Source: Escherichia phage HEMP5
Sequence record: OR424388.1
Length of the DNA: 64,000 bases
Strand: one strand, 5' to 3'
In this document: positions 1 through 64,000 of the stretch, piece after piece
Position numbering within the stretch: the stretch's first letter is position 1
How the letters are laid out: the number at the start of each line of letters is the position of its first letter
The notes under the pieces: model-generated
Told to the model about the DNA's origin: nothing
What the model saw: only the letters and a program-made list of their open reading frames with translations
Database searches by the model: none
Translations under genes and position numbers: made by a program

Positions 1-140
1 TCGACAGAACCATCTGCGTACATCATAAATGAATGTACAACAACTTCTGTAGACCATGGTTGCAATTCATATTTCTTCATTACATGCCGTGAAATGATAA
101 TATCTAAATCTTCATTTGGTTTAATCCAACGATTTAACAT
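1..140 (-). CDS. hypothetical protein, N-terminal part only (gene runs off the window start)
   Basis: Minus-strand ATG at 138-140 with GGAG RBS, open to position 1; N-term MLNRWIKPNEDLDII...; sits just downstream of an early promoter (167-196). Confidence 0.5.
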   Translation of the reverse strand, partial: MLNRWIKPNEDLDIIISRHVMKKYELQPWSTEVVVHSFMMYADGSV

Positions 141-166
141 AGTGCTCTCCTCTATAAGATAATTCT

Positions 167-196
167 ATTATACCATACTCATTTTGGAAAGTAAAC
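167..196 (-). promoter_or_regulatory. T4-early-type promoter (-35 GTTTAC, 18-nt spacer, -10 TATAAT)
   Basis: Minus-strand GTTTAC (191-196) and TATAAT (167-172); drives the partial gene at 1-140; immediately follows the soc terminator hairpin (PeSL-like arrangement). Confidence 0.6.
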
Positions 197-205
197 CGGT
201 AGAAT

Positions 206-231
206 GAAAAAAGGACTCCCGAAGGAGTCCT
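206..231 (-). terminator. rho-independent terminator (GGACUCC-UUCG-GGAGUCC hairpin plus U-run) after soc
   Basis: Perfect 7-bp GC-rich stem with UUCG tetraloop on the minus-strand transcript, followed by a U6 tract. Confidence 0.6.
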
Positions 232-238
232 TGAATTA

Positions 239-475
239 TTAACCACCTATTTCTGTGGGCGTAAACATTGCAGCATTCTTAGTTTTCCAAGTTGCTGCAT
301 CGGAAACTACATCAGAATAAGCTGCTTTTTCTGACGGAAAGATTTGATAATGAGAATCTGCAATACGATGCTCGTTAGAATAGATTTCAAACGGAACAGA
401 AACTTCCATACCTTTAACTTCTTTGCCTTCACCTGCTGGATGAGTAAAGGTCTTGATGTTAACGAAACCACCCAT
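239..475 (-). CDS. soc: small outer capsid protein Soc
   Basis: 78 aa; conserved VNIKTF and HYQxFPSEKAAYS motifs of Soc; AAGGAG RBS; resembles RB69-type Soc more than T4 Soc (recall). Confidence 0.85.
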   Translation of the reverse strand: MGGFVNIKTFTHPAGEGKEVKGMEVSVPFEIYSNEHRIADSHYQIFPSEKAAYSDVVSDAATWKTKNAAMFTPTEIGG

Positions 476-506
476 AATAAACTCCTTTATTGTTTAATTA
501 CAGGTG

Positions 507-514
507 TATTTATA
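507..514 (-). promoter_or_regulatory. T4 late promoter TATAAATA for soc
   Basis: Exact TATAAATA on the minus strand about 32 nt upstream of the soc ATG. Confidence 0.6.
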
Positions 515-516
515 AC

Positions 517-657
517 TTACAATTTAGCGGCTTTCCAGAGTTGTTCAATAATCTCTTGGTCTATTTCTTTAGTTATTTCATTACGTAATAAAGCAGTAAG
601 GGCTTTCGCCCTTTTCTTATTCAACTTTTTGAGTTGACGTTTATTTAAACGAGCCAT
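517..657 (-). CDS. small basic hypothetical protein (46 aa)
   Basis: ATG overlaps the gene 56 stop (TAATG coupling); MARLNKRQLKKLNKKRAKALTALLRNEITKEIDQEIIEQLWKAAKL; occupies the position where T4 has segF. Confidence 0.4.
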   Translation of the reverse strand: MARLNKRQLKKLNKKRAKALTALLRNEITKEIDQEIIEQLWKAAKL

Positions 658-1175
658 TAATAACCTCGGTCTTGACGTGCGAAATTTTCAGCATTTTTCA
701 GGTAATAAAGTTTAAAGATTTCTTCTGCTGTAAGACCAAGACCTTGGAACATGTTCAGAACGAAATGGAGAATATCAATCATTTCAAACTTAATTTCCAG
801 TTGGTCTTGTGGAGACAAATCAGTAATCAGAGTTTCACGACGTTCACCATGCTGCGACTTCCAAGGTTTCCATACAGCAGATGCGTCTTTTTCACCATTA
901 CTCATACCACCAAGAGAAGTTAGAAGTTCACGGAATTCATCGTCAATATAATCTTTCTGATTACGCAACCAATCAACAACTTCACCGGCAGTAGCCAAAT
1001 CATCAGGATGACGATTATATTCAGGTTTATCTTTAGCTAAACGAATCTGCAGAGATTTCTGCATGTCAAGCATTACCTGCAACGGGTCTTTTTCATCACC
1101 GAGAATATCCCAGTATTCATTTTGAGCTTTATCAGCGCCTTCAATCAGTTGTGAACATTCATTAAAGTATGCCAT
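657..1175 (-). CDS. 56: dCTPase/dCTP pyrophosphatase gp56 (MazG-like)
   Basis: 172 aa from internal ATG (MAYFNECSQLIEGADKAQNEYWDILGDEKDPLQV...); the six-frame ORF is extended upstream through the promoter region. Confidence 0.9.
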   Translation of the reverse strand: MAYFNECSQLIEGADKAQNEYWDILGDEKDPLQVMLDMQKSLQIRLAKDKPEYNRHPDDLATAGEVVDWLRNQKDYIDDEFRELLTSLGGMSNGEKDASAVWKPWKSQHGERRETLITDLSPQDQLEIKFEMIDILHFVLNMFQGLGLTAEEIFKLYYLKNAENFARQDRGY

Positions 1176-1209
1176 TATTTTTCCTTTCAATTCATGGGTT
1201 AGTAGATTA

Positions 1210-1234
1210 ATTATACAATAAATATATAAAGCAA
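1210..1234 (-). promoter_or_regulatory. MotA-dependent middle promoter for gene 56 (MotA box TGCTTTA, 12-nt spacer, -10 TATAAT)
   Basis: Minus strand reads ..TTGCTTTATATATTTATTGTATAAT.. about 35 nt upstream of the gene 56 ATG. Confidence 0.5.
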
Positions 1235-1246
1235 TAAGGAGGACAT

Positions 1247-1447
1247 ATGGTACAAAAATTAATGGCACTTGTTAATGCCATCAAAGGTAATAAAAAGCGT
1301 ATAGCTTTTACTATTTCTGCTATGGTAGGAATTTTACTCTGGAACTTTATTTTATCACCTGTTGCAATTGCACATGGTATTAATATTCCAGTAGTTACTC
1401 TTGATACATTCGTAGATTTAGCATTCGCTTTAGTTGGGTTAATTTAA
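1247..1447 (+). CDS. possible small membrane protein on the opposite strand (66 aa)
   Basis: Plus-strand ORF with strong AAGGAGG RBS 4 nt before ATG; two hydrophobic segments; lies in the 56-61 intergenic region, convergent with primase; no clear promoter. Confidence 0.3.
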   Translation: MVQKLMALVNAIKGNKKRIAFTISAMVGILLWNFILSPVAIAHGINIPVVTLDTFVDLAFALVGLI

Positions 1448-2472
1448 ATCTTAGCATATTTAGATAACCGCATTTTAGCCATCAACCCCTGAGCAATATT
1501 ATTTTTCATATATTCCATAATTTGTTCAGTGGTTGCACCTTCCTTTCTAATCATATCATTAACATCTTTTGATTTCCAGGGAGATTTATCCCAAAACATA
1601 ACCCTTTCTCCTGCATCAACTAATTTAGTCATTCGCTTAATAGTGTCAGGATGACGAGGTTCATTATCTAAAACCCACACACGTCTATCTTTAAATGGAA
1701 CAACTTCTAGGTCTAATTGACCACCTGTAATAGCTATACCATTTTCAATAAAAAGCGAATCTATAGGTCCTTCTAGAACATATACATCACCATCTTTGAC
1801 TCGTTCGACTCCATAGATTTTTGTTGCCTCAGGATAAGCTTTGATGGTGATATATTTTTGAGGAGCATCTTTCTTTAATGCACGTCCTTGAAAAGACTCA
1901 GCTTTTCCGTTAGCATTATAAATTGGAATAACAAGACGAGGCTCAGGTGTTTCCTTTTTATATGTTCCTGGAGCTATACTATTAACTAATTTAGGCCATT
2001 CAGTTGTAAACCAAAGATATTTCCATTTATCCTTTGGAATACAACGAGCTTTTACATATTTTATAATTGGATGGTCTTCCGCCAATTTATCTAATCTGAT
2101 GCATGACGGAAGAGATTTAATTATTTTCTTCTCAGGTTGTTTAGGAAGTTCTTTAGGTTTTTCTACTGGACGACTTTTACCTTTTTCTTTTCTTATTTCA
2201 AAGATATACTCACGATATAAATCAGGTTCAAACTCCTTTAAATATATTCCGATTGGTGCATGATAGTTACAGTTATAACAATGAATATTTCCTTCATTAT
2301 TATCGCCATAATACCATCCACGGGCTTTATTTTGATCGGTTTTTGAATCTCCACAAACGGGACATCTAAACCGTAATTTAAAAGTTGAACTATTATTTAC
2401 TTGTGCGAATTTAGGTAAATGAGCCAATGCACGGTATGCAAACTCATTATCAATCCAAGGTATTGATGACAT
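1444..2472 (-). CDS. 61: DNA primase gp61
   Basis: 342 aa; zinc-ribbon CPVCGDSK...CYNC plus TOPRIM-type core; same length as T4 gp61. Confidence 0.95.
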   Translation of the reverse strand: MSSIPWIDNEFAYRALAHLPKFAQVNNSSTFKLRFRCPVCGDSKTDQNKARGWYYGDNNEGNIHCYNCNYHAPIGIYLKEFEPDLYREYIFEIRKEKGKSRPVEKPKELPKQPEKKIIKSLPSCIRLDKLAEDHPIIKYVKARCIPKDKWKYLWFTTEWPKLVNSIAPGTYKKETPEPRLVIPIYNANGKAESFQGRALKKDAPQKYITIKAYPEATKIYGVERVKDGDVYVLEGPIDSLFIENGIAITGGQLDLEVVPFKDRRVWVLDNEPRHPDTIKRMTKLVDAGERVMFWDKSPWKSKDVNDMIRKEGATTEQIMEYMKNNIAQGLMAKMRLSKYAKI

Positions 2473-2474
2473 TT

Positions 2475-2639
2475 TTACTCTTCTTTTTCTTTAGATTCCT
2501 CTTTTTTCTTTTTAGGAATCTGTTCAGGACCTTTATTTACTACAGCACCTGACGTTGTTCCAGTGGAGATATTTTCAGGATTACCACCTGAATCTCCAGC
2601 TACCATATCTTCTTTAATAAATTCTTTATATGTTTTCAT
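2475..2639 (-). CDS. small protein with internal-protein-type capsid targeting sequence (54 aa; T4 61.1 position)
   Basis: MKTYKEFIKEDMVAGDSGGNPENISTGTTSGAVVNKGPEQIPKKKKEESKEKEE; N-terminus matches the MKT(Y/F)xEFIxE CTS of IPI/IPII/IPIII; stop 5 nt before the primase start. Confidence 0.5.
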   Translation of the reverse strand: MKTYKEFIKEDMVAGDSGGNPENISTGTTSGAVVNKGPEQIPKKKKEESKEKEE

Positions 2640-2640
2640 A

Positions 2641-3267
2641 TTAACCTCTATTCATAAAAGCATTAAAAATTTGGTCATCAATAGAAACATCTACTTTAGA
2701 CTGTTTTTCTGATGGTAATTCATATCCACATATTACAATTTTGTGATCAATATCAAAATACACAGAAGCAATATGATTAATGATGTTTTCAGTAAAGTCT
2801 AAATCAACATCAATATCTTTTTGACCACAGCCCAAAGGATAAATAATGCGAGTAATTCGATTATCTTTAACAAAGATTCCACCGACATACTCTGTGCTGC
2901 GTTTAAAGTCTACACGCCAACGAAATGAAAAATATTCAGGCTCTTTATGAGCTCTGCTCATAGGACACAACGAGTAACTAGAATAAGAGATGTCAAATCC
3001 TACGCCTTCAATATGAGCCAAAGTATCATGATTAAACCAATTATAATCGTACGCCAAATCCATTAGATTATAATATGTAAAAGGCACCGGATTAACGTCA
3101 TTAATCACAAGCATGTAATTAGCAACTGCTATAATTTCATTGTTTTTAACGAATACAAACCGTGATTGATGCGAATGACCTGGACCCGCGTTTTCACGAT
3201 TAATGATATAACACTGGGCACCTTTATATTTGTATGTATCTTTGCACTTGTGCATTTGATAGAGCAT
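2641..3267 (-). CDS. hypothetical protein at the T4 61.2 position (possible AdfA-like anti-DarT factor by synteny)
   Basis: 208 aa; TAATG overlap with sp; assignment to the AdfA family rests on position and recall only, no motif confirmed. Confidence 0.7.
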   Translation of the reverse strand: MLYQMHKCKDTYKYKGAQCYIINRENAGPGHSHQSRFVFVKNNEIIAVANYMLVINDVNPVPFTYYNLMDLAYDYNWFNHDTLAHIEGVGFDISYSSYSLCPMSRAHKEPEYFSFRWRVDFKRSTEYVGGIFVKDNRITRIIYPLGCGQKDIDVDLDFTENIINHIASVYFDIDHKIVICGYELPSEKQSKVDVSIDDQIFNAFMNRG

Positions 3268-3560
3268 TATTCACCTACCACTTCAGCGATGATATTTTTA
3301 TTATTAAAGTTTTTATCGCAATACAGAACATAATTATACTGCATTACACCACCAGACTTAAGCTGTTTTTGCACTTCAGCTTTCATTTCGGGGCGATCGC
3401 GCTCAACGATATTCATAATATCTGCTTCAATTTGAGTTTCAACCTCAGTCTGATCCGCAGTCATAGACCATTCGCACAAATCTTTATCATAGCCTGCCAT
3501 GGCAGGTTGAGCAGCGCAAGAAGCTAAAGCAAAAATTGCAGCAAAGATAAATTTTTTCAT
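3267..3560 (-). CDS. sp: Spackle periplasmic protein (inhibitor of gp5 tail lysozyme; superinfection exclusion)
   Basis: 97 aa; signal peptide with lipobox-like LASC; GAGG RBS; matches recalled T4 Sp length and sequence. Confidence 0.85.
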   Translation of the reverse strand: MKKFIFAAIFALASCAAQPAMAGYDKDLCEWSMTADQTEVETQIEADIMNIVERDRPEMKAEVQKQLKSGGVMQYNYVLYCDKNFNNKNIIAEVVGE

Positions 3561-3620
3561 GATAATCTCCTCGGTAGTTTATGTTTATATAATATCTCAA
3601 TTTCCAACAAAAGTAAATAG

Positions 3621-3878
3621 TTATTTTAAAACTTCTGCGTAATCACATGTTACAAACTGTTTCTCTAGCTTGACGATTTTACGAAAGTATCTTTTGCATT
3701 GGCGAATCTGCCTCTTCGTAGGACGTACAGCAAACTTAATAAATTCCACTCGACCAAATGGAGGACTTTCTTCTGCTGGAATATCTAACACCAATTCCCA
3801 CGTATCTGCAACAAGTGCTTTGAATTGCGTATTTTTCCTGACATTATACGGAGTAGGTTTAAATAAAACAATATGCAT
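3621..3878 (-). CDS. hypothetical protein (T4 61.4 position)
   Basis: 85 aa; ATG with GAGGA RBS. Confidence 0.7.
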   Translation of the reverse strand: MHIVLFKPTPYNVRKNTQFKALVADTWELVLDIPAEESPPFGRVEFIKFAVRPTKRQIRQCKRYFRKIVKLEKQFVTCDYAEVLK

Positions 3879-3879
3879 A

Positions 3880-4062
3880 TTATCCTCGGCAATCTACTTC
3901 ACATACTTTCTTGTCATCAATGAAAGCTTTAACTAATGCTTTATTAACTTCAGCATACTGAGTAGTAACCCATTGAACATCATCTTTCATCATTGTGGTT
4001 TCTTTAGTAAACATGCTTTCATTCTTAAACCACCCCATAAAAACTACCTTTACCAATTCCAT
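3880..4062 (-). CDS. dmd: Dmd antitoxin (inhibitor of host RnlA/LsoA toxins; T4 61.5)
   Basis: 60 aa MELVKVVFMGWFKNESMFTKE...; GGAG RBS; matches recalled T4 Dmd. Confidence 0.85.
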   Translation of the reverse strand: MELVKVVFMGWFKNESMFTKETTMMKDDVQWVTTQYAEVNKALVKAFIDDKKVCEVDCRG

Positions 4063-4120
4063 AACAATCTCCTCATTTAACCAACAAGACTACTATACCA
4101 TAGTCTTGTCAGCTTGTAAA

Positions 4121-5548
4121 CTAAAATTTTAATTCATTCGCCAAAGCATCTAACTGAGCTCGAGTGGATTCATTTCTTTGATAGCGATTCTGTTCAGCCT
4201 GAATCTGTTGTGAACCTGCTACTTCACTCACTTCGGTTGGAGTAGAATCTTGTTCAATTTCTACCCATTTTTGATTTCCTTTTTGAACACCCATCAAAAA
4301 CTTATTCCACTTATTCTTATCACCATATCGTGATTTGATTTGCTTAATAAGTTGTTGTTCAGCAGCTGCCAACTCCTCGGTTTCAATGACCGCAAGCATA
4401 AAATCAGCTGTCGCTGGAAGACCAGCAGATTCTGCGATATCACTCATGTTAACATCGGAAGAGTCCCAAGCTTGTTTACCGACCTGTGCTGCAGTCCAAA
4501 GAACAGTTTCGGTTTCAACAGCAAGAGCACGCAATTCCTCTGCAATAGCTTTAACAGTTGTGTAACTATTTTCTGAATAAACTCTAATGCGGCAAGATTT
4601 ACAAATACCTAGATAGTCGACAATAATGATTGTTGGAACAAAATTCTTCTTGAGCTTCAATTCATTCAAGAGAGACCTGAATGTGTTAGCATCTGCCCCA
4701 CCAGTGGGATACTGTTTAACGATTAAACGACCAAGAGTAGATTTCTCACGCCATTTTTCCATTTTTCCTTTATACTCAGCGTAAGAAATATGCCCATCAT
4801 CAATGTCATCAAGAGAAACATCAAGCATATTAGCATCAATACGCTTAGCACAGACTTCTTCTGCCATTTCCATGGAAATGTAAAGAACATTATGTCCGAG
4901 CTGCAAATAATCTGCTGCCAATGAACAAAGTCCTAATGATTTACCAACGTTAACGCCAGCCATTAAAACGTTCAGTGTCCCAGTCTCAGCTCCGCCTTTA
5001 GTAATTTTGTTTAGAATTCTGAGTTTAAATGGAACCTTACGAGCTTTATTCATATAAGATAGCCAACGTGCTTCGTAGTCATCCATCCAATCATGACCAA
5101 CGTAACTATCAAATGAAATTGATAATGCTTGGCGCATGATGTCAGGAATAGCACCAACGTCCGGCATTTTCTTATTTCGTTTTTCCGGAGGAAGCTCAGC
5201 ATTAGTTTGAATTTCGATTATTTTAGACGTAGCATTAAACATCGCCCTTTGCTGAACATATTTTTCTGTTTCTTTTACTAACCAGCTGTGGTCTTCCGGA
5301 GAATCAGCTAGTTTTGAAATAAGTGTTTTTACACCAGAATATTCTGTTTCAGTAAATGAACTATTTTCTAATGCAACATTTAACGCATTAATAGATGGAA
5401 CGCTATGGTACTCGTTAACATGAGATTTAATTAATTTGAACGTATTTTTAGCTGGACCACTTTCAAAATATTCTGAATCCATATATGGCCAAACTTTTGA
5501 AAAATAAGCTTGATCAAATATGAGATGAGAAAGAATAATTTCTACCAC
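4121..5548 (-). CDS. 41: replicative DNA helicase gp41 (DnaB-like)
   Basis: 475 aa; Walker A GVNVGKS; initiates at GTG 5 nt after AAGGAG; start overlaps the gene 40 stop. Confidence 0.95.
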   Translation of the reverse strand: MVEIILSHLIFDQAYFSKVWPYMDSEYFESGPAKNTFKLIKSHVNEYHSVPSINALNVALENSSFTETEYSGVKTLISKLADSPEDHSWLVKETEKYVQQRAMFNATSKIIEIQTNAELPPEKRNKKMPDVGAIPDIMRQALSISFDSYVGHDWMDDYEARWLSYMNKARKVPFKLRILNKITKGGAETGTLNVLMAGVNVGKSLGLCSLAADYLQLGHNVLYISMEMAEEVCAKRIDANMLDVSLDDIDDGHISYAEYKGKMEKWREKSTLGRLIVKQYPTGGADANTFRSLLNELKLKKNFVPTIIIVDYLGICKSCRIRVYSENSYTTVKAIAEELRALAVETETVLWTAAQVGKQAWDSSDVNMSDIAESAGLPATADFMLAVIETEELAAAEQQLIKQIKSRYGDKNKWNKFLMGVQKGNQKWVEIEQDSTPTEVSEVAGSQQIQAEQNRYQRNESTRAQLDALANELKF

Positions 5549-5557
5549 ACTTACTCC

Positions 5558-5902
5558 TTAAAAGAATTTAAACTTTTTCTTTGACCTTTTATTAAATGCA
5601 TCTTGTAGTTGCATTGTAATACATTTTTCTACATGAGGAGCTAACTCAGCTTTTCTTTTTTGGTCAAGAACAGCAAAGTCCATTACGACTTTTCCATCAA
5701 CCCAATCTAATTTTGTCACATACACAATATGTGTAGAACCATCTTCTAGTTTAATGACAATCTCCTGGATAACATTTTCCATGGCAGATTTAATTATTTT
5801 AAGAGATTCATTAAAAAGACGTTCTTTTCTTTCTTCTTCCCCCTCCGAAGAGGGGGATTCATCGATAATTTCTAGATCTAAATCTAAATCATCTTTATTC
5901 AT
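5558..5902 (-). CDS. 40: gp40 head vertex assembly protein
   Basis: 114 aa from ATG overlapping the uvsX 3' end; the six-frame ORF begins at an upstream GTG. Confidence 0.8.
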   Translation of the reverse strand: MNKDDLDLDLEIIDESPSSEGEEERKERLFNESLKIIKSAMENVIQEIVIKLEDGSTHIVYVTKLDWVDGKVVMDFAVLDQKRKAELAPHVEKCITMQLQDAFNKRSKKKFKFF

Positions 5903-7076
5903 TAAATTCTTCCATATCACTTAACTGCTCGAGGTCAGTTTCTAAATCAGCAGCTGATTTACTTTTACTTTCTGGAGATTTAAATTTTTCAACCTTTGAG
6001 TTAATCAATTCATCAACTTCAGCTTCAACAATTTCATTACTATCAATAGCACCTAACTGATAAGCACGTTTAATAGCATCTCGGAATGGTTGATGCTTAA
6101 ATAAAGGACCCCAGAATGTAGTGCAGTTAGTATCTTTTGCACGCCAAGATTTTTCTTCGCGAATCATCTCGCCGGTTTCTTCGTCAAGAAATTCACGAGC
6201 ATACCAACCATTCTTAGGTTTTACTACAAATCCTAATTCTAGAGCCATATCTAACAATCCAGAATAAGGATCGATACCACCGTCAAATTTAACATCAATA
6301 AAGAATTTACTTTTTTCTTTAACGGTACGAGATTTTTCTACATTTAGAACAAATTGATACCCCTGAAGATCAGAACCATCTTTAATCTGACGTTTACCGA
6401 TAATGAATACAGTATCAGCCGAATACATTACGCCTGTACCACCTGTCATCACGGTTTTACTAAACATTTCAATTGTTTCAATTGTATGGTTAACCGCAAC
6501 ACACGGAATATTTTTAATGCTAAAATAAGGAGTAACGATACGGAATAATGACTTCAGTGATTTAGCACGAGTCATATCTGCAACAGATTTTTCATTCAAG
6601 GCATCTTCCGTTTCTTTCTTAGAAGCCATATTACCGATTGAGTCGATGAATACAATAACCTTTTCGCCACGCTCAATAGCTTCAAGCTGATTCACCATGT
6701 CAATTTTCAGCTGTTCAACTGACTGAATCGGCGTATGAATTACTCGTTCCGGGTCAACTCCCATGGATCGCAAATAAGCTGGAGTAATACCAAATTCGCT
6801 ATCATAGAATAGACAAACCGCGTCAGGATATTTGTTCAAATATGCCGCAACCATAGTCAAAGACATATTTGATTTAAAGTGTTTAGAAGGCCCTGCGAAA
6901 ATAGTTAAACCAGACTGCATACCGCCATCAATCGCACCAGAAATAGCAATATTCAGCATTGGAATTTTTGTACGGATTACATCCTTTTCATTAAAGAATT
7001 TAGATGTAGTCAGTTCAGCAGTCATTTTAGAAGTGGAAGCTTTAATCAAACGGGATTTTAAATCTGCAATAGACAT
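5895..7076 (-). CDS. uvsX: UvsX recombinase (RecA-like)
   Basis: 393 aa; Walker A GPSKHFKS; near-identical to recalled T4 UvsX. Confidence 0.95.
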   Translation of the reverse strand: MSIADLKSRLIKASTSKMTAELTTSKFFNEKDVIRTKIPMLNIAISGAIDGGMQSGLTIFAGPSKHFKSNMSLTMVAAYLNKYPDAVCLFYDSEFGITPAYLRSMGVDPERVIHTPIQSVEQLKIDMVNQLEAIERGEKVIVFIDSIGNMASKKETEDALNEKSVADMTRAKSLKSLFRIVTPYFSIKNIPCVAVNHTIETIEMFSKTVMTGGTGVMYSADTVFIIGKRQIKDGSDLQGYQFVLNVEKSRTVKEKSKFFIDVKFDGGIDPYSGLLDMALELGFVVKPKNGWYAREFLDEETGEMIREEKSWRAKDTNCTTFWGPLFKHQPFRDAIKRAYQLGAIDSNEIVEAEVDELINSKVEKFKSPESKSKSAADLETDLEQLSDMEEFNE

Positions 7077-7153
7077 TCATTTTTTCCATAGGCATCATTA
7101 TATTTTCCTCACTGGTTAAAGATAGAATAATTATAACACAATAAATTTAGGCA

Positions 7154-7996
7154 TTAATCAACTGCTATTGGATGAATAGCATTAAACTTATGAAATGCTT
7201 CTGATTTTTCTTTACGTGAAACGCACATGCGAAGAACCTTTAATGGCTCGTCTTCTTCACCCAACGATTTTCGTTTTTCAATATTAGAAGTTTTCCAACG
7301 AGCTTGCTCTGGAAACTCTCTATTGATTTGCTCAAGCGCTCTATTATGTTTAGAATTACTACGAATTGAACTGCACCCGCCAGGAGCTTGTGCTTTTCCA
7401 GATACAACCAGATATTTGAACAAGGCCAAATGCGGATAACCTTGATTAATTAAATTGAGAAATGCATACATATCTTCGCACAAATCAATTTTTCCATACC
7501 CAATTTGTTCTGTCGTAAGTTTTCCGAGGTCATACCATGTATTCGTGAATCCATATGAGTTTTCACGATAATTACCCCAAGATGAAGTAATTTTAAAAAT
7601 TGGTAGGCGAGCATGACCGTGATAATACCCGCAATCCATGGCATCTTCGACGTATTGAATCAATTCATAGAACTGTTCATGAGTCAATTGATTGACTTTA
7701 TCTACACAACGACGGTCATCTCTTTTTCGCATTGAACTCATACGAATAGTAGTATCATCGTCAATCATCCAGATTCGTTGACCTGCATACATATCAGTAA
7801 TTGCTTTACGAGTACCGGCAATTCCGTTTACATCATCAGGAATAGTTACAATTTTAGCTCTAGACCCATAGGCATCATAATAAGCTTTTTCTTCATGTTC
7901 ACGCACTACAATATGGGGTTCATAATCAGTCGGAAACATATCAAGGGCAGAAACTGCCCCGACACGCTGATAACTTGGAATTACGAATTGAATCAT
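7154..7996 (-). CDS. glycosyltransferase with DxD motif, T2/T6 beta-alpha-gt type rather than T4 beta-gt
   Basis: 280 aa from ATG overlapping the gene 42 stop (ATGA); IWMIDDDTTI DxD motif; no similarity to recalled T4 beta-gt although it sits at the beta-gt locus. Confidence 0.75.
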   Translation of the reverse strand: MIQFVIPSYQRVGAVSALDMFPTDYEPHIVVREHEEKAYYDAYGSRAKIVTIPDDVNGIAGTRKAITDMYAGQRIWMIDDDTTIRMSSMRKRDDRRCVDKVNQLTHEQFYELIQYVEDAMDCGYYHGHARLPIFKITSSWGNYRENSYGFTNTWYDLGKLTTEQIGYGKIDLCEDMYAFLNLINQGYPHLALFKYLVVSGKAQAPGGCSSIRSNSKHNRALEQINREFPEQARWKTSNIEKRKSLGEEDEPLKVLRMCVSRKEKSEAFHKFNAIHPIAVD

Positions 7997-8733
7997 TTCC
8001 ACTCACCTTTATAGTCTTTTTTCACAATATGAGTTTCGCCAGTATTCCACCAATGATCAACCAAGTAAAAATGACGAGAATATACATGAAGACTTCCGAC
8101 ATTCCATATAATAGAACCTGCTTTATACTGACGAGTTGAATCGCCGGCATTCAAATCAGATACTAATTTATCTAATACGTATTTTTGCCATGCATAATCA
8201 TTGCGGAATCCGAAGACCACGTCATTTGAGCGCATGCTTACTACTGCATTTACTTTCTTATCACGAATCAGGTACTGTACTGTATTAGTACACATGAAAT
8301 CTGACATACCATCTTTATTGTAGTCAAATTGCATGGATGGACGAGTATAAATCATGATACCACGCCGAGAATCAGGATTTTGACCAAGTTCAGCTAAACA
8401 CATATCATACTGGGCATAGTTATCTTCTGACCAAATAGCCCAACCATAATTCGAGTTAATTTCGCCTTTAGAAGATGCTACCTGCTGCCAAATCTTTGGT
8501 GTTTCACCTGGAATATCTTTAACAAACAAGCTCTTAGATTTATACCATTCAAGTTCGCGCTGAATGTATTCATCATTAAGAGCGCCAAAAATAAACGGTT
8601 CATCTGCTACAAATGATGCGCCAATAATTTCAATAGTTTTAACACCGGTTTTATCAACTACGAAATCTTTTTCTTTTAATGCAAGCCCCAAATGAAGACG
8701 GATTTCTTCAACTGTCATAGAGTCACTAATCAT
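7993..8733 (-). CDS. 42: dCMP hydroxymethylase gp42
   Basis: 246 aa; thymidylate-synthase-like fold; matches recalled T4 gp42. Confidence 0.95.
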   Translation of the reverse strand: MISDSMTVEEIRLHLGLALKEKDFVVDKTGVKTIEIIGASFVADEPFIFGALNDEYIQRELEWYKSKSLFVKDIPGETPKIWQQVASSKGEINSNYGWAIWSEDNYAQYDMCLAELGQNPDSRRGIMIYTRPSMQFDYNKDGMSDFMCTNTVQYLIRDKKVNAVVSMRSNDVVFGFRNDYAWQKYVLDKLVSDLNAGDSTRQYKAGSIIWNVGSLHVYSRHFYLVDHWWNTGETHIVKKDYKGEWK

Positions 8734-8740
8734 TTAAACC

Positions 8741-8890
8741 TCAATTGATACATTCATATTTAACTTGTAACAGTAATAAGCTCCAACCTAAAATAATAGT
8801 TGGAATCATAAGAGGAACCGTTACACTATAGTATATACTTATTATAATCATCAAGATTAAAAGCAACACTGTTATAATTTTGCTTTTCAT
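8741..8890 (-). CDS. small hydrophobic protein (49 aa; imm.1-like)
   Basis: ATGA overlap with the imm stop; MKSKIITVLLLILMIIISIYYSVTVPLMIPTIILGWSLLLLQVKYECIN. Confidence 0.45.
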   Translation of the reverse strand: MKSKIITVLLLILMIIISIYYSVTVPLMIPTIILGWSLLLLQVKYECIN

Positions 8891-9138
8891 TCCTTCTCTC
8901 TGATGATAATTACCTGATTTGGTTGTGCAGACTTTTTAGTTTCACCCGCAATTGACCAAATAAATGTAATAAACCAACCAATAATTGACCAGTTAAACAG
9001 TAAAGACGTGAAAAAGATTCCTACTGTTGATTTTGACCCACGCATCAAGGCGATGAACCATGGAAGCATGTATATAATAATAGCCAACACACCTGAAACT
9101 AAAACCATAAAAATTGAACCTGCTACTAAAGTTTCCAT
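8887..9138 (-). CDS. imm: Imm superinfection immunity membrane protein
   Basis: 83 aa; two transmembrane segments; matches recalled T4 Imm. Confidence 0.9.
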   Translation of the reverse strand: METLVAGSIFMVLVSGVLAIIIYMLPWFIALMRGSKSTVGIFFTSLLFNWSIIGWFITFIWSIAGETKKSAQPNQVIIIREKE

Positions 9139-9145
9139 GTTTTCC

Positions 9146-9526
9146 TCACTTAGTCAAATTTTTTACACATGAATTATAAGAATTCACTACATACTCCATC
9201 GGAGCATTTTTACCAGTACGCCATTGGTAATTATTAGCCCAATTAGCCCAAATTTCGGCGCAGTAGTTTTCAATTTTTTCTTCGCGTGTAATTACATCAG
9301 AATTACGATATGCTTGAGCAGATTCATCTGGACGAATAGCTTCGTCAAAATTCGCCTGCATTTGTTCGACTGTTTGCTTTGGAGCTTCTTTATAACACTT
9401 GACATTAGGATTATAAAACTTGCTTGAACAGTTTACAATTTTTCCTGCATCAGACTGATTTACTACCGGTCCTTGAGCTACACAACCAGTAAGACCTAAT
9501 GCAATAACCAAAATAGCGATTTTCAT
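9146..9526 (-). CDS. putative lipoprotein
   Basis: 126 aa; signal peptide with lipobox LTGC; GAGGAAA RBS. Confidence 0.7.
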   Translation of the reverse strand: MKIAILVIALGLTGCVAQGPVVNQSDAGKIVNCSSKFYNPNVKCYKEAPKQTVEQMQANFDEAIRPDESAQAYRNSDVITREEKIENYCAEIWANWANNYQWRTGKNAPMEYVVNSYNSCVKNLTK

Positions 9527-9536
9527 AATAATTTCC

Positions 9537-9773
9537 TCAAATGCAAGTAGTAATTACTCCAGTAGTGCTTATGCAGGTATTACCCATTTGCACACCTAAA
9601 GATCCATTTGTATTCGCATGAAGATTATCATCAATTTTAACTGATATTTTACCATTAGTGTGAATAACAGTGCTAGATTCAATCACAGGTTGAGTATCAT
9701 TTTCAACACTAACAAATGGAACTGCTGCTAATGCAACTAAACAAACTGCTAAGCATCCCATAACAATTTTCAT
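9537..9773 (-). CDS. small secreted/membrane protein
   Basis: 78 aa from internal ATG with GGAG RBS (MKIVMGCLAVCLVALAAV...); the longer six-frame ORF start lies inside the upstream promoter. Confidence 0.6.
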   Translation of the reverse strand: MKIVMGCLAVCLVALAAVPFVSVENDTQPVIESSTVIHTNGKISVKIDDNLHANTNGSLGVQMGNTCISTTGVITTCI

Positions 9774-9810
9774 TTTATTCTCCAAATCCGTATCAGTAGT
9801 TGATAGTTGT

Positions 9811-9840
9811 ATAGTACCATGGAAGAACATTCTTGTAAAC
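9811..9840 (-). promoter_or_regulatory. T4-early-type promoter (-35 GTTTAC, -10 TACTAT), one copy of a repeated promoter-leader cassette
   Basis: About 45 bp nearly identical to cassettes at 34905-34959, 36345-36399 and 50970-51038. Confidence 0.55.
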
Positions 9841-9922
9841 AGTTTTGTGAAAATTTTTTAGTGAATTCTAAATGTCCAGAATCATCTGTTTTTCATAAGT
9901 ATAGATTTATATTACTTGTATG

Positions 9923-9943
9923 AAAAAGGGACCCGGAGGTCCC
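9923..9943 (-). terminator. terminator hairpin after gene 43 (GGGACC-UCCG-GGUCCC plus U-run)
   Basis: 6-bp GC stem with tetraloop followed by U5 on the minus-strand RNA. Confidence 0.55.
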
Positions 9944-9956
9944 TAGATTTATTCTA

Positions 9957-12653
9957 TCAGCCAAACAGGAAGTCTAACGAAGCTTTTTCTTCATAGTCCA
10001 TACCAGCTGATTCACACATGCCCGCAAGCGGTTTAACAAACGATTTTTGGAACAAAGTTGAGTAGTCAATCCAAGACAGTACGTCAGAACGAATTTCTTT
10101 TGGAAGTTCTGTACCCGACGGCCAAGCAATGCATTTGTCACCAAATGGATTTCCTTCACGCAATGGAAGAACCATTACTTTATTTCCATCCAAAATTGGA
10201 GCTACACCTAAACCGCTAACAGCTCGACGATAAGTTAGCACACCACGAATATGGAACGGACATTTAAATCCTGGCCAACCTTTATCATCATATTTCGCTA
10301 TATCGTTCGCAGTTTTTACTTCAGCAATAACTTTATAGTCGAGTTGACGATATTCTTTCTCGAAGTTCTTGTAATATTCTTGGACAGACTCTTCACCTTC
10401 CTGAAGAATACGACGAATACTTTCTTCGAGAGCTTCTTGGACCGCTTTGGGCGTTGAACTCTGCTGAGTTTCCATACCCATGATTTTTAGATGCGGTTCA
10501 GCAAATCGCTTATCTTCCATATCATAAACGTTCAGAGCATAACGCTTTTTCGCTTTCCAAAATCCACCAACGCCCTTTGAACCAAGTGGAGGGCAAGAAA
10601 TAGCTTCACGGTCCATATGCATCAGATGCTCGCGGTTATTCATATAATCACATAACTCACGATATGCAACATCAATCATAGGTTCCATCTTTTTCTTACC
10701 GAACTGATTCATGAATTCAACTAAATCGTTCTGCTCTTTGAATCGGTCAAGACCAACTTTTTCAATAACTTTATCTACACAAACATATACCGAATCAGTA
10801 TCACCTGCTGCGATGAAATCTTCGCCATTGGTTCCGCATACTTTATTCAGATATTCATTAATTTTACGAGCAATCCACTGAATACCAACTTGGCCGAAAA
10901 TTGTGATAGCAGTAGCATTTCGTAAATCATAGTAACGGAAATGAATATTACCAAGAGCACCATAAAGACTGTTAATAAGAATTTTACGGTTCAGCTGATT
11001 TGTATTAGCAAGTGTAGCCGCTTTTTCACATTCCTCAATCAGACTATTGAGAACAGATTCAGTATAATTCGATAGTTCATTTAAGAAATCATCACTGAAC
11101 TTAACATATCGTTCAACTTCAGGTTTAGTTGAACAAGACCCTGCGCCTTTCATAATAATCTTTTTAATAGCTTCGGCATTCATTTCTTCAGCGAACATTT
11201 TCTTTTTCCAATCTTTACGCTGGAAAAATACTTTAGCGATTTCCTTTGGAATGATACCTTCTTGATGCTTATCATACATCCATCCATTCGGAGAACAAGA
11301 ATATTCATCACTCGGTTTAGGAGCTGTTCCTGCGATATATTCATGAATTGGATGAACTTTAAACTGACCACGAATAGTCTCAGGACTAATGTTAACCTGA
11401 CGAATAATGCTAGGATACAGAGACGTCAAGTCAAAACTCATAATATATCGACGAGCAATTGGTTTAGGTTCAAATACAAATGCACCTGGAAAACTTTGTT
11501 TAACGTGCGAACCTTGTTGAGGAATAACCTTATGTTCACCTTTCAATGAGTTAAAAATAATAGCATCCCAGGTTTTAATAGGACTCATTACACCAGAAAA
11601 AGGCATTTTAGCGTAATAAGACATACTTAAAACTAGATCGATAAACCCGCGAATTTTATCAATTGCTTGAACTGATTCTACGTCAATGATGTTATAACTA
11701 ATATATCGTTGATGATTAGTCTCACGAAGTTTATTAATAGGACCGTCGTATGGTAATTTGCCCTTTTTAGTTTCATGCTGAGCAACTGATTCCAAAGAGA
11801 ATGACGGCAAATTAGTAAATGCGAATTTCTTATACAAATCTAAATAATCAAGAATAGATACGCCATCAATAGAATAAATTTCTTTGCTGCCGTACATATT
11901 TTGAATTAGTTTAGATTTTACCCGACCGATTGGAGAGAAGCGTTTCATACTGCGTTCACCGAGAACCATTTTAACGCGATTCATGATATACGGAACGTCA
12001 AATCCCTCAATATTCCAACCAGTAAAAATAGCAGGTCGTTTCTGTTCCCAAAGATTGATATATTCCATGAGCATATCGCGCTCATTATCGAATGGCATAT
12101 AAATTACTCGGTCAAGAATTTCTTGAGGAACTTCATCACCACCTTCACAGTCAAGCTTAGCAGCTAACTTTGCATCCCATTTTGATACTGAACCGTACAT
12201 TGAATTCAAAAGGTCGAAAACATAAAAACGATCATCAATTGAATCGTAATGAGTGATAGCATCAATTTCATATTCAGCTTTCATTGGGTCAGGAAATTTA
12301 TCACCAGTAACCTCAATGTCACAGTTAGCTACACGAACAAATTTTCGGTCATAAACAATTTCCGAACCATATGTATCACTGATATAAGCGAGTTTAAAAT
12401 CGTTCATACCGAGAGCTTCGAGACCGATGTCTTCCATTCGTTTCATCCAATCTCGAGCATCTTTCATTGATGGAAATTTTTGAGGAGCACAATTTTTACC
12501 ATAGATGTCTTTGTATTTTGACTCTTCCTTACAATGCCTAAACATAGTCGGAAGATATTCTACTTCACGAGTACGTTCCTTTCCGTTTTCATCAATATAA
12601 CGTTCAACAATGTTATTTCCGACTGTTTCAATAGAGATATAAAATTCTTTCAT
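9957..12653 (-). CDS. 43: DNA polymerase gp43 (family B, with 3'-5' exonuclease)
   Basis: 898 aa; exo and polymerase motifs (DTDS); essentially identical to recalled T4 gp43. Confidence 0.97.
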   Translation of the reverse strand: MKEFYISIETVGNNIVERYIDENGKERTREVEYLPTMFRHCKEESKYKDIYGKNCAPQKFPSMKDARDWMKRMEDIGLEALGMNDFKLAYISDTYGSEIVYDRKFVRVANCDIEVTGDKFPDPMKAEYEIDAITHYDSIDDRFYVFDLLNSMYGSVSKWDAKLAAKLDCEGGDEVPQEILDRVIYMPFDNERDMLMEYINLWEQKRPAIFTGWNIEGFDVPYIMNRVKMVLGERSMKRFSPIGRVKSKLIQNMYGSKEIYSIDGVSILDYLDLYKKFAFTNLPSFSLESVAQHETKKGKLPYDGPINKLRETNHQRYISYNIIDVESVQAIDKIRGFIDLVLSMSYYAKMPFSGVMSPIKTWDAIIFNSLKGEHKVIPQQGSHVKQSFPGAFVFEPKPIARRYIMSFDLTSLYPSIIRQVNISPETIRGQFKVHPIHEYIAGTAPKPSDEYSCSPNGWMYDKHQEGIIPKEIAKVFFQRKDWKKKMFAEEMNAEAIKKIIMKGAGSCSTKPEVERYVKFSDDFLNELSNYTESVLNSLIEECEKAATLANTNQLNRKILINSLYGALGNIHFRYYDLRNATAITIFGQVGIQWIARKINEYLNKVCGTNGEDFIAAGDTDSVYVCVDKVIEKVGLDRFKEQNDLVEFMNQFGKKKMEPMIDVAYRELCDYMNNREHLMHMDREAISCPPLGSKGVGGFWKAKKRYALNVYDMEDKRFAEPHLKIMGMETQQSSTPKAVQEALEESIRRILQEGEESVQEYYKNFEKEYRQLDYKVIAEVKTANDIAKYDDKGWPGFKCPFHIRGVLTYRRAVSGLGVAPILDGNKVMVLPLREGNPFGDKCIAWPSGTELPKEIRSDVLSWIDYSTLFQKSFVKPLAGMCESAGMDYEEKASLDFLFG

Positions 12654-12690
12654 AGATATTCCTTAGTTTATAGCCCGAGTTATTAGGCTC
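12654..12690 (-). promoter_or_regulatory. gene 43 translational operator (hairpin with AAUAACUC loop adjacent to the RBS)
   Basis: Minus RNA reads GAGCCUAAUAACUCGGGCUAUAAACUAAGGAAUAUCU-AUG; matches the known autogenous repression site of T4 DNA polymerase. Confidence 0.7.
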
Positions 12691-12713
12691 TTGATATATT
12701 ATACTCCAATTAA

Positions 12714-12727
12714 GGGGCCGAAGCCCC
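12714..12727 (-). terminator. GGGGC-UUCG-GCCCC hairpin in the regA-43 intergenic region
   Basis: Perfect 5-bp stem with UUCG tetraloop on the minus RNA; weak U-tract, so may be a stability element rather than a terminator. Confidence 0.45.
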
Positions 12728-12731
12728 TTGC

Positions 12732-13100
12732 TTAATTACCAATCGTATATTTAGGAACGAGTTTCCATTCATGTTTTTGTTTAAAAGAAATAACTCGGAA
12801 ATTATTAGTTAAATCTTTCATAAAAGTTCTTTGACCAGGAACGATTTCAATCAGTCCCCAATCTTCTAACAACCATGCAATCGAATCACGACGAACTTCA
12901 TCTTCTTCTGTCATTTCAACCTGGCGACCATCCATACGAAGCATTTCTTTAAAATGAACGATATAGTATAGTCCTTTTTTCTGAAGAATATGACAGGACT
13001 GATACAGAACTTTATCTTTATTATTAGCAATTCCCATACGAGTCAAAGTTTCTTTTACTTTCAGAAAATCTTCAGGTTTTTTAAGAGTAATTTCAATCAT
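12732..13100 (-). CDS. regA: RegA translational repressor
   Basis: 122 aa; matches recalled T4 RegA. Confidence 0.95.
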   Translation of the reverse strand: MIEITLKKPEDFLKVKETLTRMGIANNKDKVLYQSCHILQKKGLYYIVHFKEMLRMDGRQVEMTEEDEVRRDSIAWLLEDWGLIEIVPGQRTFMKDLTNNFRVISFKQKHEWKLVPKYTIGN

Positions 13101-13101
13101 T

Positions 13102-13665
13102 TTACCATTCCAATGCTAGTTTTTTGAGTTGTTTCTGTTCTTTTACGTTCTTAGTCACTTCTTTCAAAAAATCATCCGTGACTAATCCTTTAAGTTCTTT
13201 TAATACTAAAGGTAGTTTTCCATTTTTAGTAAGAATTGATTTATAGTTAATTGCATCATTTGTATTAACTTGATAACGCTTAGCAAGTAACTTAATAATC
13301 AATACTTCGGTGGAATCTTCAACTAGTTTTGCCCATTTACCATATCTTTTACCACGAGGAACTGCAGCCATTAGATAATTAAAATGAGCTTCATCACTTA
13401 ATCCAGAACCGATTAAATTCATAGCATATACAGCTGGCATGCACTCTGGAAATTGTGATAATGCATTTTCAACCATGAATTTTGAATAATCTTTTTGAGC
13501 AATAGAGCATTTAGTTTTATTATTAATAGCTCCAATTATTTCAAAAAACTCATTTTCAGCTTTTTCTTTAAAAGAATCAGCAGCGGATTGGACAGCCGTC
13601 CAATCTTTTGAATACCAAGCAACTTGATGCTCGTTTAATTGAATATCATCTTCAAATAAGCTCAT
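13102..13665 (-). CDS. 62: clamp loader small subunit gp62
   Basis: 187 aa from ATG ([14 protein letters not shown]...); the six-frame ORF starts at an upstream GTG. Confidence 0.9.
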
Positions 13666-13666
13666 A

Positions 13667-14626
13667 TCACTTCCACTGCATTTCACATGCTAACTGAATG
13701 AAAAGATAAGCTAAATGCAATTCAGTATTAGCTGCAATACCATGATACTGATTATTTTCGCCGACAATTTCGTACATACGAATAATACTCTGTGGAGTTA
13801 CACGTGAATAGATTTCTTCGGCAAGTTTACCCACGAACCACGAATAATCGGCTGCATATTTTGGTGCTAAAGCTCTGAGTTGTTTAACATCTTTATTTTT
13901 GAGAGACTCAAGAACATCATCAATAGCACCACGATCGTTAGTAACCAGTGATAAAATACCAGCATCCAAAACACCCTTAGATGAATAACTATCGAGCTCG
14001 CCAATAGTTTTACGAAAATCAGGAAAATTCTTTTTAACCAAAGCTGCTACAACTTTCATATCAGCTATAGCAATTCCTTCATGCTTGCAGATTTCAGTCA
14101 ATCGACGAATCATCTGCTTCATCATTTCAATTTTATCTTCATCGGTCGGTTGACCGAATGTAATAACTCGGCAGCGTGACTGAAGTGGTTTAATAATACC
14201 ATCAATATTGTTAGCAGTAATAATAATACTACAGTTTGAACTATAAGCTTCCATAAAGGAACGAAGATGTCGCTGAGACTCTGCTAACCCTGAACGGTCA
14301 AATTCATCAATAACGATTACTTTTTGACGACCGTCAAATGAAGCTGCGCTGGCAAAATTAGTCAAAGGACCACGAACGAAATCAATTTTACAATCTGATC
14401 CATTCACAAACATCATATCAGCATTTACATCATGACACAATGCTTTCGCTACAGTTGTTTTACCTGTTCCTGGAGAAGGAGAATGAAGAATAATATGTGG
14501 AATCTTACCTTTACTTGTAATAGATTTAAAGGTTTCTTTATCAAAGGCGGGAAGAATACATTCATCGATAGTAGATGGACGATATTTCTGTTCAAGAATG
14601 TGTTCTTTTTCATTTACGGTAATCAT
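13667..14626 (-). CDS. 44: clamp loader ATPase gp44 (AAA+)
   Basis: 319 aa from ATG ([11 protein letters not shown]...); Walker A SPGTGKTT; the six-frame ORF starts at an upstream TTG. Confidence 0.95.
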
Positions 14627-14661
14627 AATTTCCTCATTCAAGTTTTAGTGTAAATTATAAA

Positions 14662-14673
14662 GGGCCGAAGCCC
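14662..14673 (-). terminator. GGGC-UUCG-GCCC hairpin between genes 45 and 44
   Basis: 4-bp stem with UUCG loop on the minus RNA followed by a U/A-rich tract. Confidence 0.4.
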
Positions 14674-14677
14674 TCTA

Positions 14678-15364
14678 TTAAAAATCGTGGGTAGAATCAG
14701 CTTCAAGAGCTACTACATAATTCGCATGTTCACCTTCAAATTTAGCAGCACCTTGTTTACCTTTTGCCCAGAGCAGAAGTTTATAATTTCCTGGTTGCAT
14801 TTTCATATTTGCCATATTGATAATGAAATTAAATGTATTTTCACCATCATAATCACCAAGAGTCAAAGAATATTTAACACGGGTCAAAGCAGAATCTTCT
14901 ACTTTATTAAAACCGTTAATTACGATTTTACCTTCTTTTACCGTGATAGCAATTGTATCAATTTGCAGACCACGAGATACACGCAACAGTTGTTGAAGGT
15001 CTTCAGCTTTAATTTCAGTAACAACAGATGCTACCGGGAATGGAATTGGTTTATTAGGAGCAACTACTGTACTCGGATCGGCTGCTGGCCAAAAAATTGT
15101 TGAGCGGGCATCAGCAATTTTAATATTTCCATCTTCTGACTGGGAAATTTCTGCATCATCATTAACTAGCGACAGAATACCGAGAAAACCGTTCAAATCG
15201 TAAATTGCTACATCAAAATCAATAACGTCAGAAATATTCGCTTCTGCATAAGTTGTACCATTAACCGCACGAGTCATAATAAATTGACCGGATTTAAGCA
15301 TAATACCAGAGTTAATAGTAGCGAAATTTTTCAGCAGAGCAGTAGTATCTTTAGACAGTTTCAT
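14678..15364 (-). CDS. 45: sliding clamp gp45
   Basis: 228 aa; matches recalled T4 gp45. Confidence 0.95.
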   Translation of the reverse strand: MKLSKDTTALLKNFATINSGIMLKSGQFIMTRAVNGTTYAEANISDVIDFDVAIYDLNGFLGILSLVNDDAEISQSEDGNIKIADARSTIFWPAADPSTVVAPNKPIPFPVASVVTEIKAEDLQQLLRVSRGLQIDTIAITVKEGKIVINGFNKVEDSALTRVKYSLTLGDYDGENTFNFIINMANMKMQPGNYKLLLWAKGKQGAAKFEGEHANYVVALEADSTHDF

Positions 15365-15393
15365 GTAATTTCCTTCAATTCAAATGAGATTTA

Positions 15394-15420
15394 ATTTTAT
15401 AACTAATTAAATAAAGCAAT
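15394..15420 (-). promoter_or_regulatory. MotA-dependent middle promoter upstream of gene 45
   Basis: Minus strand reads ATTGCTTTATTTAATTAGTTATAAAAT (MotA box TGCTTTA, 12-nt spacer, -10 TAAAAT). Confidence 0.5.
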
Positions 15421-15809
15421 TAACGATTAAAATCAGCTGCGATTGTTTCGGCAACAATTTGAGCAGCAACAATTAGACGTTCATCTGCATTACCGCAATA
15501 TTCATCTTCAAGGCGTTCACCACATGAAGTCATAATAAATTTAGCACCGGCGTTTAGAGATTCTGTAGTATGTTTGCGCATTAGTTCAATCCATTTATTA
15601 CTTACTTCATGATCGATAGCTTCATAATACGCATGACGAGCAGGTGCAGATTTAATTTTGTTCTGAATAACTTCCATTGCGTTATCAGAAAGAGACAAAA
15701 CCCATGCTCGACGAATTTTATTTTGGTTTTGTGGATTTGATTCAGAACGCACGTGTTTTGGCTGAATATCTTTTACATCAACAGTATAATTCACAGTAAT
15801 TTTAGTCAT
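15420..15809 (-). CDS. rpbA: RNA polymerase binding protein RpbA
   Basis: 129 aa; same length and position as T4 rpbA. Confidence 0.85.
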
Positions 15810-15818
15810 AATACACCT

Positions 15819-16007
15819 TTAGTCATAATAATCAGTAACAGTCCAAGCTTCATTTCTATTGGACATTATTTTTGTATATTCTGCTTTAAATGCATTCCTA
15901 AGCATAGATTCAGTAACTATATGCTCTTCATTAGAAAAATTATTTCTCAGAATATATCGTTTTATTTCAGGAATAGTTAATAGATGTTGTCCAGTTGAAT
16001 ATTCCAT
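15819..16007 (-). CDS. hypothetical protein (T4 45.2 position)
   Basis: 62 aa; strong GGAGG RBS. Confidence 0.65.
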   Translation of the reverse strand: MEYSTGQHLLTIPEIKRYILRNNFSNEEHIVTESMLRNAFKAEYTKIMSNRNEAWTVTDYYD

Positions 16008-16062
16008 GTTTTTCCTCCACAGAGATTATACTCTAATAAATTAAAGCATAATCTCTTATAAA

Positions 16063-17745
16063 TTAAACCATTACAGTAAATCGACCAACTTTCTTCATTT
16101 GAAGGTGCTGACCATATGCTTGTGGGTCATGATCTCTATGCGAAATAACAAAAACATTAGTATTTTTTAAACTATCTAAAATAGTTGAAATAGCTTTTAC
16201 ACCTTCAACATCGGTCGCTGAATCAAAAACTTCATCAAGAATTAGTGTGTTTATTTTAACACCTGAAACTTTTTCAGCAATATCACGCCAAGTAAATAAA
16301 AGAGCAATATCAATTCGTGCTTTTTCACCTTGACTGAATGAAGCATAACTAAAATCTTCACGACCACGGGATTTAATTGTCTCATTAAATTCTTCATCTA
16401 ATGTAAACACATAATCCGCTTCCATTATTTTAAGATAATGGTTAATCTGCTTATTAAATAATGGAATGTACTTTTTAATAATAGCACCTTTAATACCAGA
16501 ATCTTTGAGCATATCAGTCAAAATTCCTCGGTGGTATTTTTCCATTACTAAATTAGTTTTTGTCTTAACAATTTTATCAAGTTCTTCTTGAAGCAGTGCT
16601 ATTTCATCAGCATGGTCAATAAACTCAGAAGATGCTTTTTCTATAGCCGCTTTAACTTTTTTAGCTTTATCTACCGTCGTGATTAGAGATTGCTTTTTAT
16701 TGCGAATATCATTTGCCAACGACTGCTGGGTTTTAATATTATCTCGGTATTCATCAACAAGAACTTTTAAATTATCACGATGTGTTGAAAGCTGTTCAAA
16801 CGAATGCGTGCATTCAGAAACTTTATCTTTAATTTTAGAAACAACTTTATCACCGGAACTTAATTGTGACAAACAGGTTGGACATAATCCACCTTCGTGA
16901 TACATATTAATGACTTTATTATACGAGTCAATTTTTGATTTAATTAAAAATGCTTCTTGACCGATTTTATTAAATGCATCAGTCGGGTCTTCATCTAAAA
17001 CAATATTAACTAATCTTTCATTAGCTTCTTCTATTTCCGATTTTAGCGTTCTAGCTTCTTTTGCCAAATCATCATACATATTTTGAAGACGAGTAAGGTT
17101 GTCACCCGTTAATTTTTTCTGGCGTTCAACGTTATCATTATATATTTTAATTTGTTGGATAATACTATCTTTTTTAACATCAAGCACTTGGTTTTGTGAA
17201 TTTAATTCACGTATTAGTGCTTTATTAAGCTTATCCATTTCAGCTAATGTTCCTACCTCAAGCAGGTCTTCCACAAGCTTTCTTCGTGCAGGGGTCGACA
17301 AACCCATGAAAGGGGTATACCCTGCTGTACCAAGGACAACAATCTGCTTGAAACTGGCATATGACATTCCGATAAGCTGTTCAAATTCTGCTTGGAAATC
17401 TTTACTGCTGGCAGATTCATTAAGACGTGTACCGTTAACGGTGATTTCGAAAACGTTTGGTTTTTGTCCTCTTTTGATATAGTACTTTTTCTCATCATAT
17501 TCCATCCACAGTTCAACTAAAAGTTCTTTCTTATTTGTGCTGTTTATTAATTGACCTTTCTTTACATCACGAAATGGCTTACCAAAAAGCCCAAATGTGA
17601 TGGCTTCTAGCATAGTAGACTTACCACCGCCATTTCGTCCAGTAATAAGAGTTTTTTGAACCTTATCTAATTGAATGTCAATAGGATTTCCACCTACTGA
17701 CATTATATTTTGATACCTAACTCGGTTTAGTTTAAAATTCTTCAC
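16063..17745 (-). CDS. 46: recombination endonuclease subunit gp46 (Rad50/SbcC-like)
   Basis: 560 aa; Walker A GRNGGGKST and zinc-hook CPTC; initiates at GTG overlapping the upstream stop (GTGA). Confidence 0.95.
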   Translation of the reverse strand: MKNFKLNRVRYQNIMSVGGNPIDIQLDKVQKTLITGRNGGGKSTMLEAITFGLFGKPFRDVKKGQLINSTNKKELLVELWMEYDEKKYYIKRGQKPNVFEITVNGTRLNESASSKDFQAEFEQLIGMSYASFKQIVVLGTAGYTPFMGLSTPARRKLVEDLLEVGTLAEMDKLNKALIRELNSQNQVLDVKKDSIIQQIKIYNDNVERQKKLTGDNLTRLQNMYDDLAKEARTLKSEIEEANERLVNIVLDEDPTDAFNKIGQEAFLIKSKIDSYNKVINMYHEGGLCPTCLSQLSSGDKVVSKIKDKVSECTHSFEQLSTHRDNLKVLVDEYRDNIKTQQSLANDIRNKKQSLITTVDKAKKVKAAIEKASSEFIDHADEIALLQEELDKIVKTKTNLVMEKYHRGILTDMLKDSGIKGAIIKKYIPLFNKQINHYLKIMEADYVFTLDEEFNETIKSRGREDFSYASFSQGEKARIDIALLFTWRDIAEKVSGVKINTLILDEVFDSATDVEGVKAISTILDSLKNTNVFVISHRDHDPQAYGQHLQMKKVGRFTVMV

Positions 17746-18005
17746 AAAAGATTCCTTTTAATGTATCTTTTAGACCATTCTATCATATCATCATAATCTA
17801 AAAAGTATTCATCAAATTCAGCCACGCAAACAACGCCTTGTGCTGTTTTTGATGTAATATAAATTATTCCAACATATCTAGAATCTTCTTCGGTATAATC
17901 AATATTTGCTATGAATTCATCATTAATGTCAAATGTCGAAAACTTCACAGTATGCATCCTTAATACAAGATACAGCCATATCTTGTAATGATTTAGGTGT
18001 GTCAT
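17742..18005 (-). CDS. hypothetical protein (46.1-like)
   Basis: 87-aa six-frame ORF; start uncertain (alternative ATG at 17957); overlaps the upstream ORF. Confidence 0.55.
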   Translation of the reverse strand: MTHLNHYKIWLYLVLRMHTVKFSTFDINDEFIANIDYTEEDSRYVGIIYITSKTAQGVVCVAEFDEYFLDYDDMIEWSKRYIKRNLL

Positions 18006-18192
18006 TATCTAAAATGTTGAAGTTAAAAGATACAGCCCAGTCAGTGCAGACCGTAACCTTTTTAATACAATTATCTTCAACCTCTAGCGGTTCAAACCAA
18101 TATTCAATAATTTCTTTATGACCAATATCATCTTTTACTTCGCATTCAAAATGCTGACTCATCATAACATTTTTAAATTCATCAAAAGTCAT
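17929..18192 (-). CDS. hypothetical protein (46.2-like)
   Basis: 87 aa; ATGA overlap with the gene 47 stop; GAGG RBS. Confidence 0.6.
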   Translation of the reverse strand: MTFDEFKNVMMSQHFECEVKDDIGHKEIIEYWFEPLEVEDNCIKKVTVCTDWAVSFNFNILDNDTPKSLQDMAVSCIKDAYCEVFDI

Positions 18193-19208
18193 TGTGTTGC
18201 CTCTACATATAGCTGATTCGCATATTGAATAAGTGCTTCACGGTCAGAATCAGTGATGTCTGGAATTGCATTAATGTATTCTTCCATCAACGTCTGAAGA
18301 GATTGAACTTCAACTTCTTCACTTTCATCTGACTCGACAGAGTTATCAATTTTTGACACAACTCGTAATGAATGCACAACTTTTTCTAGTTCAGATTCGA
18401 ACTTCGTCAGATTTTTGTCTACCTCAGTTACTATAACACGTACTGATAGATTTGTAAAATCTTTATAGTCAATTTTTCCTTTAAATGGATAATGAATTCT
18501 ACGATGCCAGGTAGTATTGTTTGGAATAAATTCCATTCGTTCTGTTTCTGTATCAAACATCCAGAACCCACGAGGGTCATTCTCGTCACCTGCAGTTAGT
18601 GTCCATGGTGTCCCAATATATCTGACGTTAGCAGCCTCAGAGATAGTATGGAAGTGACCAGACCACACTTCCTTATAAGTCTTAAGGAAATCAGGTTCAA
18701 GACCGTGAGATTTCATTCCTTTATAAAAATAAAATCCGTTCAGTTCCCAGTGACCAACGCAAAAAGAAGCAGATGAAGTTTTGATGTGTTCAAGAATTTC
18801 ACCAGTATTTTCTTCACACATCCAAGGAATTAAATCAATTAAACATCCGTCAAAATCTACTGTAGTAGGCTTATCATATACTTTAACATTAGGATATTTA
18901 GCCAAAAGCTCAGTAGAGGCATTTGGAGTTAAAGTATTTTTAAAGTGCATATCATGGTTTCCTACAACAGTATGTAGGGTAATACCAGCATCATCAAGCA
19001 TTTGAACTATTTCACGAGCGAACTCCATAGTTTTATGCGTGATTGCTTTTCGCACATCAAAAATATCGCCGTATTGAATCCATGTAGTAATTCCATTTTT
19101 CTTAGAATATTCTATTGCTTGTTTAATTCCATCCAACTGAATGGATTGAACCCACTCATCATCGGCTTTAACGCCTAAATGCCAATCACCTAAATTTAAA
19201 ATTTTCAT
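18189..19208 (-). CDS. 47: recombination endonuclease subunit gp47 (Mre11/SbcD-like)
   Basis: 339 aa; calcineurin-like phosphoesterase motifs (GDWH, GNHD). Confidence 0.95.
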   Translation of the reverse strand: MKILNLGDWHLGVKADDEWVQSIQLDGIKQAIEYSKKNGITTWIQYGDIFDVRKAITHKTMEFAREIVQMLDDAGITLHTVVGNHDMHFKNTLTPNASTELLAKYPNVKVYDKPTTVDFDGCLIDLIPWMCEENTGEILEHIKTSSASFCVGHWELNGFYFYKGMKSHGLEPDFLKTYKEVWSGHFHTISEAANVRYIGTPWTLTAGDENDPRGFWMFDTETERMEFIPNNTTWHRRIHYPFKGKIDYKDFTNLSVRVIVTEVDKNLTKFESELEKVVHSLRVVSKIDNSVESDESEEVEVQSLQTLMEEYINAIPDITDSDREALIQYANQLYVEATQ

Positions 19209-19345
19209 ATATCAAGAACCGTCATTGAAATGCAAAATAAAATTATTGAAATAAACCCATCTGGAGTGCTAAAGAACCCAATCCAACATGCTCTAGTGAA
19301 TAGATAAAATGCAAGAAAAAGTATCACATATCCAAGAAATATCAT
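19205..19345 (-). CDS. small hydrophobic protein (46 aa)
   Basis: ATG with GGAG RBS; stop overlaps the gene 47 start (ATGA); MIFLGYVILFLAFYLFTRACWIGFFSTPDGFISIILFCISMTVLDI. Confidence 0.4.
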   Translation of the reverse strand: MIFLGYVILFLAFYLFTRACWIGFFSTPDGFISIILFCISMTVLDI

Positions 19346-19384
19346 TATATCAAACTCCGTATAAAGCTAAAGGGCCAAAGCCCT

Positions 19385-20587
19385 TTATTTTGTAATAATG
19401 TCAAACTGTTCTTTAAAGCAGAAGCTTGAATCTTGATGCTGATACAAAAATTCATAAGCTTTTTCGCGTTCGCGGTCATAAAGAGTTCGATCAGATGACA
19501 GTTCTTTAATACGTTCAAATGTTGATTCCATGTCATTTTCATCAAACCAAATGATACCGCTATCATGCGAGGTCAAAGGAGTATTATCAACACGGAATTT
19601 TAAATTTTCGCCAGTAGATTTCCAAAATACCGGAATTGTTCCACATGCACCAAGCTCGAGATGAGTATATTCTAAAGAACGTTGTAGATATTTTTTATCC
19701 AACTTACTCAACTGATAACCAAAACCGGATTTACTCATACGTTCAAGCATTTCGCTATTTACATAACGGTCAAGAATTTGCGTTGGCAAATTAGAAGCAA
19801 TTTTAATTTGGTCTACTTGATGAAGACGATAATACTCGTATGGAATTCCTTTTTCTTTAATAGGAATGAACGCTGGAGAACGTTCCAGACCTTCCATAAT
19901 AGTACTTAGTCCTGCAGGTTTAAGATGTTTTTCATGAAAATCAAACATCTGATAAAAACCTTTCCATGTGGTCGTACGACCAATCCAACGGTTGATATTC
20001 ATGTTAATTTCAGAAACATCTTTCCAGTAGGTTGACCGAACCTTCGCAATATCCATAGGAGGCTGAAAGTTATATACTGTCGGTGCTTCTTCAATATCAT
20101 CAAACAGAGAAACTGTTTCAGGATACCATTCTTTCATCAGAACTTTATTAAAATCACCATTATCAGAATGGCTAAAAATAACATCAGCTCGACGAACAGT
20201 TTCTTCTAATCCCAAATTTCGGCGCAAAGAAAGAGAAGAATGGTCATGTTGATAAACTACAACACGAACAGAAGGTTTAATGTTATCAATAATTTTTTTA
20301 TAGTTATTAATAGTGTCTTCTTCAACCGAAGTAGCAGGAACTGAATTGATAATTAGAATATCACAATCATTTACCAGCTTAAGTGTTTTATCATATTCTT
20401 TTGCCAATAAAACCGGAATTGAAAATGATTTATAATCATGCGCGCAATTACGAGTAAATGATTTATCTTTAGCATAAACCAAAGTTACTTCATGACCATT
20501 CTTAATAAACCAATCACGTTGCTCAAGAGAAAATTTAGTTACACCACAACCTTCAAGACCTCGAGCCATAAAAATACATACTTTCAT
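19385..20587 (-). CDS. a-gt: DNA alpha-glucosyltransferase
   Basis: 400 aa; near-identical to recalled T4 alpha-gt. Confidence 0.95.
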   Translation of the reverse strand: MKVCIFMARGLEGCGVTKFSLEQRDWFIKNGHEVTLVYAKDKSFTRNCAHDYKSFSIPVLLAKEYDKTLKLVNDCDILIINSVPATSVEEDTINNYKKIIDNIKPSVRVVVYQHDHSSLSLRRNLGLEETVRRADVIFSHSDNGDFNKVLMKEWYPETVSLFDDIEEAPTVYNFQPPMDIAKVRSTYWKDVSEINMNINRWIGRTTTWKGFYQMFDFHEKHLKPAGLSTIMEGLERSPAFIPIKEKGIPYEYYRLHQVDQIKIASNLPTQILDRYVNSEMLERMSKSGFGYQLSKLDKKYLQRSLEYTHLELGACGTIPVFWKSTGENLKFRVDNTPLTSHDSGIIWFDENDMESTFERIKELSSDRTLYDREREKAYEFLYQHQDSSFCFKEQFDIITK

Positions 20588-20653
20588 TTAATATCCTCTT
20601 TGTTTTGGTTTATTTTACCAAAAATTTATAAAGCAATATAGGAGCCGAAGCTC

Positions 20654-20827
20654 CTATCCACATAATACGCCATACAGAGGCTCGTTAGAACTTTTAAATT
20701 TTATGCGCTTATATTTTATAGTTCCTTCTGCTTTAGCTTTATCATGAGACTCTTTAAAGCGTCTCATCATTTCCTCTTTAGAGGAACGAATTTTATTATA
20801 ATCTATTTCAGAAGTCTGGGTGTTCAT
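20654..20827 (-). CDS. possible small basic protein (57 aa)
   Basis: Hand-translated ORF downstream of the next gene; weak RBS; overlaps a GGAGC-UUCG-GCUCC hairpin. Confidence 0.25.
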   Translation of the reverse strand: MNTQTSEIDYNKIRSSKEEMMRRFKESHDKAKAEGTIKYKRIKFKSSNEPLYGVLCG

Positions 20828-20830
20828 CTT

Positions 20831-21034
20831 TCATAACTGCCACCATTTTTTGACTTGATAAGAATCAACCCACACTTTCATATTAGGGTCTGCTCTTACA
20901 ATAGGAGGATTAACTTCTTTAATTGAACTATCATGGTATTCTTTTTCAGAAATTTTCACACAAAGATGACCATTCAAAGATTCAGTAAATCCTGCATTAA
21001 TTTTAAGACGCTTGAATTTTACGTGTGTAAGCAT
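20831..21034 (-). CDS. hypothetical protein
   Basis: 67 aa from ATG with GAGGA RBS (the six-frame ORF starts one codon upstream at TTG). Confidence 0.55.
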   Translation of the reverse strand: MLTHVKFKRLKINAGFTESLNGHLCVKISEKEYHDSSIKEVNPPIVRADPNMKVWVDSYQVKKWWQL

Positions 21035-21320
21035 CAATCATATCCTCAATTTGCGATCTAGTAGTCTTCCAAAGAATACTGATGAGTTCATCGTTATATG
21101 GCTGTTTTAGAATATCCCGACTTTTCTTGATAGCATATTCGTATTGAGCAAAATTATTGTTTTCAGCTGCAGTCTGAGCGTGCTTATAAAGACGATTCAG
21201 TTCGCGTTTGTTTTTAGACAATAACTTATTTGCTTTTCTTTCTGCTTCAAGACGGTTCTTTTCTTCAATAGAAGAAATAAGCTTTTCCACTTCATCATTA
21301 ATTTCGGGTTTATCAGTCAT
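21003..21320 (-). CDS. hypothetical protein (coiled-coil rich)
   Basis: 105-aa six-frame ORF with ATG start. Confidence 0.65.
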   Translation of the reverse strand: MTDKPEINDEVEKLISSIEEKNRLEAERKANKLLSKNKRELNRLYKHAQTAAENNNFAQYEYAIKKSRDILKQPYNDELISILWKTTRSQIEDMIDAYTRKIQAS

Positions 21321-21321
21321 A

Positions 21322-21540
21322 TTATTTCTCTAATATAAAATAAAAATCATCATCTGTTAAATGATACCTGTAATTTAATTCTACACCATTAGATTTAAAA
21401 GCGGTATCATACGGATTTTCTGGATCAATATCAATGTCAAGAGCTAAAACTTCCCTGAGATACATTTTAAGTAAATAGGGAATAGCTTCAACTTCAGGTA
21501 TTTCTTCCAAGAATCCGGAGAGGTTAATCGTTAGCCTCAT
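21322..21540 (-). CDS. hypothetical acidic protein
   Basis: 72 aa; start overlaps the gene 55 3' end. Confidence 0.6.
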
Positions 21541-22081
21541 ATAAAAAATCCAAACTAGGAGAATCGTCTACAACACTTTTCTTTTCAGCCCCCGGTGTTC
21601 TATAGGTTGATTCTTCGTAATGCGTCATTTTATCGTAGATGTCTTGAATAAAAGTTTCATCTACTAACGCAACCATATCGTCGTCACGACTGTCATAGAC
21701 ATTGTGAACGAAGTAACTATATTTCTTTGCAACTTCCTTACGTTCTTTTTTAATACGTTGGACGAATGCATTAAAACAAGCTTGAGTTATATATGCATGT
21801 GGGTTTTTATATTTCGTTTCATCAAAATTGTGAAGCCCCTTAATAGAAGCTTCTATACCATCTGCAATCATTTCTTGTTTCCAAGACTGGGTGTATCCTG
21901 AAAAGTTGAAACGCTTAGATAAGCCTTCTGCAATAAGCATAATGGCTAATCCGATAGTATCATTCTGACGAACTACTTTATTTGGGTCTTTATTATTTGC
22001 TAATTCTGTTTTCCAATCAATAATAGCTTGTAAAAGCTCTTTATTGTTTACGTAATTATATTTAGGCTTAGTTTCTGACAT
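21524..22081 (-). CDS. 55: late sigma factor gp55
   Basis: 185 aa from ATG ([18 protein letters not shown]...); matches recalled T4 gp55. Confidence 0.93.
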
Positions 22082-22159
22082 TTTCACCTCTTAGCTCAAT
22101 TCATAGATCTATTATATCATAATATTTGAAGATCTATCTTAAAGCATAGAGGATATCAG

Positions 22160-22429
22160 TTATCTAAGTAAACAGTATGCTTGGAATACTTTCTCCATCA
22201 TCTTTTTAAATTCATGAATATCTATATAATGACTAGTTAGATCAGCATGATATAAAAAGTCTAAAAACTTTTCATGTGTACTAACATATTCACTTTCATT
22301 TAATTCAGAAACATGGCTTTCCCAATATCCAACACCAGTCTTATTTGGGAAAAATGAAATTTTCATGTATTGGTCAACATAGAAAATGCCATAATTTTCA
22401 ATAGTAATAGAAATATTAATAAATTTCAT
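22160..22429 (-). CDS. hypothetical protein
   Basis: 89-aa six-frame ORF, ATG start, in the 55.x block. Confidence 0.6.
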   Translation of the reverse strand: MKFINISITIENYGIFYVDQYMKISFFPNKTGVGYWESHVSELNESEYVSTHEKFLDFLYHADLTSHYIDIHEFKKMMEKVFQAYCLLR

Positions 22430-22641
22430 ACATTCATCAACTTAGCCGCTCCAAGAGCTGCATCTAGTGAATCAAATTGGTCAACATATTCAATCAATTC
22501 GCCGTAATTGGCATATAACCACCATTGGCTAAATTCATACTCAAGGATGAATCCATTTCCTTCAATTTGAGTTAAACCATTGCCGTTTGTATTTACTTCA
22601 TATCCGGCAAGACGCAAATCGTTAATAAGAGCTTCGTTCAT
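22426..22641 (-). CDS. hypothetical protein
   Basis: 71 aa; ATG start overlapping the downstream gene. Confidence 0.6.
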   Translation of the reverse strand: MNEALINDLRLAGYEVNTNGNGLTQIEGNGFILEYEFSQWWLYANYGELIEYVDQFDSLDAALGAAKLMNV

Positions 22642-22643
22642 AA

Positions 22644-22970
22644 TTATACCTTAGTAATTTTCAGGTCTGCAAATTTTTTCTTGCGTTGATTTTTCATGCG
22701 ACGAATAGTTTTATCGGAAATTTCATGCTTTTGATAAGCTTTAGATTCTACACCAAAAGCTTTAACATCAAATTCTGACAAGATATATTGAACCAACAAT
22801 TCACGGACAGTATTGCGTCCAATCTTCTGATCATTCTGTTTCATCATTTGATGAAGCTCTTTTTCCCATTTATCCAAAATTTGAGGAGTTACAATATCGC
22901 CTTTTTCTAGCAAAGAAACTACTTTATCATATGCGTAAGAATTGATGGCGTTTTTAATTTGAATAGTCAT
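22644..22970 (-). CDS. hypothetical protein
   Basis: 108 aa; ATG start. Confidence 0.65.
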   Translation of the reverse strand: MTIQIKNAINSYAYDKVVSLLEKGDIVTPQILDKWEKELHQMMKQNDQKIGRNTVRELLVQYILSEFDVKAFGVESKAYQKHEISDKTIRRMKNQRKKKFADLKITKV

Positions 22971-23005
22971 ACATTATCCTCAATTGCGTTAAAATTTTAT
23001 TATCC

Positions 23006-23022
23006 AAAAAGGGCCGAAGCCC
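23006..23022 (-). terminator. terminator hairpin GGGC-UUCG-GCCC plus U5
   Basis: Immediately 3' of the stop of ORF 23023-23223 on the minus RNA. Confidence 0.55.
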
Positions 23023-23223
23023 TTAGCTAAACTTTTTGGCACCCTTCCAGCCTTCGTACATCATTGCGACTGACAATGACAAAGCTCCTTCGCATGCTGT
23101 GTACTTATTATTCCAGAACCAATTTAGAAAAACTTCGTCCTCAATACCATTGTGTTTCATGTTCTGGAAAAATTTGGCGCGTTCTTCACGAAGCTTTTGC
23201 GATAACATAGATTCAGGATTCAT
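23023..23223 (-). CDS. hypothetical protein
   Basis: 66 aa; ATG start. Confidence 0.6.
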   Translation of the reverse strand: MNPESMLSQKLREERAKFFQNMKHNGIEDEVFLNWFWNNKYTACEGALSLSVAMMYEGWKGAKKFS

Positions 23224-23355
23224 TTAAATTTCCCAATTACCATTTTCATCAATGAATTTAATCCAGTCATTTACTGACCACTTAGTTGTATCGCCTTTTG
23301 GAGTAACATTTAAAGTGTATAACCCCTGCTTAAAAAGCATTCGTTTGATATTCAT
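23224..23355 (-). CDS. small hypothetical protein
   Basis: 43 aa from internal ATG with GAGGA RBS; the six-frame ORF extends to 23439 via a TTG, so the start is uncertain. Confidence 0.4.
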   Translation of the reverse strand: MNIKRMLFKQGLYTLNVTPKGDTTKWSVNDWIKFIDENGNWEI

Positions 23356-23362
23356 ATTTTCC

Positions 23363-23656
23363 TCAGCTGTAACGATAACACTCGTTTGATTTGCGCTTAG
23401 CAACTCGTTGAGATGTATTATAATCAAAATCATCGTCAATGTAAACTGATTTTTTCAACTTTCTTACTTCACCACGCAGTTGACGATTCAATTCATTCTT
23501 AACCTCTGAATCAACACCTCGCATACGTCGCCATTTATCTGAACGAAAAATGTTTTCAACCATATCTTTATGACTTACCCCATCAGGAGCTTTACGCTTT
23601 CCGAAATAGTCATAATCACGAACTTTCAAGTCTTTACGACGATACGTTTTACCCAT
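23363..23656 (-). CDS. hypothetical highly basic protein
   Basis: 97 aa from ATG (MGKTYRRKDLKVRDYDYFGKRK...); start chosen by RBS. Confidence 0.55.
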   Translation of the reverse strand: MGKTYRRKDLKVRDYDYFGKRKAPDGVSHKDMVENIFRSDKWRRMRGVDSEVKNELNRQLRGEVRKLKKSVYIDDDFDYNTSQRVAKRKSNECYRYS

Positions 23657-23831
23657 GGAGTTTAATTTCCTTAGCAACTGAACTAAATACAGCACGATCA
23701 CAAATCATGTGTTTATGTAACTTAAGTATAAGATAATAAACATCATAACCATTTACGTAAGTAACACGAACAACATTACCATTAATAAAATAATATTGTC
23801 CCTTTTTAATTTCTTTATCAACCACAACCAT
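23649..23831 (-). CDS. hypothetical protein
   Basis: 60 aa; ATG with GAGGA RBS, directly downstream of an early promoter. Confidence 0.6.
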   Translation of the reverse strand: MVVVDKEIKKGQYYFINGNVVRVTYVNGYDVYYLILKLHKHMICDRAVFSSVAKEIKLHG

Positions 23832-23861
23832 ATCAATTCCTCAAAGGTAATTCATATGTTA

Positions 23862-23891
23862 ATAATACCACGGTTTGAACTTGTTGTAAAC
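23862..23891 (-). promoter_or_regulatory. T4-early-type promoter (-35 GTTTAC, 18-nt spacer, -10 TATTAT)
   Basis: Minus strand; about 30 nt upstream of the ATG at 23831. Confidence 0.55.
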
Positions 23892-23962
23892 AACTTTGTG
23901 AAAAATATTTTAGGGAATGACAAGAAGGGAACGATAGCTTAGAATGGTAATATACAGAATGT

Positions 23963-23985
23963 AAGAAAGAAAGGCCCAGAGGGCC
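23963..23985 (-). terminator. terminator hairpin (GGCCC-UCU-GGGCC plus U-rich tract) after nrdH
   Basis: 5-bp GC stem followed by UUUCUUUCUU on the minus RNA. Confidence 0.45.
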
Positions 23986-23989
23986 CGTC

Positions 23990-24361
23990 TTAGTCTTCTA
24001 TGATATCTCTATCATATCCAAGTGAAATGAGAGTTTCTTTGAAGTGTTTAATGTTCTTTTGTCTAGAATCATTGATGAAAATGACTGGATAACGAATGTT
24101 AAGAGATGTGAATCCAGCGCGTTTAGCAAGAGATACAATCAGTGGACGATCATACTCAATCTTACCATTATTTGTAAGAACTTTATAGAAAGTAAAAGGA
24201 GCATTAAGCTCCTTTAGAAGTTTTGTAACTGATTGACATCCAGGACAACGACCTACTTCATCTGGAATTCCATAGACTTCAATCTTATTCTTTAAGTTCG
24301 AGTTTTGTTCCACGAGAAATAATTCCTTGATAAGCCCAGTATGGCGGGTTAACAGAATCAT
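23990..24361 (-). CDS. nrdH: NrdH-like glutaredoxin
   Basis: CPGC redox motif in a thioredoxin-fold context (KIEVYGIPDEVGRCPGCQSV); start ambiguous (ATG at 24361 or GTG near 24313) because of overlap with the upstream ORF. Confidence 0.7.
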   Translation of the reverse strand: MILLTRHTGLIKELFLVEQNSNLKNKIEVYGIPDEVGRCPGCQSVTKLLKELNAPFTFYKVLTNNGKIEYDRPLIVSLAKRAGFTSLNIRYPVIFINDSRQKNIKHFKETLISLGYDRDIIED

Positions 24362-24596
24362 CGCCAGAATTTTCTTCAGGAAAATAAACCTGGATAACAA
24401 ATCCAGATGCATCAAAGGTAAAATAAACCGTAGGTAATTCACCTAACAATTCAGCGCGGTTATTAATTTCTTCAAGTTCTCGTTCTCGTCCAGCCCAAAA
24501 ACTAGGATTTAGACTACATTCATAGAAATAATAGTCATTACCGAACATATCAAAACCCTTCCAACTCTCTACCACATATCGCTCAAAACTAATCAT
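24285..24596 (-). CDS. hypothetical protein
   Basis: 103 aa; ATG start. Confidence 0.55.
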   Translation of the reverse strand: MISFERYVVESWKGFDMFGNDYYFYECSLNPSFWAGRERELEEINNRAELLGELPTVYFTFDASGFVIQVYFPEENSGDDSVNPPYWAYQGIISRGTKLELKE

Positions 24597-24598
24597 AA

Positions 24599-24814
24599 TT
24601 AGGCCTTTTTATCAAGAACAGCATTCAGTTTGTTAGTAATTTTATCCAGACGCTCATTGAACTCGCTAGAAGATAAGCCTTTTTCTGGAGAAATTAAGCT
24701 AATCACGAAAAATATAGCAATAAAAGGAATAAGAAAAATAGCACCAACTGCCATAAACAAAAAGAACGTTACAGTTGTAAGAAAATCAGCTAAACCTTTA
24801 CGAAATTTATACAT
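24599..24814 (-). CDS. small membrane protein
   Basis: 71 aa; one long hydrophobic segment. Confidence 0.6.
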   Translation of the reverse strand: MYKFRKGLADFLTTVTFFLFMAVGAIFLIPFIAIFFVISLISPEKGLSSSEFNERLDKITNKLNAVLDKKA

Positions 24815-24823
24815 ATTTTACCC

Positions 24824-24937
24824 TTAATTGATTAACCAAGCATTGATAAGCACTAAACTATATTGCGAATAAAATTCTGGACCAAAATGAAAAATCATAT
24901 CATTTATAGTATCCATAATGTAATTCAATTTAATCAT
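24824..24937 (-). CDS. possible small ORF (37 aa)
   Basis: ATG overlapping the nrdG stop; the six-frame ORF extends into nrdG out of frame. Confidence 0.2.
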   Translation of the reverse strand: MIKLNYIMDTINDMIFHFGPEFYSQYSLVLINAWLIN

Positions 24938-25400
24938 GTGTCCACACCCCATCGGTATTTGACCAAAGTCGCTGATTATCTGATCCTCGCCACAGCTTTT
25001 TGGTCGGAAGATTTTTCTCATACTTCCCATCAATAATAACATCAACATATTTAAGCATTTCTAGTTGTTTAATATCTTCAAACTTATATCCTGTCCACAA
25101 CCAAATGCTTTTATTGGGATAAAGATTTTTAATAGTTTGAACCACAGAGTGAATCACGTCTCTGTTATCAGGATAGAGAGGGTCACCTCCGGTTATAGTC
25201 AATCCTTCTATATAATCATTATTCAAACATTCAATTAATTGTTCTAGTGTTTCACCAGTGAATGGAACACCATTTCTAGCATTCCATGTTGATTTATTAT
25301 AACACCCTTCACATTTATGCAAACAACCTGTAACGAAAAGAACGGTCCTGCAGCCAGGACCATTAACAAAATCGCAAGGATAAAATCTATCATAATTCAT
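24930..25400 (-). CDS. nrdG: anaerobic ribonucleotide reductase activase NrdG (radical SAM)
   Basis: 156 aa; CxxxCxxC cluster motif (CLHKCEGC); ATGA overlap with nrdD. Confidence 0.95.
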   Translation of the reverse strand: MNYDRFYPCDFVNGPGCRTVLFVTGCLHKCEGCYNKSTWNARNGVPFTGETLEQLIECLNNDYIEGLTITGGDPLYPDNRDVIHSVVQTIKNLYPNKSIWLWTGYKFEDIKQLEMLKYVDVIIDGKYEKNLPTKKLWRGSDNQRLWSNTDGVWTHD

Positions 25401-27214
25401 TGGTGCTTAACCCTATGCATGATTTCTTTATTTTTGCCGAGATTAAATCCGCGTTCGTTCGGATTTCCCAAATAACCACATGTTCTTCTTATTGTGTTCA
25501 TCTTTTTAGGATCAGTTTCTCCACAAATAGAACAAACAAATCCGTTTTCAGTAGGAGTCATTTCATGGGTACTTCCACATGTAAAACATTTATCTACTGG
25601 CATATTAACACCAAAATAATCTAAATGTTGTGCAGCATAATCCCAGACAGCCTCAAGACCTTTTAGGTTATTTTTCATATCAGGAAGTTCAACATAAGAA
25701 ATGTGACCACCTGTCGCAATGAAATGATATGGGGCTTCGCGAGAAATCTTTTCAAACGGAGTAATATTTTCTTCTACTGAAACATGGAAACTGTTAGTGT
25801 ACCATCCTTTATCGGTAACATCTTTTACACTTCCATATTTTTCTGTATCAAGTTTACAGAAGCGATAACAAAGGTTTTCAGCAGGAGTCGAATACAAACT
25901 AAAAGCAAACCCAGTTCTTTCAGCCCACTGTTTAAGACGAGCATTCATTTTAGTTAAAATTTCTTGTCCAATATCACGACCGACAAGAATATTCAATTCA
26001 TGAATACCAATGTATCCTAAAGACACTGAACTTCTACCGTTTTTAAATAACTCAATTATGTCGTCATCAGGTTTAAGACGAACCCCGAATGCACCTTCTT
26101 GATAAAGAATAGGAGCAACAGTAGCTTTAACTCCTTTTAAGGAACTAATTCTACACATCAAAGCTTCAAAACATAAATCCATTCGCTCATTGAACAATTC
26201 GATAAATTTCTGTTCATTGAACTGTGTTCCAATATAAGAATCCAACGCAATACGAGGAAGATTCAGTGTTACAACACCAAGATTATTACGTCCATCAAGA
26301 ATTTCATTACCGGTTGAATCTTTCCACGCACTCAAGAAACTGCGGCAACCCATTGGAGAAACAGGAATAGATGAGCCGGTGATAGCTTTATTGTTCTTAG
26401 CTGAAATAATATCAGGATACATTCTTTTGCTTGCACACTCTAGAGCAAGCTGCTTAATATCATAGTTCGGATCGTCTTTATAAAGATTAACACCTTCTTC
26501 AACGAACATAACAAGCTTAGGGAAAATAGGAGTTATCCCATCACGACCGAGGCCTTTAATACGATTTTTCAGAATTGCTTTCTGAATCATTCGTTCAGTC
26601 CAGTCAGTTCCCGTACCAAATGTAATTGTTACAAAAGGAGTCTGTCCGTTTGAACTAAAGAGAGTATTTACTTCATATTCATAAGCTTGGAATGCATCGT
26701 ATACATCTTTTTCTGTTTTAGATTGAGCATAATTTAACGCATCAGCGATTTGCCATTTTTCTGCATCCTCAATATGTTTTGCATAGGTGCGTTTAACATA
26801 AGGAGAAAGTACTTTATCTACATTCGCAAAAGTCGTTCCGCCGTATTGGTGAGAAGCAACTTGCGCAGTAATTTGTGCCATAATTGCAGTAGCAACTCCA
26901 ATTGATTTAGGAGTTTCAATCTGTGCATTACCTAGCTTAAATCCGTTTTCAAGCATTCCTTTTAAATCTACTAAACAACAATTAGTAAATGGAAGAGCAG
27001 GGGAATAATCAATATCATGGAAATGAATAATTCCGCTTTCATGCGCTTTCATAATAAAAGACGGGACCATATTTTTGGCAATGTGTTTAGACACAATACC
27101 AGCCATAAGGTCCCGTTGAGTTGGAAAAACACGAGAATCTTTATTAGCATTCTCGTTTAAAAGGTCTTTATTAGTTTTATGAATCAATCCTTCAATTTCT
27201 TTTTCAATTGTCAT
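25397..27214 (-). CDS. nrdD: anaerobic ribonucleotide reductase NrdD (glycyl radical enzyme)
   Basis: 605 aa continuous ORF; C-terminal zinc ribbon and glycyl radical motif RRTCGYLG; no intron interrupts it. Confidence 0.97.
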   Translation of the reverse strand: MTIEKEIEGLIHKTNKDLLNENANKDSRVFPTQRDLMAGIVSKHIAKNMVPSFIMKAHESGIIHFHDIDYSPALPFTNCCLVDLKGMLENGFKLGNAQIETPKSIGVATAIMAQITAQVASHQYGGTTFANVDKVLSPYVKRTYAKHIEDAEKWQIADALNYAQSKTEKDVYDAFQAYEYEVNTLFSSNGQTPFVTITFGTGTDWTERMIQKAILKNRIKGLGRDGITPIFPKLVMFVEEGVNLYKDDPNYDIKQLALECASKRMYPDIISAKNNKAITGSSIPVSPMGCRSFLSAWKDSTGNEILDGRNNLGVVTLNLPRIALDSYIGTQFNEQKFIELFNERMDLCFEALMCRISSLKGVKATVAPILYQEGAFGVRLKPDDDIIELFKNGRSSVSLGYIGIHELNILVGRDIGQEILTKMNARLKQWAERTGFAFSLYSTPAENLCYRFCKLDTEKYGSVKDVTDKGWYTNSFHVSVEENITPFEKISREAPYHFIATGGHISYVELPDMKNNLKGLEAVWDYAAQHLDYFGVNMPVDKCFTCGSTHEMTPTENGFVCSICGETDPKKMNTIRRTCGYLGNPNERGFNLGKNKEIMHRVKHQ

Positions 27215-27684
27215 TTTAAACTCTTTCTAAGCTGCTTCTTAAATGAAGCTATTAATTGTGTTTTAGTGTCAGATTCATTATATTCAAATCCTCTTTGAAG
27301 CATCTCAGCCATCATTTCCTCTTTTCCTAAACGAGAAAATTCCTTTGATTTATCTCCAACAAAGTTAGGGTGAATATTATTTTGGGTGTAATCGGATTTT
27401 AAATAAGTAAGTAAATTTTCTAACCATTCAAGATAATCAACACCTTGCCCCTTTAAGCCAGAACGATTAAATTTATGTTTCATTTGACCTTCTGCGGCAT
27501 TGCAGAGATTACAAAGCAATCCACGTACCTTTCCTGCTTTTGGTCCATTTAATTCATGGTCATGATCAAGATGATTAGCTTGAACATCAGGATTTAGTTC
27601 TCGTTGGCAAATTAAGCATTTACCGTTTTGTGCATCATAAAATTTCTGTTTTTCTTCTTTGTATAATTTGCCAGTCAATAACAT
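27211..27684 (-). CDS. 49: endonuclease VII gp49 (Holliday junction resolvase)
   Basis: 157 aa; zinc-binding CxxC...CxxC and HNH-like core; matches recalled T4 gp49. Confidence 0.93.
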   Translation of the reverse strand: MLLTGKLYKEEKQKFYDAQNGKCLICQRELNPDVQANHLDHDHELNGPKAGKVRGLLCNLCNAAEGQMKHKFNRSGLKGQGVDYLEWLENLLTYLKSDYTQNNIHPNFVGDKSKEFSRLGKEEMMAEMLQRGFEYNESDTKTQLIASFKKQLRKSLK

Positions 27685-27725
27685 AATAAACCCTTACCTT
27701 AAATAGATAAGGGTATTTATTATTT

Positions 27726-28211
27726 TCAAGTATTGTAAAACATTTGATTCAATCGCTTATATTGCCGAATCTTTTGGTCAGAAAAAGAAATTTGGGTTTC
27801 AAGCCATTCAATATATTCTGCCGCAGCTTGCATCAAATTTCCTTCATAGCCATCGTTATTTTCTTGTGCAGCTAATTTAGCTAATGCATATGAAATACGT
27901 TCACCTTGAAAATCGGCTTTAGGCTTCTGAACAACTTGATTAGTTCGCTCTACAACTTCTTCAATTTCGCCATTTTCTACTGATTCAGTATTCCACAAGC
28001 ACCAATACGTAATTGGCTTATCGTAGATGTTAATAATCTTTCCATCAGAAAGTTCAATTTCAATAATTCCAGTATCAGGCTCTATATCATCTTCACATTC
28101 TTTTGCAAGTTCACGAACTTTAAAGACAGTACCTGCACTAAGTTCCGGCCAGTAATTACACAGCCCTGTATCAGCACGATTAATTCTAAACCACTTATCT
28201 ACTGTAATCAT
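27726..28211 (-). CDS. pin: PinA-like protease inhibitor
   Basis: 161 aa from ATG (the six-frame ORF begins at an upstream TTG); same position and length as T4 pin. Confidence 0.7.
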   Translation of the reverse strand: MITVDKWFRINRADTGLCNYWPELSAGTVFKVRELAKECEDDIEPDTGIIEIELSDGKIINIYDKPITYWCLWNTESVENGEIEEVVERTNQVVQKPKADFQGERISYALAKLAAQENNDGYEGNLMQAAAEYIEWLETQISFSDQKIRQYKRLNQMFYNT

Positions 28212-28251
28212 GTCCCATCTCCATATCAATTAAGTCATTTATCGTTGGTTC

Positions 28252-28281
28252 ATTATATATTGTTTCTTCATCAGTGTAAAC
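28252..28281 (-). promoter_or_regulatory. T4-early-type promoter (-35 GTTTAC, 18-nt spacer, -10 TATAAT) upstream of pin
   Basis: Minus strand; consensus hexamers. Confidence 0.55.
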
Positions 28282-28334
28282 CGGTTCTTCCGGCTCTGGC
28301 TCTACAGTTTCCCATCTAGCCGCCCACCAAGGTT

Positions 28335-28655
28335 TTATAGCGTAATCCATTCTCGTACTGTCTGAGTTACTACACGTTCATGGGGCTCGACTAGTTCAAC
28401 AGTCGGAACTGCATAATACCAGTCAGAATGATAAGAACCTGACCGAGATTCATTTACAGCCACATGTACATTATGTTTTGGACTAAAGTAAACACACTGA
28501 CGATATTGACATTTACCATCTTGCACCCAGTCTTCTATTTCGACAGGTTTAAGATAATCGGAAAAATCGAAATCATAGTTTTCCGAAAATGCATCATGGT
28601 CTTCAATGATTTCGCTCAGAACTGCATCAACATCTAATTTATTTTCAATAGTCAT
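28335..28655 (-). CDS. hypothetical protein
   Basis: 106 aa; ATG start. Confidence 0.65.
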   Translation of the reverse strand: MTIENKLDVDAVLSEIIEDHDAFSENYDFDFSDYLKPVEIEDWVQDGKCQYRQCVYFSPKHNVHVAVNESRSGSYHSDWYYAVPTVELVEPHERVVTQTVREWITL

Positions 28656-28665
28656 TTTTCACCAA

Positions 28666-28836
28666 TTAATTTCGCAATTTATTAAGTTCTTCATCATCAA
28701 TCCAGGATTCTAGTCCTGATGGCAGGTCACATTCAATTTCCCAAAGAAGTTCTTCAATTTTCTGAAGACGATCTAGTTCTTCGGCTGGAATAGTAACCAT
28801 TGACGGAGCTCGTGATACATTAATATCGTAAATCAT
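28666..28836 (-). CDS. hypothetical acidic protein
   Basis: 56 aa from internal ATG; the six-frame ORF starts at GTG 28875. Confidence 0.5.
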   Translation of the reverse strand: MIYDINVSRAPSMVTIPAEELDRLQKIEELLWEIECDLPSGLESWIDDEELNKLRN

Positions 28837-28838
28837 AT

Positions 28839-29054
28839 TTACCCCAGTTTGACCATGCAATCGCCGTATTTCCACTTAGAAATAGACTTTTCGCCATTAG
28901 AATAATAAACTTCGAGTTTAGCACGATTATTTTTAATTTGAATAACCTTGGCTGTCATCAAAGTTCCATACCCATAATAAACTGCAACTTCATCACCTAC
29001 ATATACCGCGCTTCCGCGGTAATCATGAATATAGTCAGTTCCTTCGAGCATCAT
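28839..29054 (-). CDS. hypothetical protein
   Basis: 71 aa; ATGA overlap with the nrdC stop. Confidence 0.6.
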   Translation of the reverse strand: MMLEGTDYIHDYRGSAVYVGDEVAVYYGYGTLMTAKVIQIKNNRAKLEVYYSNGEKSISKWKYGDCMVKLG

Positions 29055-29314
29055 TTAAAATATTCTCGCAGTTGGTCAAATCCACCAATATGACTTCCAT
29101 TAGGAGCAAATACCTGAGGCATTGTCAAGCCGATTTGAGTATCACGACCTAGTTTAGTCAGAAGCTCAGCGATTTTCTCATCATCAAAAACACCTTTTTC
29201 CGGCATAATGTTGATAAATTCAAACGGCTGTTTCTTCACAGTCAAAAGACGTTTTGCATTATCGCAATACACGCATTTATGAATGTTGCTATCATAACCA
29301 TATACTTTAAACAT
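29051..29314 (-). CDS. nrdC: thioredoxin/glutaredoxin NrdC
   Basis: 87 aa; CVYC active site; matches recalled T4 NrdC. Confidence 0.9.
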   Translation of the reverse strand: MFKVYGYDSNIHKCVYCDNAKRLLTVKKQPFEFINIMPEKGVFDDEKIAELLTKLGRDTQIGLTMPQVFAPNGSHIGGFDQLREYFK

Positions 29315-29315
29315 A

Positions 29316-29558
29316 TTATTCCTTAATTCCTAGTACTTGTTTAAAAGTCTCGTCGTAATCAAGACTTTGGCCCGTTTGTTCTTTATGTTTGTATATAATA
29401 TCACTTACTTCTGATAGCATATTTTTATATGAACGAGTTAAAGCAGATTTAAGCACGCTGTATCTATCAGGAAATTTACCGTGTTCATTATAATAAGCTA
29501 TTGCTAATTCACGGACTGCCTTTTCAGCAGCCTCCATATATTCTTTACGCTTGGTCAT
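29316..29558 (-). CDS. hypothetical protein (nrdC.1 position)
   Basis: 80 aa; ATG start. Confidence 0.65.
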
Positions 29559-29560
29559 TT

Positions 29561-29950
29561 TTAATCCAAAATATTATTAGGCATTGGTTGAACACTCACA
29601 AGTTCTTTAAAGAACTCAGTAGAGTCAGGCAATTTAACCATTTCCGGAGCATGCTTACTGAATTTATGTTTACATTGACGGCATTTATATTCAAGCTCTG
29701 GTTTACGCCAGTTAATCAACTGAACTTGTTCAGTACCGCATTCAGGGCAATTAGGAACGTTTTTAGAAGCTCTTTCACGTCGTTCAACCATAGCCATAAT
29801 AGCATCCCATGCTGGAGGTTTAAAATCTAAATCGTCGCAGCCGTGAATCTTTCCACGCATTTCCATATCATCTTCCTCACCAGCCATAATAATTTTAATT
29901 AAACTGGAATTACTTGAAGCTGCAATGTCTTCTAATAAACGCTTTTTCAT
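29561..29950 (-). CDS. zinc-ribbon protein (nrdC.2 position)
   Basis: 129 aa; CPECG...CRQCKH zinc ribbon; ATGA overlap upstream. Confidence 0.7.
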
Positions 29951-30876
29951 TTCAATACCTCAATAGCATTACGTAAACCATTTGCTTTTGCATTAAGAGC
30001 TTTTAACAATTTGGTGTGTTCTGCAATTTGGGCTTCAACTTCAATCAAACGGGCATTGAGATATTCACGTTCTTCACTCAGATTATCAACCTTTTCTACT
30101 TTAGGCTCTTTTACAACTGTCTTATATGTATTAGGGTTCTTCAGTTTAATTAGAATGCGTGAACTGTATAACATTGAACCATTATCTTCGGTTTCGTCAT
30201 ACATTTCCACTACGTCCATAATTTTTAACATCATGCGGAGTTTATAAGACAACGAACGAATAGTTTTGTTGTGCTTATTAATTTCTTTAGCTGTCATGGT
30301 GCCAAGATTACGTGAGTAATAATAAGGAACCTGGATATTAATTAATACTGATGAACCACCTGGCTTGTGTGTTACTTCATCAGCAATAACCCAGTCCTTA
30401 ACATGAACTGTATTTGTACGGTCATCGCCCGCGGTAAATAGTTTGCGAGCATGCTTAAAAAGCATATTCACTTGGTCATTGAATTGACAAGCAAATTTAT
30501 CAGCAAATTTAGTTTCAGGAATGGTAGAAAACCAATCAGCCAAATGAGTCTTTTTAACATCATTAACAATAGTAAATTCAACCAAATCGGTTATAGATGT
30601 CTCAGATTTAATGAAGCTCGGCTTCATAAAGTTTTTAATGTTCTCATGAGCTACAGTAGAAGATAACATACGAGAACGTTTAAACCATTCAAGCAAATTG
30701 CCTAACGAATGAGAATAAGCGTTTTGAGTATCTTTACAGATATGATTTTCCTGACCAACATATTGAAGGAAATCACGAAGAATATTATTGATTACTGCTC
30801 TGTGCCCGATCTGATAATTACGGTGTTTAGTAATAAGACTGTCAAAATAATCAATATAATGTTTACGAGTTTTCAT
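29947..30876 (-). CDS. hypothetical protein, paralog family member A with C-terminal coiled coil
   Basis: 309 aa; about 45-aa heptad-repeat tail; central motif KIMDVVEMY shared with neighbours. Confidence 0.75.
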   Translation of the reverse strand: MKTRKHYIDYFDSLITKHRNYQIGHRAVINNILRDFLQYVGQENHICKDTQNAYSHSLGNLLEWFKRSRMLSSTVAHENIKNFMKPSFIKSETSITDLVEFTIVNDVKKTHLADWFSTIPETKFADKFACQFNDQVNMLFKHARKLFTAGDDRTNTVHVKDWVIADEVTHKPGGSSVLINIQVPYYYSRNLGTMTAKEINKHNKTIRSLSYKLRMMLKIMDVVEMYDETEDNGSMLYSSRILIKLKNPNTYKTVVKEPKVEKVDNLSEEREYLNARLIEVEAQIAEHTKLLKALNAKANGLRNAIEVLK

Positions 30877-30928
30877 ATTCTTCTCACTTGGTTAATGGTT
30901 TATACTCCGAGCCATCCTTGGCTTTAAA

Positions 30929-31930
30929 TTACTTAATTAACTGTAAAGCTTGTTCAAGACGATCAAGACGATTAACGGATTCTTCCCAAATCTTTTTAGC
31001 CTGCTCATATTCTTTCTGCGCTTTATTAGAAATTTCTAGAACTTCTTTATAAGCTTTTTCTAGTGCAATAACTTCTGGACGAATTTCTACTGGTTCAGGC
31101 GAATCGTCAAGACATTCCATTAGTTCCTCGAGGGTAGTTTCTTCTTTAGGAGTATTCACAATTTCATCACATTTTTGTTGGTAAATTTCTTTATCAGTCG
31201 GTGAGTACGCACACTTTACTCCACGGAGACTAACTACAATTTTATATCCTTCCCAACCGCATATATTCTTAAAAGGATAAGTATGAATATTTTCTACTGT
31301 TTCCATACAAAGTAATGCGGTCTCTAACTGACGAGTTATATCGCTAGCAATTGAGAAAAATTTATTAATGTTCTTTTGATTAGCTTCTGGTGTAAAAAAT
31401 TCATAATTCACAAAAATAGCTGCTTTATTTTTATCAAGCTCATATTCTTTTATGATAATCATATCAGAAGCCCAAGGATGGATTTGACGATAATCACCAT
31501 AGCATAATTTAGAAGCTGATTTTAGAATTTGCTTCTTGAAAAGTCTAAAATTACTAATCCAACGACGAGTAAAAATATTCTCAGGGTCTTCTTTATTATT
31601 AAGATGATAAGAATTAACATCACCGAACCAACTGTATCCTACTACATCTTTAGTTCGTTTAATTTCTTTCCCAAATTTACCAAGAATATCTTGATTAACT
31701 AAATATGAAAGAAGACGAGAACCTTTAAAAGTTTCCTTAATATCATCTTTATATTCGCGACTAGAAATTTTATGAACTTCATGAATAAATTTGCTTGAAG
31801 AAACAATACTTGCATCAATATTATTGAGCCATTGATTGATAATGGAAATAACACTATTCTGACTAAACACAGGTTTAACTTTATCATCAATAACGCTATT
31901 GAATGATTTGATATATTCGTTACGAGTCAT
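30929..31930 (-). CDS. hypothetical protein, paralog family member B with C-terminal coiled coil
   Basis: 334 aa from ATG with GAGGAG RBS (the six-frame ORF starts at an upstream TTG). Confidence 0.75.
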   Translation of the reverse strand: MTRNEYIKSFNSVIDDKVKPVFSQNSVISIINQWLNNIDASIVSSSKFIHEVHKISSREYKDDIKETFKGSRLLSYLVNQDILGKFGKEIKRTKDVVGYSWFGDVNSYHLNNKEDPENIFTRRWISNFRLFKKQILKSASKLCYGDYRQIHPWASDMIIIKEYELDKNKAAIFVNYEFFTPEANQKNINKFFSIASDITRQLETALLCMETVENIHTYPFKNICGWEGYKIVVSLRGVKCAYSPTDKEIYQQKCDEIVNTPKEETTLEELMECLDDSPEPVEIRPEVIALEKAYKEVLEISNKAQKEYEQAKKIWEESVNRLDRLEQALQLIK

Positions 31931-31987
31931 ATTAATCTCCTCAGTAGAAAGTAAGAACATTATACCACATCCTTGTGGCAAAGTAAA

Positions 31988-33007
31988 CTAGTTTAGTGCA
32001 TTTAGTGCATTGTTCAGTTTAGAACGTTGCTTCGTAAGATTTTTGACTTTTTCTTGAGCTTTTTCTAGCATCTTTTCAGCTTCTAACACTTCATTAGTTG
32101 CTTTAACGAGTTCATCATCTACTGCCTTGATAGACTTCTCAATCGCATCCGCGTGCCATTTTTCAACAGGTTTAAAACTCGGATTTTCAACAGGAAGAAA
32201 ATTCACTTTATTGAATTTCCATGTATCTTTATTACCTGAACTATACATCCAAAATTTAGGATCGTTTGATGAGTAATTGGATAAATTTAAGATATCTTGC
32301 ACTTCCTGCTTTTTCTCTTGCGGGACTTCGTCCTTTCTCAAAAAATCGTATTTAAATGAAACGATCATATCAAGTTCATACGTTGTTGTATGTTCCCAAT
32401 TTCGCTCAAAATGAGGTAAAATCTTAGACTGAACCGCGGCAACTACATCCATATACTTAAATGCTTCTGTCAACTGTGATTTAAGGCATTCACAAATTGA
32501 AAGAGAATTTTTTGTATTAGGTTTAAAGCTAATTCGTGCAGTTCTGTTATTTTCTTTTAATGGTCTTACTTCCATCTGAAGAGTATAACCATCAAATTTC
32601 AGATTCTTTAAGTTAATATCAGAACCTTTTAATCGACTAGCCGTCGACAAAATTTGCTTTAATTGTTTACGGAATAGAGCAATAAATCTCCACTCAATAC
32701 GATAATGATTTGGATTGAAAAATCCAGATGATAAATCGACCTTACTCTGACCAACACCTTGAACAAATAGAGGATTTTTATAATCAATAGTTTTACAGAA
32801 ATCAGTGAGCTGCTCACGAGCAGTCATTTGTGTAATATACCCCGCTTTACTAAAATGACGTAATAATTCACTGCTATTTAGATATTTAAAGTGAATAGCA
32901 CGATTAACTTTATCAGGGTCTAAATTATTTTCACACAAAAATGTCATAACATTACGAGTATCGCTGCCAGTACGAACCATATCTTCAATTTGAGAACGAG
33001 TTTTCAT
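31988..33007 (-). CDS. hypothetical protein, paralog family member C with C-terminal coiled coil
   Basis: 339 aa; AAGGAA RBS; motif KYMDVVAAV. Confidence 0.75.
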   Translation of the reverse strand: MKTRSQIEDMVRTGSDTRNVMTFLCENNLDPDKVNRAIHFKYLNSSELLRHFSKAGYITQMTAREQLTDFCKTIDYKNPLFVQGVGQSKVDLSSGFFNPNHYRIEWRFIALFRKQLKQILSTASRLKGSDINLKNLKFDGYTLQMEVRPLKENNRTARISFKPNTKNSLSICECLKSQLTEAFKYMDVVAAVQSKILPHFERNWEHTTTYELDMIVSFKYDFLRKDEVPQEKKQEVQDILNLSNYSSNDPKFWMYSSGNKDTWKFNKVNFLPVENPSFKPVEKWHADAIEKSIKAVDDELVKATNEVLEAEKMLEKAQEKVKNLTKQRSKLNNALNALN

Positions 33008-33015
33008 GGTGTTCC

Positions 33016-33903
33016 TTAAGATTTAAGTAAATCAACAATTTTAATTAACTTTTCACGCTCAGATTTAGCTTTACTACTCAGTCCAGATAGTCTGAAAATT
33101 TCATCATCATATTGTTGAATAGAAATATTCAGCTCTTCAATCTGTTTATTAAAATAATCAATTTGTTCAGAATGTTTTTCGTTACTACGAACTGGTACAG
33201 GTTTTGTAGGCAATTTAGTTGAACTGGATTCATCCGGGCGATAAATTAAAACACAACTTGAACCAATAGGGCATTTTGCACCAGATGAATATTCTAATGT
33301 TCCAGCTTCTTTTAAAACTTCAAAAGCTAAACAGAGATGATGCCCCATATTAACATAATCTGTAGAGCGAGCTCTGATGTAATAATCATCGCCGCGAATA
33401 CTAAATTTAAAGCATTTAAGGTCTTCTGTATTATTGGTCTTAAAAATCATTTGTTTATCTAGACCTTTAGCTAATCGAGCGCCTAATGCTAATAATCGTC
33501 TTTGATTTTCCCACAAATCCGCAATCATTTGATCGAATGATAATTTTGGCATTAGTCGACCATAAAGGTCATATCCTTTATTATAATTACGAAGGATTTC
33601 ACTCGCATTAATACGAGACAATGCTCCAATTTTATTAAGGGCTTTCATAATGCGATTAGATAAACTCATTCCAGATCCGTTTGTTCGCTGCAAATGTTTT
33701 TCTAATCCAAATCCAATATCAACTTTAAACTTATCTAAAATTTCTGCATGAACATCTCTGTCAATAACATTCAAATCCAAAGTTGAGTTAAATCTATGAA
33801 AAAATTTATCTGGCTCTGCACTGCGAAATACAGTCCATTCATTTAATTTTTTATTAACTAAAGATTTAATTACTGCATTGACATTATTAATTACTACTGA
33901 CAT
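33016..33903 (-). CDS. hypothetical protein, paralog family member D with C-terminal coiled coil
   Basis: 295 aa from ATG with GAGGAAA RBS. Confidence 0.75.
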   Translation of the reverse strand: MSVVINNVNAVIKSLVNKKLNEWTVFRSAEPDKFFHRFNSTLDLNVIDRDVHAEILDKFKVDIGFGLEKHLQRTNGSGMSLSNRIMKALNKIGALSRINASEILRNYNKGYDLYGRLMPKLSFDQMIADLWENQRRLLALGARLAKGLDKQMIFKTNNTEDLKCFKFSIRGDDYYIRARSTDYVNMGHHLCLAFEVLKEAGTLEYSSGAKCPIGSSCVLIYRPDESSSTKLPTKPVPVRSNEKHSEQIDYFNKQIEELNISIQQYDDEIFRLSGLSSKAKSEREKLIKIVDLLKS

Positions 33904-33910
33904 ATTTTCC

Positions 33911-34318
33911 TCACTCAATTTCAATTTTACTAAATATACAGAATAAGATGGAACAGACTATATAAGCACCACACACAGATTGAACTAATACCATTCCAAA
34001 GAACCAAACAATATTATCAAACAATGTCTGTTTTACGTCGAAAGGACGTAAACTTACAGTAATATTATCACCTTTTTCTATTGAAGAATACATCTCTGGG
34101 GAAATATATTCACTAAATCTATAACCATCTTTGAGTTCATATACGGCAATAAACGATAAACTAGACCCTTTTCCTTGTGTTCCTGTAATGGTATTAACTA
34201 CAGTAACATCATAATCTTTATAATGCATATAATCATTAATTGCGTAATAACCATATGCAATTACTACACATAAACAACATATCAATAAATTCAATCTTTT
34301 AATTATCAACTGTTTCAT
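33911..34318 (-). CDS. membrane protein
   Basis: 135 aa; N- and C-terminal transmembrane helices. Confidence 0.7.
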   Translation of the reverse strand: MKQLIIKRLNLLICCLCVVIAYGYYAINDYMHYKDYDVTVVNTITGTQGKGSSLSFIAVYELKDGYRFSEYISPEMYSSIEKGDNITVSLRPFDVKQTLFDNIVWFFGMVLVQSVCGAYIVCSILFCIFSKIEIE

Positions 34319-34373
34319 AATAATCTCAATTAAAAGGGCTTAGAACCATTATACCATCCTTGGTATAAAGCGG

Positions 34374-34901
34374 TTATGCGAGTACCGTCTTTAACCGTTC
34401 TTCAAACTTCCGAAGAGTATTTTGGCGTTCAGCTCTTTGCTTTTTGTAAGTTTCAATACGCTCTGAAATGAGAGTGTATCGTTCATTTACTGATTCTTTC
34501 ATAAAATCAGGAATTTCACGAGAAGCTTTAATCTCGTCAAATTTATCAATAACAGCTTGCTCTTCAGCAATTAAGTTATCATACATTAAAATATCTTTCT
34601 TGATAAACTCAATATCTTCTTGAGTTACACGAGATAATTTAGATGCTTTATCCTTTTTGTACTGTTCGTTAGTATCACGAGACCAGTGTAATGTACGATT
34701 TTTATTCGTATTTTTGTAAATTTCTACAATACCGATCTCATCGATAATAACGATCCAATTCCAACGGGATTTGTAAATTTGTCCTCCATCAACAGTGATT
34801 TCACCTCCGATTGAGATGTCATTAAAGAACTTGCTTTGCGCTTCAGATTTAAATTTACCATCGTTGTAATTTACTAAGTTGAAAATATCTTTAGCGTTCA
34901 T
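34374..34901 (-). CDS. hypothetical protein
   Basis: 175 aa; GGAGG RBS; directly downstream of an early promoter cassette. Confidence 0.7.
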   Translation of the reverse strand: MNAKDIFNLVNYNDGKFKSEAQSKFFNDISIGGEITVDGGQIYKSRWNWIVIIDEIGIVEIYKNTNKNRTLHWSRDTNEQYKKDKASKLSRVTQEDIEFIKKDILMYDNLIAEEQAVIDKFDEIKASREIPDFMKESVNERYTLISERIETYKKQRAERQNTLRKFEERLKTVLA

Positions 34902-34929
34902 TTTCTGTTCCTCCGTAGTTGATAGTTGT

Positions 34930-34959
34930 ATAGTACCACAGAGGAACAGTCTTGTAAAC
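34930..34959 (-). promoter_or_regulatory. T4-early-type promoter (repeated promoter-leader cassette copy)
   Basis: -35 GTTTAC and -10 TACTAT with 18-nt spacer on the minus strand. Confidence 0.55.
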
Positions 34960-34961
34960 CA

Positions 34962-35264
34962 CTAAAAGAAACTTCTTTCACAATTTTTTCCACTGAACCA
35001 TGCGCTTACCGCTTTCTTAGTCTCAGGAGCAGTGTTATCCATAAACCATTCAAAGGCAGCCTTTTTATGATTCTGGAGGGCTTCTCGGGCTTTAATCTGC
35101 TCACGGTCTATTAACACTAACATATGAGCCTTTCTTGTCACCATGGGCTTCTTATGATTTTTTGAATACTCCCAGTCATTTGTCCATCGCATTGTCGTTG
35201 CGAACTTAAATACTGCTTCTTTAATTTTAGTTTCGTAAATTTCACGAGCCTTTGAGTATAACAT
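34962..35264 (-). CDS. hypothetical protein
   Basis: 100 aa from ATG with GGAGG RBS (alternative starts 1-4 codons upstream). Confidence 0.6.
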   Translation of the reverse strand: MLYSKAREIYETKIKEAVFKFATTMRWTNDWEYSKNHKKPMVTRKAHMLVLIDREQIKAREALQNHKKAAFEWFMDNTAPETKKAVSAWFSGKNCERSFF

Positions 35265-35365
35265 CATTACCTCCATTCACCAGTTTAATTCTAGTCATCT
35301 TTTTAATGGCAGTCCATATAATCTATTTCTGAACTGCCTTTTTGTCATAGAAGTCCTCTTATGAA

Positions 35366-36334
35366 TTATTTCAGAAGAGTAACCTCAGCAATTTCTTCCC
35401 AACCGTTTTTGTCGGTCATAATAAAGTCAGCAAGATAAAGAGCAGTACGCAGTGAAACATTGCGTAAACGATTAACATTAACTTTCATCCATGATAATGC
35501 TTTATAAGTTTCTTCATCAGAAAGACCGCGCTTTTGCATCATGTCAGTTGAAAGAATAACATCTTCAACCCTGACCATAATTTCTTCATTAGTGTGAACA
35601 CCCAAATCCAAATAAACCGAGCGGGACACTAATGCTTGTAAATGTGGAGCAAGTTTAGTACCACGGTCTAATTCGCGGTCAATGTCAACGTTTGTGATAA
35701 AAACAATCGTTCCTTTAAATTCAAACTCACGCTCAATGCCTTTTTCTTCTAAGTAAGAAGACGCAGTGCTCCAGCAGACTTTACGGGTCTCTCCGGTGTC
35801 CAGAGCAGCTTTCAGAAGATTAAGAATGTCCATATCAGAGAAAACATCCACATCATCAATCAAAAGGACAGAATTCTCTTCACGATTATTCCAAAGCTGT
35901 TCATAAAGACCAATACCAGAGATTTTACCATTAATGCTTTTATATTCAATGTATCCAATATCATTTGCTTTATTTAAAGCTTTATCTAAAGAATACGTTT
36001 TACCAATGCCTGCCGCACCAGAGATAATTAATGAACGAATGTTTCCGTTAATAATACCATTCGTCATCATTCCCATAACATTAAATCTTTTATTAATGCG
36101 GGTTTTCATATCTTCATACGATTCTTTAACTTCTTCAACTTTTACACCATCATATGAAATGTCTGATTTGTAAACCCAAACACCGCGACGTTTACCGTCA
36201 ATTTCAACAAAAACTTTACCATCTCCTTGTGCATCTACTGGAGCATTATCTGGGAACCATTCGCCTAAGAGCTCAAAAGTTCCAGAGATTTCTTTACCGA
36301 AGTAGATACCCTTATTGATAGTTACAGTTTTCAT
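35366..36334 (-). CDS. P-loop ATPase (Walker A GAAGIGKT, Walker B VLLIDDVD)
   Basis: 322 aa from ATG with GGAG RBS (MKTVTINKGIYF...); the six-frame ORF N-terminal extension is promoter read-through. Confidence 0.8.
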   Translation of the reverse strand: MKTVTINKGIYFGKEISGTFELLGEWFPDNAPVDAQGDGKVFVEIDGKRRGVWVYKSDISYDGVKVEEVKESYEDMKTRINKRFNVMGMMTNGIINGNIRSLIISGAAGIGKTYSLDKALNKANDIGYIEYKSINGKISGIGLYEQLWNNREENSVLLIDDVDVFSDMDILNLLKAALDTGETRKVCWSTASSYLEEKGIEREFEFKGTIVFITNVDIDRELDRGTKLAPHLQALVSRSVYLDLGVHTNEEIMVRVEDVILSTDMMQKRGLSDEETYKALSWMKVNVNRLRNVSLRTALYLADFIMTDKNGWEEIAEVTLLK

Positions 36335-36369
36335 TTTATTCTCCAAATCCGTATCAGTTGATAGTTGTA

Positions 36370-36399
36370 TAGTACCATAAAGCTTTATGCTTGTAAACA
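36370..36399 (-). promoter_or_regulatory. T4-early-type promoter (repeated promoter-leader cassette copy)
   Basis: -35 GTTTAC, -10 TACTAT; leader nearly identical to the 9781-9830 copy. Confidence 0.55.
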
Positions 36400-36423
36400 A
36401 TTTTGTGAAAAAATTTTTGAAAT

Positions 36424-36447
36424 AAAAAAGGGAGCCCGAAGGCTCCC
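36424..36447 (-). terminator. terminator hairpin GGGAGCC-UUCG-GGCUCCC plus U6
   Basis: 7-bp stem with UUCG loop immediately 3' of the nucleotidyltransferase gene stop; with the adjacent promoter forms a PeSL-like cassette. Confidence 0.6.
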
Positions 36448-36449
36448 TA

Positions 36450-37463
36450 TCATTTATAATAACTTCGGTGGTTTTCAAGATAAACCTGTTCGAGGAAATT
36501 ATTCCAAAAGCTCATATCTACTGTTTTAGGCATACCATTCTTAGAAGCTTCAGTAGATGCTGCTTCTACTTGATCGACCACATCTTCCAAAAACTCTTGA
36601 ACTGTTTTAAATGGATGTTTACCCAACTTCACGTCGAGAATAAATGGAGCATCTTGGAGTGGATAAACCAAGTCACCAGTTTTGTAAATTTCCAATAGTT
36701 GAAGTCCACCACGACAAGCATGACTCAGAGCTTTCCAGTCAATACCTTCATTGGCTTCGGCCTTACGAGCACGTTCACCATATTCAGCATCTAATTTGTT
36801 CAGTGACTGCTTAAGCTCAATAAGAGAAAGCGTTGTCTGATATTTACGACCCAACACTGTGTAGAACGTTTGTGGACCTGTTTTCTCATGATTATGGAAC
36901 ACCCATTCACAGAATTCGTTTTCTGGAAGACGATGCTTAATATCTTCAACTTTAGTGCGACGCTGCTTAATAGAACCATCTTCTTGGTAATCAACCCATT
37001 GCTCAGGGATTTGATTAACTACTTTCAATACATCACGTAATGCAGCCAAACGAGAACCCTTGACACCGTATTTAGAAGCTTGCTTGCGGACATATCCTAA
37101 ATATGATTTCATGTTAGTCGTATAAAAACGAGAACGGTTGTCTTGAATAAACTTCCACACATCAGGCAAATCAGATTTAACCACTAGTTCAGGTGGAGTG
37201 TGAAGCATATCCAACGCTACAGTTTCACCATCTGCCGCTAATTTAAAGAAATACTTAAGACTGTATAGTTCATGGTCAATATCATCTTTAGTGTTTTTAG
37301 ATGATGTGTTGTTAGTGTTTTTACTCATGTGCTCTTTGACATTTCCGATAAGAATATCGCGAGCAGGAGGAACAAAGATTTCTTTAAAATCTACATCAGA
37401 TTCTGGGGTAGAAGTTCCATAAAGATGACTACCAAAATAGCTTTTCATTACTGTTTTCATCAT
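36450..37463 (-). CDS. Pol-beta-superfamily nucleotidyltransferase
   Basis: 337 aa; GS-x9-DxD motif (GSHLYGTSTPESDVDF) and a downstream acidic residue (ALDMLH); ATGA overlap with the upstream gene. Confidence 0.8.
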   Translation of the reverse strand: MMKTVMKSYFGSHLYGTSTPESDVDFKEIFVPPARDILIGNVKEHMSKNTNNTSSKNTKDDIDHELYSLKYFFKLAADGETVALDMLHTPPELVVKSDLPDVWKFIQDNRSRFYTTNMKSYLGYVRKQASKYGVKGSRLAALRDVLKVVNQIPEQWVDYQEDGSIKQRRTKVEDIKHRLPENEFCEWVFHNHEKTGPQTFYTVLGRKYQTTLSLIELKQSLNKLDAEYGERARKAEANEGIDWKALSHACRGGLQLLEIYKTGDLVYPLQDAPFILDVKLGKHPFKTVQEFLEDVVDQVEAASTEASKNGMPKTVDMSFWNNFLEQVYLENHRSYYK

Positions 37464-37921
37464 TCAGCCTTATATTCAATAACAGGACATACTTTAGCTT
37501 TACGCGCTTTTAAAAATTCGACGATAATAGATTTCTTGGGTTGAATAGGAGGTAAACCTTTATACGCCCTATCAATATTTTCTACATGTAAAGCATAATC
37601 CTTTTTCCATTTATAATCTTTATATTTTTCATGCAGTTGTGCAGGAATAACAAATGAACCAATAATAAGTAAAATAAGCAAAATGGCAAGTATAAATGCT
37701 GATGGAATAAGAGTCCATAAACTACCAAAAATAAGCCATTTCTGTATGATTTCTGCACAGATAATAGTTAGACCTGCGAGTATAGTACATCCGAAAAAAG
37801 AAACGAAAAATGTAGGGATAACAATAGACCAAAAGTATGCACACAGTGTCTTAGGTCGTTTCCATTCGTCGTTAAACAGTTTGAATAATTTATAGTGCCA
37901 AGAGTTTTCATTAATAATCAT
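37460..37921 (-). CDS. membrane protein
   Basis: 153 aa; 3-4 predicted transmembrane helices; AGGA RBS. Confidence 0.7.
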   Translation of the reverse strand: MIINENSWHYKLFKLFNDEWKRPKTLCAYFWSIVIPTFFVSFFGCTILAGLTIICAEIIQKWLIFGSLWTLIPSAFILAILLILLIIGSFVIPAQLHEKYKDYKWKKDYALHVENIDRAYKGLPPIQPKKSIIVEFLKARKAKVCPVIEYKAE

Positions 37922-37923
37922 AA

Positions 37924-38445
37924 TTATCCTTTCATTGAAGGTGTAACAGTTGTTAAATACTTAATCATAGCTTCAGCTTCTGATTTTGATAATGAAATTT
38001 CTCCATTGTTTTGACGAATAGAAATAAAATCCGGATGACGGTCACCACCAGCTTTTAAAACACACATATAAGTATCAGTTTCATCTTCAATATCTGAAAT
38101 GATTGAAGCAGTTCCACATGAATGTGGTTTTTGATAAATCAATACAGCTTTTCTTCCACCGTTTGACTGTTCATAAACTTTTAACACATCAAACAAATCG
38201 CTTCTTTTATCAATAGCTAAGATGTTGTTTTCATCTTCAATATTAAATCCTTCGGATACTTCATAAAGTGTCACCCATAAATCACCAATATCAATAACAG
38301 CGTTCACTTTTCCATGACTTTCAAGAGCATTACAAATTTTCTTAATTTCATCATAACTCATTTTAATAATATCATCTCCTTGAATAAGGAAGATGTCATT
38401 TTTAAATTCAACGCGAATTAAACCACTTCCACTTGAAATAAACAT
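37924..38445 (-). CDS. hypothetical protein (tandem paralog 1)
   Basis: 173 aa; C-terminal motif EAEAMIKYLTTVTPSM shared with the next gene. Confidence 0.7.
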   Translation of the reverse strand: MFISSGSGLIRVEFKNDIFLIQGDDIIKMSYDEIKKICNALESHGKVNAVIDIGDLWVTLYEVSEGFNIEDENNILAIDKRSDLFDVLKVYEQSNGGRKAVLIYQKPHSCGTASIISDIEDETDTYMCVLKAGGDRHPDFISIRQNNGEISLSKSEAEAMIKYLTTVTPSMKG

Positions 38446-38451
38446 ATTTCC

Positions 38452-38985
38452 TCACTTTGAAATCATAGTTGGAATGACAGAATCAAGATAAGTCTTTAGC
38501 GCAATAGCTTCGTCTTTGGTAAATGTGACAATATGCGATCGAAAATCATCAATTTGACGAATAGTTAAGACATCTCCATCTTCATAACATTTTGATACGT
38601 TTAAAACAGTTTCATCATTATGATTGCAAGCGTTAGTAATAATAGCATTGCAATTTTTAAACCATTTTAAACTATGTTTTCTTTCATTAGAATAATAAAA
38701 ATATTTAATCTTATCTATAAAACTGTCCCAATGAATAACTGATAGGCATATTGACTCGCTTTCAATATTAAATCCTGGGCATGAAGAATAAAAATGAATT
38801 TTGTGCTCATCATTGATGCTTACTATTTTATCAGTATAAGGATATTCAATTTGGGTTAAATGAATGATTTCACTAGGCGTAAAATATAGCATATCGTCTT
38901 CTTGTGTCAAACGATACATATTATTTACTTTTTCTATAGCTAATTCACCAAAAAGCGGACTAACTTCTAATACTAATCGTTTCAT
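38452..38985 (-). CDS. hypothetical protein (tandem paralog 2)
   Basis: 177 aa from ATG (the six-frame ORF starts at an upstream GTG); C-terminal EAIALKTYLDSVIPTM. Confidence 0.7.
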   Translation of the reverse strand: MKRLVLEVSPLFGELAIEKVNNMYRLTQEDDMLYFTPSEIIHLTQIEYPYTDKIVSINDEHKIHFYSSCPGFNIESESICLSVIHWDSFIDKIKYFYYSNERKHSLKWFKNCNAIITNACNHNDETVLNVSKCYEDGDVLTIRQIDDFRSHIVTFTKDEAIALKTYLDSVIPTMISK

Positions 38986-39149
38986 ATTGATTCTCTTCGA
39001 CTCACCCACAATTACATACTCCTTTGAATAATATCAATAATGTTGTTCACCAGATTATAAGTAAACATTGGATAATTATATTGAATCATCACATACACAA
39101 CAAACAAAACTTTCATTCTCTTCTCCTTGGCAGTTGACAAGATTACTAT

Positions 39150-39350
39150 ATCATAACCTTGCCAACTTGTAAACCATTAAATGACGTTTTCAATAAAATT
39201 CTGAAGCTTTGTGTGAGCATCAACCATGATTTTCATTTCTTCCTTTGCGAAAGCTGTACCTCTTTCCCTAGCAGAATACTCATAGTCAGAAACTGCATTA
39301 GCATATTCTTCAATTAGCTTCATTAAAAACATCTGCTTTTCAGTTTTCAT
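39150..39350 (-). CDS. possible small protein (about 57-66 aa)
   Basis: Hand-translated ORF (MKTEKQMFLMKLIEEYANAVSDYEYS...) filling a 330-bp gap; not in the six-frame track, so my reading may contain an error. Confidence 0.3.
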
Positions 39351-39534
39351 TATTCCACCTAATCATTTCAAGATATTGAACTAACTTAGCTTTGGATTTA
39401 TCCAAATCCTTTTTAGCTGCTTCTATACCATCGTATGAGTATCCTTCACAATGCTCAACTGCTAATTGATATGAATCTATTTCAACATCACGTGCTAATT
39501 TAATAATTTTTTCAAACTGTTCACGTGTTAGCAT
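39340..39534 (-). CDS. hypothetical protein
   Basis: 64 aa; ATG start. Confidence 0.55.
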   Translation of the reverse strand: MLTREQFEKIIKLARDVEIDSYQLAVEHCEGYSYDGIEAAKKDLDKSKAKLVQYLEMIRWNNEN

Positions 39535-39536
39535 AC

Positions 39537-39740
39537 TTAAACTCTCGTATTATGATCGATAATTTCATCAAGAAACATATCTAAAGCTTCTACAGCATTA
39601 TCAACTTTAGCTTCAAATTTTTCAATACCTTTATTTGCAATGCCTGCCGAAAACCAAGCAAAGTCACTAAGTTCCTCATCTGCTTTGCGAATTAAAGCTA
39701 CCAATTCTTTAATTTTATCTGCTTGTTCAATTCTAGCCAT
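39537..39740 (-). CDS. hypothetical protein
   Basis: 67 aa from ATG with GGTGGA RBS (the six-frame ORF starts at an upstream GTG). Confidence 0.55.
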   Translation of the reverse strand: MARIEQADKIKELVALIRKADEELSDFAWFSAGIANKGIEKFEAKVDNAVEALDMFLDEIIDHNTRV

Positions 39741-39928
39741 TATTCCACCACATATGAAAGAGAGAATATTGCACACGCCATATGAGTTGCAGCTTCATCA
39801 CACATATCATAACGTTTCTTAAGAAGTTCTACAAGTTCTTCACTAGTAACTTCATCCATGTCGACGAAAAAATCACCATTAATGATGACGTAGATATTTC
39901 CTTCTTGATTGAGTGCTTCAATTTTCAT
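39740..39928 (-). CDS. hypothetical acidic protein
   Basis: 62 aa from ATG just downstream of an early promoter; the six-frame ORF extension is leader read-through. Confidence 0.55.
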
Positions 39929-39956
39929 GATGTTCTCCTCTTTATCCGATGGTTGT

Positions 39957-39986
39957 ATAGTATCACAGCTCAAATTGAAAGTAAAC
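39957..39986 (-). promoter_or_regulatory. T4-early-type promoter (-35 GTTTAC, -10 TACTAT)
   Basis: Minus strand; adjacent to the terminator hairpin at 39997-40018 (PeSL-like cassette). Confidence 0.55.
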
Positions 39987-39996
39987 TGGTAAAATG

Positions 39997-40018
39997 AAAA
40001 AAGTCTCCCGAAGGAGAC
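39997..40018 (-). terminator. terminator hairpin GUCUCC-UUCG-GGAGAC plus U6
   Basis: Immediately 3' of the rI.-1 stop on the minus RNA. Confidence 0.6.
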
Positions 40019-40023
40019 TAATG

Positions 40024-40410
40024 TTATTCGAGGGAAAGAAGATATTTGCTCTGGTAAAACATCCCAGTAATATCATCTATCGTGCTTTGAATAGCTGGAG
40101 GCATTTCTTTATAAATGCTGTTAGATTGGTCTAGTATGTGATCAATCATTCTAATTGTGTCGGTAGGAAGTTTACTGGCATCTGGAATAGAAGGCGTGTA
40201 TTTTCTACCAGAATACCCCAAATATTGCTCACCAAATTTATCAATCAAATCTGGCAACTCAGAGAAAATAAAATCGTATGCTTTGTGTCTAGCATAACTT
40301 TTAGTTTCAAAATGCGCAGAATGAAAATAAGCTTGTGCAGCCATTAATAAACCTAAGTATTCATCTGCCTTTGAAGGTTTTCCACTTTGTGAAAAGTCGC
40401 TGAATTTCAT
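40024..40410 (-). CDS. hypothetical protein (rI.-1 position)
   Basis: 128 aa; ATGA overlap with the rI stop. Confidence 0.75.
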
Positions 40411-40700
40411 TCAGTCTCCAATTTAATGTTCATAATTCTAGCGTATGATTGTGCCATCTCCGCGCCTCGTTCTATACATTCAAAATCGGAAGAGCACGGG
40501 TCATTTTTATAAGTCGTTCGCATAAAACTATAGAACTGTTCAGATGATTCTACGCTTTTATTTTCAAAAAGCATATAAACGTGTCTAATACCAGATTCCA
40601 TAAATTTATCAAAATGAGGATCGACATTCGCTTCAATTGGTGGAGATAAAGCAAACGCTAATCCTAGCATGGCAAATAGTGCCGTTGCTTTTAAGGCCAT
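40407..40700 (-). CDS. rI: antiholin RI (lysis inhibition)
   Basis: 97 aa; signal-anchor N-terminus; GGAGG RBS; near-identical to recalled T4 RI. Confidence 0.93.
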   Translation of the reverse strand: MALKATALFAMLGLAFALSPPIEANVDPHFDKFMESGIRHVYMLFENKSVESSEQFYSFMRTTYKNDPCSSDFECIERGAEMAQSYARIMNIKLETE

Positions 40701-40712
40701 AAAGGCCTCCTA

Positions 40713-40925
40713 TCATTTTTGTCCTGTATTTACTTTATGCCGATGCACGGCCTTAACTTTATCAAGGTATTTTTCAAAATTTCGCAATCTAGTATAGTCT
40801 GCCGGAGATTGGTTGAGTGATACTTCTCGACGCAAAGCTGAAATGATATTTCCAACTTCCCTACGAATTTCATCTAATTGAAGAACAGTAAGATTGCGAA
40901 GTTGCTTTTCAGTTAATTGTAGCAT
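40713..40925 (-). CDS. hypothetical protein (rI.1 position)
   Basis: 70 aa; ATG start. Confidence 0.7.
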
Positions 40926-40967
40926 ATATACCCCTTTAGTTAGATAAACCTATTTATAACTTTTGCA

Positions 40968-41549
40968 CTAACCGAGCTTTTTAGTTAATTCATTCCAATG
41001 TTTTCTACACAAAGAAACATAAATTTCATCACCAATACAGATTTGATTACCTTCTTTAACTGGTGTTCCATCTTCCATTAATCGAGCTGTCATAATAGCT
41101 TTTTTACCACAATGACAAACTGCCTTTAGTTCAATAAGTTTATCTGCAATCGCCAAAAGTTCTTTAGAACCTTCAAATAATTTTCCAGCGAAATCAGTCC
41201 TTAGCCCATAAGCCATAACAGGAACATTATATGTATCAACAATTCGACTTAATTGATGCACCTGTTCAGTTTTTAAAAACTGAGCTTCATCTACAAATAC
41301 ACAATGAATATCTTTTTGTGCTTCAGCCCATTTATAGAACTCAAAAATATCCATATCATCCGTAATAATATTCGCTTCCTGCTTAATTCCAATGCGAGAA
41401 ACGACTTCACAGACAGAATCGCGAGTATCAATAGCAGGCTTAAGAACTAATACACCCATTCCGCGTTCTTTATAATTATGTGCAGCAGTCAAAAGAGAAG
41501 CAGATTTTCCAGCATTCATTGCTGCGTAAGTAAAAATTAAACTCGCCAT
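40968..41549 (-). CDS. tk: thymidine kinase
   Basis: 193 aa; P-loop GKSASLL and zinc ribbon CHCG...C. Confidence 0.95.
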   Translation of the reverse strand: MASLIFTYAAMNAGKSASLLTAAHNYKERGMGVLVLKPAIDTRDSVCEVVSRIGIKQEANIITDDMDIFEFYKWAEAQKDIHCVFVDEAQFLKTEQVHQLSRIVDTYNVPVMAYGLRTDFAGKLFEGSKELLAIADKLIELKAVCHCGKKAIMTARLMEDGTPVKEGNQICIGDEIYVSLCRKHWNELTKKLG

Positions 41550-41558
41550 ATCACCTTC

Positions 41559-41744
41559 TTAAAGCATATTCACATAAGCTATTAATTCGTTTTCTTTCTT
41601 ATCAAACCGATCAGCAAATTCTTCCTGGTGTTCGGGAGATAGCGGGCCGTATTCATCATAAAAGGTGTTTGCTTCTGTATGCTCATCTAGAAGTTCATGG
41701 ATAAGCTCAAACAATTTATCTTTTTGTTCTTTACTCAGACTCAT
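41559..41744 (-). CDS. hypothetical acidic protein (tk.1 position)
   Basis: 61 aa; ATG start. Confidence 0.6.
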   Translation of the reverse strand: MSLSKEQKDKLFELIHELLDEHTEANTFYDEYGPLSPEHQEEFADRFDKKENELIAYVNML

Positions 41745-41914
41745 ATATTAATTTCCAGAAGTTTTAAAATAATTCGCTTTTGCTTAAATATTTCCATAGT
41801 TAAATGATCAGTATCTTTTTGACCAATTCCGATGGCAAAACCTTTATTAACAGCGAGTTCAATTAAATTATCAAGCTCACGTAACACTTCATATTGTAAC
41901 TCAGAACTATTCAT
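41741..41914 (-). CDS. small hypothetical protein (57 aa)
   Basis: ATGA overlaps at both ends with neighbouring genes; MNSSELQYEVLRELDNLIELAVNKGFAIGIGQKD... Confidence 0.45.
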   Translation of the reverse strand: MNSSELQYEVLRELDNLIELAVNKGFAIGIGQKDTDHLTMEIFKQKRIILKLLEINI

Positions 41915-42117
41915 TTTGGTTTACCTTCTTTAACAAAATCGGGATAAGGATAAAATCCTGAATAAAATCCTTCACCTTTATGATTAATGCATCCTTTATT
42001 AGAGCAATAGCACCAATAATCGAAATCACAAGCCATTTCATCATTGCATAAAGCAAAAACAACTGGCCATTTACACTTTTCACAATGTGCATTTTTAAGA
42101 ATGCTAATTTGGCTCAT
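41911..42117 (-). CDS. cysteine-rich small protein
   Basis: 68 aa from ATG overlapping the upstream stop (ATGA); 9 Cys (CEKCKW...CNDEMAC...CYCSNKGC). Confidence 0.55.
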   Translation of the reverse strand: MSQISILKNAHCEKCKWPVVFALCNDEMACDFDYWCYCSNKGCINHKGEGFYSGFYPYPDFVKEGKPK

Positions 42118-42326
42118 AACCATGTAACCTTTAAGCAATATTCTTCTACATGCTGTTTACGACCTTTCTTATCAATAAAGGTATATTCAACGAATGTTCC
42201 AATATAGTCTTTATCTACATCATGTGGACTATTAATTGGGCATTTAGTACGGCAAATGCGTTCCCATTGACGAATAATTTCCACTTTGTTTTTAGGATCA
42301 AACGGATGCGGGTAATGTGCTTTCAT
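42114..42326 (-). CDS. hypothetical protein
   Basis: 70 aa; ATG start. Confidence 0.6.
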   Translation of the reverse strand: MKAHYPHPFDPKNKVEIIRQWERICRTKCPINSPHDVDKDYIGTFVEYTFIDKKGRKQHVEEYCLKVTWL

Positions 42327-42777
42327 AATCCACCACTATTAAATCAATATCAGGAGTAAACATGTCGATTAATTTAGAAACCTTATCCCAATCACCGCCA
42401 GCAATACCACAACCTATGCGTGGAATGTAAATTACTGGTTTAAACAAAAGGGTTTCTGCCTGTAGATTTAATTCTATCATGCAGTTTACTAAAGCACCAT
42501 AATCAAGATTAGGACCTGGTTCGTATTGTGTATACAGGTTATAGCATATACCAAATCCTGTAGGATTATGTTTAAAAACAATAGACATATCACCTAATTT
42601 ATCACGAGAACCGTACTCAGTAGTGGTTTTATCTATTTCTAAAATTTTAGGATAGGCCCTTGCTAATTGACCTGCTACACCTGAACCCATAGTATGAAAG
42701 CAGTTGCACCCATGCGCAATAATATTACCTTGAAGAAATAGGGCGACAATATCGCCCTTGATATATTTTACAATCAT
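42298..42777 (-). CDS. macro-domain protein (predicted ADP-ribose binding/hydrolase)
   Basis: 159 aa; macro-domain-like motifs KGDIV...IIAHGCNCFHTMGSGVAGQLA and IPRIGCGIAGGDW; ATGA overlap upstream. Confidence 0.8.
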   Translation of the reverse strand: MIVKYIKGDIVALFLQGNIIAHGCNCFHTMGSGVAGQLARAYPKILEIDKTTTEYGSRDKLGDMSIVFKHNPTGFGICYNLYTQYEPGPNLDYGALVNCMIELNLQAETLLFKPVIYIPRIGCGIAGGDWDKVSKLIDMFTPDIDLIVVDYESTLPASV

Positions 42778-43115
42778 CTAGTACTCAATCCTCGATTATA
42801 AGAATCTACCAAACGGTCAACCATTGAATGACAAGCGGCTTTATCTTTCTCCTCCGCAACTGAACATTCTAAGGTATTCCACTTTTTAGCATATCGTTTT
42901 AATAAAGTATCATTTTTGTATCTGCTTGATTTATCTCTTTCTCCGTCTTTATATGCATATATTAATTTCTGCGCAAATTCAGCTTGGCATGCTTTATTTT
43001 TCCCGCAATAATCCGCGGCAGTACGGTTTACATACTCTCTAATTTCAGTATATGATGTATTTGCTAACGCAGAAAATGAAATTAATCCTATACATAAAAC
43101 CAAAATTTTAGTCAT
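42774..43115 (-). CDS. secreted protein (signal peptide)
   Basis: 113 aa; N-terminal signal peptide MTKILVLCIGLISFSALA; 4 Cys. Confidence 0.7.
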   Translation of the reverse strand: MTKILVLCIGLISFSALANTSYTEIREYVNRTAADYCGKNKACQAEFAQKLIYAYKDGERDKSSRYKNDTLLKRYAKKWNTLECSVAEEKDKAACHSMVDRLVDSYNRGLSTR

Positions 43116-43653
43116 TTACTATTTCCAGTAGTTTATTATTTTTAAGGTAGTTAGCCTTTTCTAGGACTTCAGAAGCATATTTAGAACCTGCTTTAACATT
43201 CCATCCCGAATTATAAGAGGATATTGCCTTTCTTATATCACCCTTATGTATATTTAACCAATAAGAAAGTTCAATGTACGCCCAGGAAGCTGAATTGGAC
43301 CGTTTATTCAACATTCTTTTTATTTCAGCATCGGTCATATTATAACCAAGTTCCTTAACTCTTGCTCGCATTGTCGGCAAATAATTTTGGAACATTCCGT
43401 AGGCATGATGCTTTGGTTTAGATTTTAAATTAACTCCGGCAGAGCTTTCTTGCCATAAAATAGCAGCCATTATATGACCTAATCCGCTCTTGTGGATATT
43501 TTTGTGTGTTTTATATTTTCCATCCTTAGAAAATTGTTCCCCGAATTGATACGCGTAACGCATGTTATCGAGTTGGACATTACTGAAAGTATGCTCGGAG
43601 CTATGCGCCATCATTGAAATGGCCAATAGACCAGCGAGTAGTGCTTTTCTCAT
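43108..43653 (-). CDS. periplasmic lytic-transglycosylase-like protein
   Basis: 181 aa; signal peptide; SLT-type motif ILWQESSAG...YGMFQ. Confidence 0.75.
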   Translation of the reverse strand: MRKALLAGLLAISMMAHSSEHTFSNVQLDNMRYAYQFGEQFSKDGKYKTHKNIHKSGLGHIMAAILWQESSAGVNLKSKPKHHAYGMFQNYLPTMRARVKELGYNMTDAEIKRMLNKRSNSASWAYIELSYWLNIHKGDIRKAISSYNSGWNVKAGSKYASEVLEKANYLKNNKLLEIVND

Positions 43654-43660
43654 GCTTACC

Positions 43661-44122
43661 TCATTGAGTTTTAATTACTGCTTTAGAAGCCTTTCCTGGT
43701 AAACGACGACTGTTAATAATTGCCATCCTGCACTGAAGTGACGGGTCTTTGAACTTCGCATTAGGTTTACAAACTGTAAATCCAAGCCAAAGATTTCCAT
43801 CTGTGATTTCTAAACGTCCAGGACGATATTCAACCCCATCAATAAAATCCTCATTAATGTCAGGACGCGGAGGCATACTTAGGAATTCATTAACTTCTAA
43901 AACATGGTCTTTTATTTTATGGAATAATTCAAAAACATATGTCTCATCAATCTCCCGTTGAATTGCACGATCAAGAAGATGTTGAGAATATTTTAGATGA
44001 AACGATGAGACCCCTGCTGCTTTTGATGCCTCACGAATCTCATTGTTAATTTGACGAAACTCCGACTCAAAGTGACGACGGAGCTTATTTCGACGGATAA
44101 AAACTTCTGTGTTGATAGTCAT
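43661..44122 (-). CDS. regB: RegB endoribonuclease
   Basis: 153 aa; near-identical to recalled T4 RegB. Confidence 0.93.
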   Translation of the reverse strand: MTINTEVFIRRNKLRRHFESEFRQINNEIREASKAAGVSSFHLKYSQHLLDRAIQREIDETYVFELFHKIKDHVLEVNEFLSMPPRPDINEDFIDGVEYRPGRLEITDGNLWLGFTVCKPNAKFKDPSLQCRMAIINSRRLPGKASKAVIKTQ

Positions 44123-44149
44123 GTTATTCTCCTCTTAACTGATAGAAAA

Positions 44150-44179
44150 ATTATACCACAGTCAAGAGGAAAAGTAAAC
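44150..44179 (-). promoter_or_regulatory. T4-early-type promoter upstream of regB (-35 GTTTAC, 18-nt spacer, -10 TATAAT)
   Basis: Minus strand; consensus elements about 25 nt upstream of the regB ATG. Confidence 0.55.
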
Positions 44180-44181
44180 AG

Positions 44182-44463
44182 TTATTCTTTAAATCTAATC
44201 AATTTATTCATAGACTTTGAAACTTCTGCACGAACCTCATGTAGGTTTTTAAGCTGTTCAAGACGCTGCTCATAGTAAGCAATTTCATCTTCTTCGAGAC
44301 AGTCCTGTGAATCTTCTTTAAGATAACTCGCATAATCCTGGAAAGCTTTACGAACTACTTCCTGGAAGTCATCAAGACTTTGAATTTTCTTAGGAGCAAC
44401 AGATACACGACGAGGGGCAGCAGTATAATACTCATAACCAAACCCTGCGCTTAATTGAGCCAT
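44182..44463 (-). CDS. hypothetical protein
   Basis: 93 aa from ATG overlapping the upstream stop (TAATG); the six-frame ORF starts further upstream. Confidence 0.6.
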
Positions 44464-44729
44464 TAATATTTTTCCTCTGGTTGGAACACAGCACGACAAG
44501 CCCACATACTGGCTTCTTTGAGTTTCGTTTTAGCAATAGTTAACTGATCGAGGCTTTCAGCATAATTCTTCGCGAATTCACAGTCTTCACAATTATCTAG
44601 TGCTTCCCAGAATTCATCATATAAAGCGTCAAAGATAAATCCTAAACGAACTTCAGCATCTTTGATAGCATTTACTTTACCGATTTTTTCGTCGGTATGT
44701 GGCTTATAACCTTTAACATCTTCAATCAT
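44463..44729 (-). CDS. hypothetical protein
   Basis: 88 aa from ATG with GAGGAA RBS (the six-frame ORF starts at an upstream TTG). Confidence 0.6.
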
Positions 44730-44943
44730 ATTTGACTTCCTCACCAGTACATAAATCGTATTCAACTAAACGAATAGGTTCATGAATGCCATATCCCTGA
44801 ACAGAAATTTCTGTCGTAGGATAAATTCCATTAATATCACCCATGTTCCACGCTTCATTAAATTGCTGTTCGCCTGAATTACTAAACCACTCGGCGAAAG
44901 CATTTAGCACATCTTCAGAACCTTCAATAATTATCTTTGCCAT
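44722..44943 (-). CDS. hypothetical acidic protein
   Basis: 73 aa; TAATG overlap with the next gene. Confidence 0.6.
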   Translation of the reverse strand: MAKIIIEGSEDVLNAFAEWFSNSGEQQFNEAWNMGDINGIYPTTEISVQGYGIHEPIRLVEYDLCTGEEVKYD

Positions 44944-45305
44944 TACAGACTCTCAGTAAAGGTACGAGCGATAACGTCGCGCTGCTGTTCCGGAGTCAGA
45001 GAGTTAAAGCGAACTGCATAACCGGATACACGGATGGTCAGCTGCGGATATTTTTCCGGATGCTTAACTGCATCTTCCAGAGTTTCGCGACGCAGAACGT
45101 TAACGTTCAGGTGTTGACCACCTTCAATTTTAACCGTAGGCTGTGGTTCAATTTCAATTTCACGGGCATGCAAACCATAGAAAATTTCTGGGTCTACAAA
45201 AGAGTCCTCTTTAAAAGTTTTAGAGACAATAATTCGTGCTTGAATACCATCTTCAAAATAAATAGTACCTTTATGCGTGCCTTCAAGAATTTGATATGCT
45301 TTCAT
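44943..45305 (-). CDS. autonomous glycyl radical cofactor (GrcA/YfiD-like, T4 Y06I-type)
   Basis: 120 aa from ATG with GAGAGG RBS; C-terminal about 60 aa matches the E. coli GrcA/PflB glycyl radical domain ([39 protein letters not shown]). Confidence 0.88.
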
Positions 45306-45313
45306 ATAACCTC

Positions 45314-45694
45314 TCAATTAGAAAATAAATTTATCCAAGATTGTTCTTTAATTAAAAATGGCTCAGAATCATATGCCATTAAACTTTGGGTGATTAGTCC
45401 TTTAAAAGGTCCATCAATAAATTCCATGGTAAAATATGGAATTTTATTCATTAATCTTGCATTAGGAGCAGTACACAAAACTCTGCATCCTTTGAATACA
45501 CCTTTTTGTAATTTGTATTGCTTAGGATAAAATTCGCTCAAGACGTTGTTATTTGCCAAAATTTCAAAATGATTCACCAATTTATTTTTAATAGTTTTTG
45601 GCGAAAAATAAAGATATTCGAAAAGTTGCGTATCTGTCATCATTGCATCCCAATTACGAAAAACTGTGGACGAGTAATACCACCAATGCAACAT
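45314..45694 (-). CDS. hypothetical protein
   Basis: 126 aa; ATG start. Confidence 0.65.
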
Positions 45695-46209
45695 TTACTA
45701 TTGCAGCAGTAATGTACAGTGTCAATATGGACACTATAAATTTTATCCATATCGGGAGCTTTAACAGGCTCATCAATTATATACAAAATTCGCGAAAGCA
45801 ATAAACCCCTGAACTTGCTTCCTTTATTGCCAATAAAACTGCGCACAGAATCAGTAAATAAGCGGAATCGAATATCATCATTAGAATAACGCGAAAATTC
45901 TTTTTTAATGTGGCCCGCAGAAATTTTAGCGTAAGCTGAAGTATTAGAAAGAACAATAACTGTTCCGCCATCATACAGCCAATTAGCAGCGAAGTTAGTC
46001 ACAGCAGTTGATTTACCGGATTGACGTCCACCATCTAGTCGAAGTGTGCAATACTGTTTGAGTAAGTCTTCAAATGGTGGGATATAATCGTTTTTACAAA
46101 TTTCTTCTACTCTAGCATCAGAATGGTGTGTAAAAGCATTCATCAGGGATAGATAAGGACCAGTTAAAAATGTTTTCATTTTGTTATCTCTAAATTTGGG
46201 CCATTCCAT
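45640..46209 (-). CDS. P-loop NTPase (Walker A GGRQSGKST, Walker B ILYIIDE)
   Basis: 189 aa (or 179 from the second ATG); no recognisable RBS. Confidence 0.65.
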   Translation of the reverse strand: MEWPKFRDNKMKTFLTGPYLSLMNAFTHHSDARVEEICKNDYIPPFEDLLKQYCTLRLDGGRQSGKSTAVTNFAANWLYDGGTVIVLSNTSAYAKISAGHIKKEFSRYSNDDIRFRLFTDSVRSFIGNKGSKFRGLLLSRILYIIDEPVKAPDMDKIYSVHIDTVHYCCNSKCCIGGITRPQFFVIGMQ

Positions 46210-46336
46210 GGCGCATGAATTGTCCGTTTCTGTATTTACCCATTACCGCACTTGGGCTCGACCTTATTACAGGTTGGCGGGAATCCCTCACAGAATCATG
46301 AGGTCCAGCTTGTTCCCATGTTATTTGAATGTAAAT

Positions 46337-46354
46337 AGGCCTAAGTATAGGCCT
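46337..46354 (-). terminator. terminator hairpin (AGGCCUA-UACU-UAGGCCU) after ipIII
   Basis: 7-bp stem, 4-nt loop, U-rich tail on the minus RNA. Confidence 0.5.
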
Positions 46355-46356
46355 TA

Positions 46357-46935
46357 TTAATTACCACGGGCTGCATTAGCAACGGCATAAGCGTACTGAA
46401 CATTAGCGTCCTTAAACGTACCTTTAGAGGTATCTATTTCTGCCTTAAAGCCGCCTTTAGCCATAACATCGGCAAATTCTTTACGGAAAGCCATTGCATC
46501 AAGACCTTTCCATGATGATTTGTGCTTAGCGAATTCAAGACCAGCGTAGTTGACAGCCTTAGCTAATTTGTTATCAATAACCCATTTACCAGCTTTAGGC
46601 ACAAACACCGGGCCTTTCTGTTTAGAGAACAGTTTTAAATTCCAGCGACGAAGATCACTGTCGGCTTTAACAAAAGCTGCGTCTAAGTTACTAGCAACAA
46701 CATCCTGAATATGGCCAAATTTAAGCCCATCAACTTCAATATTTAGATCGGTACGCCAGCGAAGTCCTTCCCAAGCGAAGGCTTTAAAATCAGAAGCTTT
46801 TGTAGCTAAGTATCGTTCAATAGGGGCTGTTTTAGGGTCAAAGCCGTTTCCACCACGATAAGTCCACTCGTCCTTATTAATGCCTTGAGCTTTTCCTGCA
46901 AAGGCCTCGGCGATAAATTCTTTGTATGTTTTCAT
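46357..46935 (-). CDS. ipIII: internal protein III (capsid-targeted, CTS MKTYKEFIAE)
   Basis: 192 aa; N-terminal CTS; size matches T4 IPIII. Confidence 0.85.
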   Translation of the reverse strand: MKTYKEFIAEAFAGKAQGINKDEWTYRGGNGFDPKTAPIERYLATKASDFKAFAWEGLRWRTDLNIEVDGLKFGHIQDVVASNLDAAFVKADSDLRRWNLKLFSKQKGPVFVPKAGKWVIDNKLAKAVNYAGLEFAKHKSSWKGLDAMAFRKEFADVMAKGGFKAEIDTSKGTFKDANVQYAYAVANAARGN

Positions 46936-46965
46936 TTTTGTTTCCTTGTTTGTTTTGATAGAGTA

Positions 46966-46995
46966 ATTATACTATATTAATACTTAAGCGTAAAC
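46966..46995 (-). promoter_or_regulatory. T4-early-type promoter for ipIII (-35 GTTTAC, 18-nt spacer, -10 TATAAT)
   Basis: Minus strand; about 30 nt upstream of the ipIII ATG. Confidence 0.55.
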
Positions 46996-47060
46996 TGTTT
47001 AAGCTTTACCGCCAGAAATAATTCCAAAGTTGTTAAAATCGTATCCAATATCGTCAACAT

Positions 47061-47162
47061 CTACTTTAGGACTGCACCAAATACGCGTGGTAATTCACGA
47101 TACTCAGCCATAAGATGTTGGTCGGTCAGTTCAGAAACAAGTGTTAAATTGATACGAGTCAT
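47061..47162 (-). pseudogene. denV: denV (endonuclease V, pyrimidine dimer glycosylase) remnant: first 30 codons then premature stop
   Basis: [31 protein letters not shown] matches the recalled T4 DenV N-terminus, then LK-stop; the remaining roughly 100 codons are absent. Confidence 0.6.
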
Positions 47163-47189
47163 AATTTCCTCCAAGTAGTTGATGAATGT

Positions 47190-47219
47190 ATAGTATCAAA
47201 ACCCTTGGAGGAAGTAAAC
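47190..47219 (-). promoter_or_regulatory. T4-early-type promoter (-35 GTTTAC, -10 TACTAT) upstream of the denV remnant
   Basis: Minus strand; 18-nt spacer. Confidence 0.5.
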
Positions 47220-47221
47220 AA

Positions 47222-48462
<1,241 letters not shown>

Positions 48463-48466
<4 letters not shown>

Positions 48467-48825
48467 TTTAATTTCCTGCAATCACTCACAAACTCTTTCA
48501 TTGATTCATTTTCAATATAAGACATGTAGCTATTATATTCCTTTAATTGTATTTTGTAATCCTTTTTTCTTTGCCAATTTATTTTAAAATTATCATAATG
48601 AAAATATAAAATGATACCAAAGAATGAAAACAATGAAATAATTTTAGTATAACAAAGCTCACTCCAAACTTCTGTTATATTTACTGTGCCGTCGATGTTT
48701 AAAATAAGACAGTCAATTAACAATCCAAAAAGACTACCCGCAAGAGCTGCAGCCAACGCCACAGCAAAAATTAAAAATGACTCAGGAAACGAATATTTGA
48801 CTTTATTTAATTTTGGCTTTTGCAT
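48463..48825 (-). CDS. membrane protein
   Basis: 120 aa; two hydrophobic helices; AAGGAA RBS. Confidence 0.65.
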
Positions 48826-49199
48826 CGTGATTCCTTAACAAATTTCATAATTTCATTAAATTCATACATATCAAGTTTAAGCTGATGCTCCTTTTTAATC
48901 TTTTTGCATTGGGCTTTCCAATCGCGTACACGTTTACGATAATGTCTTCCTTGATACCAATATCCTATCCAGTTTACAGGTACTAATAAAAATGGAACTA
49001 TTAATGGAAGAATTAGCATTAACACAAGTATTTCGCCAGAATCAATATCAGTCATAACATCTAAAACACCTCCAATAATCAATAGAATTACAAATGATAT
49101 GAGTATAACAGGACCTATTAATACATCAGTAGAAATTATCTGACGCTTTGGCTCATACTTCAAAGGTTTACTTGGAAGGTATAGTGATGGTTTTGACAT
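48807..49199 (-). CDS. membrane protein
   Basis: About 130 aa from internal ATG (MSKPSLYLPSKP...); two transmembrane helices; the six-frame ORF starts at TTG 49220. Confidence 0.6.
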   Translation of the reverse strand: MSKPSLYLPSKPLKYEPKRQIISTDVLIGPVILISFVILLIIGGVLDVMTDIDSGEILVLMLILPLIVPFLLVPVNWIGYWYQGRHYRKRVRDWKAQCKKIKKEHQLKLDMYEFNEIMKFVKESRCKSQN

Positions 49200-49779
49200 A
49201 TTCTCTGCATTCCTTAACAAATTTTTCTAGTAATAAATCACTTTCAAAATTAGGATTTTCCACTAATTTATCAAAAAGATCATCAACAATATTCAAGATA
49301 TTTCTTTTACTAAGAATACGTTTATTTTCATGTTTCGTTTCAGAATCAACTATAAGAGTAAAGAAATATTTCTTTCCCTGAAATTTTACTGTAGTATCAA
49401 TATAGAACAAATTTGACTTTTGTAAATTACGTTTAAACCATGCGTCACTTAAACTATAAACACCGAGATAATCAAAATCGTCGTTTAAATAACAAACTGT
49501 CCATTCAGGAGAAATGAAATCAGTAAATTCAACGTCAAAATCGCATGTTAATAAATGAATTGATTCAATACTGTTAATAAGTATTCCAGGACGTATTAAA
49601 GACTTTTTACCTCTAGAAAATCTTCCAGAAAGACTTTCATCAGTTTCATATGAAGAACCCCAATAATAATTACGCCCTTCTGCCATACGTTTAAGAGCAT
49701 TTAGCAATTGGTCTGGAACATCAACTTGTCTTTGGAATTCTTCAAACATTGAATTGAAATCAATTTGCATTCTTCTCAT
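49168..49779 (-). CDS. hypothetical protein
   Basis: 203 aa; ATG start with GGAG RBS. Confidence 0.65.
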   Translation of the reverse strand: MRRMQIDFNSMFEEFQRQVDVPDQLLNALKRMAEGRNYYWGSSYETDESLSGRFSRGKKSLIRPGILINSIESIHLLTCDFDVEFTDFISPEWTVCYLNDDFDYLGVYSLSDAWFKRNLQKSNLFYIDTTVKFQGKKYFFTLIVDSETKHENKRILSKRNILNIVDDLFDKLVENPNFESDLLLEKFVKECREYVKTITIPSK

Positions 49780-49800
49780 TCCTATTTACTCCAAGTAATA

Positions 49801-49814
49801 GGGGCCGAAGCCCC
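49801..49814 (-). terminator. GGGGC-UUCG-GCCCC hairpin
   Basis: Perfect 5-bp stem with UUCG loop 3' of the coiled-coil protein gene. Confidence 0.45.
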
Positions 49815-49820
49815 TTATCA

Positions 49821-50414
49821 TTATTTCAGAGAATTAATATATTCCTGAACATCGGCAGAGGTAGTTTCAACCCCAGAAATATTGCCATTAAAGGTTTCAA
49901 CTCGGGCAAGAGTATCTTCAATATCAACTTTAGTCAGTGCTGCAATTTCAACTACATCATCAGCAGTACTAATTCCAAGGGCATTCGCAGCACGAGTTTC
50001 ACGGATATATTCCAATTTAACTGCAAGTTCTTGGCGAGCATCATCTAACTCAACTACTTTCTTGGCGATTTCAATTCGCATTTCAGCATAACCATCAGCT
50101 TTAGTAGTCAACTGTTCAGCTGTTCGACGATATAGCAAGCCGAGTTTAGCATGCATTGTTACATCTTGACCTTCAGAAAGAAGCTTGCGAATTTCACGCT
50201 CTTTTGATTCGGCTTGCTTATTCTTTTCGACAATAAGTTCACGAATACGCTTTTCTTCATTAATAGATTTAACGGAAGCAGTTTTTAGATCTTTAATCTT
50301 ATCAAGTAGTTTTGCTGCCGCAGCAGTATACTGTTCTTCAACAGATAGATTTTTAGCCATAGCAGAACCAAGTTTAGTGCGAATAAACTCAACAATTTTC
50401 TTCAGTGTGTTCAT
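49821..50414 (-). CDS. coiled-coil protein (possibly PspA/IM30-like)
   Basis: 197 aa; long helical heptad-rich sequence; AAGGAAA RBS; the PspA resemblance is by eye only. Confidence 0.7.
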
Positions 50415-50456
50415 AGTATTTCCTTAGGTTAATTAAGATTTAAAATCCATGAGATA

Positions 50457-50633
50457 TTATACTCCGGATAGGTTGTAAACTATTTCAACATCGCCTTTTG
50501 CTGCTTTATAACCTTCAGCCCAAGATACAACCGAGTTTTTATCCGAAGATTCAAATTCTGGCATTGGGCTTTCGCCAATGTTCACGCAGTATGTTTCTTC
50601 ATTTTCGTCGAACCAAATAATTAAAGTAGTCAT
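50457..50633 (-). CDS. small acidic protein (58 aa)
   Basis: Hand-translated; ATG with GGAG RBS; MTTLIIWFDENEETYCVNIGESPMPEFESSDKNS... Confidence 0.35.
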   Translation of the reverse strand: MTTLIIWFDENEETYCVNIGESPMPEFESSDKNSVVSWAEGYKAAKGDVEIVYNLSGV

Positions 50634-50701
50634 TTATTTCTCCGTTTCTGTATTTGTTTTGATAAGTCTATAATAACACCGTCCTTGGTGTTTGTACACA
50701 A

Positions 50702-50965
50702 TTATTTCATATTATTGAAATATTCTTCTGCGATTTCGTCGTTATCATGGTAAACTTTAGAAGACAGTTTAACATAACTTTCAGCAGTGAACATGTTAAT
50801 CACAACCTTTACAGTATACCACTGACCATCTTCATTACCCATTACTGCGTAAGTTTCAAACATCGGATGGTCAGGACCGATAACTTTAATATCATTCACT
50901 GTACGACCAAAATCTTCTGAAACACATTTCATAAAGAAGTTGAACAGTTCACCGTAATTATCCAT
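50702..50965 (-). CDS. hypothetical protein
   Basis: 87 aa from ATG with GGAG RBS downstream of an early promoter cassette. Confidence 0.6.
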   Translation of the reverse strand: MDNYGELFNFFMKCVSEDFGRTVNDIKVIGPDHPMFETYAVMGNEDGQWYTVKVVINMFTAESYVKLSSKVYHDNDEIAEEYFNNMK

Positions 50966-51008
50966 TTTATTCTCCAAGTTGTTTTCTGTATCAGTAGTTG
51001 ATAGTTGT

Positions 51009-51038
51009 ATAGTACCATGGAAGAACGGGGATGTAAAC
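51009..51038 (-). promoter_or_regulatory. T4-early-type promoter (repeated promoter-leader cassette copy)
   Basis: -35 GTTTAC, -10 TACTAT, 18-nt spacer. Confidence 0.55.
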
Positions 51039-51172
51039 CGTTTTGTGAAAAATTTTTTAAAAAGTTTTGGGGGAATTCTAGGGCAGGGAGGGGCAATTAA
51101 AGGATAGGATAATATATTATAAAGGATAGAAACTAAATGATGCCTAGAGAGGCCCAGAAAGGTCTAGATGCC

Positions 51173-51199
51173 AAAAAGCCCCAACCTTTCGGAAGGGGC
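51173..51199 (-). terminator. rho-independent terminator at the distal end of the tRNA/stable RNA transcription unit
   Basis: GCCCC...GGGGC stem with an inner CC-UUUC-GG hairpin, followed by U5 on the minus RNA. Confidence 0.55.
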
Positions 51200-51500
51200 T
51201 AAGCCTTGCGGCAACCTTGTCGGGGTTCCACCTGCTAAGGCAAGTGTTTGTACGAAACGCCGGGATTCGAACCCGATTATTAAGTAGTTGACGCTACTCA
51301 ATATTTTTAAAAGGCCATATCTCGACCATATCCGAACGTTCCGTCAAAAACGCTACTCGGCTTACGGCAAAGATATTTCCTCGAATCGATAATTCGGTGC
51401 GCCGTTTCTGCTGTGATATAAGGGGGCATTAACAAAACATAAAGATTTATTAATGCCAGTCCTTAAACAGGGAACATCAGTCCGACGACTTGCCGGTAGC
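51200..51500 (-). ncRNA. region likely encoding the small stable RNAs that follow the tRNAs in T-even phages (RNA C/D-like)
   Basis: No ORF; contains a tRNA-like T-arm (CGGGUUCGAAUCCCG at about 51261-51276) without a matching acceptor stem; boundaries approximate. Confidence 0.35.
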
Positions 51501-51516
51501 GACCCGGCTTCTTGTT

Positions 51517-51591
51517 TGGTATCCCGCCCTGGGATCGAACCAGGACCGCAAACTTAGAAGGATCGTATGCTATCCATTACACCAGCGGGAC
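51517..51591 (-). tRNA. tRNA-Arg (anticodon UCU), CCA encoded
   Basis: Hand-folded cloverleaf: 7-bp acceptor stem, T-arm CCUGG-UUCGAUC-CCAGG, anticodon loop CUUCUAA. Confidence 0.8.
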
Positions 51592-52213
51592 GTAATTTAT
51601 TTAAAAGACAAGACAAATCGGAAATCTCATCTTTTTCTAAAACTACCAAATTTTCTAAAGCTTTCCATTTACAAAGATCTCTATCTCTTTTATATCCTTT
51701 GACTTCTATATAAAAATCATAAGTGGGTAAATAAAAATCAGGAAAATAGAGATGTTCTGAACCTTCCCATTCGTAAGGAATTGGCTTTATTTTATTAGTA
51801 TATTTGATATTGTGTTCTTTTAAAAACTTAGCAACTTTTAATTCCCAGGTCCCTTTAAATTTAAACCCGTCAAACTCATATGTTTTTACTCGACCAGAAA
51901 CATTAGAAGCAGAATATGAATCAGGATTATCAAGAACAGCTTGCCGCATTCTTTTAGAATGTGCTTCTTTGCGTTCATTAGACCATACATATCCAGTATT
52001 GGCTTTTCTAAGTTTTTCTCTAGTTTTATCAGAGACTTTTATTTCTTTACCTAGTTCTTTGGCTTTGGTAAATTGATTACTACCTTTAAGACCATAACGA
52101 GGGTTATTAGGGCCGCTCATATCTAATCTATTTGGGTTAGATTTGCACCGTTTTTCATGCTGCTTTAGTGAATTTAAATTTTTACATTCTTTAGAACAAT
52201 ATTGACAAAGCAT
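51554..52213 (-). CDS. putative nuclease with N-terminal C2HC zinc finger and C-terminal PD-(D/E)xK-like motif; possible free-standing homing-type endonuclease
   Basis: 219 aa from ATG with GGAG RBS; CQYCSKECKNLNSLKQHEKRC and HLYFPDFYLP...DFYIEVKGYK; the last about 12 codons overlap the 5' end of tRNA-Arg; no GIY-YIG motif. Confidence 0.65.
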   Translation of the reverse strand: MLCQYCSKECKNLNSLKQHEKRCKSNPNRLDMSGPNNPRYGLKGSNQFTKAKELGKEIKVSDKTREKLRKANTGYVWSNERKEAHSKRMRQAVLDNPDSYSASNVSGRVKTYEFDGFKFKGTWELKVAKFLKEHNIKYTNKIKPIPYEWEGSEHLYFPDFYLPTYDFYIEVKGYKRDRDLCKWKALENLVVLEKDEISDLSCLLNKLRPAGVMDSIRSF

Positions 52214-52282
52214 AATTTTCTCCATGAATTTTATATAGATATTTATTCATGGAGAAGTTGACTGCTCTACCTAATCAAAATA

Positions 52283-52356
52283 TGGCCCAGACCAGATTTG
52301 AACTGGTAACCTTTCCCTTATGAGGGGACTGCTGCTAACCATTGAGCTACAGGGCC
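52283..52356 (-). tRNA. tRNA-Ile (anticodon CAU, lysidine-type; formally could be Met)
   Basis: Cloverleaf with T-arm ACCAG-UUCAAAU-CUGGU and anticodon loop CUCAUAA; one U-U mismatch in the acceptor stem. Confidence 0.75.
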
Positions 52357-52362
52357 TTGATA

Positions 52363-52435
52363 TGCTGATTGACGGAATCGAACCGCCGACCTTCTCATTA
52401 CAAGTGAGTTGCTCTACCTACTAAGCTAAATCAGC
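52363..52435 (-). tRNA. tRNA-Thr (anticodon UGU)
   Basis: Cloverleaf with T-arm GGCGG-UUCGAUU-CCGUC and anticodon loop CUUGUAA. Confidence 0.8.
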
Positions 52436-52440
52436 AAAAC

Positions 52441-52530
52441 TGGCGGAGGCGATAGGATTTGAACCTATGAGTCGCCGGAGCGACTGCCGGTTTTCAAGAC
52501 CGGTGCATTAAACCACTCTGCCACGCCTCC
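52441..52530 (-). tRNA. tRNA-Ser (anticodon UGA), class II with long variable arm, CCA encoded
   Basis: 90 nt; acceptor GGAGGCG/CGCCUCC; anticodon stem CCGGU/ACCGG with loop CUUGAAA. Confidence 0.85.
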
Positions 52531-52532
52531 AG

Positions 52533-52606
52533 TCTCCATACAAGGATTTGAACCTTGGACCTCCTGATCCCAAATCAGGCGCTCTACCAAACTGAGCTAC
52601 ACGGAG
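52533..52606 (-). tRNA. tRNA-Pro (anticodon UGG)
   Basis: T-arm CAAGG-UUCAAAU-CCUUG; anticodon stem CCUGA/UCAGG with loop UUUGGGA. Confidence 0.85.
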
Positions 52607-52616
52607 TAAATTAAAT

Positions 52617-52690
<74 letters not shown>

Positions 52691-52695
52691 AAATT

Positions 52696-52782
52696 TGGTG
52701 CGAGAAGTGGGACTCGAACCCACAAGGAAATCATTCCGCAGCATTTTAAGTGCTGTGCCTTTACCAATTTGACCATTCTCGC
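52696..52782 (-). tRNA. tRNA-Leu (anticodon UAA), class II, CCA encoded
   Basis: 87 nt; acceptor GCGAGAA/UUCUCGC; anticodon stem CAGCA/UGCUG with loop CUUAAAA; first gene of the cluster. Confidence 0.85.
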
Positions 52783-52788
52783 GCTATA

Positions 52789-53397
52789 TTATTTATTACG
52801 TGAAAAAGACTGTTCTATCAATTCTGGACACTTTCGTTCTATCCATTTTCTAGCTTTTTGTGGGCTTATACCTATTATTTTAGCAGCTTTACTAACCCAT
52901 CCAAATTTAGAATAATCGATTTTAACTAATTCTTCGTAAATTTCATCAGTTAAAATCTTTTCATTAATATTTACCAGTAAATGATATAATTTATTATCAT
53001 TAGCAATTTTAATGAATCTTTTATAGTTTCCGCCTTTACTTAAACCTAATGAAGTAATTGCAGATGATATAGTAGCCGAATTTAATAGTGCGTTTAAAAT
53101 TTCTTCATCACTAACATTATAACGCTTTCTATTATTTTTAATATTTTTACCAGCAAAAGTATCAGTTTGCGAATGGCAATTTGGACATAATAATCTTAAA
53201 TTTGATTTAAGATGATTTTTGTTATTTCCATCAATATGGTCTAATTGTAGAACAATATGCTTATTTTGCCATTTTGAAATTTTACAAATTGCGCACTCAT
53301 ATGGAAAAATATTTTCTTTTATTATTTTGTCTTTCAGCTTTCCTGTACTAAAATTTGGATGTTTTCCTTCAAAAATTTCAGCTAATTTAGTATCCAT
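52789..53397 (-). CDS. HNH-family endonuclease (free-standing homing-endonuclease-like)
   Basis: 202 aa from ATG (the six-frame ORF begins at an upstream TTG); HNH motif HLDHIDGNNKNHLKSNLRLLCPNCH; stop abuts the tRNA-Leu 5' end. Confidence 0.8.
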   Translation of the reverse strand: MDTKLAEIFEGKHPNFSTGKLKDKIIKENIFPYECAICKISKWQNKHIVLQLDHIDGNNKNHLKSNLRLLCPNCHSQTDTFAGKNIKNNRKRYNVSDEEILNALLNSATISSAITSLGLSKGGNYKRFIKIANDNKLYHLLVNINEKILTDEIYEELVKIDYSKFGWVSKAAKIIGISPQKARKWIERKCPELIEQSFSRNK

Positions 53398-53496
53398 AAT
53401 ATGATTCCCAATTATTAACAAAGGCTCTCAAACAAGAACCCTTGATGATAGAGGGTATTAATCAGTGCGGTATGAGTTAATAATAACAAATAATTC

Positions 53497-54012
53497 TTAA
53501 AGCAAATTAAACATTTTAACGGTAGGCAAAACAATTTCTTCTTCTATATAAGAGTATTTAACACTCTCAACTACACGCAAAAAATCATAATCATAATACT
53601 CAGAAGCATTACCTAAAATATTAATAAGTCCTTCAAGCACTTTATTACCATTCACAAAGAATAAGTCAAATACACGTTCTTCATCTTCTTCAGATTTATT
53701 ACCAAGATCAACTTCTATGCGAAAGACCTTTTTAATGAATTCTGGATAAAGCTGGTCTGAGAACAGTCCTTCAACTAAGTATTCATAAATAAAAAGAGAT
53801 TGCTCGCTGAACAAACCATTACCACAATAGCGCTCAATTTTAGTACTAGAATATCTGCTTTTAAACTTCTTTAAAAGATACTGAAATTGTAAGATTTCAT
53901 GCTCTTCTACGCCAAACAGTGTTTTGGTTTTATAGTTGTCACCATCATTTTCCCAGGTAGTGACATCAATTACGTAGCCCTGCGGAATTGTAGTACCTAA
54001 ACAAATATTCAT
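53497..54012 (-). CDS. hypothetical protein
   Basis: 171 aa; ATG start. Confidence 0.65.
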   Translation of the reverse strand: MNICLGTTIPQGYVIDVTTWENDGDNYKTKTLFGVEEHEILQFQYLLKKFKSRYSSTKIERYCGNGLFSEQSLFIYEYLVEGLFSDQLYPEFIKKVFRIEVDLGNKSEEDEERVFDLFFVNGNKVLEGLINILGNASEYYDYDFLRVVESVKYSYIEEEIVLPTVKMFNLL

Positions 54013-54015
54013 TTT

Positions 54016-54306
54016 TCACCACGCTGCGTTAATGTAAGTATATTTAATACATTCAAGACCCAAAGGATTCTTGAAAATATCATATTCAAGAGGACCTTTT
54101 TCTGTTTCAATAAAGAAATCAAAATTTACTGTATTAAATTTACGGTCTTCCTTCACTAATTTAACTTGTGAAGATGAACGGTCAATGTAAACCTTTTCAA
54201 CTTCAAAACATGTTAAAATGCCATAATCATCAATCAAGGCTTTAGCTGCTTCTTGATCATATTTATATCCATTTTCAATGGATGATACTTTAGCATAAAG
54301 AATCAT
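54016..54306 (-). CDS. hypothetical protein
   Basis: 96 aa from ATG (the six-frame ORF starts 2 codons upstream at TTG). Confidence 0.6.
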   Translation of the reverse strand: MILYAKVSSIENGYKYDQEAAKALIDDYGILTCFEVEKVYIDRSSSQVKLVKEDRKFNTVNFDFFIETEKGPLEYDIFKNPLGLECIKYTYINAAW

Positions 54307-54308
54307 TA

Positions 54309-54710
54309 TCAACCTTCATCAACAACAGTATGCGTATTGGCATTTACGATTTGCCACCAATCAAAGCGATTAGAACCATACATCGGTTTGTTTTCATTTT
54401 CTTTGATAATGTCACGGAGTTCATCTTCAGAGAATGCTTTAGCGATTAAATCGGTATACCCACCACGTGGATAATAATTATCACCTGCAAACAAAAGGAA
54501 ATTTACCTTCCCGGAAGGAACATACGCTTCCTTAGGATACTTGTTTCCTGCGTGGTCAACCACTTCAATATAACGGTAAGGAATATCGGTTCTTTCAACC
54601 CATTGCCATGCCGCTGCAGGGGAATCGAAAGCATCTACACCTAAACGATTATCTTCATCTTTAGACGGATTATTTTCGTAATCCGCATATACATAATATT
54701 CAACGTTCAT
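54309..54710 (-). CDS. hypothetical protein
   Basis: 133 aa; GGTGA RBS. Confidence 0.65.
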   Translation of the reverse strand: MNVEYYVYADYENNPSKDEDNRLGVDAFDSPAAAWQWVERTDIPYRYIEVVDHAGNKYPKEAYVPSGKVNFLLFAGDNYYPRGGYTDLIAKAFSEDELRDIIKENENKPMYGSNRFDWWQIVNANTHTVVDEG

Positions 54711-54895
54711 TATTCACCTTTAGAAATTTTATCCATAACGATAGCAATTAAACCAATTAAAAATGCTACTACAAGTGAAAAAACATTTTCTGCCGTAGTC
54801 AATAATCCGCATATAAATCCAACAAACATTGAAAAACTGAAAGCGGAAGCAGAAATTGCAATAGCAACATTTCGAATTAATTCACAGCGTTTCAT
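54710..54895 (-). CDS. small membrane protein
   Basis: 61 aa from internal ATG (MKRCELIRNVAIAISASAFSFSMFVGFICGLL...); the upstream six-frame extension is promoter/leader. Confidence 0.5.
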   Translation of the reverse strand: MKRCELIRNVAIAISASAFSFSMFVGFICGLLTTAENVFSLVVAFLIGLIAIVMDKISKGE

Positions 54896-54923
54896 TTTAT
54901 TCTCCTCAGTAGTTGATAGGGTA

Positions 54924-54953
54924 ATAGTATCACTACCCCATCTAAAAGTAAAT
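54924..54953 (-). promoter_or_regulatory. T4-early-type promoter (-35 ATTTAC variant, -10 TACTAT)
   Basis: Minus strand; 18-nt spacer. Confidence 0.45.
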
Positions 54954-55187
54954 TTATTTTTTACGAAAAATTGATTTATTTTCTGCTGCCCATTTTTCAA
55001 TAACTGCAGCAGGACCAGTAACAACAATTTTATCACCGTAAACTTCTGCGGCGAGTTGACCGAAATTATCTAATGCATCACGAAGAACTCCATGAGGCAT
55101 TTCACCCATTTTATCTTTCTTGCCGGTGTAAATAAACTCAACTTTTGCATCAGAAGATTCAGCGATAAATTCTTTGAAAGTTTTCAT
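54954..55187 (-). CDS. internal protein (IPI-position, CTS MKTFKEFIAE)
   Basis: 77 aa from ATG; CTS N-terminus; body not obviously like recalled T4 IPI, so possibly a lineage-specific internal protein. Confidence 0.7.
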   Translation of the reverse strand: MKTFKEFIAESSDAKVEFIYTGKKDKMGEMPHGVLRDALDNFGQLAAEVYGDKIVVTGPAAVIEKWAAENKSIFRKK

Positions 55188-55224
55188 TTTAGTTTCCATT
55201 CGATTGTTTTGTTTTGATAGGGTA

Positions 55225-55254
55225 ATAGTATCACAACTAAAACCCTATGTAAAC
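55225..55254 (-). promoter_or_regulatory. T4-early-type promoter (-35 GTTTAC, -10 TACTAT)
   Basis: Minus strand upstream of the IPI-position gene. Confidence 0.55.
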
Positions 55255-55266
55255 AACTTTGTGAAA

Positions 55267-55524
55267 TTATTTTAAATCTTCTAATCGTTTCTTCATCTTA
55301 GAACCATTTTTAGCAATTTCTCCTGCATCGGAGCATAATGCTAAAAGTGCTTTAACTTTAGTTTGGTCTCCTTTAAAAGATGAAGGATCGACTGCAGCAG
55401 CAAGTTCTTTAATACGAGAGAAAAGACGCTCAGCTTCAGCTAAAGCCATTCCAAGCTTTACTTCCATACCGTGAGAAGATTCAGTGATAGTAGTTTTTGT
55501 AGCAAACTCTTTGAAAGTTTTCAT
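55267..55524 (-). CDS. internal protein, paralog of IPII (CTS-like MKTFKEFATK)
   Basis: 85 aa; clear similarity to the IPII-like gene at 47222-47503 (LAEAERLFSRIKELAA... vs LVEAESLLARISELAS...). Confidence 0.7.
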   Translation of the reverse strand: MKTFKEFATKTTITESSHGMEVKLGMALAEAERLFSRIKELAAAVDPSSFKGDQTKVKALLALCSDAGEIAKNGSKMKKRLEDLK

Positions 55525-55554
55525 TTTATTTTCCTAATTAATTTTGATGAGATA

Positions 55555-55584
55555 ATAGTATCACTATCTCATCAGCATGTAAAC
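55555..55584 (-). promoter_or_regulatory. T4-early-type promoter (-35 GTTTAC, -10 TACTAT)
   Basis: Minus strand; 45-bp block nearly identical to the 55225-55275 copy. Confidence 0.55.
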
Positions 55585-55596
55585 AACTTTGTGAAA

Positions 55597-56293
<697 letters not shown>

Positions 56294-56294
<1 letters not shown>

Positions 56295-57019
56295 TATAGT
56301 ACCTTTAGTGTATTTTTAATTTTAGAAAAAAGTTCTTCAAGAGAACCATCGTTTGTAATTACTAAATCGCCATCACGAATTGGCAATCCAGCTTCTGTAA
56401 TATGTGTATCATTGGATTTTTGACCAGGACGAACTACATGAATTACTGTAGCACCCATCGCCCTAGCCGCATCCATTTCATGATCTTGACGGGTATCAGG
56501 AACGATATAATAATCATAACCTGAGTTAAATTTATCAAGATAATCTAAAGCAAATAATTTTACCCAGTACATGCGGTCGAAGTTATTAACAATCAAATCC
56601 GTACCTAGGGCTTGCATCAGACGACGGACTGACCATTGATCTTCAATATTATTTATAACGTCAGTAATTTTGTTAAATGCTACGAAATTAACTGATTCTT
56701 TTCCTTCGTCGTCAAAAACAAACACGCCTTTAATCGGGCTTTTACTATTAAGATAGCAAAATGCTTGTTCCATAATCATAATTACTTCTAATTTAGTCAA
56801 ATTCAAATTAGTCTCACGATCATAGTCAATTCCTTCAAACTCTTTACGAGTTAAGCAAGGATAATCATTGTTTGCAGCAAATACACCCCATGCATAAGCC
56901 AATGCATCCTTAATAGGACCAGCAAGTTGATATTTAACTGCAGAATAATTATTCATGATAAAATCTGCAGTAGTATCTTTTCCACTACGCTTTACACCAC
57001 TTAAAAAGATTAGTTTCAT
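56294..57019 (-). CDS. 1: deoxynucleoside monophosphate kinase gp1
   Basis: 241 aa; P-loop GVKRSGKDT. Confidence 0.95.
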
Positions 57020-57068
57020 GTGTTTCTCCTCAAATTTAGTTAAGATTATAACACATGAAACTGAAGCA

Positions 57069-57599
57069 TTAAACTTCTGCTATAATTTTGCCATCTTTTT
57101 CTACTTGAAAATACGTATAAGGAATCGTTGCTGTGCATACTAAAGCCGGGTCTGAATCTTCCGTGTAGCTAAATTCTACTTCAGACAGGTCAGAAACCCA
57201 GGGCTTATAAAAATTTATTGACATCACGATTTCAGTTTTACTATTATCTAAAATGTAAAGCGTAATGTATTCAGGACCTGTTTTTTGGGCAGTATTTTCG
57301 CCTGTAAGATAGTTACTAGTTCCTAACATCCATTCATACATTCCTATCCACGACTTAAGTTCTTCATCAACTATAAATCTCACAATGAGTGGATCATACT
57401 CAAATGTAACACCTGGACGTTGTGCTCGACCCAGGCCAAATGGCCCAGTCACGGTATCAGTAACAGGTATTCTAATTCCTGGAATAGGAACTGACTGAGC
57501 ATTTAAAGTAAAAGCAGATGTAGTATTACTATGTGGTATTGATACTACAAAGTTAGTTGTATTTGCTTGGTTAAAAATTTGTTGCAGAGCTTGCGACAT
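57069..57599 (-). CDS. 3: tail sheath stabiliser/tail completion protein gp3
   Basis: 176 aa from ATG; the six-frame ORF N-terminal extension starts at TTG. Confidence 0.9.
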   Translation of the reverse strand: MSQALQQIFNQANTTNFVVSIPHSNTTSAFTLNAQSVPIPGIRIPVTDTVTGPFGLGRAQRPGVTFEYDPLIVRFIVDEELKSWIGMYEWMLGTSNYLTGENTAQKTGPEYITLYILDNSKTEIVMSINFYKPWVSDLSEVEFSYTEDSDPALVCTATIPYTYFQVEKDGKIIAEV

Positions 57600-57705
57600 A
57601 TATTCCTCATAATGCTTTATAACTGTTGGTGGTATAATGGGTCTAAGTCCCTTCCATTCAATTCCATTTAGAACAAACAACAGAAAAGAATGGAAGATAA
57701 TAGAA

Positions 57706-58530
57706 TTAGATATTTGACCAGACTTTGTTTGCAGAGAAACGTTTTCCTTTTGAAACGAACTGCTGAAGTGGCATCAATACAACGTTCGCCCAGTCTTTCG
57801 GGGCGATTTCAACAAGGCTACCCATAATATTACCAGGTATATATGCCTTAATCATTTGGTCTGCGCCCCTAAATCCTTTCACTTGACTCCAATCAATTTT
57901 TAATTTCGTTTTATTAGTAATAGTAGGTGTATTTGCATATTGCTTTAAAAGCTCTTCTAGGAATTGCTGACGAGCTTTAGGTGGAATATAGTGCAAGTTT
58001 AATCCGTACATTAAGTTATGCTTACCTAAACCAAGATAAATTATCAAAGGAAATTTATCCCAGTAAGGAAGAGTTTCCTTGTGTTTAGCGTCATAAGCAA
58101 AAGCATATATTCGTCCCGGCTGCGGGCGAACAACTTTATGTCCTTTTACTTGCTTAATAGTTTCAGCAAACCATTTTCTGGTTTTATTATTAATTGCTGC
58201 ACCTTCATTACGAATTTTATCACGCAATGTTTGTCTGAATGAATTTATCATAAGCAGTTGTCTTTCTTGCTTATTGAGCTTATTCATTGGTTTTGATTCA
58301 AGCTTTTGAATCTTTTCAGCCGTTTTAATTCCTGAAGCATATTTTGACATTGCCGAAGTAAACGTAGAGTATTTGATTCCTCTTTCTTCAGCAAATTGCT
58401 TTCCTGTCATTCCTTTTGCTTTGGCCTTTTTATATTCAAGACCTATTTGAATCCATTTCTTTTCGTTTAATGATTGCTTAACCTTTGGAACTTGGGGAGT
58501 GCTTTCATTAATTATTTGAAAAATAGCCAT
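57706..58530 (-). CDS. 2: DNA end protector gp2
   Basis: 274 aa; TAATG overlap with gene 4. Confidence 0.93.
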
Positions 58531-58982
58531 TATGCCCCCTTAAAGCCAAGAGCTCGTAATCCATCTTCTGTTAGAATTCTAAATTTTATTCCACGCTTTT
58601 CAGCTAAAGCTTGCGCTGCTTTCCATTTGTCGGTATTAACGGAATATGTATAAATTTCATTCATAAATCTTTTCTTCGCTGCAGTTGTTAGATGTGCTGG
58701 TTTAACTGGTGGTTGTGTTTCTTTTTTAGGTTTTATTTCAATAAAAAATTCTTGTCCAGAAGAATCTTTCATCCAAATATCCATGAAGTATCTACGTTTT
58801 TTCCCTTCTGCATTACAAAAATAAGGAATTACTGCTGTTTCACTACCCCATGCAATAATTTCTGGATTTTTATCTAACCATTCAAAAAAGAATTTTTCCC
58901 AATTTGATCTATACGTAATTTTTTTAGGGTCACCTCTATATTTTGATATATTTTTAGGAACCCATTTTCCAGAATATGCCAT
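58530..58982 (-). CDS. 4: head completion protein gp4
   Basis: 150 aa; ATG start. Confidence 0.9.
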
Positions 58983-58993
58983 TGGATTCTCCT

Positions 58994-59001
58994 TATAAAT
59001 A
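58994..59001 (+). promoter_or_regulatory. T4 late promoter TATAAATA for gene 53
   Basis: Exact TATAAATA on the plus strand 29 nt upstream of the gene 53 ATG. Confidence 0.65.
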
Positions 59002-59008
59002 GATAATA

Positions 59009-59016
59009 TATTTATA
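59009..59016 (-). promoter_or_regulatory. T4 late promoter TATAAATA for gene 4 (divergent from the gene 53 promoter)
   Basis: Exact TATAAATA on the minus strand about 27 nt upstream of the gene 4 ATG. Confidence 0.6.
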
Positions 59017-59029
59017 AACAGGAGGGCCC

Positions 59030-59620
59030 ATGCTCTTTACATTTTTTGATCCGATTGAATATGCGGCCAAAACGGTGAATAAAAACGCGCCGACTATTCC
59101 TATGACAGATATTTTTAGAAACTATAAAGACTATTTTAAACGCGCTCTTGCGGGATACCGCTTACGTACTTATTATATCAAAGGTTCACCACGCCCGGAA
59201 GAATTAGCAAATACTATATATGGAAATCCACAGTTGTATTGGGTTTTATTGATGTGTAATGATAATTATGACCCGTATTATGGATGGATTACTTCACAAG
59301 AAGCAGCTTATCAAGCATCTATACAAAAATACAAAAATGTAGGTGGAGACCAAATAGTATATCATGTGAATGAGAACGGTGAAAAATTTTATAATTTAAT
59401 ATCATACGATGATAATCCATATGTTTGGTATGATAAAGGTGATAAAGCTAGAAAATATCCTCAATATGAAGGAGCACTTGCTGCTGTTAATACGTATGAA
59501 GATGCTGTTCTTGAAAATGAAAAACTTCGTCAAATAAAAATAATAGCAAAATCAGACATTAATTCATTTATGAACGACCTTATACGTATAATGGAGAAAT
59601 CTTATGGAAATGATAAGTAA
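59030..59620 (+). CDS. 53: baseplate wedge protein gp53
   Basis: 196 aa; GGAGG RBS. Confidence 0.93.
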   Translation: MLFTFFDPIEYAAKTVNKNAPTIPMTDIFRNYKDYFKRALAGYRLRTYYIKGSPRPEELANTIYGNPQLYWVLLMCNDNYDPYYGWITSQEAAYQASIQKYKNVGGDQIVYHVNENGEKFYNLISYDDNPYVWYDKGDKARKYPQYEGALAAVNTYEDAVLENEKLRQIKIIAKSDINSFMNDLIRIMEKSYGNDK

Positions 59621-61331
59621 TAACCTTAATTGGTTTGTTGGTGTTGTTGAAGATAGAATGGACCCATTAAAATTAGGTCGTGTTCGTGTTCGTGTGGTTG
59701 GTCTGCATCCACCTCAAAGAGCACAAGGCGATGTAATGGGTATTCCAACTGAAAAATTACCATGGATGTCAGTTATTCAACCTATAACTTCTGCAGCAAT
59801 GTCTGGAATTGGAGGTTCTGTTACTGGACCGGTAGAAGGAACTAGAGTTTATGGTCATTTTTTAGACAAATGGAAAACTAACGGAATTGTCCTTGGCACG
59901 TATGGTGGAATAGTTCGCGAAAAACCGAATAGACTTGAAGGATTTTCTGACCCAACTGGGCAATATCCTAGACGTTTAGGAAATGATACTAATGTATTAA
60001 ACCAAGGCGGAGAAGTAGGATATGATTCGTCTTCTAACATTATCCAAGATAGTAACTTAGACACTGCAATAAATCCCGATGATAGACCACTATCAGAGAT
60101 TCCAACCGATGATAATCCAAATATGTCAATGGCTGACATGCTTCGCCGTGATGAAGGATTAAGACTAAAAGTTTATTGGGATACTGAAGGATATCCGACA
60201 ATTGGTATTGGTCATCTTATCATGAAGCAGCCAGTTCGTGATATGGCTCAAATTAATAAAGTTTTATCAAAACAAGTTGGTCGTGAAATTACTGGAAACC
60301 CAGGTTCTATTACGATGGAAGAGGCGACGACTTTATTTGAACGTGATTTGGCTGATATGCAACGGGACATTAAATCACATTCTAAAGTAGGACCAGTCTG
60401 GCAAGCTGTCAACCGTTCTCGTCAAATGGCGTTAGAAAATATGGCATTTCAAATGGGTGTTGGCGGTGTAGCTAAATTTAACACAATGTTAACTGCTATG
60501 TTAGCCGGAGATTGGGAAAAAGCATATAAAGCCGGTCGTGATTCATTGTGGTATCAACAAACAAAAGGCCGTGCATCCCGTGTTACCATGATTATTCTTA
60601 CGGGGAATTTGGAATCATATGGTGTTGAAGTGAAAACCCCAGCTAGGTCTCTATCAGCAATGGCTGCTACTGTAGCTAAATCTTCTGACCCGGCTGACCC
60701 TCCTATTCCAAATGACTCGAGAATTTTATTCAAAGAACCAGTTTCTTCATATAAAGGTGAATATCCTTATGTGCATACAATGGAAACTGAAAGCGGACAT
60801 ATTCAGGAATTTGATGATACTCCTGGGCAAGAACGATACAGATTAGTTCATCCGACTGGAACTTATGAAGAAGTATCACCGTCAGGAAGAAGAACAAGAA
60901 AAACTGTCGATAATTTGTATGATATAACCAACGCTGATGGTAATTTTTTGGTAGCCGGTGATAAAAAGACTAACGTCGGTGGATCAGAAATTTATTACAA
61001 CATGGATAATCGTCTTCACCAAATAGATGGAAGCAATACAATATTTGTACGTGGCGATGAAACTAAGACAGTTGAAGGCAATGGAACTATCCTAGTTAAA
61101 GGTAATGTTACTATTGTAGTTGAAGGTAATGCTGACATTACAGTTAAAGGAGATGCTACCACTTTAGTTGAAGGAAATCAAACTAACACAGTAAATGGAA
61201 ATCTTTCTTGGAAAGTTGCTGGGACAGTTGATTGGGACGTTGGTGGTGATTGGACAGAAAAAATGGCATCTATGAGTTCTATTTCATCTGGTCAATACAC
61301 AATTGATGGATCGAGGATTGACATTGGCTAA
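59604..61331 (+). CDS. 5: baseplate hub / cell-puncturing protein gp5 with tail lysozyme domain
   Basis: 575 aa; OB-fold N-terminus, T4-lysozyme-like domain (DEGLRLKVYWDTEGYPTIGIGHL) and C-terminal beta-helix VxGxxxxx repeats. Confidence 0.97.
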   Translation: MEMISNNLNWFVGVVEDRMDPLKLGRVRVRVVGLHPPQRAQGDVMGIPTEKLPWMSVIQPITSAAMSGIGGSVTGPVEGTRVYGHFLDKWKTNGIVLGTYGGIVREKPNRLEGFSDPTGQYPRRLGNDTNVLNQGGEVGYDSSSNIIQDSNLDTAINPDDRPLSEIPTDDNPNMSMADMLRRDEGLRLKVYWDTEGYPTIGIGHLIMKQPVRDMAQINKVLSKQVGREITGNPGSITMEEATTLFERDLADMQRDIKSHSKVGPVWQAVNRSRQMALENMAFQMGVGGVAKFNTMLTAMLAGDWEKAYKAGRDSLWYQQTKGRASRVTMIILTGNLESYGVEVKTPARSLSAMAATVAKSSDPADPPIPNDSRILFKEPVSSYKGEYPYVHTMETESGHIQEFDDTPGQERYRLVHPTGTYEEVSPSGRRTRKTVDNLYDITNADGNFLVAGDKKTNVGGSEIYYNMDNRLHQIDGSNTIFVRGDETKTVEGNGTILVKGNVTIVVEGNADITVKGDATTLVEGNQTNTVNGNLSWKVAGTVDWDVGGDWTEKMASMSSISSGQYTIDGSRIDIG

Positions 61332-61341
61332 TATACTTCCA

Positions 61342-61860
61342 ATGAGCGCTGATTTAGGAGAATCCATGGAAGGTTCTTCTATCGACGTCACCTTTACCGC
61401 TCAATTAGAAACAGGTGAAACGTTAGTATCTATAAATATAACTAGTTACGAAGAAACTCCTGGGGTTTTAGTAGAAGAAAATCGCTTATACGGAACATAT
61501 GAATCTGTGTTTGGATTTGGAAATGACGCGTTGAAATATCGTTTAGGCGATGAATTTAAAACTGCTGCTTCATGGGAAGAACTTCCTACTGATTCTGATA
61601 CTCAGTTGTATTTATGGAAAGCTCCTCAAAACCTCCAGAAGACATTCACTTACGAAGTAACATTAATATATGACTACCAAGAACAAAGTGAATCTGGAGG
61701 TTCTGGCAGTAATTCTAGGTCATCTTCTGATACTACTGAACCGACAGATCCTCCTGCTCCAGTAAGAAAAACTCTCGTTAAAAATTATACTAAAACTATA
61801 GTTGGAAATTGGAGTCGTTGGGCTAATAAATTAAGAAGCTATGTGTATGAGAGGTCATAG
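61342..61860 (+). CDS. gp5.1-like protein
   Basis: About 172 aa from the first ATG after the gp5 stop; the six-frame ORF begins inside gp5. Confidence 0.7.
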
Positions 61861-62154
61861 ATGTCAGGATTAAGTTATGATAAATGTGTTACTGCTGGTC
61901 ATGAAGCATGGCCTCCAACAGTTGTGAATGCTACACAAAGTAAAGTATTCACTGGAGGAATTGCTGTTCTCGTAGCAGGTGATCCAATTACAGAACATAC
62001 AGAAATTAAAAAGCCATATGAAACACATGGCGGAGTGACACAACCCAGAACTTCTAAGGTATATGTCACTGGAAAGAAAGCCGTTCAAATGGCTGATCCA
62101 ATATCATGCGGTGATACTGTGGCTCAGGCATCATCTAAAGTATTCATTAAATAG
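61861..62154 (+). CDS. 5.4: gp5.4 PAAR-repeat spike tip protein
   Basis: 97 aa; PAAR-like motifs; ATG immediately after the upstream stop. Confidence 0.85.
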
Positions 62155-62162
62155 GATTTAAA

Positions 62163-64000
62163 ATGGCAAATACCCCTGTAAATTATCAATTAACAAGAAC
62201 AGCAAATGCTATTCCCGAGATATTCGTCGGGGGTACGTTTGCTGAAATAAAACAAAACCTCATTGAATGGCTTAATGGCCAAAATGAATTTTTGGATTAT
62301 GATTTTGAAGGCTCAAGATTAAACGTTCTGTGTGACCTTTTAGCTTATAATACATTGTACATTCAACAGTTTGGTAATGCTGCTGTGTATGAAAGCTTTA
62401 TGCGTACTGCTAACTTACGAAGTTCAGTTGTTCAAGCTGCACAAGATAACGGATATTTACCTACTTCAAAATCCGCTGCGCAGACCGAAATTATGTTAAC
62501 ATGCACCGACGCATTGAATAGGAATTACATTACTATTCCTCGCGGAACTCGCTTTTTAGCATATGCAAAAGATACTTCTGTTAATCCATATAACTTCGTT
62601 TCTACCGAAGACGTTATTGCTATTCGTGATAAAAATAACCAATATTTTCCGCGTTTAAAATTGGCCCAGGGACGTATAGTAAGAACTGAAATCATTTATG
62701 ATAAATTAACACCTATTATCATTTATGATAAAAATATTGATAGAAACCAGGTTAAATTATACGTTGATGGAGCAGAATGGATTAACTGGACAAGAAAGTC
62801 AATGGTTCATGCTGGTTCTACATCGACAATTTACTACATGCGTGAAACTATTGATGGAAATACTGAATTCTATTTTGGTGAAGGTGAAATTTCTGTTAAT
62901 GCTTCTGAAGGAGCTTTGACCGCTAATTATATCGGAGGTCTTAAACCTACTCAGAACTCTACGATTGTTATTGAGTACATCAGTACTAATGGTGCTGACG
63001 CGAACGGAGCAGTCGGATTTTCATACGCAGATACATTAACAAATATAACTGTCATCAATATTAATGAAAATCCAAACGATGACCCAGATTTTGTTGGGGC
63101 AGATGGCGGCGGTGATCCAGAAGATATTGAGCGTATCCGCGAATTGGGTACTATTAAACGCGAAACCCAGCAACGCTGCGTAACTGCGACTGACTATGAT
63201 ACATTCGTTTCAGAGAGATTTGGTTCTATTATTCAAGCAGTTCAGACTTTCACTGATTCTACTAAACCTGGTTATGCATTTATTGCTGCTAAACCTAAAT
63301 CAGGTCTGTATTTAACTACTGTACAGCGTGAAGATATTAAAAATTATCTCAAAGACTATAATTTAGCTCCTATTACGCCATCAATTATTTCTCCTAATTA
63401 TCTTTTTATTAAGACTAATTTAAAAGTCACATATGCTTTAAATAAGCTGCAAGAATCCGAGCAGTGGCTCGAAGGTCAAATAATTGATAAAATTGATCGT
63501 TATTATACCGAAGACGTAGAAATTTTTAATTCATCTTTCGCTAAATCTAAGATGTTGACATATGTAGATGATGCAGATCATTCTATCATTGGTTCATCAG
63601 CGACTATTCAAATTGTTCGTGAAGTACAAAACTTCTATAAAACGCCTGAAGCAGGTATTAAATACAATAATCAAATAAAAGATCGTTCTATGGAATCTAA
63701 TACGTTTTCATTTAATTCTGGACGAAAGGTTGTAAATCCTGATACCGGTTTAGAAGAAGATGTATTATATGACGTTCGCATAGTATCAACAGACCGAGAT
63801 TCTAAAGGAATTGGTAAAGTTATTATTGGTCCATTTGCTTCTGGCGATGTTACAGAAAATGAAAACATTCAGCCATATACAGGCAACGATTTTAACAAAT
63901 TAGCAAATTCTGATGGACGCGACAAATACTATGTTATCGGTGAAATAAATTATCCAGCTGATGTGATTTATTGGAATATCGCTAAAATTAATTTAACATC
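62163..64000 (+). CDS. 6: baseplate wedge protein gp6, N-terminal about 612 aa (gene runs off the window end)
   Basis: ATG at 62163 (MANTPVNYQLTRTANAIPEIF...) open to the end of the window; not in the six-frame track because no stop lies within the window. Confidence 0.9.
   Translation, partial: MANTPVNYQLTRTANAIPEIFVGGTFAEIKQNLIEWLNGQNEFLDYDFEGSRLNVLCDLLAYNTLYIQQFGNAAVYESFMRTANLRSSVVQAAQDNGYLPTSKSAAQTEIMLTCTDALNRNYITIPRGTRFLAYAKDTSVNPYNFVSTEDVIAIRDKNNQYFPRLKLAQGRIVRTEIIYDKLTPIIIYDKNIDRNQVKLYVDGAEWINWTRKSMVHAGSTSTIYYMRETIDGNTEFYFGEGEISVNASEGALTANYIGGLKPTQNSTIVIEYISTNGADANGAVGFSYADTLTNITVININENPNDDPDFVGADGGGDPEDIERIRELGTIKRETQQRCVTATDYDTFVSERFGSIIQAVQTFTDSTKPGYAFIAAKPKSGLYLTTVQREDIKNYLKDYNLAPITPSIISPNYLFIKTNLKVTYALNKLQESEQWLEGQIIDKIDRYYTEDVEIFNSSFAKSKMLTYVDDADHSIIGSSATIQIVREVQNFYKTPEAGIKYNNQIKDRSMESNTFSFNSGRKVVNPDTGLEEDVLYDVRIVSTDRDSKGIGKVIIGPFASGDVTENENIQPYTGNDFNKLANSDGRDKYYVIGEINYPADVIYWNIAKINLT

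Follow-up and report, generated by a model that had tools for sequence, protein, structure and literature searches.

A probable free-standing homing endonuclease with a T7 endonuclease I-type nuclease domain in the tRNA cluster of Escherichia phage HEMP5

We analyzed a 64,000-nt stretch of DNA from Escherichia phage HEMP5 (OR424388.1; hereafter, the window), and found in its tRNA cluster an open reading frame (ORF) that probably encodes a free-standing homing endonuclease of an uncharacterized family specialized on tRNA genes. Both the DNA cleavage activity of the product and its target are points that we infer. Judged from sequence, the family combines an N-terminal C2HC zinc finger, NUMOD3-like helices, and a C-terminal PD-(D/E)XK nuclease domain of the T7 endonuclease I type. 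A preliminary description of this DNA had raised the possibility that a different family of free-standing homing endonucleases occupied the segB insertion hotspot and, in agreement, the product was a predicted nuclease unrelated to SegB, its gene was sporadically distributed, and clean empty sites were identified. Our literature search, whose coverage was incomplete, retrieved no paper on this architecture as a homing endonuclease.

The gene and its product

The ORF of 219 aa had been placed between tRNA-Ile and tRNA-Arg, where T4 carries the GIY-YIG gene segB, and this was indeed the arrangement observed: it lies on the minus strand, which had been left unstated, between a tRNA gene with a CAT anticodon and tRNA-Arg(TCT), exactly the Ile/Arg slot of T4 (Table 1), and is co-directional with the tRNA operon. 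From the first in-frame ATG (52225), the ORF would span 51554-52225 and encode 223 aa, i.e., four additional residues; the 219-aa form starts at the ATG that follows a GGAG Shine-Dalgarno sequence, and is the one annotated in GenBank records. Phage vB_Eco_F25 encodes an 'endonuclease I' with 100% identity to the product, which also matched PHROG 15137, 'endonuclease' (E=1e-40), and PHROG 9019, 'Holliday junction resolvase' (E=2e-10). When the cluster was compared with those that contain segB (T4) or lack it (VEc74 and fDHCT2), the same Ile/Arg slot was found with alternative contents, and the cassette of the window stands where T4 has the segB cassette and VEc74, with no homing endonuclease gene, has a tRNA-Tyr/Asn segment. 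The Rfam scan of the window region at the gathering threshold detected tRNAs only.

Table 1. Features of the endonuclease locus in the window
Feature	Position	Strand	Remarks
tRNA, anticodon CAT	52283..52356	minus	Identical to T4 tRNA-Ile, intact
Mobile cassette	51600..52274	minus	About 675 nt; apparent old tRNA remnant, regulatory hairpin, and ORF body
Candidate tRNA 5'-half remnant	52253..52274	minus	TTAGGTAGAGCAGTCAACTTCT; 3' part of D-arm, anticodon stem, CTTCT loop
Predicted RNA hairpin	52218..52256	minus	12-bp stem, UUCUCCAUGAAU / AUUCAUGGAGAA
Late-promoter-like box	52240..52247	minus	AATAAATA; start of hairpin loop, 7/8 match to T4 box TATAAATA
Endonuclease ORF	51554..52213	minus	219 aa, MLCQYC...IRSF, then stop
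N-terminal C2HC zinc finger	52145..52207	minus	C3, C6, H19, C23
Two NUMOD3-like helices	51929..52042	minus	Residues ~58-95; VSDKTREKLRKA... and ERKEAHSKRMRQAV
Conserved motif	51884..51928	minus	NPDSYSASNVSGRVK; residues 96-110
PD-(D/E)XK nuclease domain	51614..51880	minus	Residues ~112-200
Catalytic candidates	51842-51844; 51737-51739; 51704-51706; 51698-51700	minus	E124; D159; E170; K172
C-terminal tail	51554..51599	minus	...NKLRPAGVMDSIRSF, then stop; ATTAC leader and first 38 nt of tRNA-Arg, backbone shared with T4
tRNA-Arg(TCT)	51517..51591	minus	T4-type allele, intact

The N-terminal C2HC finger and the C-terminal PD...EVK motif, both reported in the preliminary description, were supported by their conservation in a set of 46 homologs with 43-84% identity. 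Among the zinc ligands, C3, C6, and H19 were invariant, and C23 was at least 90% conserved; the finger was modeled with a pLDDT of 93-97, and family members matched the Pfam entries zf-C2H2_jaz (16/46) and zf-C2H2 (9/46). The two NUMOD3-like helices, predicted at residues 62-72 and 79-95, are presumed to be a DNA-binding linker. Pfam NUMOD3 was matched by ten of the 46 members, with a best E of 1.4e-5, and no match to this entry was obtained with the window protein at E<1. Within the motif NPDSYSASNVSGRVK, modeled with lower confidence (pLDDT ~63), P97, N104, and G107 were invariant in the 46 homologs, and R108 and K110 were at least 90% conserved. In the nuclease domain, D159, E170, and K172 of the PD...EVK motif were invariant across the same set, as was E124. 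The conserved part of the protein stops near residue 200, and the C-terminal tails differ freely among active-looking homologs.

Searching the PDB by sequence gave T7 endonuclease I as the sole match (E=1.4e-5; 2e-6 with a profile), and its residues E20, D55, E65, and K67 aligned with E124, D159, E170, and K172 of the window protein. The Pfam family Phage_endo_I (PF05367) was matched by 33 of the 46 homologs at E<0.01 (best 8.8e-7), and the window protein scored 21.7 bits against a gathering cut-off of 29.1; by the Pfam criterion, its sequence is that of a relative of PF05367 rather than a member. The restriction-endonuclease-like fold that had been proposed for inspection was found in the predicted structure, with an alpha/beta core and D...(D/E)xK on the central sheet, as in the PD-(D/E)XK superfamily, and the predicted fold is closest to that of the homing endonuclease I-Bth0305I. 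Foldseek gave no significant match in the PDB, the best being generic PD-(D/E)XK nucleases at E=0.02, and NCBIfam returned nothing beyond a sub-threshold restriction-endonuclease match. The reported lack of a GIY-YIG motif was also seen here, as no GIY-YIG entry of Pfam or NCBIfam was matched, and kinship with SegB was rejected (BLASTP against T4 SegB, E=0.5); T4 SegB matched the NCBIfam entry TIGR01453.

Over its final 38 nt, the ORF coincides with nucleotides 1-38 of tRNA-Arg, as the earlier claim of a 38-nt overlap had it. The stop codon TAA corresponds to T36-A37-A38 of this tRNA, i.e., the last anticodon base and two loop bases, and homology to T4 resumes at 51599; the C-terminal tail is unconserved among homologs. 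Comparison with an 84%-identical relative (locus L006), in which the ORF ends at its own stop 18 nt upstream of this tRNA-Arg, indicated that the overlap arose via a frameshifting 26-nt deletion. This deletion took the original stop codon, and translation consequently ends at T36-A37-A38. ORFs running into the downstream tRNA were observed in at least 15 loci, with either T8A9G10 or T36A37A38 as the stop.

The predicted hairpin buries the Shine-Dalgarno sequence GGAG (52220-52223) of the start codon at 52211-52213. Its minimum free energy was -23 kcal/mol (z=-4.1), and none of 200 shuffled sequences was equally stable. Equivalent hairpins were present in loci L003, L004, L006, L007, L012, and L028, and the same module has been described for I-TevI/II/III, segB, and mobE (PMC2988022). 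The loop box ATAAATA is conserved in the family hairpins: the exact T4 late box TATAAATA was found in L004 and L023, AATAAATA in L003, L006, L007, and L027, and CATAAATA in L030. From its sequence, the AATAAATA box of the window would act as a promoter.

Distribution and insertion sites

Among 908 T4-like records matching the locus, the ORF was present at 97% identity or above only in F25, IME341, and EcWhh-1; a family gene was found in 6/327 Kuttervirus-type records and in nine of the 108 records that matched an Acinetobacter phage locus. As in homing genes, the distribution was sporadic among close relatives and the presence/absence alleles were precise, and there was evidence that the gene moved horizontally along with DNA flanking it. 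Dhakavirus IME341 and the window, which is of the Tequatrovirus type, showed 97% identity exactly over tRNA-Ile, the ORF, and tRNA-Arg (52361-51515), and only patches of identity within divergent DNA beyond these limits. The idea that IME341 imported the flanking tRNAs along with the gene was revised: Dhakaviruses without a homing endonuclease gene already have near-identical copies of tRNA-Ile and tRNA-Arg, so it is more plausible that the conserved tRNAs act as homology arms.

Three clean, base-precise empty sites were found, in fDHCT2, ST-W77, and Stupor. In Dhakavirus fDHCT2, the site is a 5-nt Ile/Arg spacer (...CACCA ACTAT GTCCCG...), and in the lineage of the window the cassette is intergenic, located in the 5-nt spacer with an intact tRNA-Ile on one side and an intact tRNA-Arg on the other. 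In ST-W77 the tRNA-Met is intact; PhaxI retains its nucleotides 1-27, followed by an 808-nt cassette that brings its own foreign tRNA-Met and replaces most of the original one. Stupor has an intact tRNA(CAT); in Acinetobacter phage Apostate, an insert of 664 nt, of which only 38 are non-coding, splits this tRNA right after the anticodon, the flanks of both phages being 99-100% identical. Relatives of the window gene are located in tRNA genes at or beside the anticodon loop, and the outcome is either a split tRNA, as in Apostate, or, as in PhaxI, a dead tRNA 5' half and an intact tRNA supplied downstream. The family copies of PX29 and AsFcp_4 are broken into pieces.

Nearly all of the approximately 30 full-length family loci were co-oriented within tRNA arrays. 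The next downstream tRNA carried the CAT anticodon in at least 11 of 19 cases versus a background of 10% (P=4e-7, which is optimistic because the loci are not phylogenetically independent). Upstream of the ORF, tRNA 5' remnants were detected in at least ten loci by BLAST, which is biased to canonical tRNA sequences, and the clear breaks fell around positions 26-36, for the most part within the anticodon loop; tRNA 3' halves directly followed the ORF in at least eight loci. The window cassette also appears to carry a tRNA remnant of an earlier site. The candidate is short, and BLAST alone gives it no significance; other family loci have longer, unequivocal tRNA 5' remnants at this position, with which it aligns, and the 10-mer GGTAGAGCAG within the candidate occurs once in the 64-kb window. 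HNH and GIY-YIG genes are likewise drawn to tRNA clusters, so the association with tRNAs may in part stem from tolerance of insertions and not from target specificity.

The proposal that the downstream tRNA linked to the gene is an allele that has a non-canonical D-stem and resists cleavage found no statistical support: canonical D-stems were found in 0/18 linked tRNAs versus 59/367 others (P=0.09), and among CAT tRNAs in none of 12 linked versus two of 27 others. The synteny-defined target tRNAs of ST-W77 and Stupor both have canonical D-arms (n=2).

In Apostate, CkP1, L007, PX29, and other members with the split arrangement, the tRNA is cut exactly after the anticodon, and the halves are intact and complementary. 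A permissive Rfam scan of loci L003, L004, L007, L010, L012, and L018 detected tRNAs only, with no group I/II intron or ribozyme; an intron-encoded enzyme of the I-Ssp6803I type was rejected on this basis and because the Apostate insert is almost wholly coding. It is very unlikely that the inserts are removed at the RNA level without a ribozyme, or that the halves work as a split tRNA; removal might proceed, for example, by endonucleolytic release and subsequent sealing by T4-type Pnk/RNA-ligase tRNA-repair enzymes. Undamaged tRNA halves are equally expected from a recent invasion of formerly intact genes.

In the mechanism that we propose for a homing endonuclease, the hairpin, according to the computed fold, would hide the ribosome-binding site in read-through transcripts, and the late-promoter-like box in its loop would generate transcripts without the 5' arm, so that translation would be limited to late infection, like that of I-TevI and segB. 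During mixed infection, the protein would then bind and cut the tRNA-gene region of a phage genome without the gene, and recombinational repair would copy the cassette, with the conserved flanking tRNA genes serving as homology arms.

Alternative explanations and implications

The likeness to T7 endonuclease I could also mean that the ORF encodes a housekeeping Holliday-junction resolvase, like T7 gene 3, serving phage DNA maturation and not its own spread. That enzyme was the only PDB sequence match, with all catalytic residues conserved, records annotate the products as 'endonuclease I' or 'putative endodeoxyribonuclease I, Holliday junction resolvase', and the PHROG 9019 match points the same way. 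However, the gene is missing from approximately 99% of closely related phages and is thus not a core function, and T4-like phages resolve junctions with endonuclease VII (gp49). Together with the added zinc finger and NUMOD3-like DNA-binding modules, the missing C-terminal third of T7 endonuclease I, and the insertions precisely in tRNA genes with clean empty sites, this makes a resolvase role highly improbable. An action on RNA, i.e., processing or cleavage of tRNA precursors instead of DNA, is even harder to sustain, and we regard it as extremely improbable: the catalytic set is the metal-binding E/D/E/K that T7 endonuclease I and other DNA nucleases have, whereas splicing endonucleases use a Tyr/His/Lys triad. 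Empty-site comparisons reveal insertion events at the DNA level, and modules of the zinc-finger and NUMOD3 kinds are a usual feature of homing endonucleases that bind DNA (PMC3239194).

The window gene might instead be an inactive, stranded relic that persists by linkage, either because of the 26-nt deletion and the 15-residue foreign tail or because its targets are exhausted. The frameshift did change the C-terminus, and decay does occur in the family, as the fragmented copies of PX29 and AsFcp_4 illustrate, but the ORF is intact with all invariant residues present, and the conserved region ends ahead of the altered tail, in a part of the protein that varies freely across active-looking homologs. 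Moreover, phages of two genera share this allele at 97-100% identity, indicating recent spread after the deletion, so a relic is quite unlikely. A further reading keeps the homing-type endonuclease and holds that it is retained mainly for the benefit of the phage, in that its cuts in the tRNA array would promote recombination, exchange, or amplification of phage tRNA genes and so aid escape from tRNA-cleaving defences. In support of this, SegB, located in the same slot, cuts tRNA genes (PMC2330249), and SegB-driven tRNA-Tyr amplification defeats Septu (PMC13096335); the tRNA association of the window family is even tighter than that of SegB, and PhaxI-type cassettes bring a new tRNA-Met allele. 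Apostate-type insertions nonetheless destroy a tRNA instead of adding one, and the sporadic distribution equally fits a selfish element, so that phage benefit as the main reason is unlikely. This reading is compatible with the homing explanation and does not exclude it.

Homing endonucleases are at present divided among a few families; PMC6083498 lists six and adds one of the Endo VII type. If the DNA cleavage activity expected of the homing endonuclease is true, the window family would represent a further architecture, with zinc finger and NUMOD3 modules on a T7-endonuclease-I-type nuclease. It would also follow a different invasion route, straight into the tRNA anticodon loop without an intron, in an essential-looking gene, the phage either bearing the tRNA loss or receiving a replacement tRNA from the element. 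A second endonuclease family, unrelated to SegB, would be shuffling phage tRNA arrays, a topical matter given that SegB-driven tRNA rearrangement was recently shown to beat a tRNA-cleaving host defence. Nucleotides that are conserved in all tRNAs, T8A9G10 and T36A37A38, recur as stops, with mRNA and tRNA sharing sequence, and processing of the tRNA 5' end by RNase P would strip the mRNA of its stop codon. Nuclease engineering could profit from a modular and possibly dimeric PD-(D/E)XK nuclease whose DNA-binding modules are separable and, should the split-tRNA reading be true, the inserts would be a new kind of bacterial/phage tRNA intervening sequence with its own homing endonuclease.

Comparison with known systems

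T7 endonuclease I (gene 3, PF05367) was the only solved protein reachable by sequence, and both its four catalytic residues and the YxPDF...(E)xKG surroundings aligned with the window protein. It is a stand-alone protein of 149 aa, a structure-specific junction resolvase rather than a sequence-specific enzyme, and forms a domain-swapped dimer. The window protein, in contrast, has a nuclease domain without the C-terminal third, is fused to the zinc finger and NUMOD3-like modules, and shows the genomic behavior of a mobile element.

The EDxHD enzymes (I-Bth0305I and Hef) have the Vsr-type catalytic residues E, D, H, and D (PMC3239194). They share with the window protein the order of an N-terminal NUMOD-type DNA-binding region and a C-terminal restriction-fold nuclease; the window family differs in having E...PD...ExK and no invariant histidine in the catalytic region, and therefore lacks the EDxHD motif. 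The I-Bth0305I structure (3r3p) gave no match at the sequence level, even with a profile at E<=10, and this enzyme is encoded by an intron in recA, unlike the free-standing window gene. The accepted precedent for a PD-(D/E)XK fold in homing endonucleases is I-Ssp6803I (cited in PMC3239194). The window family has this catalytic fold in common with it, and the host of I-Ssp6803I is the intron of Synechocystis tRNA-fMet. I-Ssp6803I targets the region of the anticodon stem-loop in a tRNA gene with a CAT anticodon, which is where Apostate-type members of the window family are inserted.

In T4, segB fills the slot that the window gene has between tRNA-Ile and tRNA-Arg, and both share the flanks TATTTTGA...ATTAC. 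Like the window gene, segB is free-standing in a phage tRNA cluster, and a hairpin and late promoter govern its expression (PMC2988022), as would be the case in the window. The two proteins have different catalytic domains in opposite domain orders: SegB has an N-terminal GIY-YIG domain, and the window protein a C-terminal PD-(D/E)XK domain. SegB co-converts the tRNAs neighboring the genes that it targets (PMC2330249), and its homologs are associated with tRNAs across phages with no isotype preference (PMC13096335). The window family, unlike SegB, is enriched beside CAT and TCT tRNAs, and is often found within the tRNA gene itself.

A zinc-finger, endonuclease I-like protein between two tRNA genes

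The 219-aa open reading frame (ORF) described earlier between tRNA-Ile and tRNA-Arg was confirmed in place; it lies on the minus strand, and a Shine-Dalgarno (SD) sequence precedes this form. In T4, the GIY-YIG gene segB does lie exactly between the same two tRNAs, as had been stated.

Coordinates of the ORF and of tRNA and endonuclease genes in the window and in two compared loci
Feature	Coordinates	Strand	Remarks
Endonuclease ORF	51554-52225 from first ATG; 219-aa form from 52213	minus	GGAG at usual spacing before the 52213 start; 219-aa form is the GenBank annotation
tRNA-Arg(TCT)	51517-51591		ARAGORN and Rfam
tRNA, CAT anticodon	52283-52356		ARAGORN and Rfam; identical to T4 tRNA-Ile
HNH endonuclease gene	52789-53421	minus	phrog_14736, E=6e-124
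CTA tRNA, L004 (Apostate)	2345-2419
CTA tRNA, L058 (Stupor)	746-820

Pfam returned for the ORF protein only a sub-threshold Phage_endo_I match (21.7 bits; cut-off, 29.1 bits) and weak zinc-finger matches, and PHROGs assigned it to phrog_15137 'endonuclease' (E=1e-40). T7 endonuclease I was the sole match in the PDB sequence search (E=1.4e-5; 2e-6 with the family profile), its active-site residues E20, D55, E65, and K67 aligning with E124, D159, E170, and K172 of the ORF protein. These four residues were invariant among 46 aligned homologs (43-84% identity), bearing out the proposed C-terminal PD...(E)VK-like motif, and C3, C6, and H19 were invariant and C23 nearly so, in agreement with the proposed N-terminal C2HC finger. 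The middle motif NPDSYSxSNVSGRVK was strongly conserved, and the tail beyond about residue 200 showed no conservation. Phage_endo_I was matched by 33 of the 46 members, NUMOD3 by 10, and C2H2 fingers by many. Comparison with SegB revealed no kinship, and a SegB relationship was rejected, in agreement with the reported absence of a GIY-YIG motif. In the homolog alignment A1 (columns 1-60 and 100-140), proteins P0102, P0107, P0111, P0082, and P0105, which are 260-296 aa long, had one or two additional zinc fingers of the C2H2 type, N-terminal or internal, suggesting that the DNA-binding part varies in a modular way and, with it, possibly the target specificity.

Insertion alleles and empty sites

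The comparison with segB-bearing and segB-less clusters, proposed in the preliminary description, defined the cassette. Against the segB-bearing T4 and Pu-Krd-SF5, homology ended a few nt past tRNA-Ile (at TATTTTGA) and restarted at 51599 (ATTAC followed by tRNA-Arg), and therefore the cassette spans about 51600-52274; the final 46 nt of the ORF, with the stop codon, are backbone sequence. The ORF was lacking in Dhakavirus fDHCT2, where the same two tRNAs are intact and 5 nt apart (...CACCA ACTAT GTCCCG...), a base-precise empty site, and in Tequatrovirus VEc74, where the order is Ile-Tyr-Asn-Arg and the Ile and Arg alleles differ. Dhakavirus IME341 was 97% identical to the window exactly from tRNA-Ile to tRNA-Arg (52361-51515), with only patches of similarity outside, indicating that the cassette is shared across genera. 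The two tRNA haplotypes of Tequatroviruses are strongly different (VEc74 locus, 1421-1748; window, 51517-52356): the tRNA-Arg(TCT) and CAT tRNA of VEc74 resemble the T4/window alleles in loops and ends and differ in most stems, and the T4-type alleles travel with segB or with the ORF.

The ORF 3' end covers the first 38 nt of tRNA-Arg, as reported. In L006, the locus of an 84%-identical relative, the gene has its own TAA 18 nt ahead of the same tRNA-Arg, and a 26-nt deletion in the window lineage removed this stop, so that the ORF reads through ATTAC and tRNA positions 1-35 and ends at T36-A37-A38; the overlap is thus real but secondary. Upstream of the L006 homolog, positions 470-560 are tRNA-like, with a perfect CTCATAA anticodon loop, a T-arm, a CCA end, and an aberrant D-region; ARAGORN made no call there, and the stretch may represent a CAT tRNA that is degenerate or unusual. 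Within the window spacer, the sequence TTAGGTAGAGCAGTCAACTTCT aligned with tRNA 5' remnants of other family loci, and its 10-mer GGTAGAGCAG occurs once in the 64-kb window. With moderate confidence, we take this sequence for a remnant brought along from a previous site, which may have been a tRNA-Arg(TCT).

Two further pairs of phages gave precise alleles. In PhaxI, a cassette of 808 nt, made up of a hairpin, the ORF, an intact but different tRNA-Met, and 63 nt, replaces positions 28-70 of a tRNA-Met that is intact in ST-W77, leaving its first 27 nt. The tRNA(CAT) intact in Stupor is split in Apostate exactly 3' of the anticodon (...GGACTCAT/664 nt/(TA)ATCCATTGG...), the flanks being 99-100% identical; the ORF terminates at T36A37A38 in the tRNA 3' half, and just 38 nt of the insert are non-coding. 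An Rfam scan of six family loci found no intron or ribozyme. In these Acinetobacter Lazarusviruses, the tRNA(CAT) that is invaded directly follows a tRNA with a CTA anticodon (called 'tRNA-Pyl', amber-suppressor-type).

Association with tRNA genes and distribution

The survey took in annotated phage loci, 40 loci that the family alignment retrieved from IMG/VR, and four loci on metagenomic contigs. Nearly every full-length homolog was co-directional within a tRNA array; the ORF abutted or overlapped the downstream tRNA in about 25 loci, in at least 15 of them by 7-47 nt. The stop codon was formed by T8-A9-G10 in 10-nt overlaps (TAG in 4/5, TAA in 1/5), by T36-A37-A38 in 38/39-nt overlaps, and by a D-loop TAA or TAG in 15- and 16-nt overlaps. 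Of 19 lineages, at least 11 had a CAT anticodon in the adjacent tRNA, compared with a CAT share of 10% among all tRNAs of these loci (binomial P=4e-7, kinship ignored), and tRNA-Arg(TCT) was also a frequent neighbour. Moreover, at least 10 loci had, 35-60 nt upstream of the ORF, a tRNA 5' fragment with a D-arm; clear breaks lay near positions 26-36, for the most part within the anticodon loop. In at least eight loci, a tRNA 3' half directly followed the ORF. The idea of the linked tRNA as a resistant allele found no support in a statistical test.

Distribution was sporadic. Tequatrovirus vB_Eco_F25 has the ORF at 100% identity, Dhakavirus IME341 and EcWhh-1 have it at 97-98%, and it was missing from the remaining ~900 records of the phage collection matching its flanks. 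More distant homologs occurred in Karamvirus, Lazarusvirus, Angelvirus, Tulanevirus, Kuttervirus, and Kujavirus, and in metagenomes (478 proteins); the gene was present in 6 of 327 records of Kuttervirus-type phages and in 9 of 108 Acinetobacter-locus matches. The Aeromonas Angelvirus copies of PX29 (L010, 3001-3629) and AsFcp_4 (L014, 3001-3653) are degraded, with tblastn matches in two pieces, leftover ORFs of 116 and 141 aa, and a good tRNA 3' half still after the stop codon, which looks like the decay phase of the homing endonuclease life cycle.

The same tRNA cluster holds a homing-type HNH gene unrelated to the ORF. Its cassette (junctions at ~53400-53430 and 52783-52789, ending right at tRNA-Leu) destroyed tRNA-Gln, leaving the first 7 nt of the T4 gene (TGGGAAT/CATATTATG...). 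VEc74 and Pu-Krd-SF5 carry the HNH gene; T4 and F25 have tRNA-Gln without it, F25 with the zinc-finger/Endo I-like ORF. Of 50,697 phage genomes, none covered 80% or more of window 50400-53500, and none seems to pair the HNH gene at tRNA-Gln with the ORF at the Ile/Arg site. Elsewhere, an HNH gene lies between the two tRNA-Arg genes of Vibrio phage Kuja (L011, 1419-2048), and Escherichia phage Cba120 (H105) has a 'putative HNH homing endonuclease' at the position of PhaxI's Endo I-like gene. In general, phage tRNA clusters seem to receive endonuclease genes of several families. Downstream of tRNA-Arg, 51142-51516 (minus strand) is 93% identical to the T4 rnaD and rnaC region (small stable RNAs, species 2 and 1); it had no match at the Rfam gathering threshold, and Rfam holds no family for either RNA.

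Expression, proposed homing, and likeness to known systems

The GGAG is buried in a 12-bp hairpin directly upstream of the ORF start (MFE -23 kcal/mol, z=-4.1), and the hairpin loop starts with AATAAATA, a putative promoter by analogy. Among other T4-like lineages, six loci had a hairpin covering the SD, and seven had a (T/A/C)ATAAATA box. The same hairpin/late-start arrangement is known for I-TevI/II/III, segB, and Aeh1 mobE, and in control of the I-TevI/segB type, read-through RNA made early is not translated, whereas transcripts that start late inside the hairpin are (PMC2988022). Since an RNase P cut at the tRNA-Arg 5' end would remove the stop codon, ORF translation and tRNA-Arg maturation from one transcript are probably mutually exclusive, and this may limit ORF expression further.

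Collectively, the domains, catalytic residues, sporadic distribution, and precise insertion alleles support the suggestion of a free-standing homing endonuclease other than the SegB type. The enzyme would be expressed late and would cut tRNA-gene DNA in a Mg2+-dependent manner in genomes without the gene; the break would be repaired from a co-infecting genome that carries it, with conserved tRNA sequences as homology arms. For the window enzyme, candidate targets are the Ile/Arg junction of the fDHCT2 type and a canonical tRNA-Arg(TCT), the VEc74 allele for example.

Databases label the family 'endonuclease', 'endonuclease I', or 'hypothetical protein', and we found no account of it as a homing endonuclease in the literature searched, an earlier description being possible. 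It resembles SegB in its slot, its direction to tRNA genes, and its style of control (PMC2330249; PMC13096335; PMC2988022). It has its domain order and predicted fold in common with the EDxHD family, including phage Hef, whose enzymes have Vsr-type E/D/H/D residues (PMC3239194). Membership in that family was rejected, as ours has E...PD...ExK instead and 3r3p, the structure of the EDxHD enzyme I-Bth0305I, was unmatched by sequence. The active site is like that of T7 endonuclease I. The Apostate-type insertion site corresponds to that of the intron-encoded I-Ssp6803I, from which the Apostate-type member differs in having no intron.

Follow-up and report, generated by a model that had tools for sequence, protein, structure and literature searches.

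An HNH endonuclease gene of the F-TflIV clade in the tRNA-Gln position of a T4-like phage tRNA cluster

Free-standing homing endonucleases of the T-even phages are well known, as are SegB in the T4 tRNA cluster and the F-Tfl enzymes of the T5 tRNA region, and the gene described here is of this already known kind. The closest characterised relative of its product is T5 F-TflIV (hegA), with 35% identity over 170 aa (residues 16-184, E 2e-22) and a tblastn coverage of 84%, by which homology the protein belongs to an F-TflIV-like clade. F-TflIV is an HNH site-specific endonuclease of the T5 tRNA gene region (Akulenko et al., 2004, cited in PMC2330249 and PMC5714182). Like the protein studied here it carries HTH modules after an HNH domain (the InterPro domains in the T5 record are HNH, LuxR-type HTH, and Fis-type HTH), its gene is also situated among tRNA genes, 23 nt after tRNA-Ile2, and it too shows a presence/absence polymorphism, being found in 24 of 328 T5-like records. 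The corresponding slot in the hegA-less phage IME178 holds two small ORFs and tRNA-Leu(UAA). However, T5 is a Demerecviridae phage in which hegA displaces another set of genes, and F-TflIV has an N-terminus that is 25 aa longer and lacks the first HTH module, which appears as a gap in the alignment.

Two groups of T4 enzymes are also pertinent. SegB is a free-standing homing endonuclease encoded within the same tRNA cluster; it was shown to cut within the tRNA genes of phages that do not have it and thereby to cause the tRNA region to be inherited preferentially (PMC2330249). In contrast to the protein studied here, SegB has a GIY-YIG fold and its slot is between tRNA-Ile and tRNA-Arg; segB is absent from the DNA that we analyzed, where an unrelated nuclease gene takes that slot. 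MobA-E resemble the present gene in being free-standing HNH enzymes inserted intergenically, several of them with middle promoters (PMC2988022, PMC2790892), and they and the class of the present gene fall into His-Me finger group 1 (PMC5714182). They differ in having no significant sequence similarity to it (the only other HNH-like match in the DNA analyzed has an E of 0.17) and in lying between protein-coding genes, whereas the present gene displaces an RNA gene. GenBank already labels the gene "HNH endonuclease" in dozens of records and "F-TflIV" in one, and it has its own PHROG family. A literature search, with most subscription journals outside its scope, returned no paper on the gene, on its replacement of tRNA-Gln, or on its tRNA-Gln orthologues in other genera.

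The stretch of DNA examined (the window, 64 kb) is from a Tequatrovirus, that is, a T4-like phage, the best DNA matches to the region being Tequatrovirus genomes at 92-97% identity. Its gene order is collinear with that of T4 (e.8 – tRNA cluster – trna.2/3/4 – ip genes – 57B – 57A – gene 1), and the local combination of genes is mosaic, as no record covers 80% of a 3.8-kb query. ARAGORN identified seven tRNAs in the window, all on the minus strand, in the order Leu(UAA), Gly, Pro, Ser, Thr, Met(CAT), and Arg (51517-51591); the CAT tRNA that ARAGORN calls Met is labeled tRNA-Ile in the T4 record. A search with Infernal against Rfam at E<=1 over positions 50400-54100 recovered the same seven and no eighth tRNA, nor any group I intron, and neither half of the T4 tRNA-Gln, allowing up to 3 mismatches, had a match anywhere in the 64-kb window. 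In the T4 RefSeq record the tRNAs number eight, Gln leads in the direction of transcription, and between trna.2 and tRNA-Gln there is only a 97-bp spacer without a gene. The original prediction had counted seven tRNAs without tRNA-Gln here, against eight with Gln first in T4, and both counts are correct. It had also named two observations that would speak against it, a tRNA-Gln found by a tRNA scanner in the window and an HNH gene at the same position in T4; the scanners detected no such tRNA, and T4 has no HNH gene there.

Comparison with T4 base by base revealed that the HNH ORF (Table 1) stands in place of the tRNA-Gln gene. Nucleotides 10-71 of the 73 in tRNA-Gln are exchanged for 616 nt, consisting of 4 nt, the 609-nt ORF, and 3 nt. 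The transcribed strand of T4 reads ...GTTAATAAT-TGGGAATTA-GCCAAG...(tRNA-Gln)...TTCCC-AG-C-GCGAGAATGG (tRNA-Leu) and that of the window reads ...GTTAATAAT-TGGGAATCA-TATT-ATG...(609-nt ORF)...TAA-TAT-AG-C-GCGAGAATGG, the 97-bp intergenic region upstream of the slot being retained. When the window and T4 were aligned with 19 other loci, the junctions were alike in all 12 carrier loci (the window and 11 GenBank phages), varying only by C/T at position 8 of the 5' stub and C/A at the spacer. What survives of tRNA-Gln, 9 nt at its 5' end and 2 nt at its 3' end, shows that the tRNA preceded the HNH gene. The locus does not have the features of a group I intron-encoded endonuclease, with no intron family at E<=1 and just 9 nt and 2 nt of tRNA-Gln left. 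A search of IMG/VR with the exact junction pattern gave no match, and the conserved intergenic pattern matched three T4-like contigs and no others in that database. The proposal that a homing-type HNH gene abutting the tRNA cluster had been inserted at, or had replaced, the first tRNA position is thus upheld, with its coordinates exact, by the T4 comparison and by the presence and absence of the gene among relatives described below.

Table 1. Features of the tRNA region and loci used for comparison
Feature	Position	Strand	Details
HNH endonuclease ORF	52789..53397	-	ATG to TAA, 609 nt, 202 aa + stop
tRNA-Gln 5' stub, 9 nt	53402..53410	-	TGGGAATCA (T4: TGGGAATTA); TGGGAAT[C/T]A; locus alignment
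tRNA-Gln 3' stub (AG) and the C that is the spacer before tRNA-Leu in T4	52783..52785	-	locus alignment
tRNA-Leu(UAA)	52696..52782	-	ARAGORN and Rfam; now leads the cluster; 5' end 6 nt past the HNH stop codon
Remaining tRNA cluster	51517..52690	-	Gly, Pro, Ser, Thr, Ile(CAT), 223-aa nuclease ORF, Arg; ARAGORN, Rfam
Second putative homing nuclease, 223 aa	51554..52225	-	endonuclease I-like; in the T4 segB slot (tRNA-Ile(CAT) to tRNA-Arg)
171-aa ORF	53497-54012	-	hypothetical protein (phrog_2290, RB32ORF135c-like); between trna.2 and the tRNA promoter; absent in T4
MotA-dependent middle promoter of the tRNA cluster	53473..53506	-	sequence same as T4; MotA box TTTGCTTTA 53506-53498
tRNA-Gln(UUG) loci compared	L002 4459-4531, L018 3089-3161, L024 3911-3983, L030 and L031 257-329		

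The HNH protein matches PHROG 14736 ("HNH endonuclease") from end to end with an E of 5e-124. The Pfam HNH match (PF01844 group) is below the gathering threshold (17.3 vs 21.4 bits, E 0.005), and precomputed Pfam hits are present for two orthologues, P0003 and P0004. Sixteen residues are invariant among 26 aligned full-length homologues (C35, C38, W43, H54, G57, N66, L67, C71, P72, N73, C74, H75, T78, G166, W167, and P179), and among these are the catalytic motif of HNH enzymes and the four cysteines of a zinc site, while a GW...PQK motif is conserved toward the C-terminus. In this the protein agrees with the HNH (His-Me finger) class, which is defined by a beta-beta-alpha-metal motif having a catalytic His, a structural Asn, and an Asn or His that binds metal, commonly between CxxC...CxxC zinc ligands. 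In the AlphaFold2 model an HNH/zinc domain (residues 1-88) is followed by two helical HTH-like modules (97-141 and 151-201), the GW...PQK motif being located in the last of these; confidence is high within domains (mean pLDDT 89.7), with low-confidence linkers between them and a pTM of 0.50. The model therefore has the arrangement of free-standing homing endonucleases, in which a catalytic domain is linked to separate DNA-binding modules. Foldseek gave no significant match for the whole model. By tblastn the HNH gene has no paralogue in the window. The best match after the gene itself, with an E of 0.17, is the sole other HNH-domain-like stretch, at 25655-25777 on the minus strand, and may be a Mob-type HNH gene.

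The position of the ORF also bears on its expression. T4 has a mapped middle promoter, PtRNA, at 72593, and the MotA box, with the consensus (a/t)(a/t)(a/t)TGCTTtA, is separated by 12 +/- 1 bp from the -10 element (Hinton, 2010, PMC2988021). T4 coordinate 72593 is an A located 7 nt after TATTAT, and in the window the MotA box is followed by a 12-nt spacer, the -10 element TATTAT (53485-53480), and the equivalent inferred start, A53473; a promoter is annotated at the equivalent place in the Lutter record. Since this promoter is conserved upstream, the HNH ORF should come first among the cistrons of the middle-mode tRNA precursor, behind a 76-nt leader that runs from the inferred start site to the ATG, and we infer that it is transcribed in that manner. 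Free-standing endonuclease genes of T4 as a rule have middle or late promoters (PMC2988022). A generic scan for sigma-70 promoters and terminators was uninformative because the promoter is of the MotA type. The 3' end of the HNH mRNA would be set by the RNase P cut at tRNA-Leu, the HNH stop codon lying 6 nt before that tRNA, much as the 3' end of the segB mRNA has been proposed to come from processing of the downstream tRNA-Arg (PMC2330249). It is a speculation that ribosomes might bind at the GGGA of the 5' stub, which stands 8-12 nt ahead of the ATG. The leader also contains a hairpin (53415-53440, minus strand; AAGGGUUCUU-GUUU-GAGAGCCUUU) directly before the tRNA-Gln stub, and SNPs among relatives concentrate in the loop of this hairpin (GTTTG, GCTTG, GTTAG, GCTTA, and GCTAA). 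With a z-score of only -0.65 the fold of this 5' UTR hairpin is not significant, and we do not claim that it sequesters the ribosome-binding site.

Among T4-like phages the slot is an either/or polymorphism. The HNH gene was found in 63 phage records, at ~99% DNA identity, and tRNA-Gln in 433, together against ~500 records that have the flanks; the two are therefore mutually exclusive alleles, of which the HNH allele makes up ~13%. Presence and absence in close relatives, which had been suggested as a sign of homing, thus take the fixed-site form typical of free-standing homing endonuclease genes. The co-isolated phages Pu-Krd-SF4 (tRNA-Gln) and Pu-Krd-SF5 (HNH) have nearly no differences in flanks of ~440 nt and ~320 nt. 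The clusters of carriers differ greatly: they comprise 7 to 10 tRNAs, segB and the 171-aa ORF may each be present or absent, and there are replacements of other tRNAs as well. Mean pairwise identity across the same genomes was 99.27% for the HNH gene, compared to 95.7% for trna.2, 96.1% for the 171-aa ORF (orf171), 96.4% for 57A, and 97.7% for 57B. The GC content of the HNH gene is 26%, vs 35% for the window. Its ORF is intact in each of the 12 copies examined, and dN/dS values of 0.08 for copies in the genus and 0.10-0.25 for orthologues of different genera indicate purifying selection. Taken together, the population evidence indicates a functional gene that recently arrived in many backgrounds.

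The flanks of the slot are less straightforward. We found no carrier-specific substitutions in the 97-nt upstream spacer or in tRNA-Leu, and the flanks showed neither immunity SNPs nor signs of co-conversion. The SNPs that lie 15-30 nt upstream are unlinked to the HNH gene, which counts against a simple picture of homing. As the flanks are without linked differences, an enzyme that cuts non-carrier genomes near the place of its own gene could distinguish self from target only by the deleted core of tRNA-Gln or by the junctions. Judged from these sequences, any immunity of the carrier allele would have to stem from the deletion of the tRNA-Gln core.

Closer but uncharacterised orthologues are encoded in comparable places on metagenomic contigs of other T4-like genera. 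The product of one on a Marfavirus-like Klebsiella phage contig (P0002, 68% identity) is encoded 15 nt after an intact tRNA-Gln, the gene exactly replacing the 83-nt tRNA that follows tRNA-Gln in PhiKpNIH-6, where it is annotated as tRNA-Asn. Those on two Roskildevirus-like contigs (P0003 and P0004, 58% and 57% identity) replace tRNA-Gln(UUG) and ~100 nt by comparison with Erwinia phage Cronus. The last codons of the HNH ORF in the Roskildevirus-like contigs (…KPM*) come from sequence also present in the HNH-less Cronus (L025 4590-4609, L029 about 1420-1440), and so the insertion took its stop codon from the flank. The homologue in Salmonella phage SE_PL is 66 nt after tRNA-Leu(UAA), and four more distant homologues that we sampled (37-46% identity) are all inside tRNA arrays, one of them 40 nt after tRNA-Gln. 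The full family has 5500 homologues at E<=1e-5. In a small, hand-picked sample that is not a statistical survey, 10 of 10 family members (the window, L024, L025, L026, T5, SE_PL, L032, L033, L034, and L035) are in or beside tRNA genes, and four of these contexts involve tRNA-Gln.

The Marfavirus-like contig provided two further observations. Its intact tRNA-Gln beside the HNH orthologue (L024 3911-3986) has a change in the T-loop, GGTTCAAGTCC for GGTTCGAGTCC, that is present in 0 of 21 Marfavirus records; this single observation could represent a self-immunity change. The sequence after its HNH gene (GCGAGACCAAGCTGGTAA...) was considered as a tRNA-Leu relic in common with Tequatrovirus, but as neither Rfam nor ARAGORN called a tRNA and the alignment is weak, it stays a hint only.

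That tRNA-Gln was replaced by the HNH gene, and that the slot is polymorphic, is essentially certain. The reading that we favor, with a probability of roughly three in four, is that the gene is a free-standing HNH (His-Me finger) homing endonuclease gene of the F-TflIV clade which has converted the tRNA-Gln slot, uses the tRNA middle promoter, and has as its predicted target the tRNA-Gln region of non-carriers; endonuclease activity and this target are probable from sequence comparison. The gene would be read first from the MotA-dependent middle transcript with which the tRNA precursor normally begins, and RNase P cutting at tRNA-Leu, 6 nt past the stop codon, would make the 3' end of its mRNA. 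During co-infection with a phage that does not have the gene, the two HTH modules would attach the protein to the DNA of that phage, where it would make a nick or a cut in or next to tRNA-Gln, and repair templated by the HNH-carrying genome would bring the gene in at the expense of tRNA-Gln. The carrier is proposed to be immune because its own target is gone, and its cost would be the loss of one tRNA that is non-essential in T4.

This reading has to be set against others. A nuclease domesticated to the benefit of the phage, whether by excluding competitors or by promoting recombination or amplification of the tRNA cluster, would fit the strong purifying selection (dN/dS 0.08-0.25) and the keeping of the same locus in three genera, and it has a parallel in SegB of the same cluster, which was recently reported to amplify anti-defence tRNA loci (PMC13096335). 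However, only ~13% of Tequatrovirus records have the HNH gene, it does away with a tRNA gene, and an either/or distribution with constant junctions is what classically marks a homing element. Domestication is consequently rather unlikely as the explanation, though it and homing are compatible with each other. The unlinked flanking SNPs would fit an inactive relic, a protein that no longer cuts DNA and whose allele is moved only by ordinary homologous recombination between co-infecting phages. The moderate frequency of the HNH allele is in keeping with such a relic, and there is precedent in that several T4 homing-endonuclease genes are known to be defective (PMC2790892). We nonetheless consider it improbable because of the purifying selection: all 12 ORFs are intact, the catalytic and zinc ligands are all conserved, and dN/dS stays well under 1 whether copies of one genus or of different genera are compared.

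The bare presence/absence pattern, and nothing more, would also be produced by the reverse polarity, with the HNH gene ancestral and tRNA-Gln gained later in most phages. We give this hardly any credence, as the 9-nt and 2-nt stubs of tRNA-Gln make sense only if the tRNA came first, and tRNA-Gln is both the majority state and more diverse than the HNH gene. Its variant, in which the endonuclease is intron-encoded within a split functional tRNA-Gln, is opposed by the failure of ARAGORN and of Infernal with Rfam to find a group I intron or tRNA halves.

Phage tRNA genes are now viewed as counter-defence and translation-boosting cargo, and what adds or removes them therefore matters for host range. 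The locus would be a clear-cut example from nature of how a selfish nuclease gene can remove a single tRNA gene, with one HNH gene lineage found at tRNA-Gln in three T4-like genera, and its protein is a candidate tRNA-gene-recognizing endonuclease that is directly testable. It also offers a possible reason why tRNA sets differ so widely between otherwise near-identical phages. For annotation, a T4-like phage with seven tRNAs and without tRNA-Gln carries a real allele and is not a scanner miss. A wider proposal, which we put forward tentatively and with more doubt than belief, is that the F-TflIV-like HNH clade is a specialist parasite of phage tRNA arrays that recognizes tRNA-gene DNA, here tRNA-Gln(UUG), and swaps in for single tRNAs across genera. 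It would then be a main driver of the patchy tRNA sets of T4- and T5-like phages and, through target-site escape, of the hypervariability of the tRNA-Gln anticodon stem.

Several side observations were made on tRNA-Gln(UUG) and on the other variable slots of the cluster. The anticodon stem of this tRNA is hypervariable, with changes that are fully compensated, and the rest of the tRNA is conserved. The Tequatrovirus stems are TAGCA/TGCTA (135 records) and CTGGA/TCCAG (298 records), and those of Marfavirus are TCCGG/CCGGA and CCGGA/TCCGG; tRNA-Gln alleles are only ~89% identical, whereas neighboring tRNAs are ~99% identical. Escape from the HNH endonuclease and escape from host tRNA-targeting defences are candidates for the cause of this hypervariability.

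The 223-aa nuclease in the segB slot has a Pfam Phage_endo_I match below the cut-off (E 1.6e-4), a match to phrog_15137 ("endonuclease", E 1e-40), and an N-terminal Cys/His motif (CxxC...H...C); it has no GIY-YIG domain and no similarity to the SegB of T4 or Killian. The last 38 nt of its gene overlap tRNA-Arg, and RNase P processing would therefore remove its stop codon. Elsewhere it is found only in vB_Eco_F25 (100% identity) and in IME341 and EcWhh-1 (97.5%). The 171-aa ORF, whose stop codon overlaps the MotA box, is polymorphic independently of the HNH gene, as all four combinations occur. In CM8 and RB18 a GIY-YIG segB-like gene is in place of tRNA-Pro, and in Lutter and OE5505 a 160-aa ORF without a Pfam hit is in place of tRNA-Thr; such replacements of single tRNAs by other genes were seen at L009 2180-2788, L020 2267-2917, and L006 and L011 2129-2611. 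The fullest tRNA cluster that we saw, in ph0021, has 11 tRNAs.
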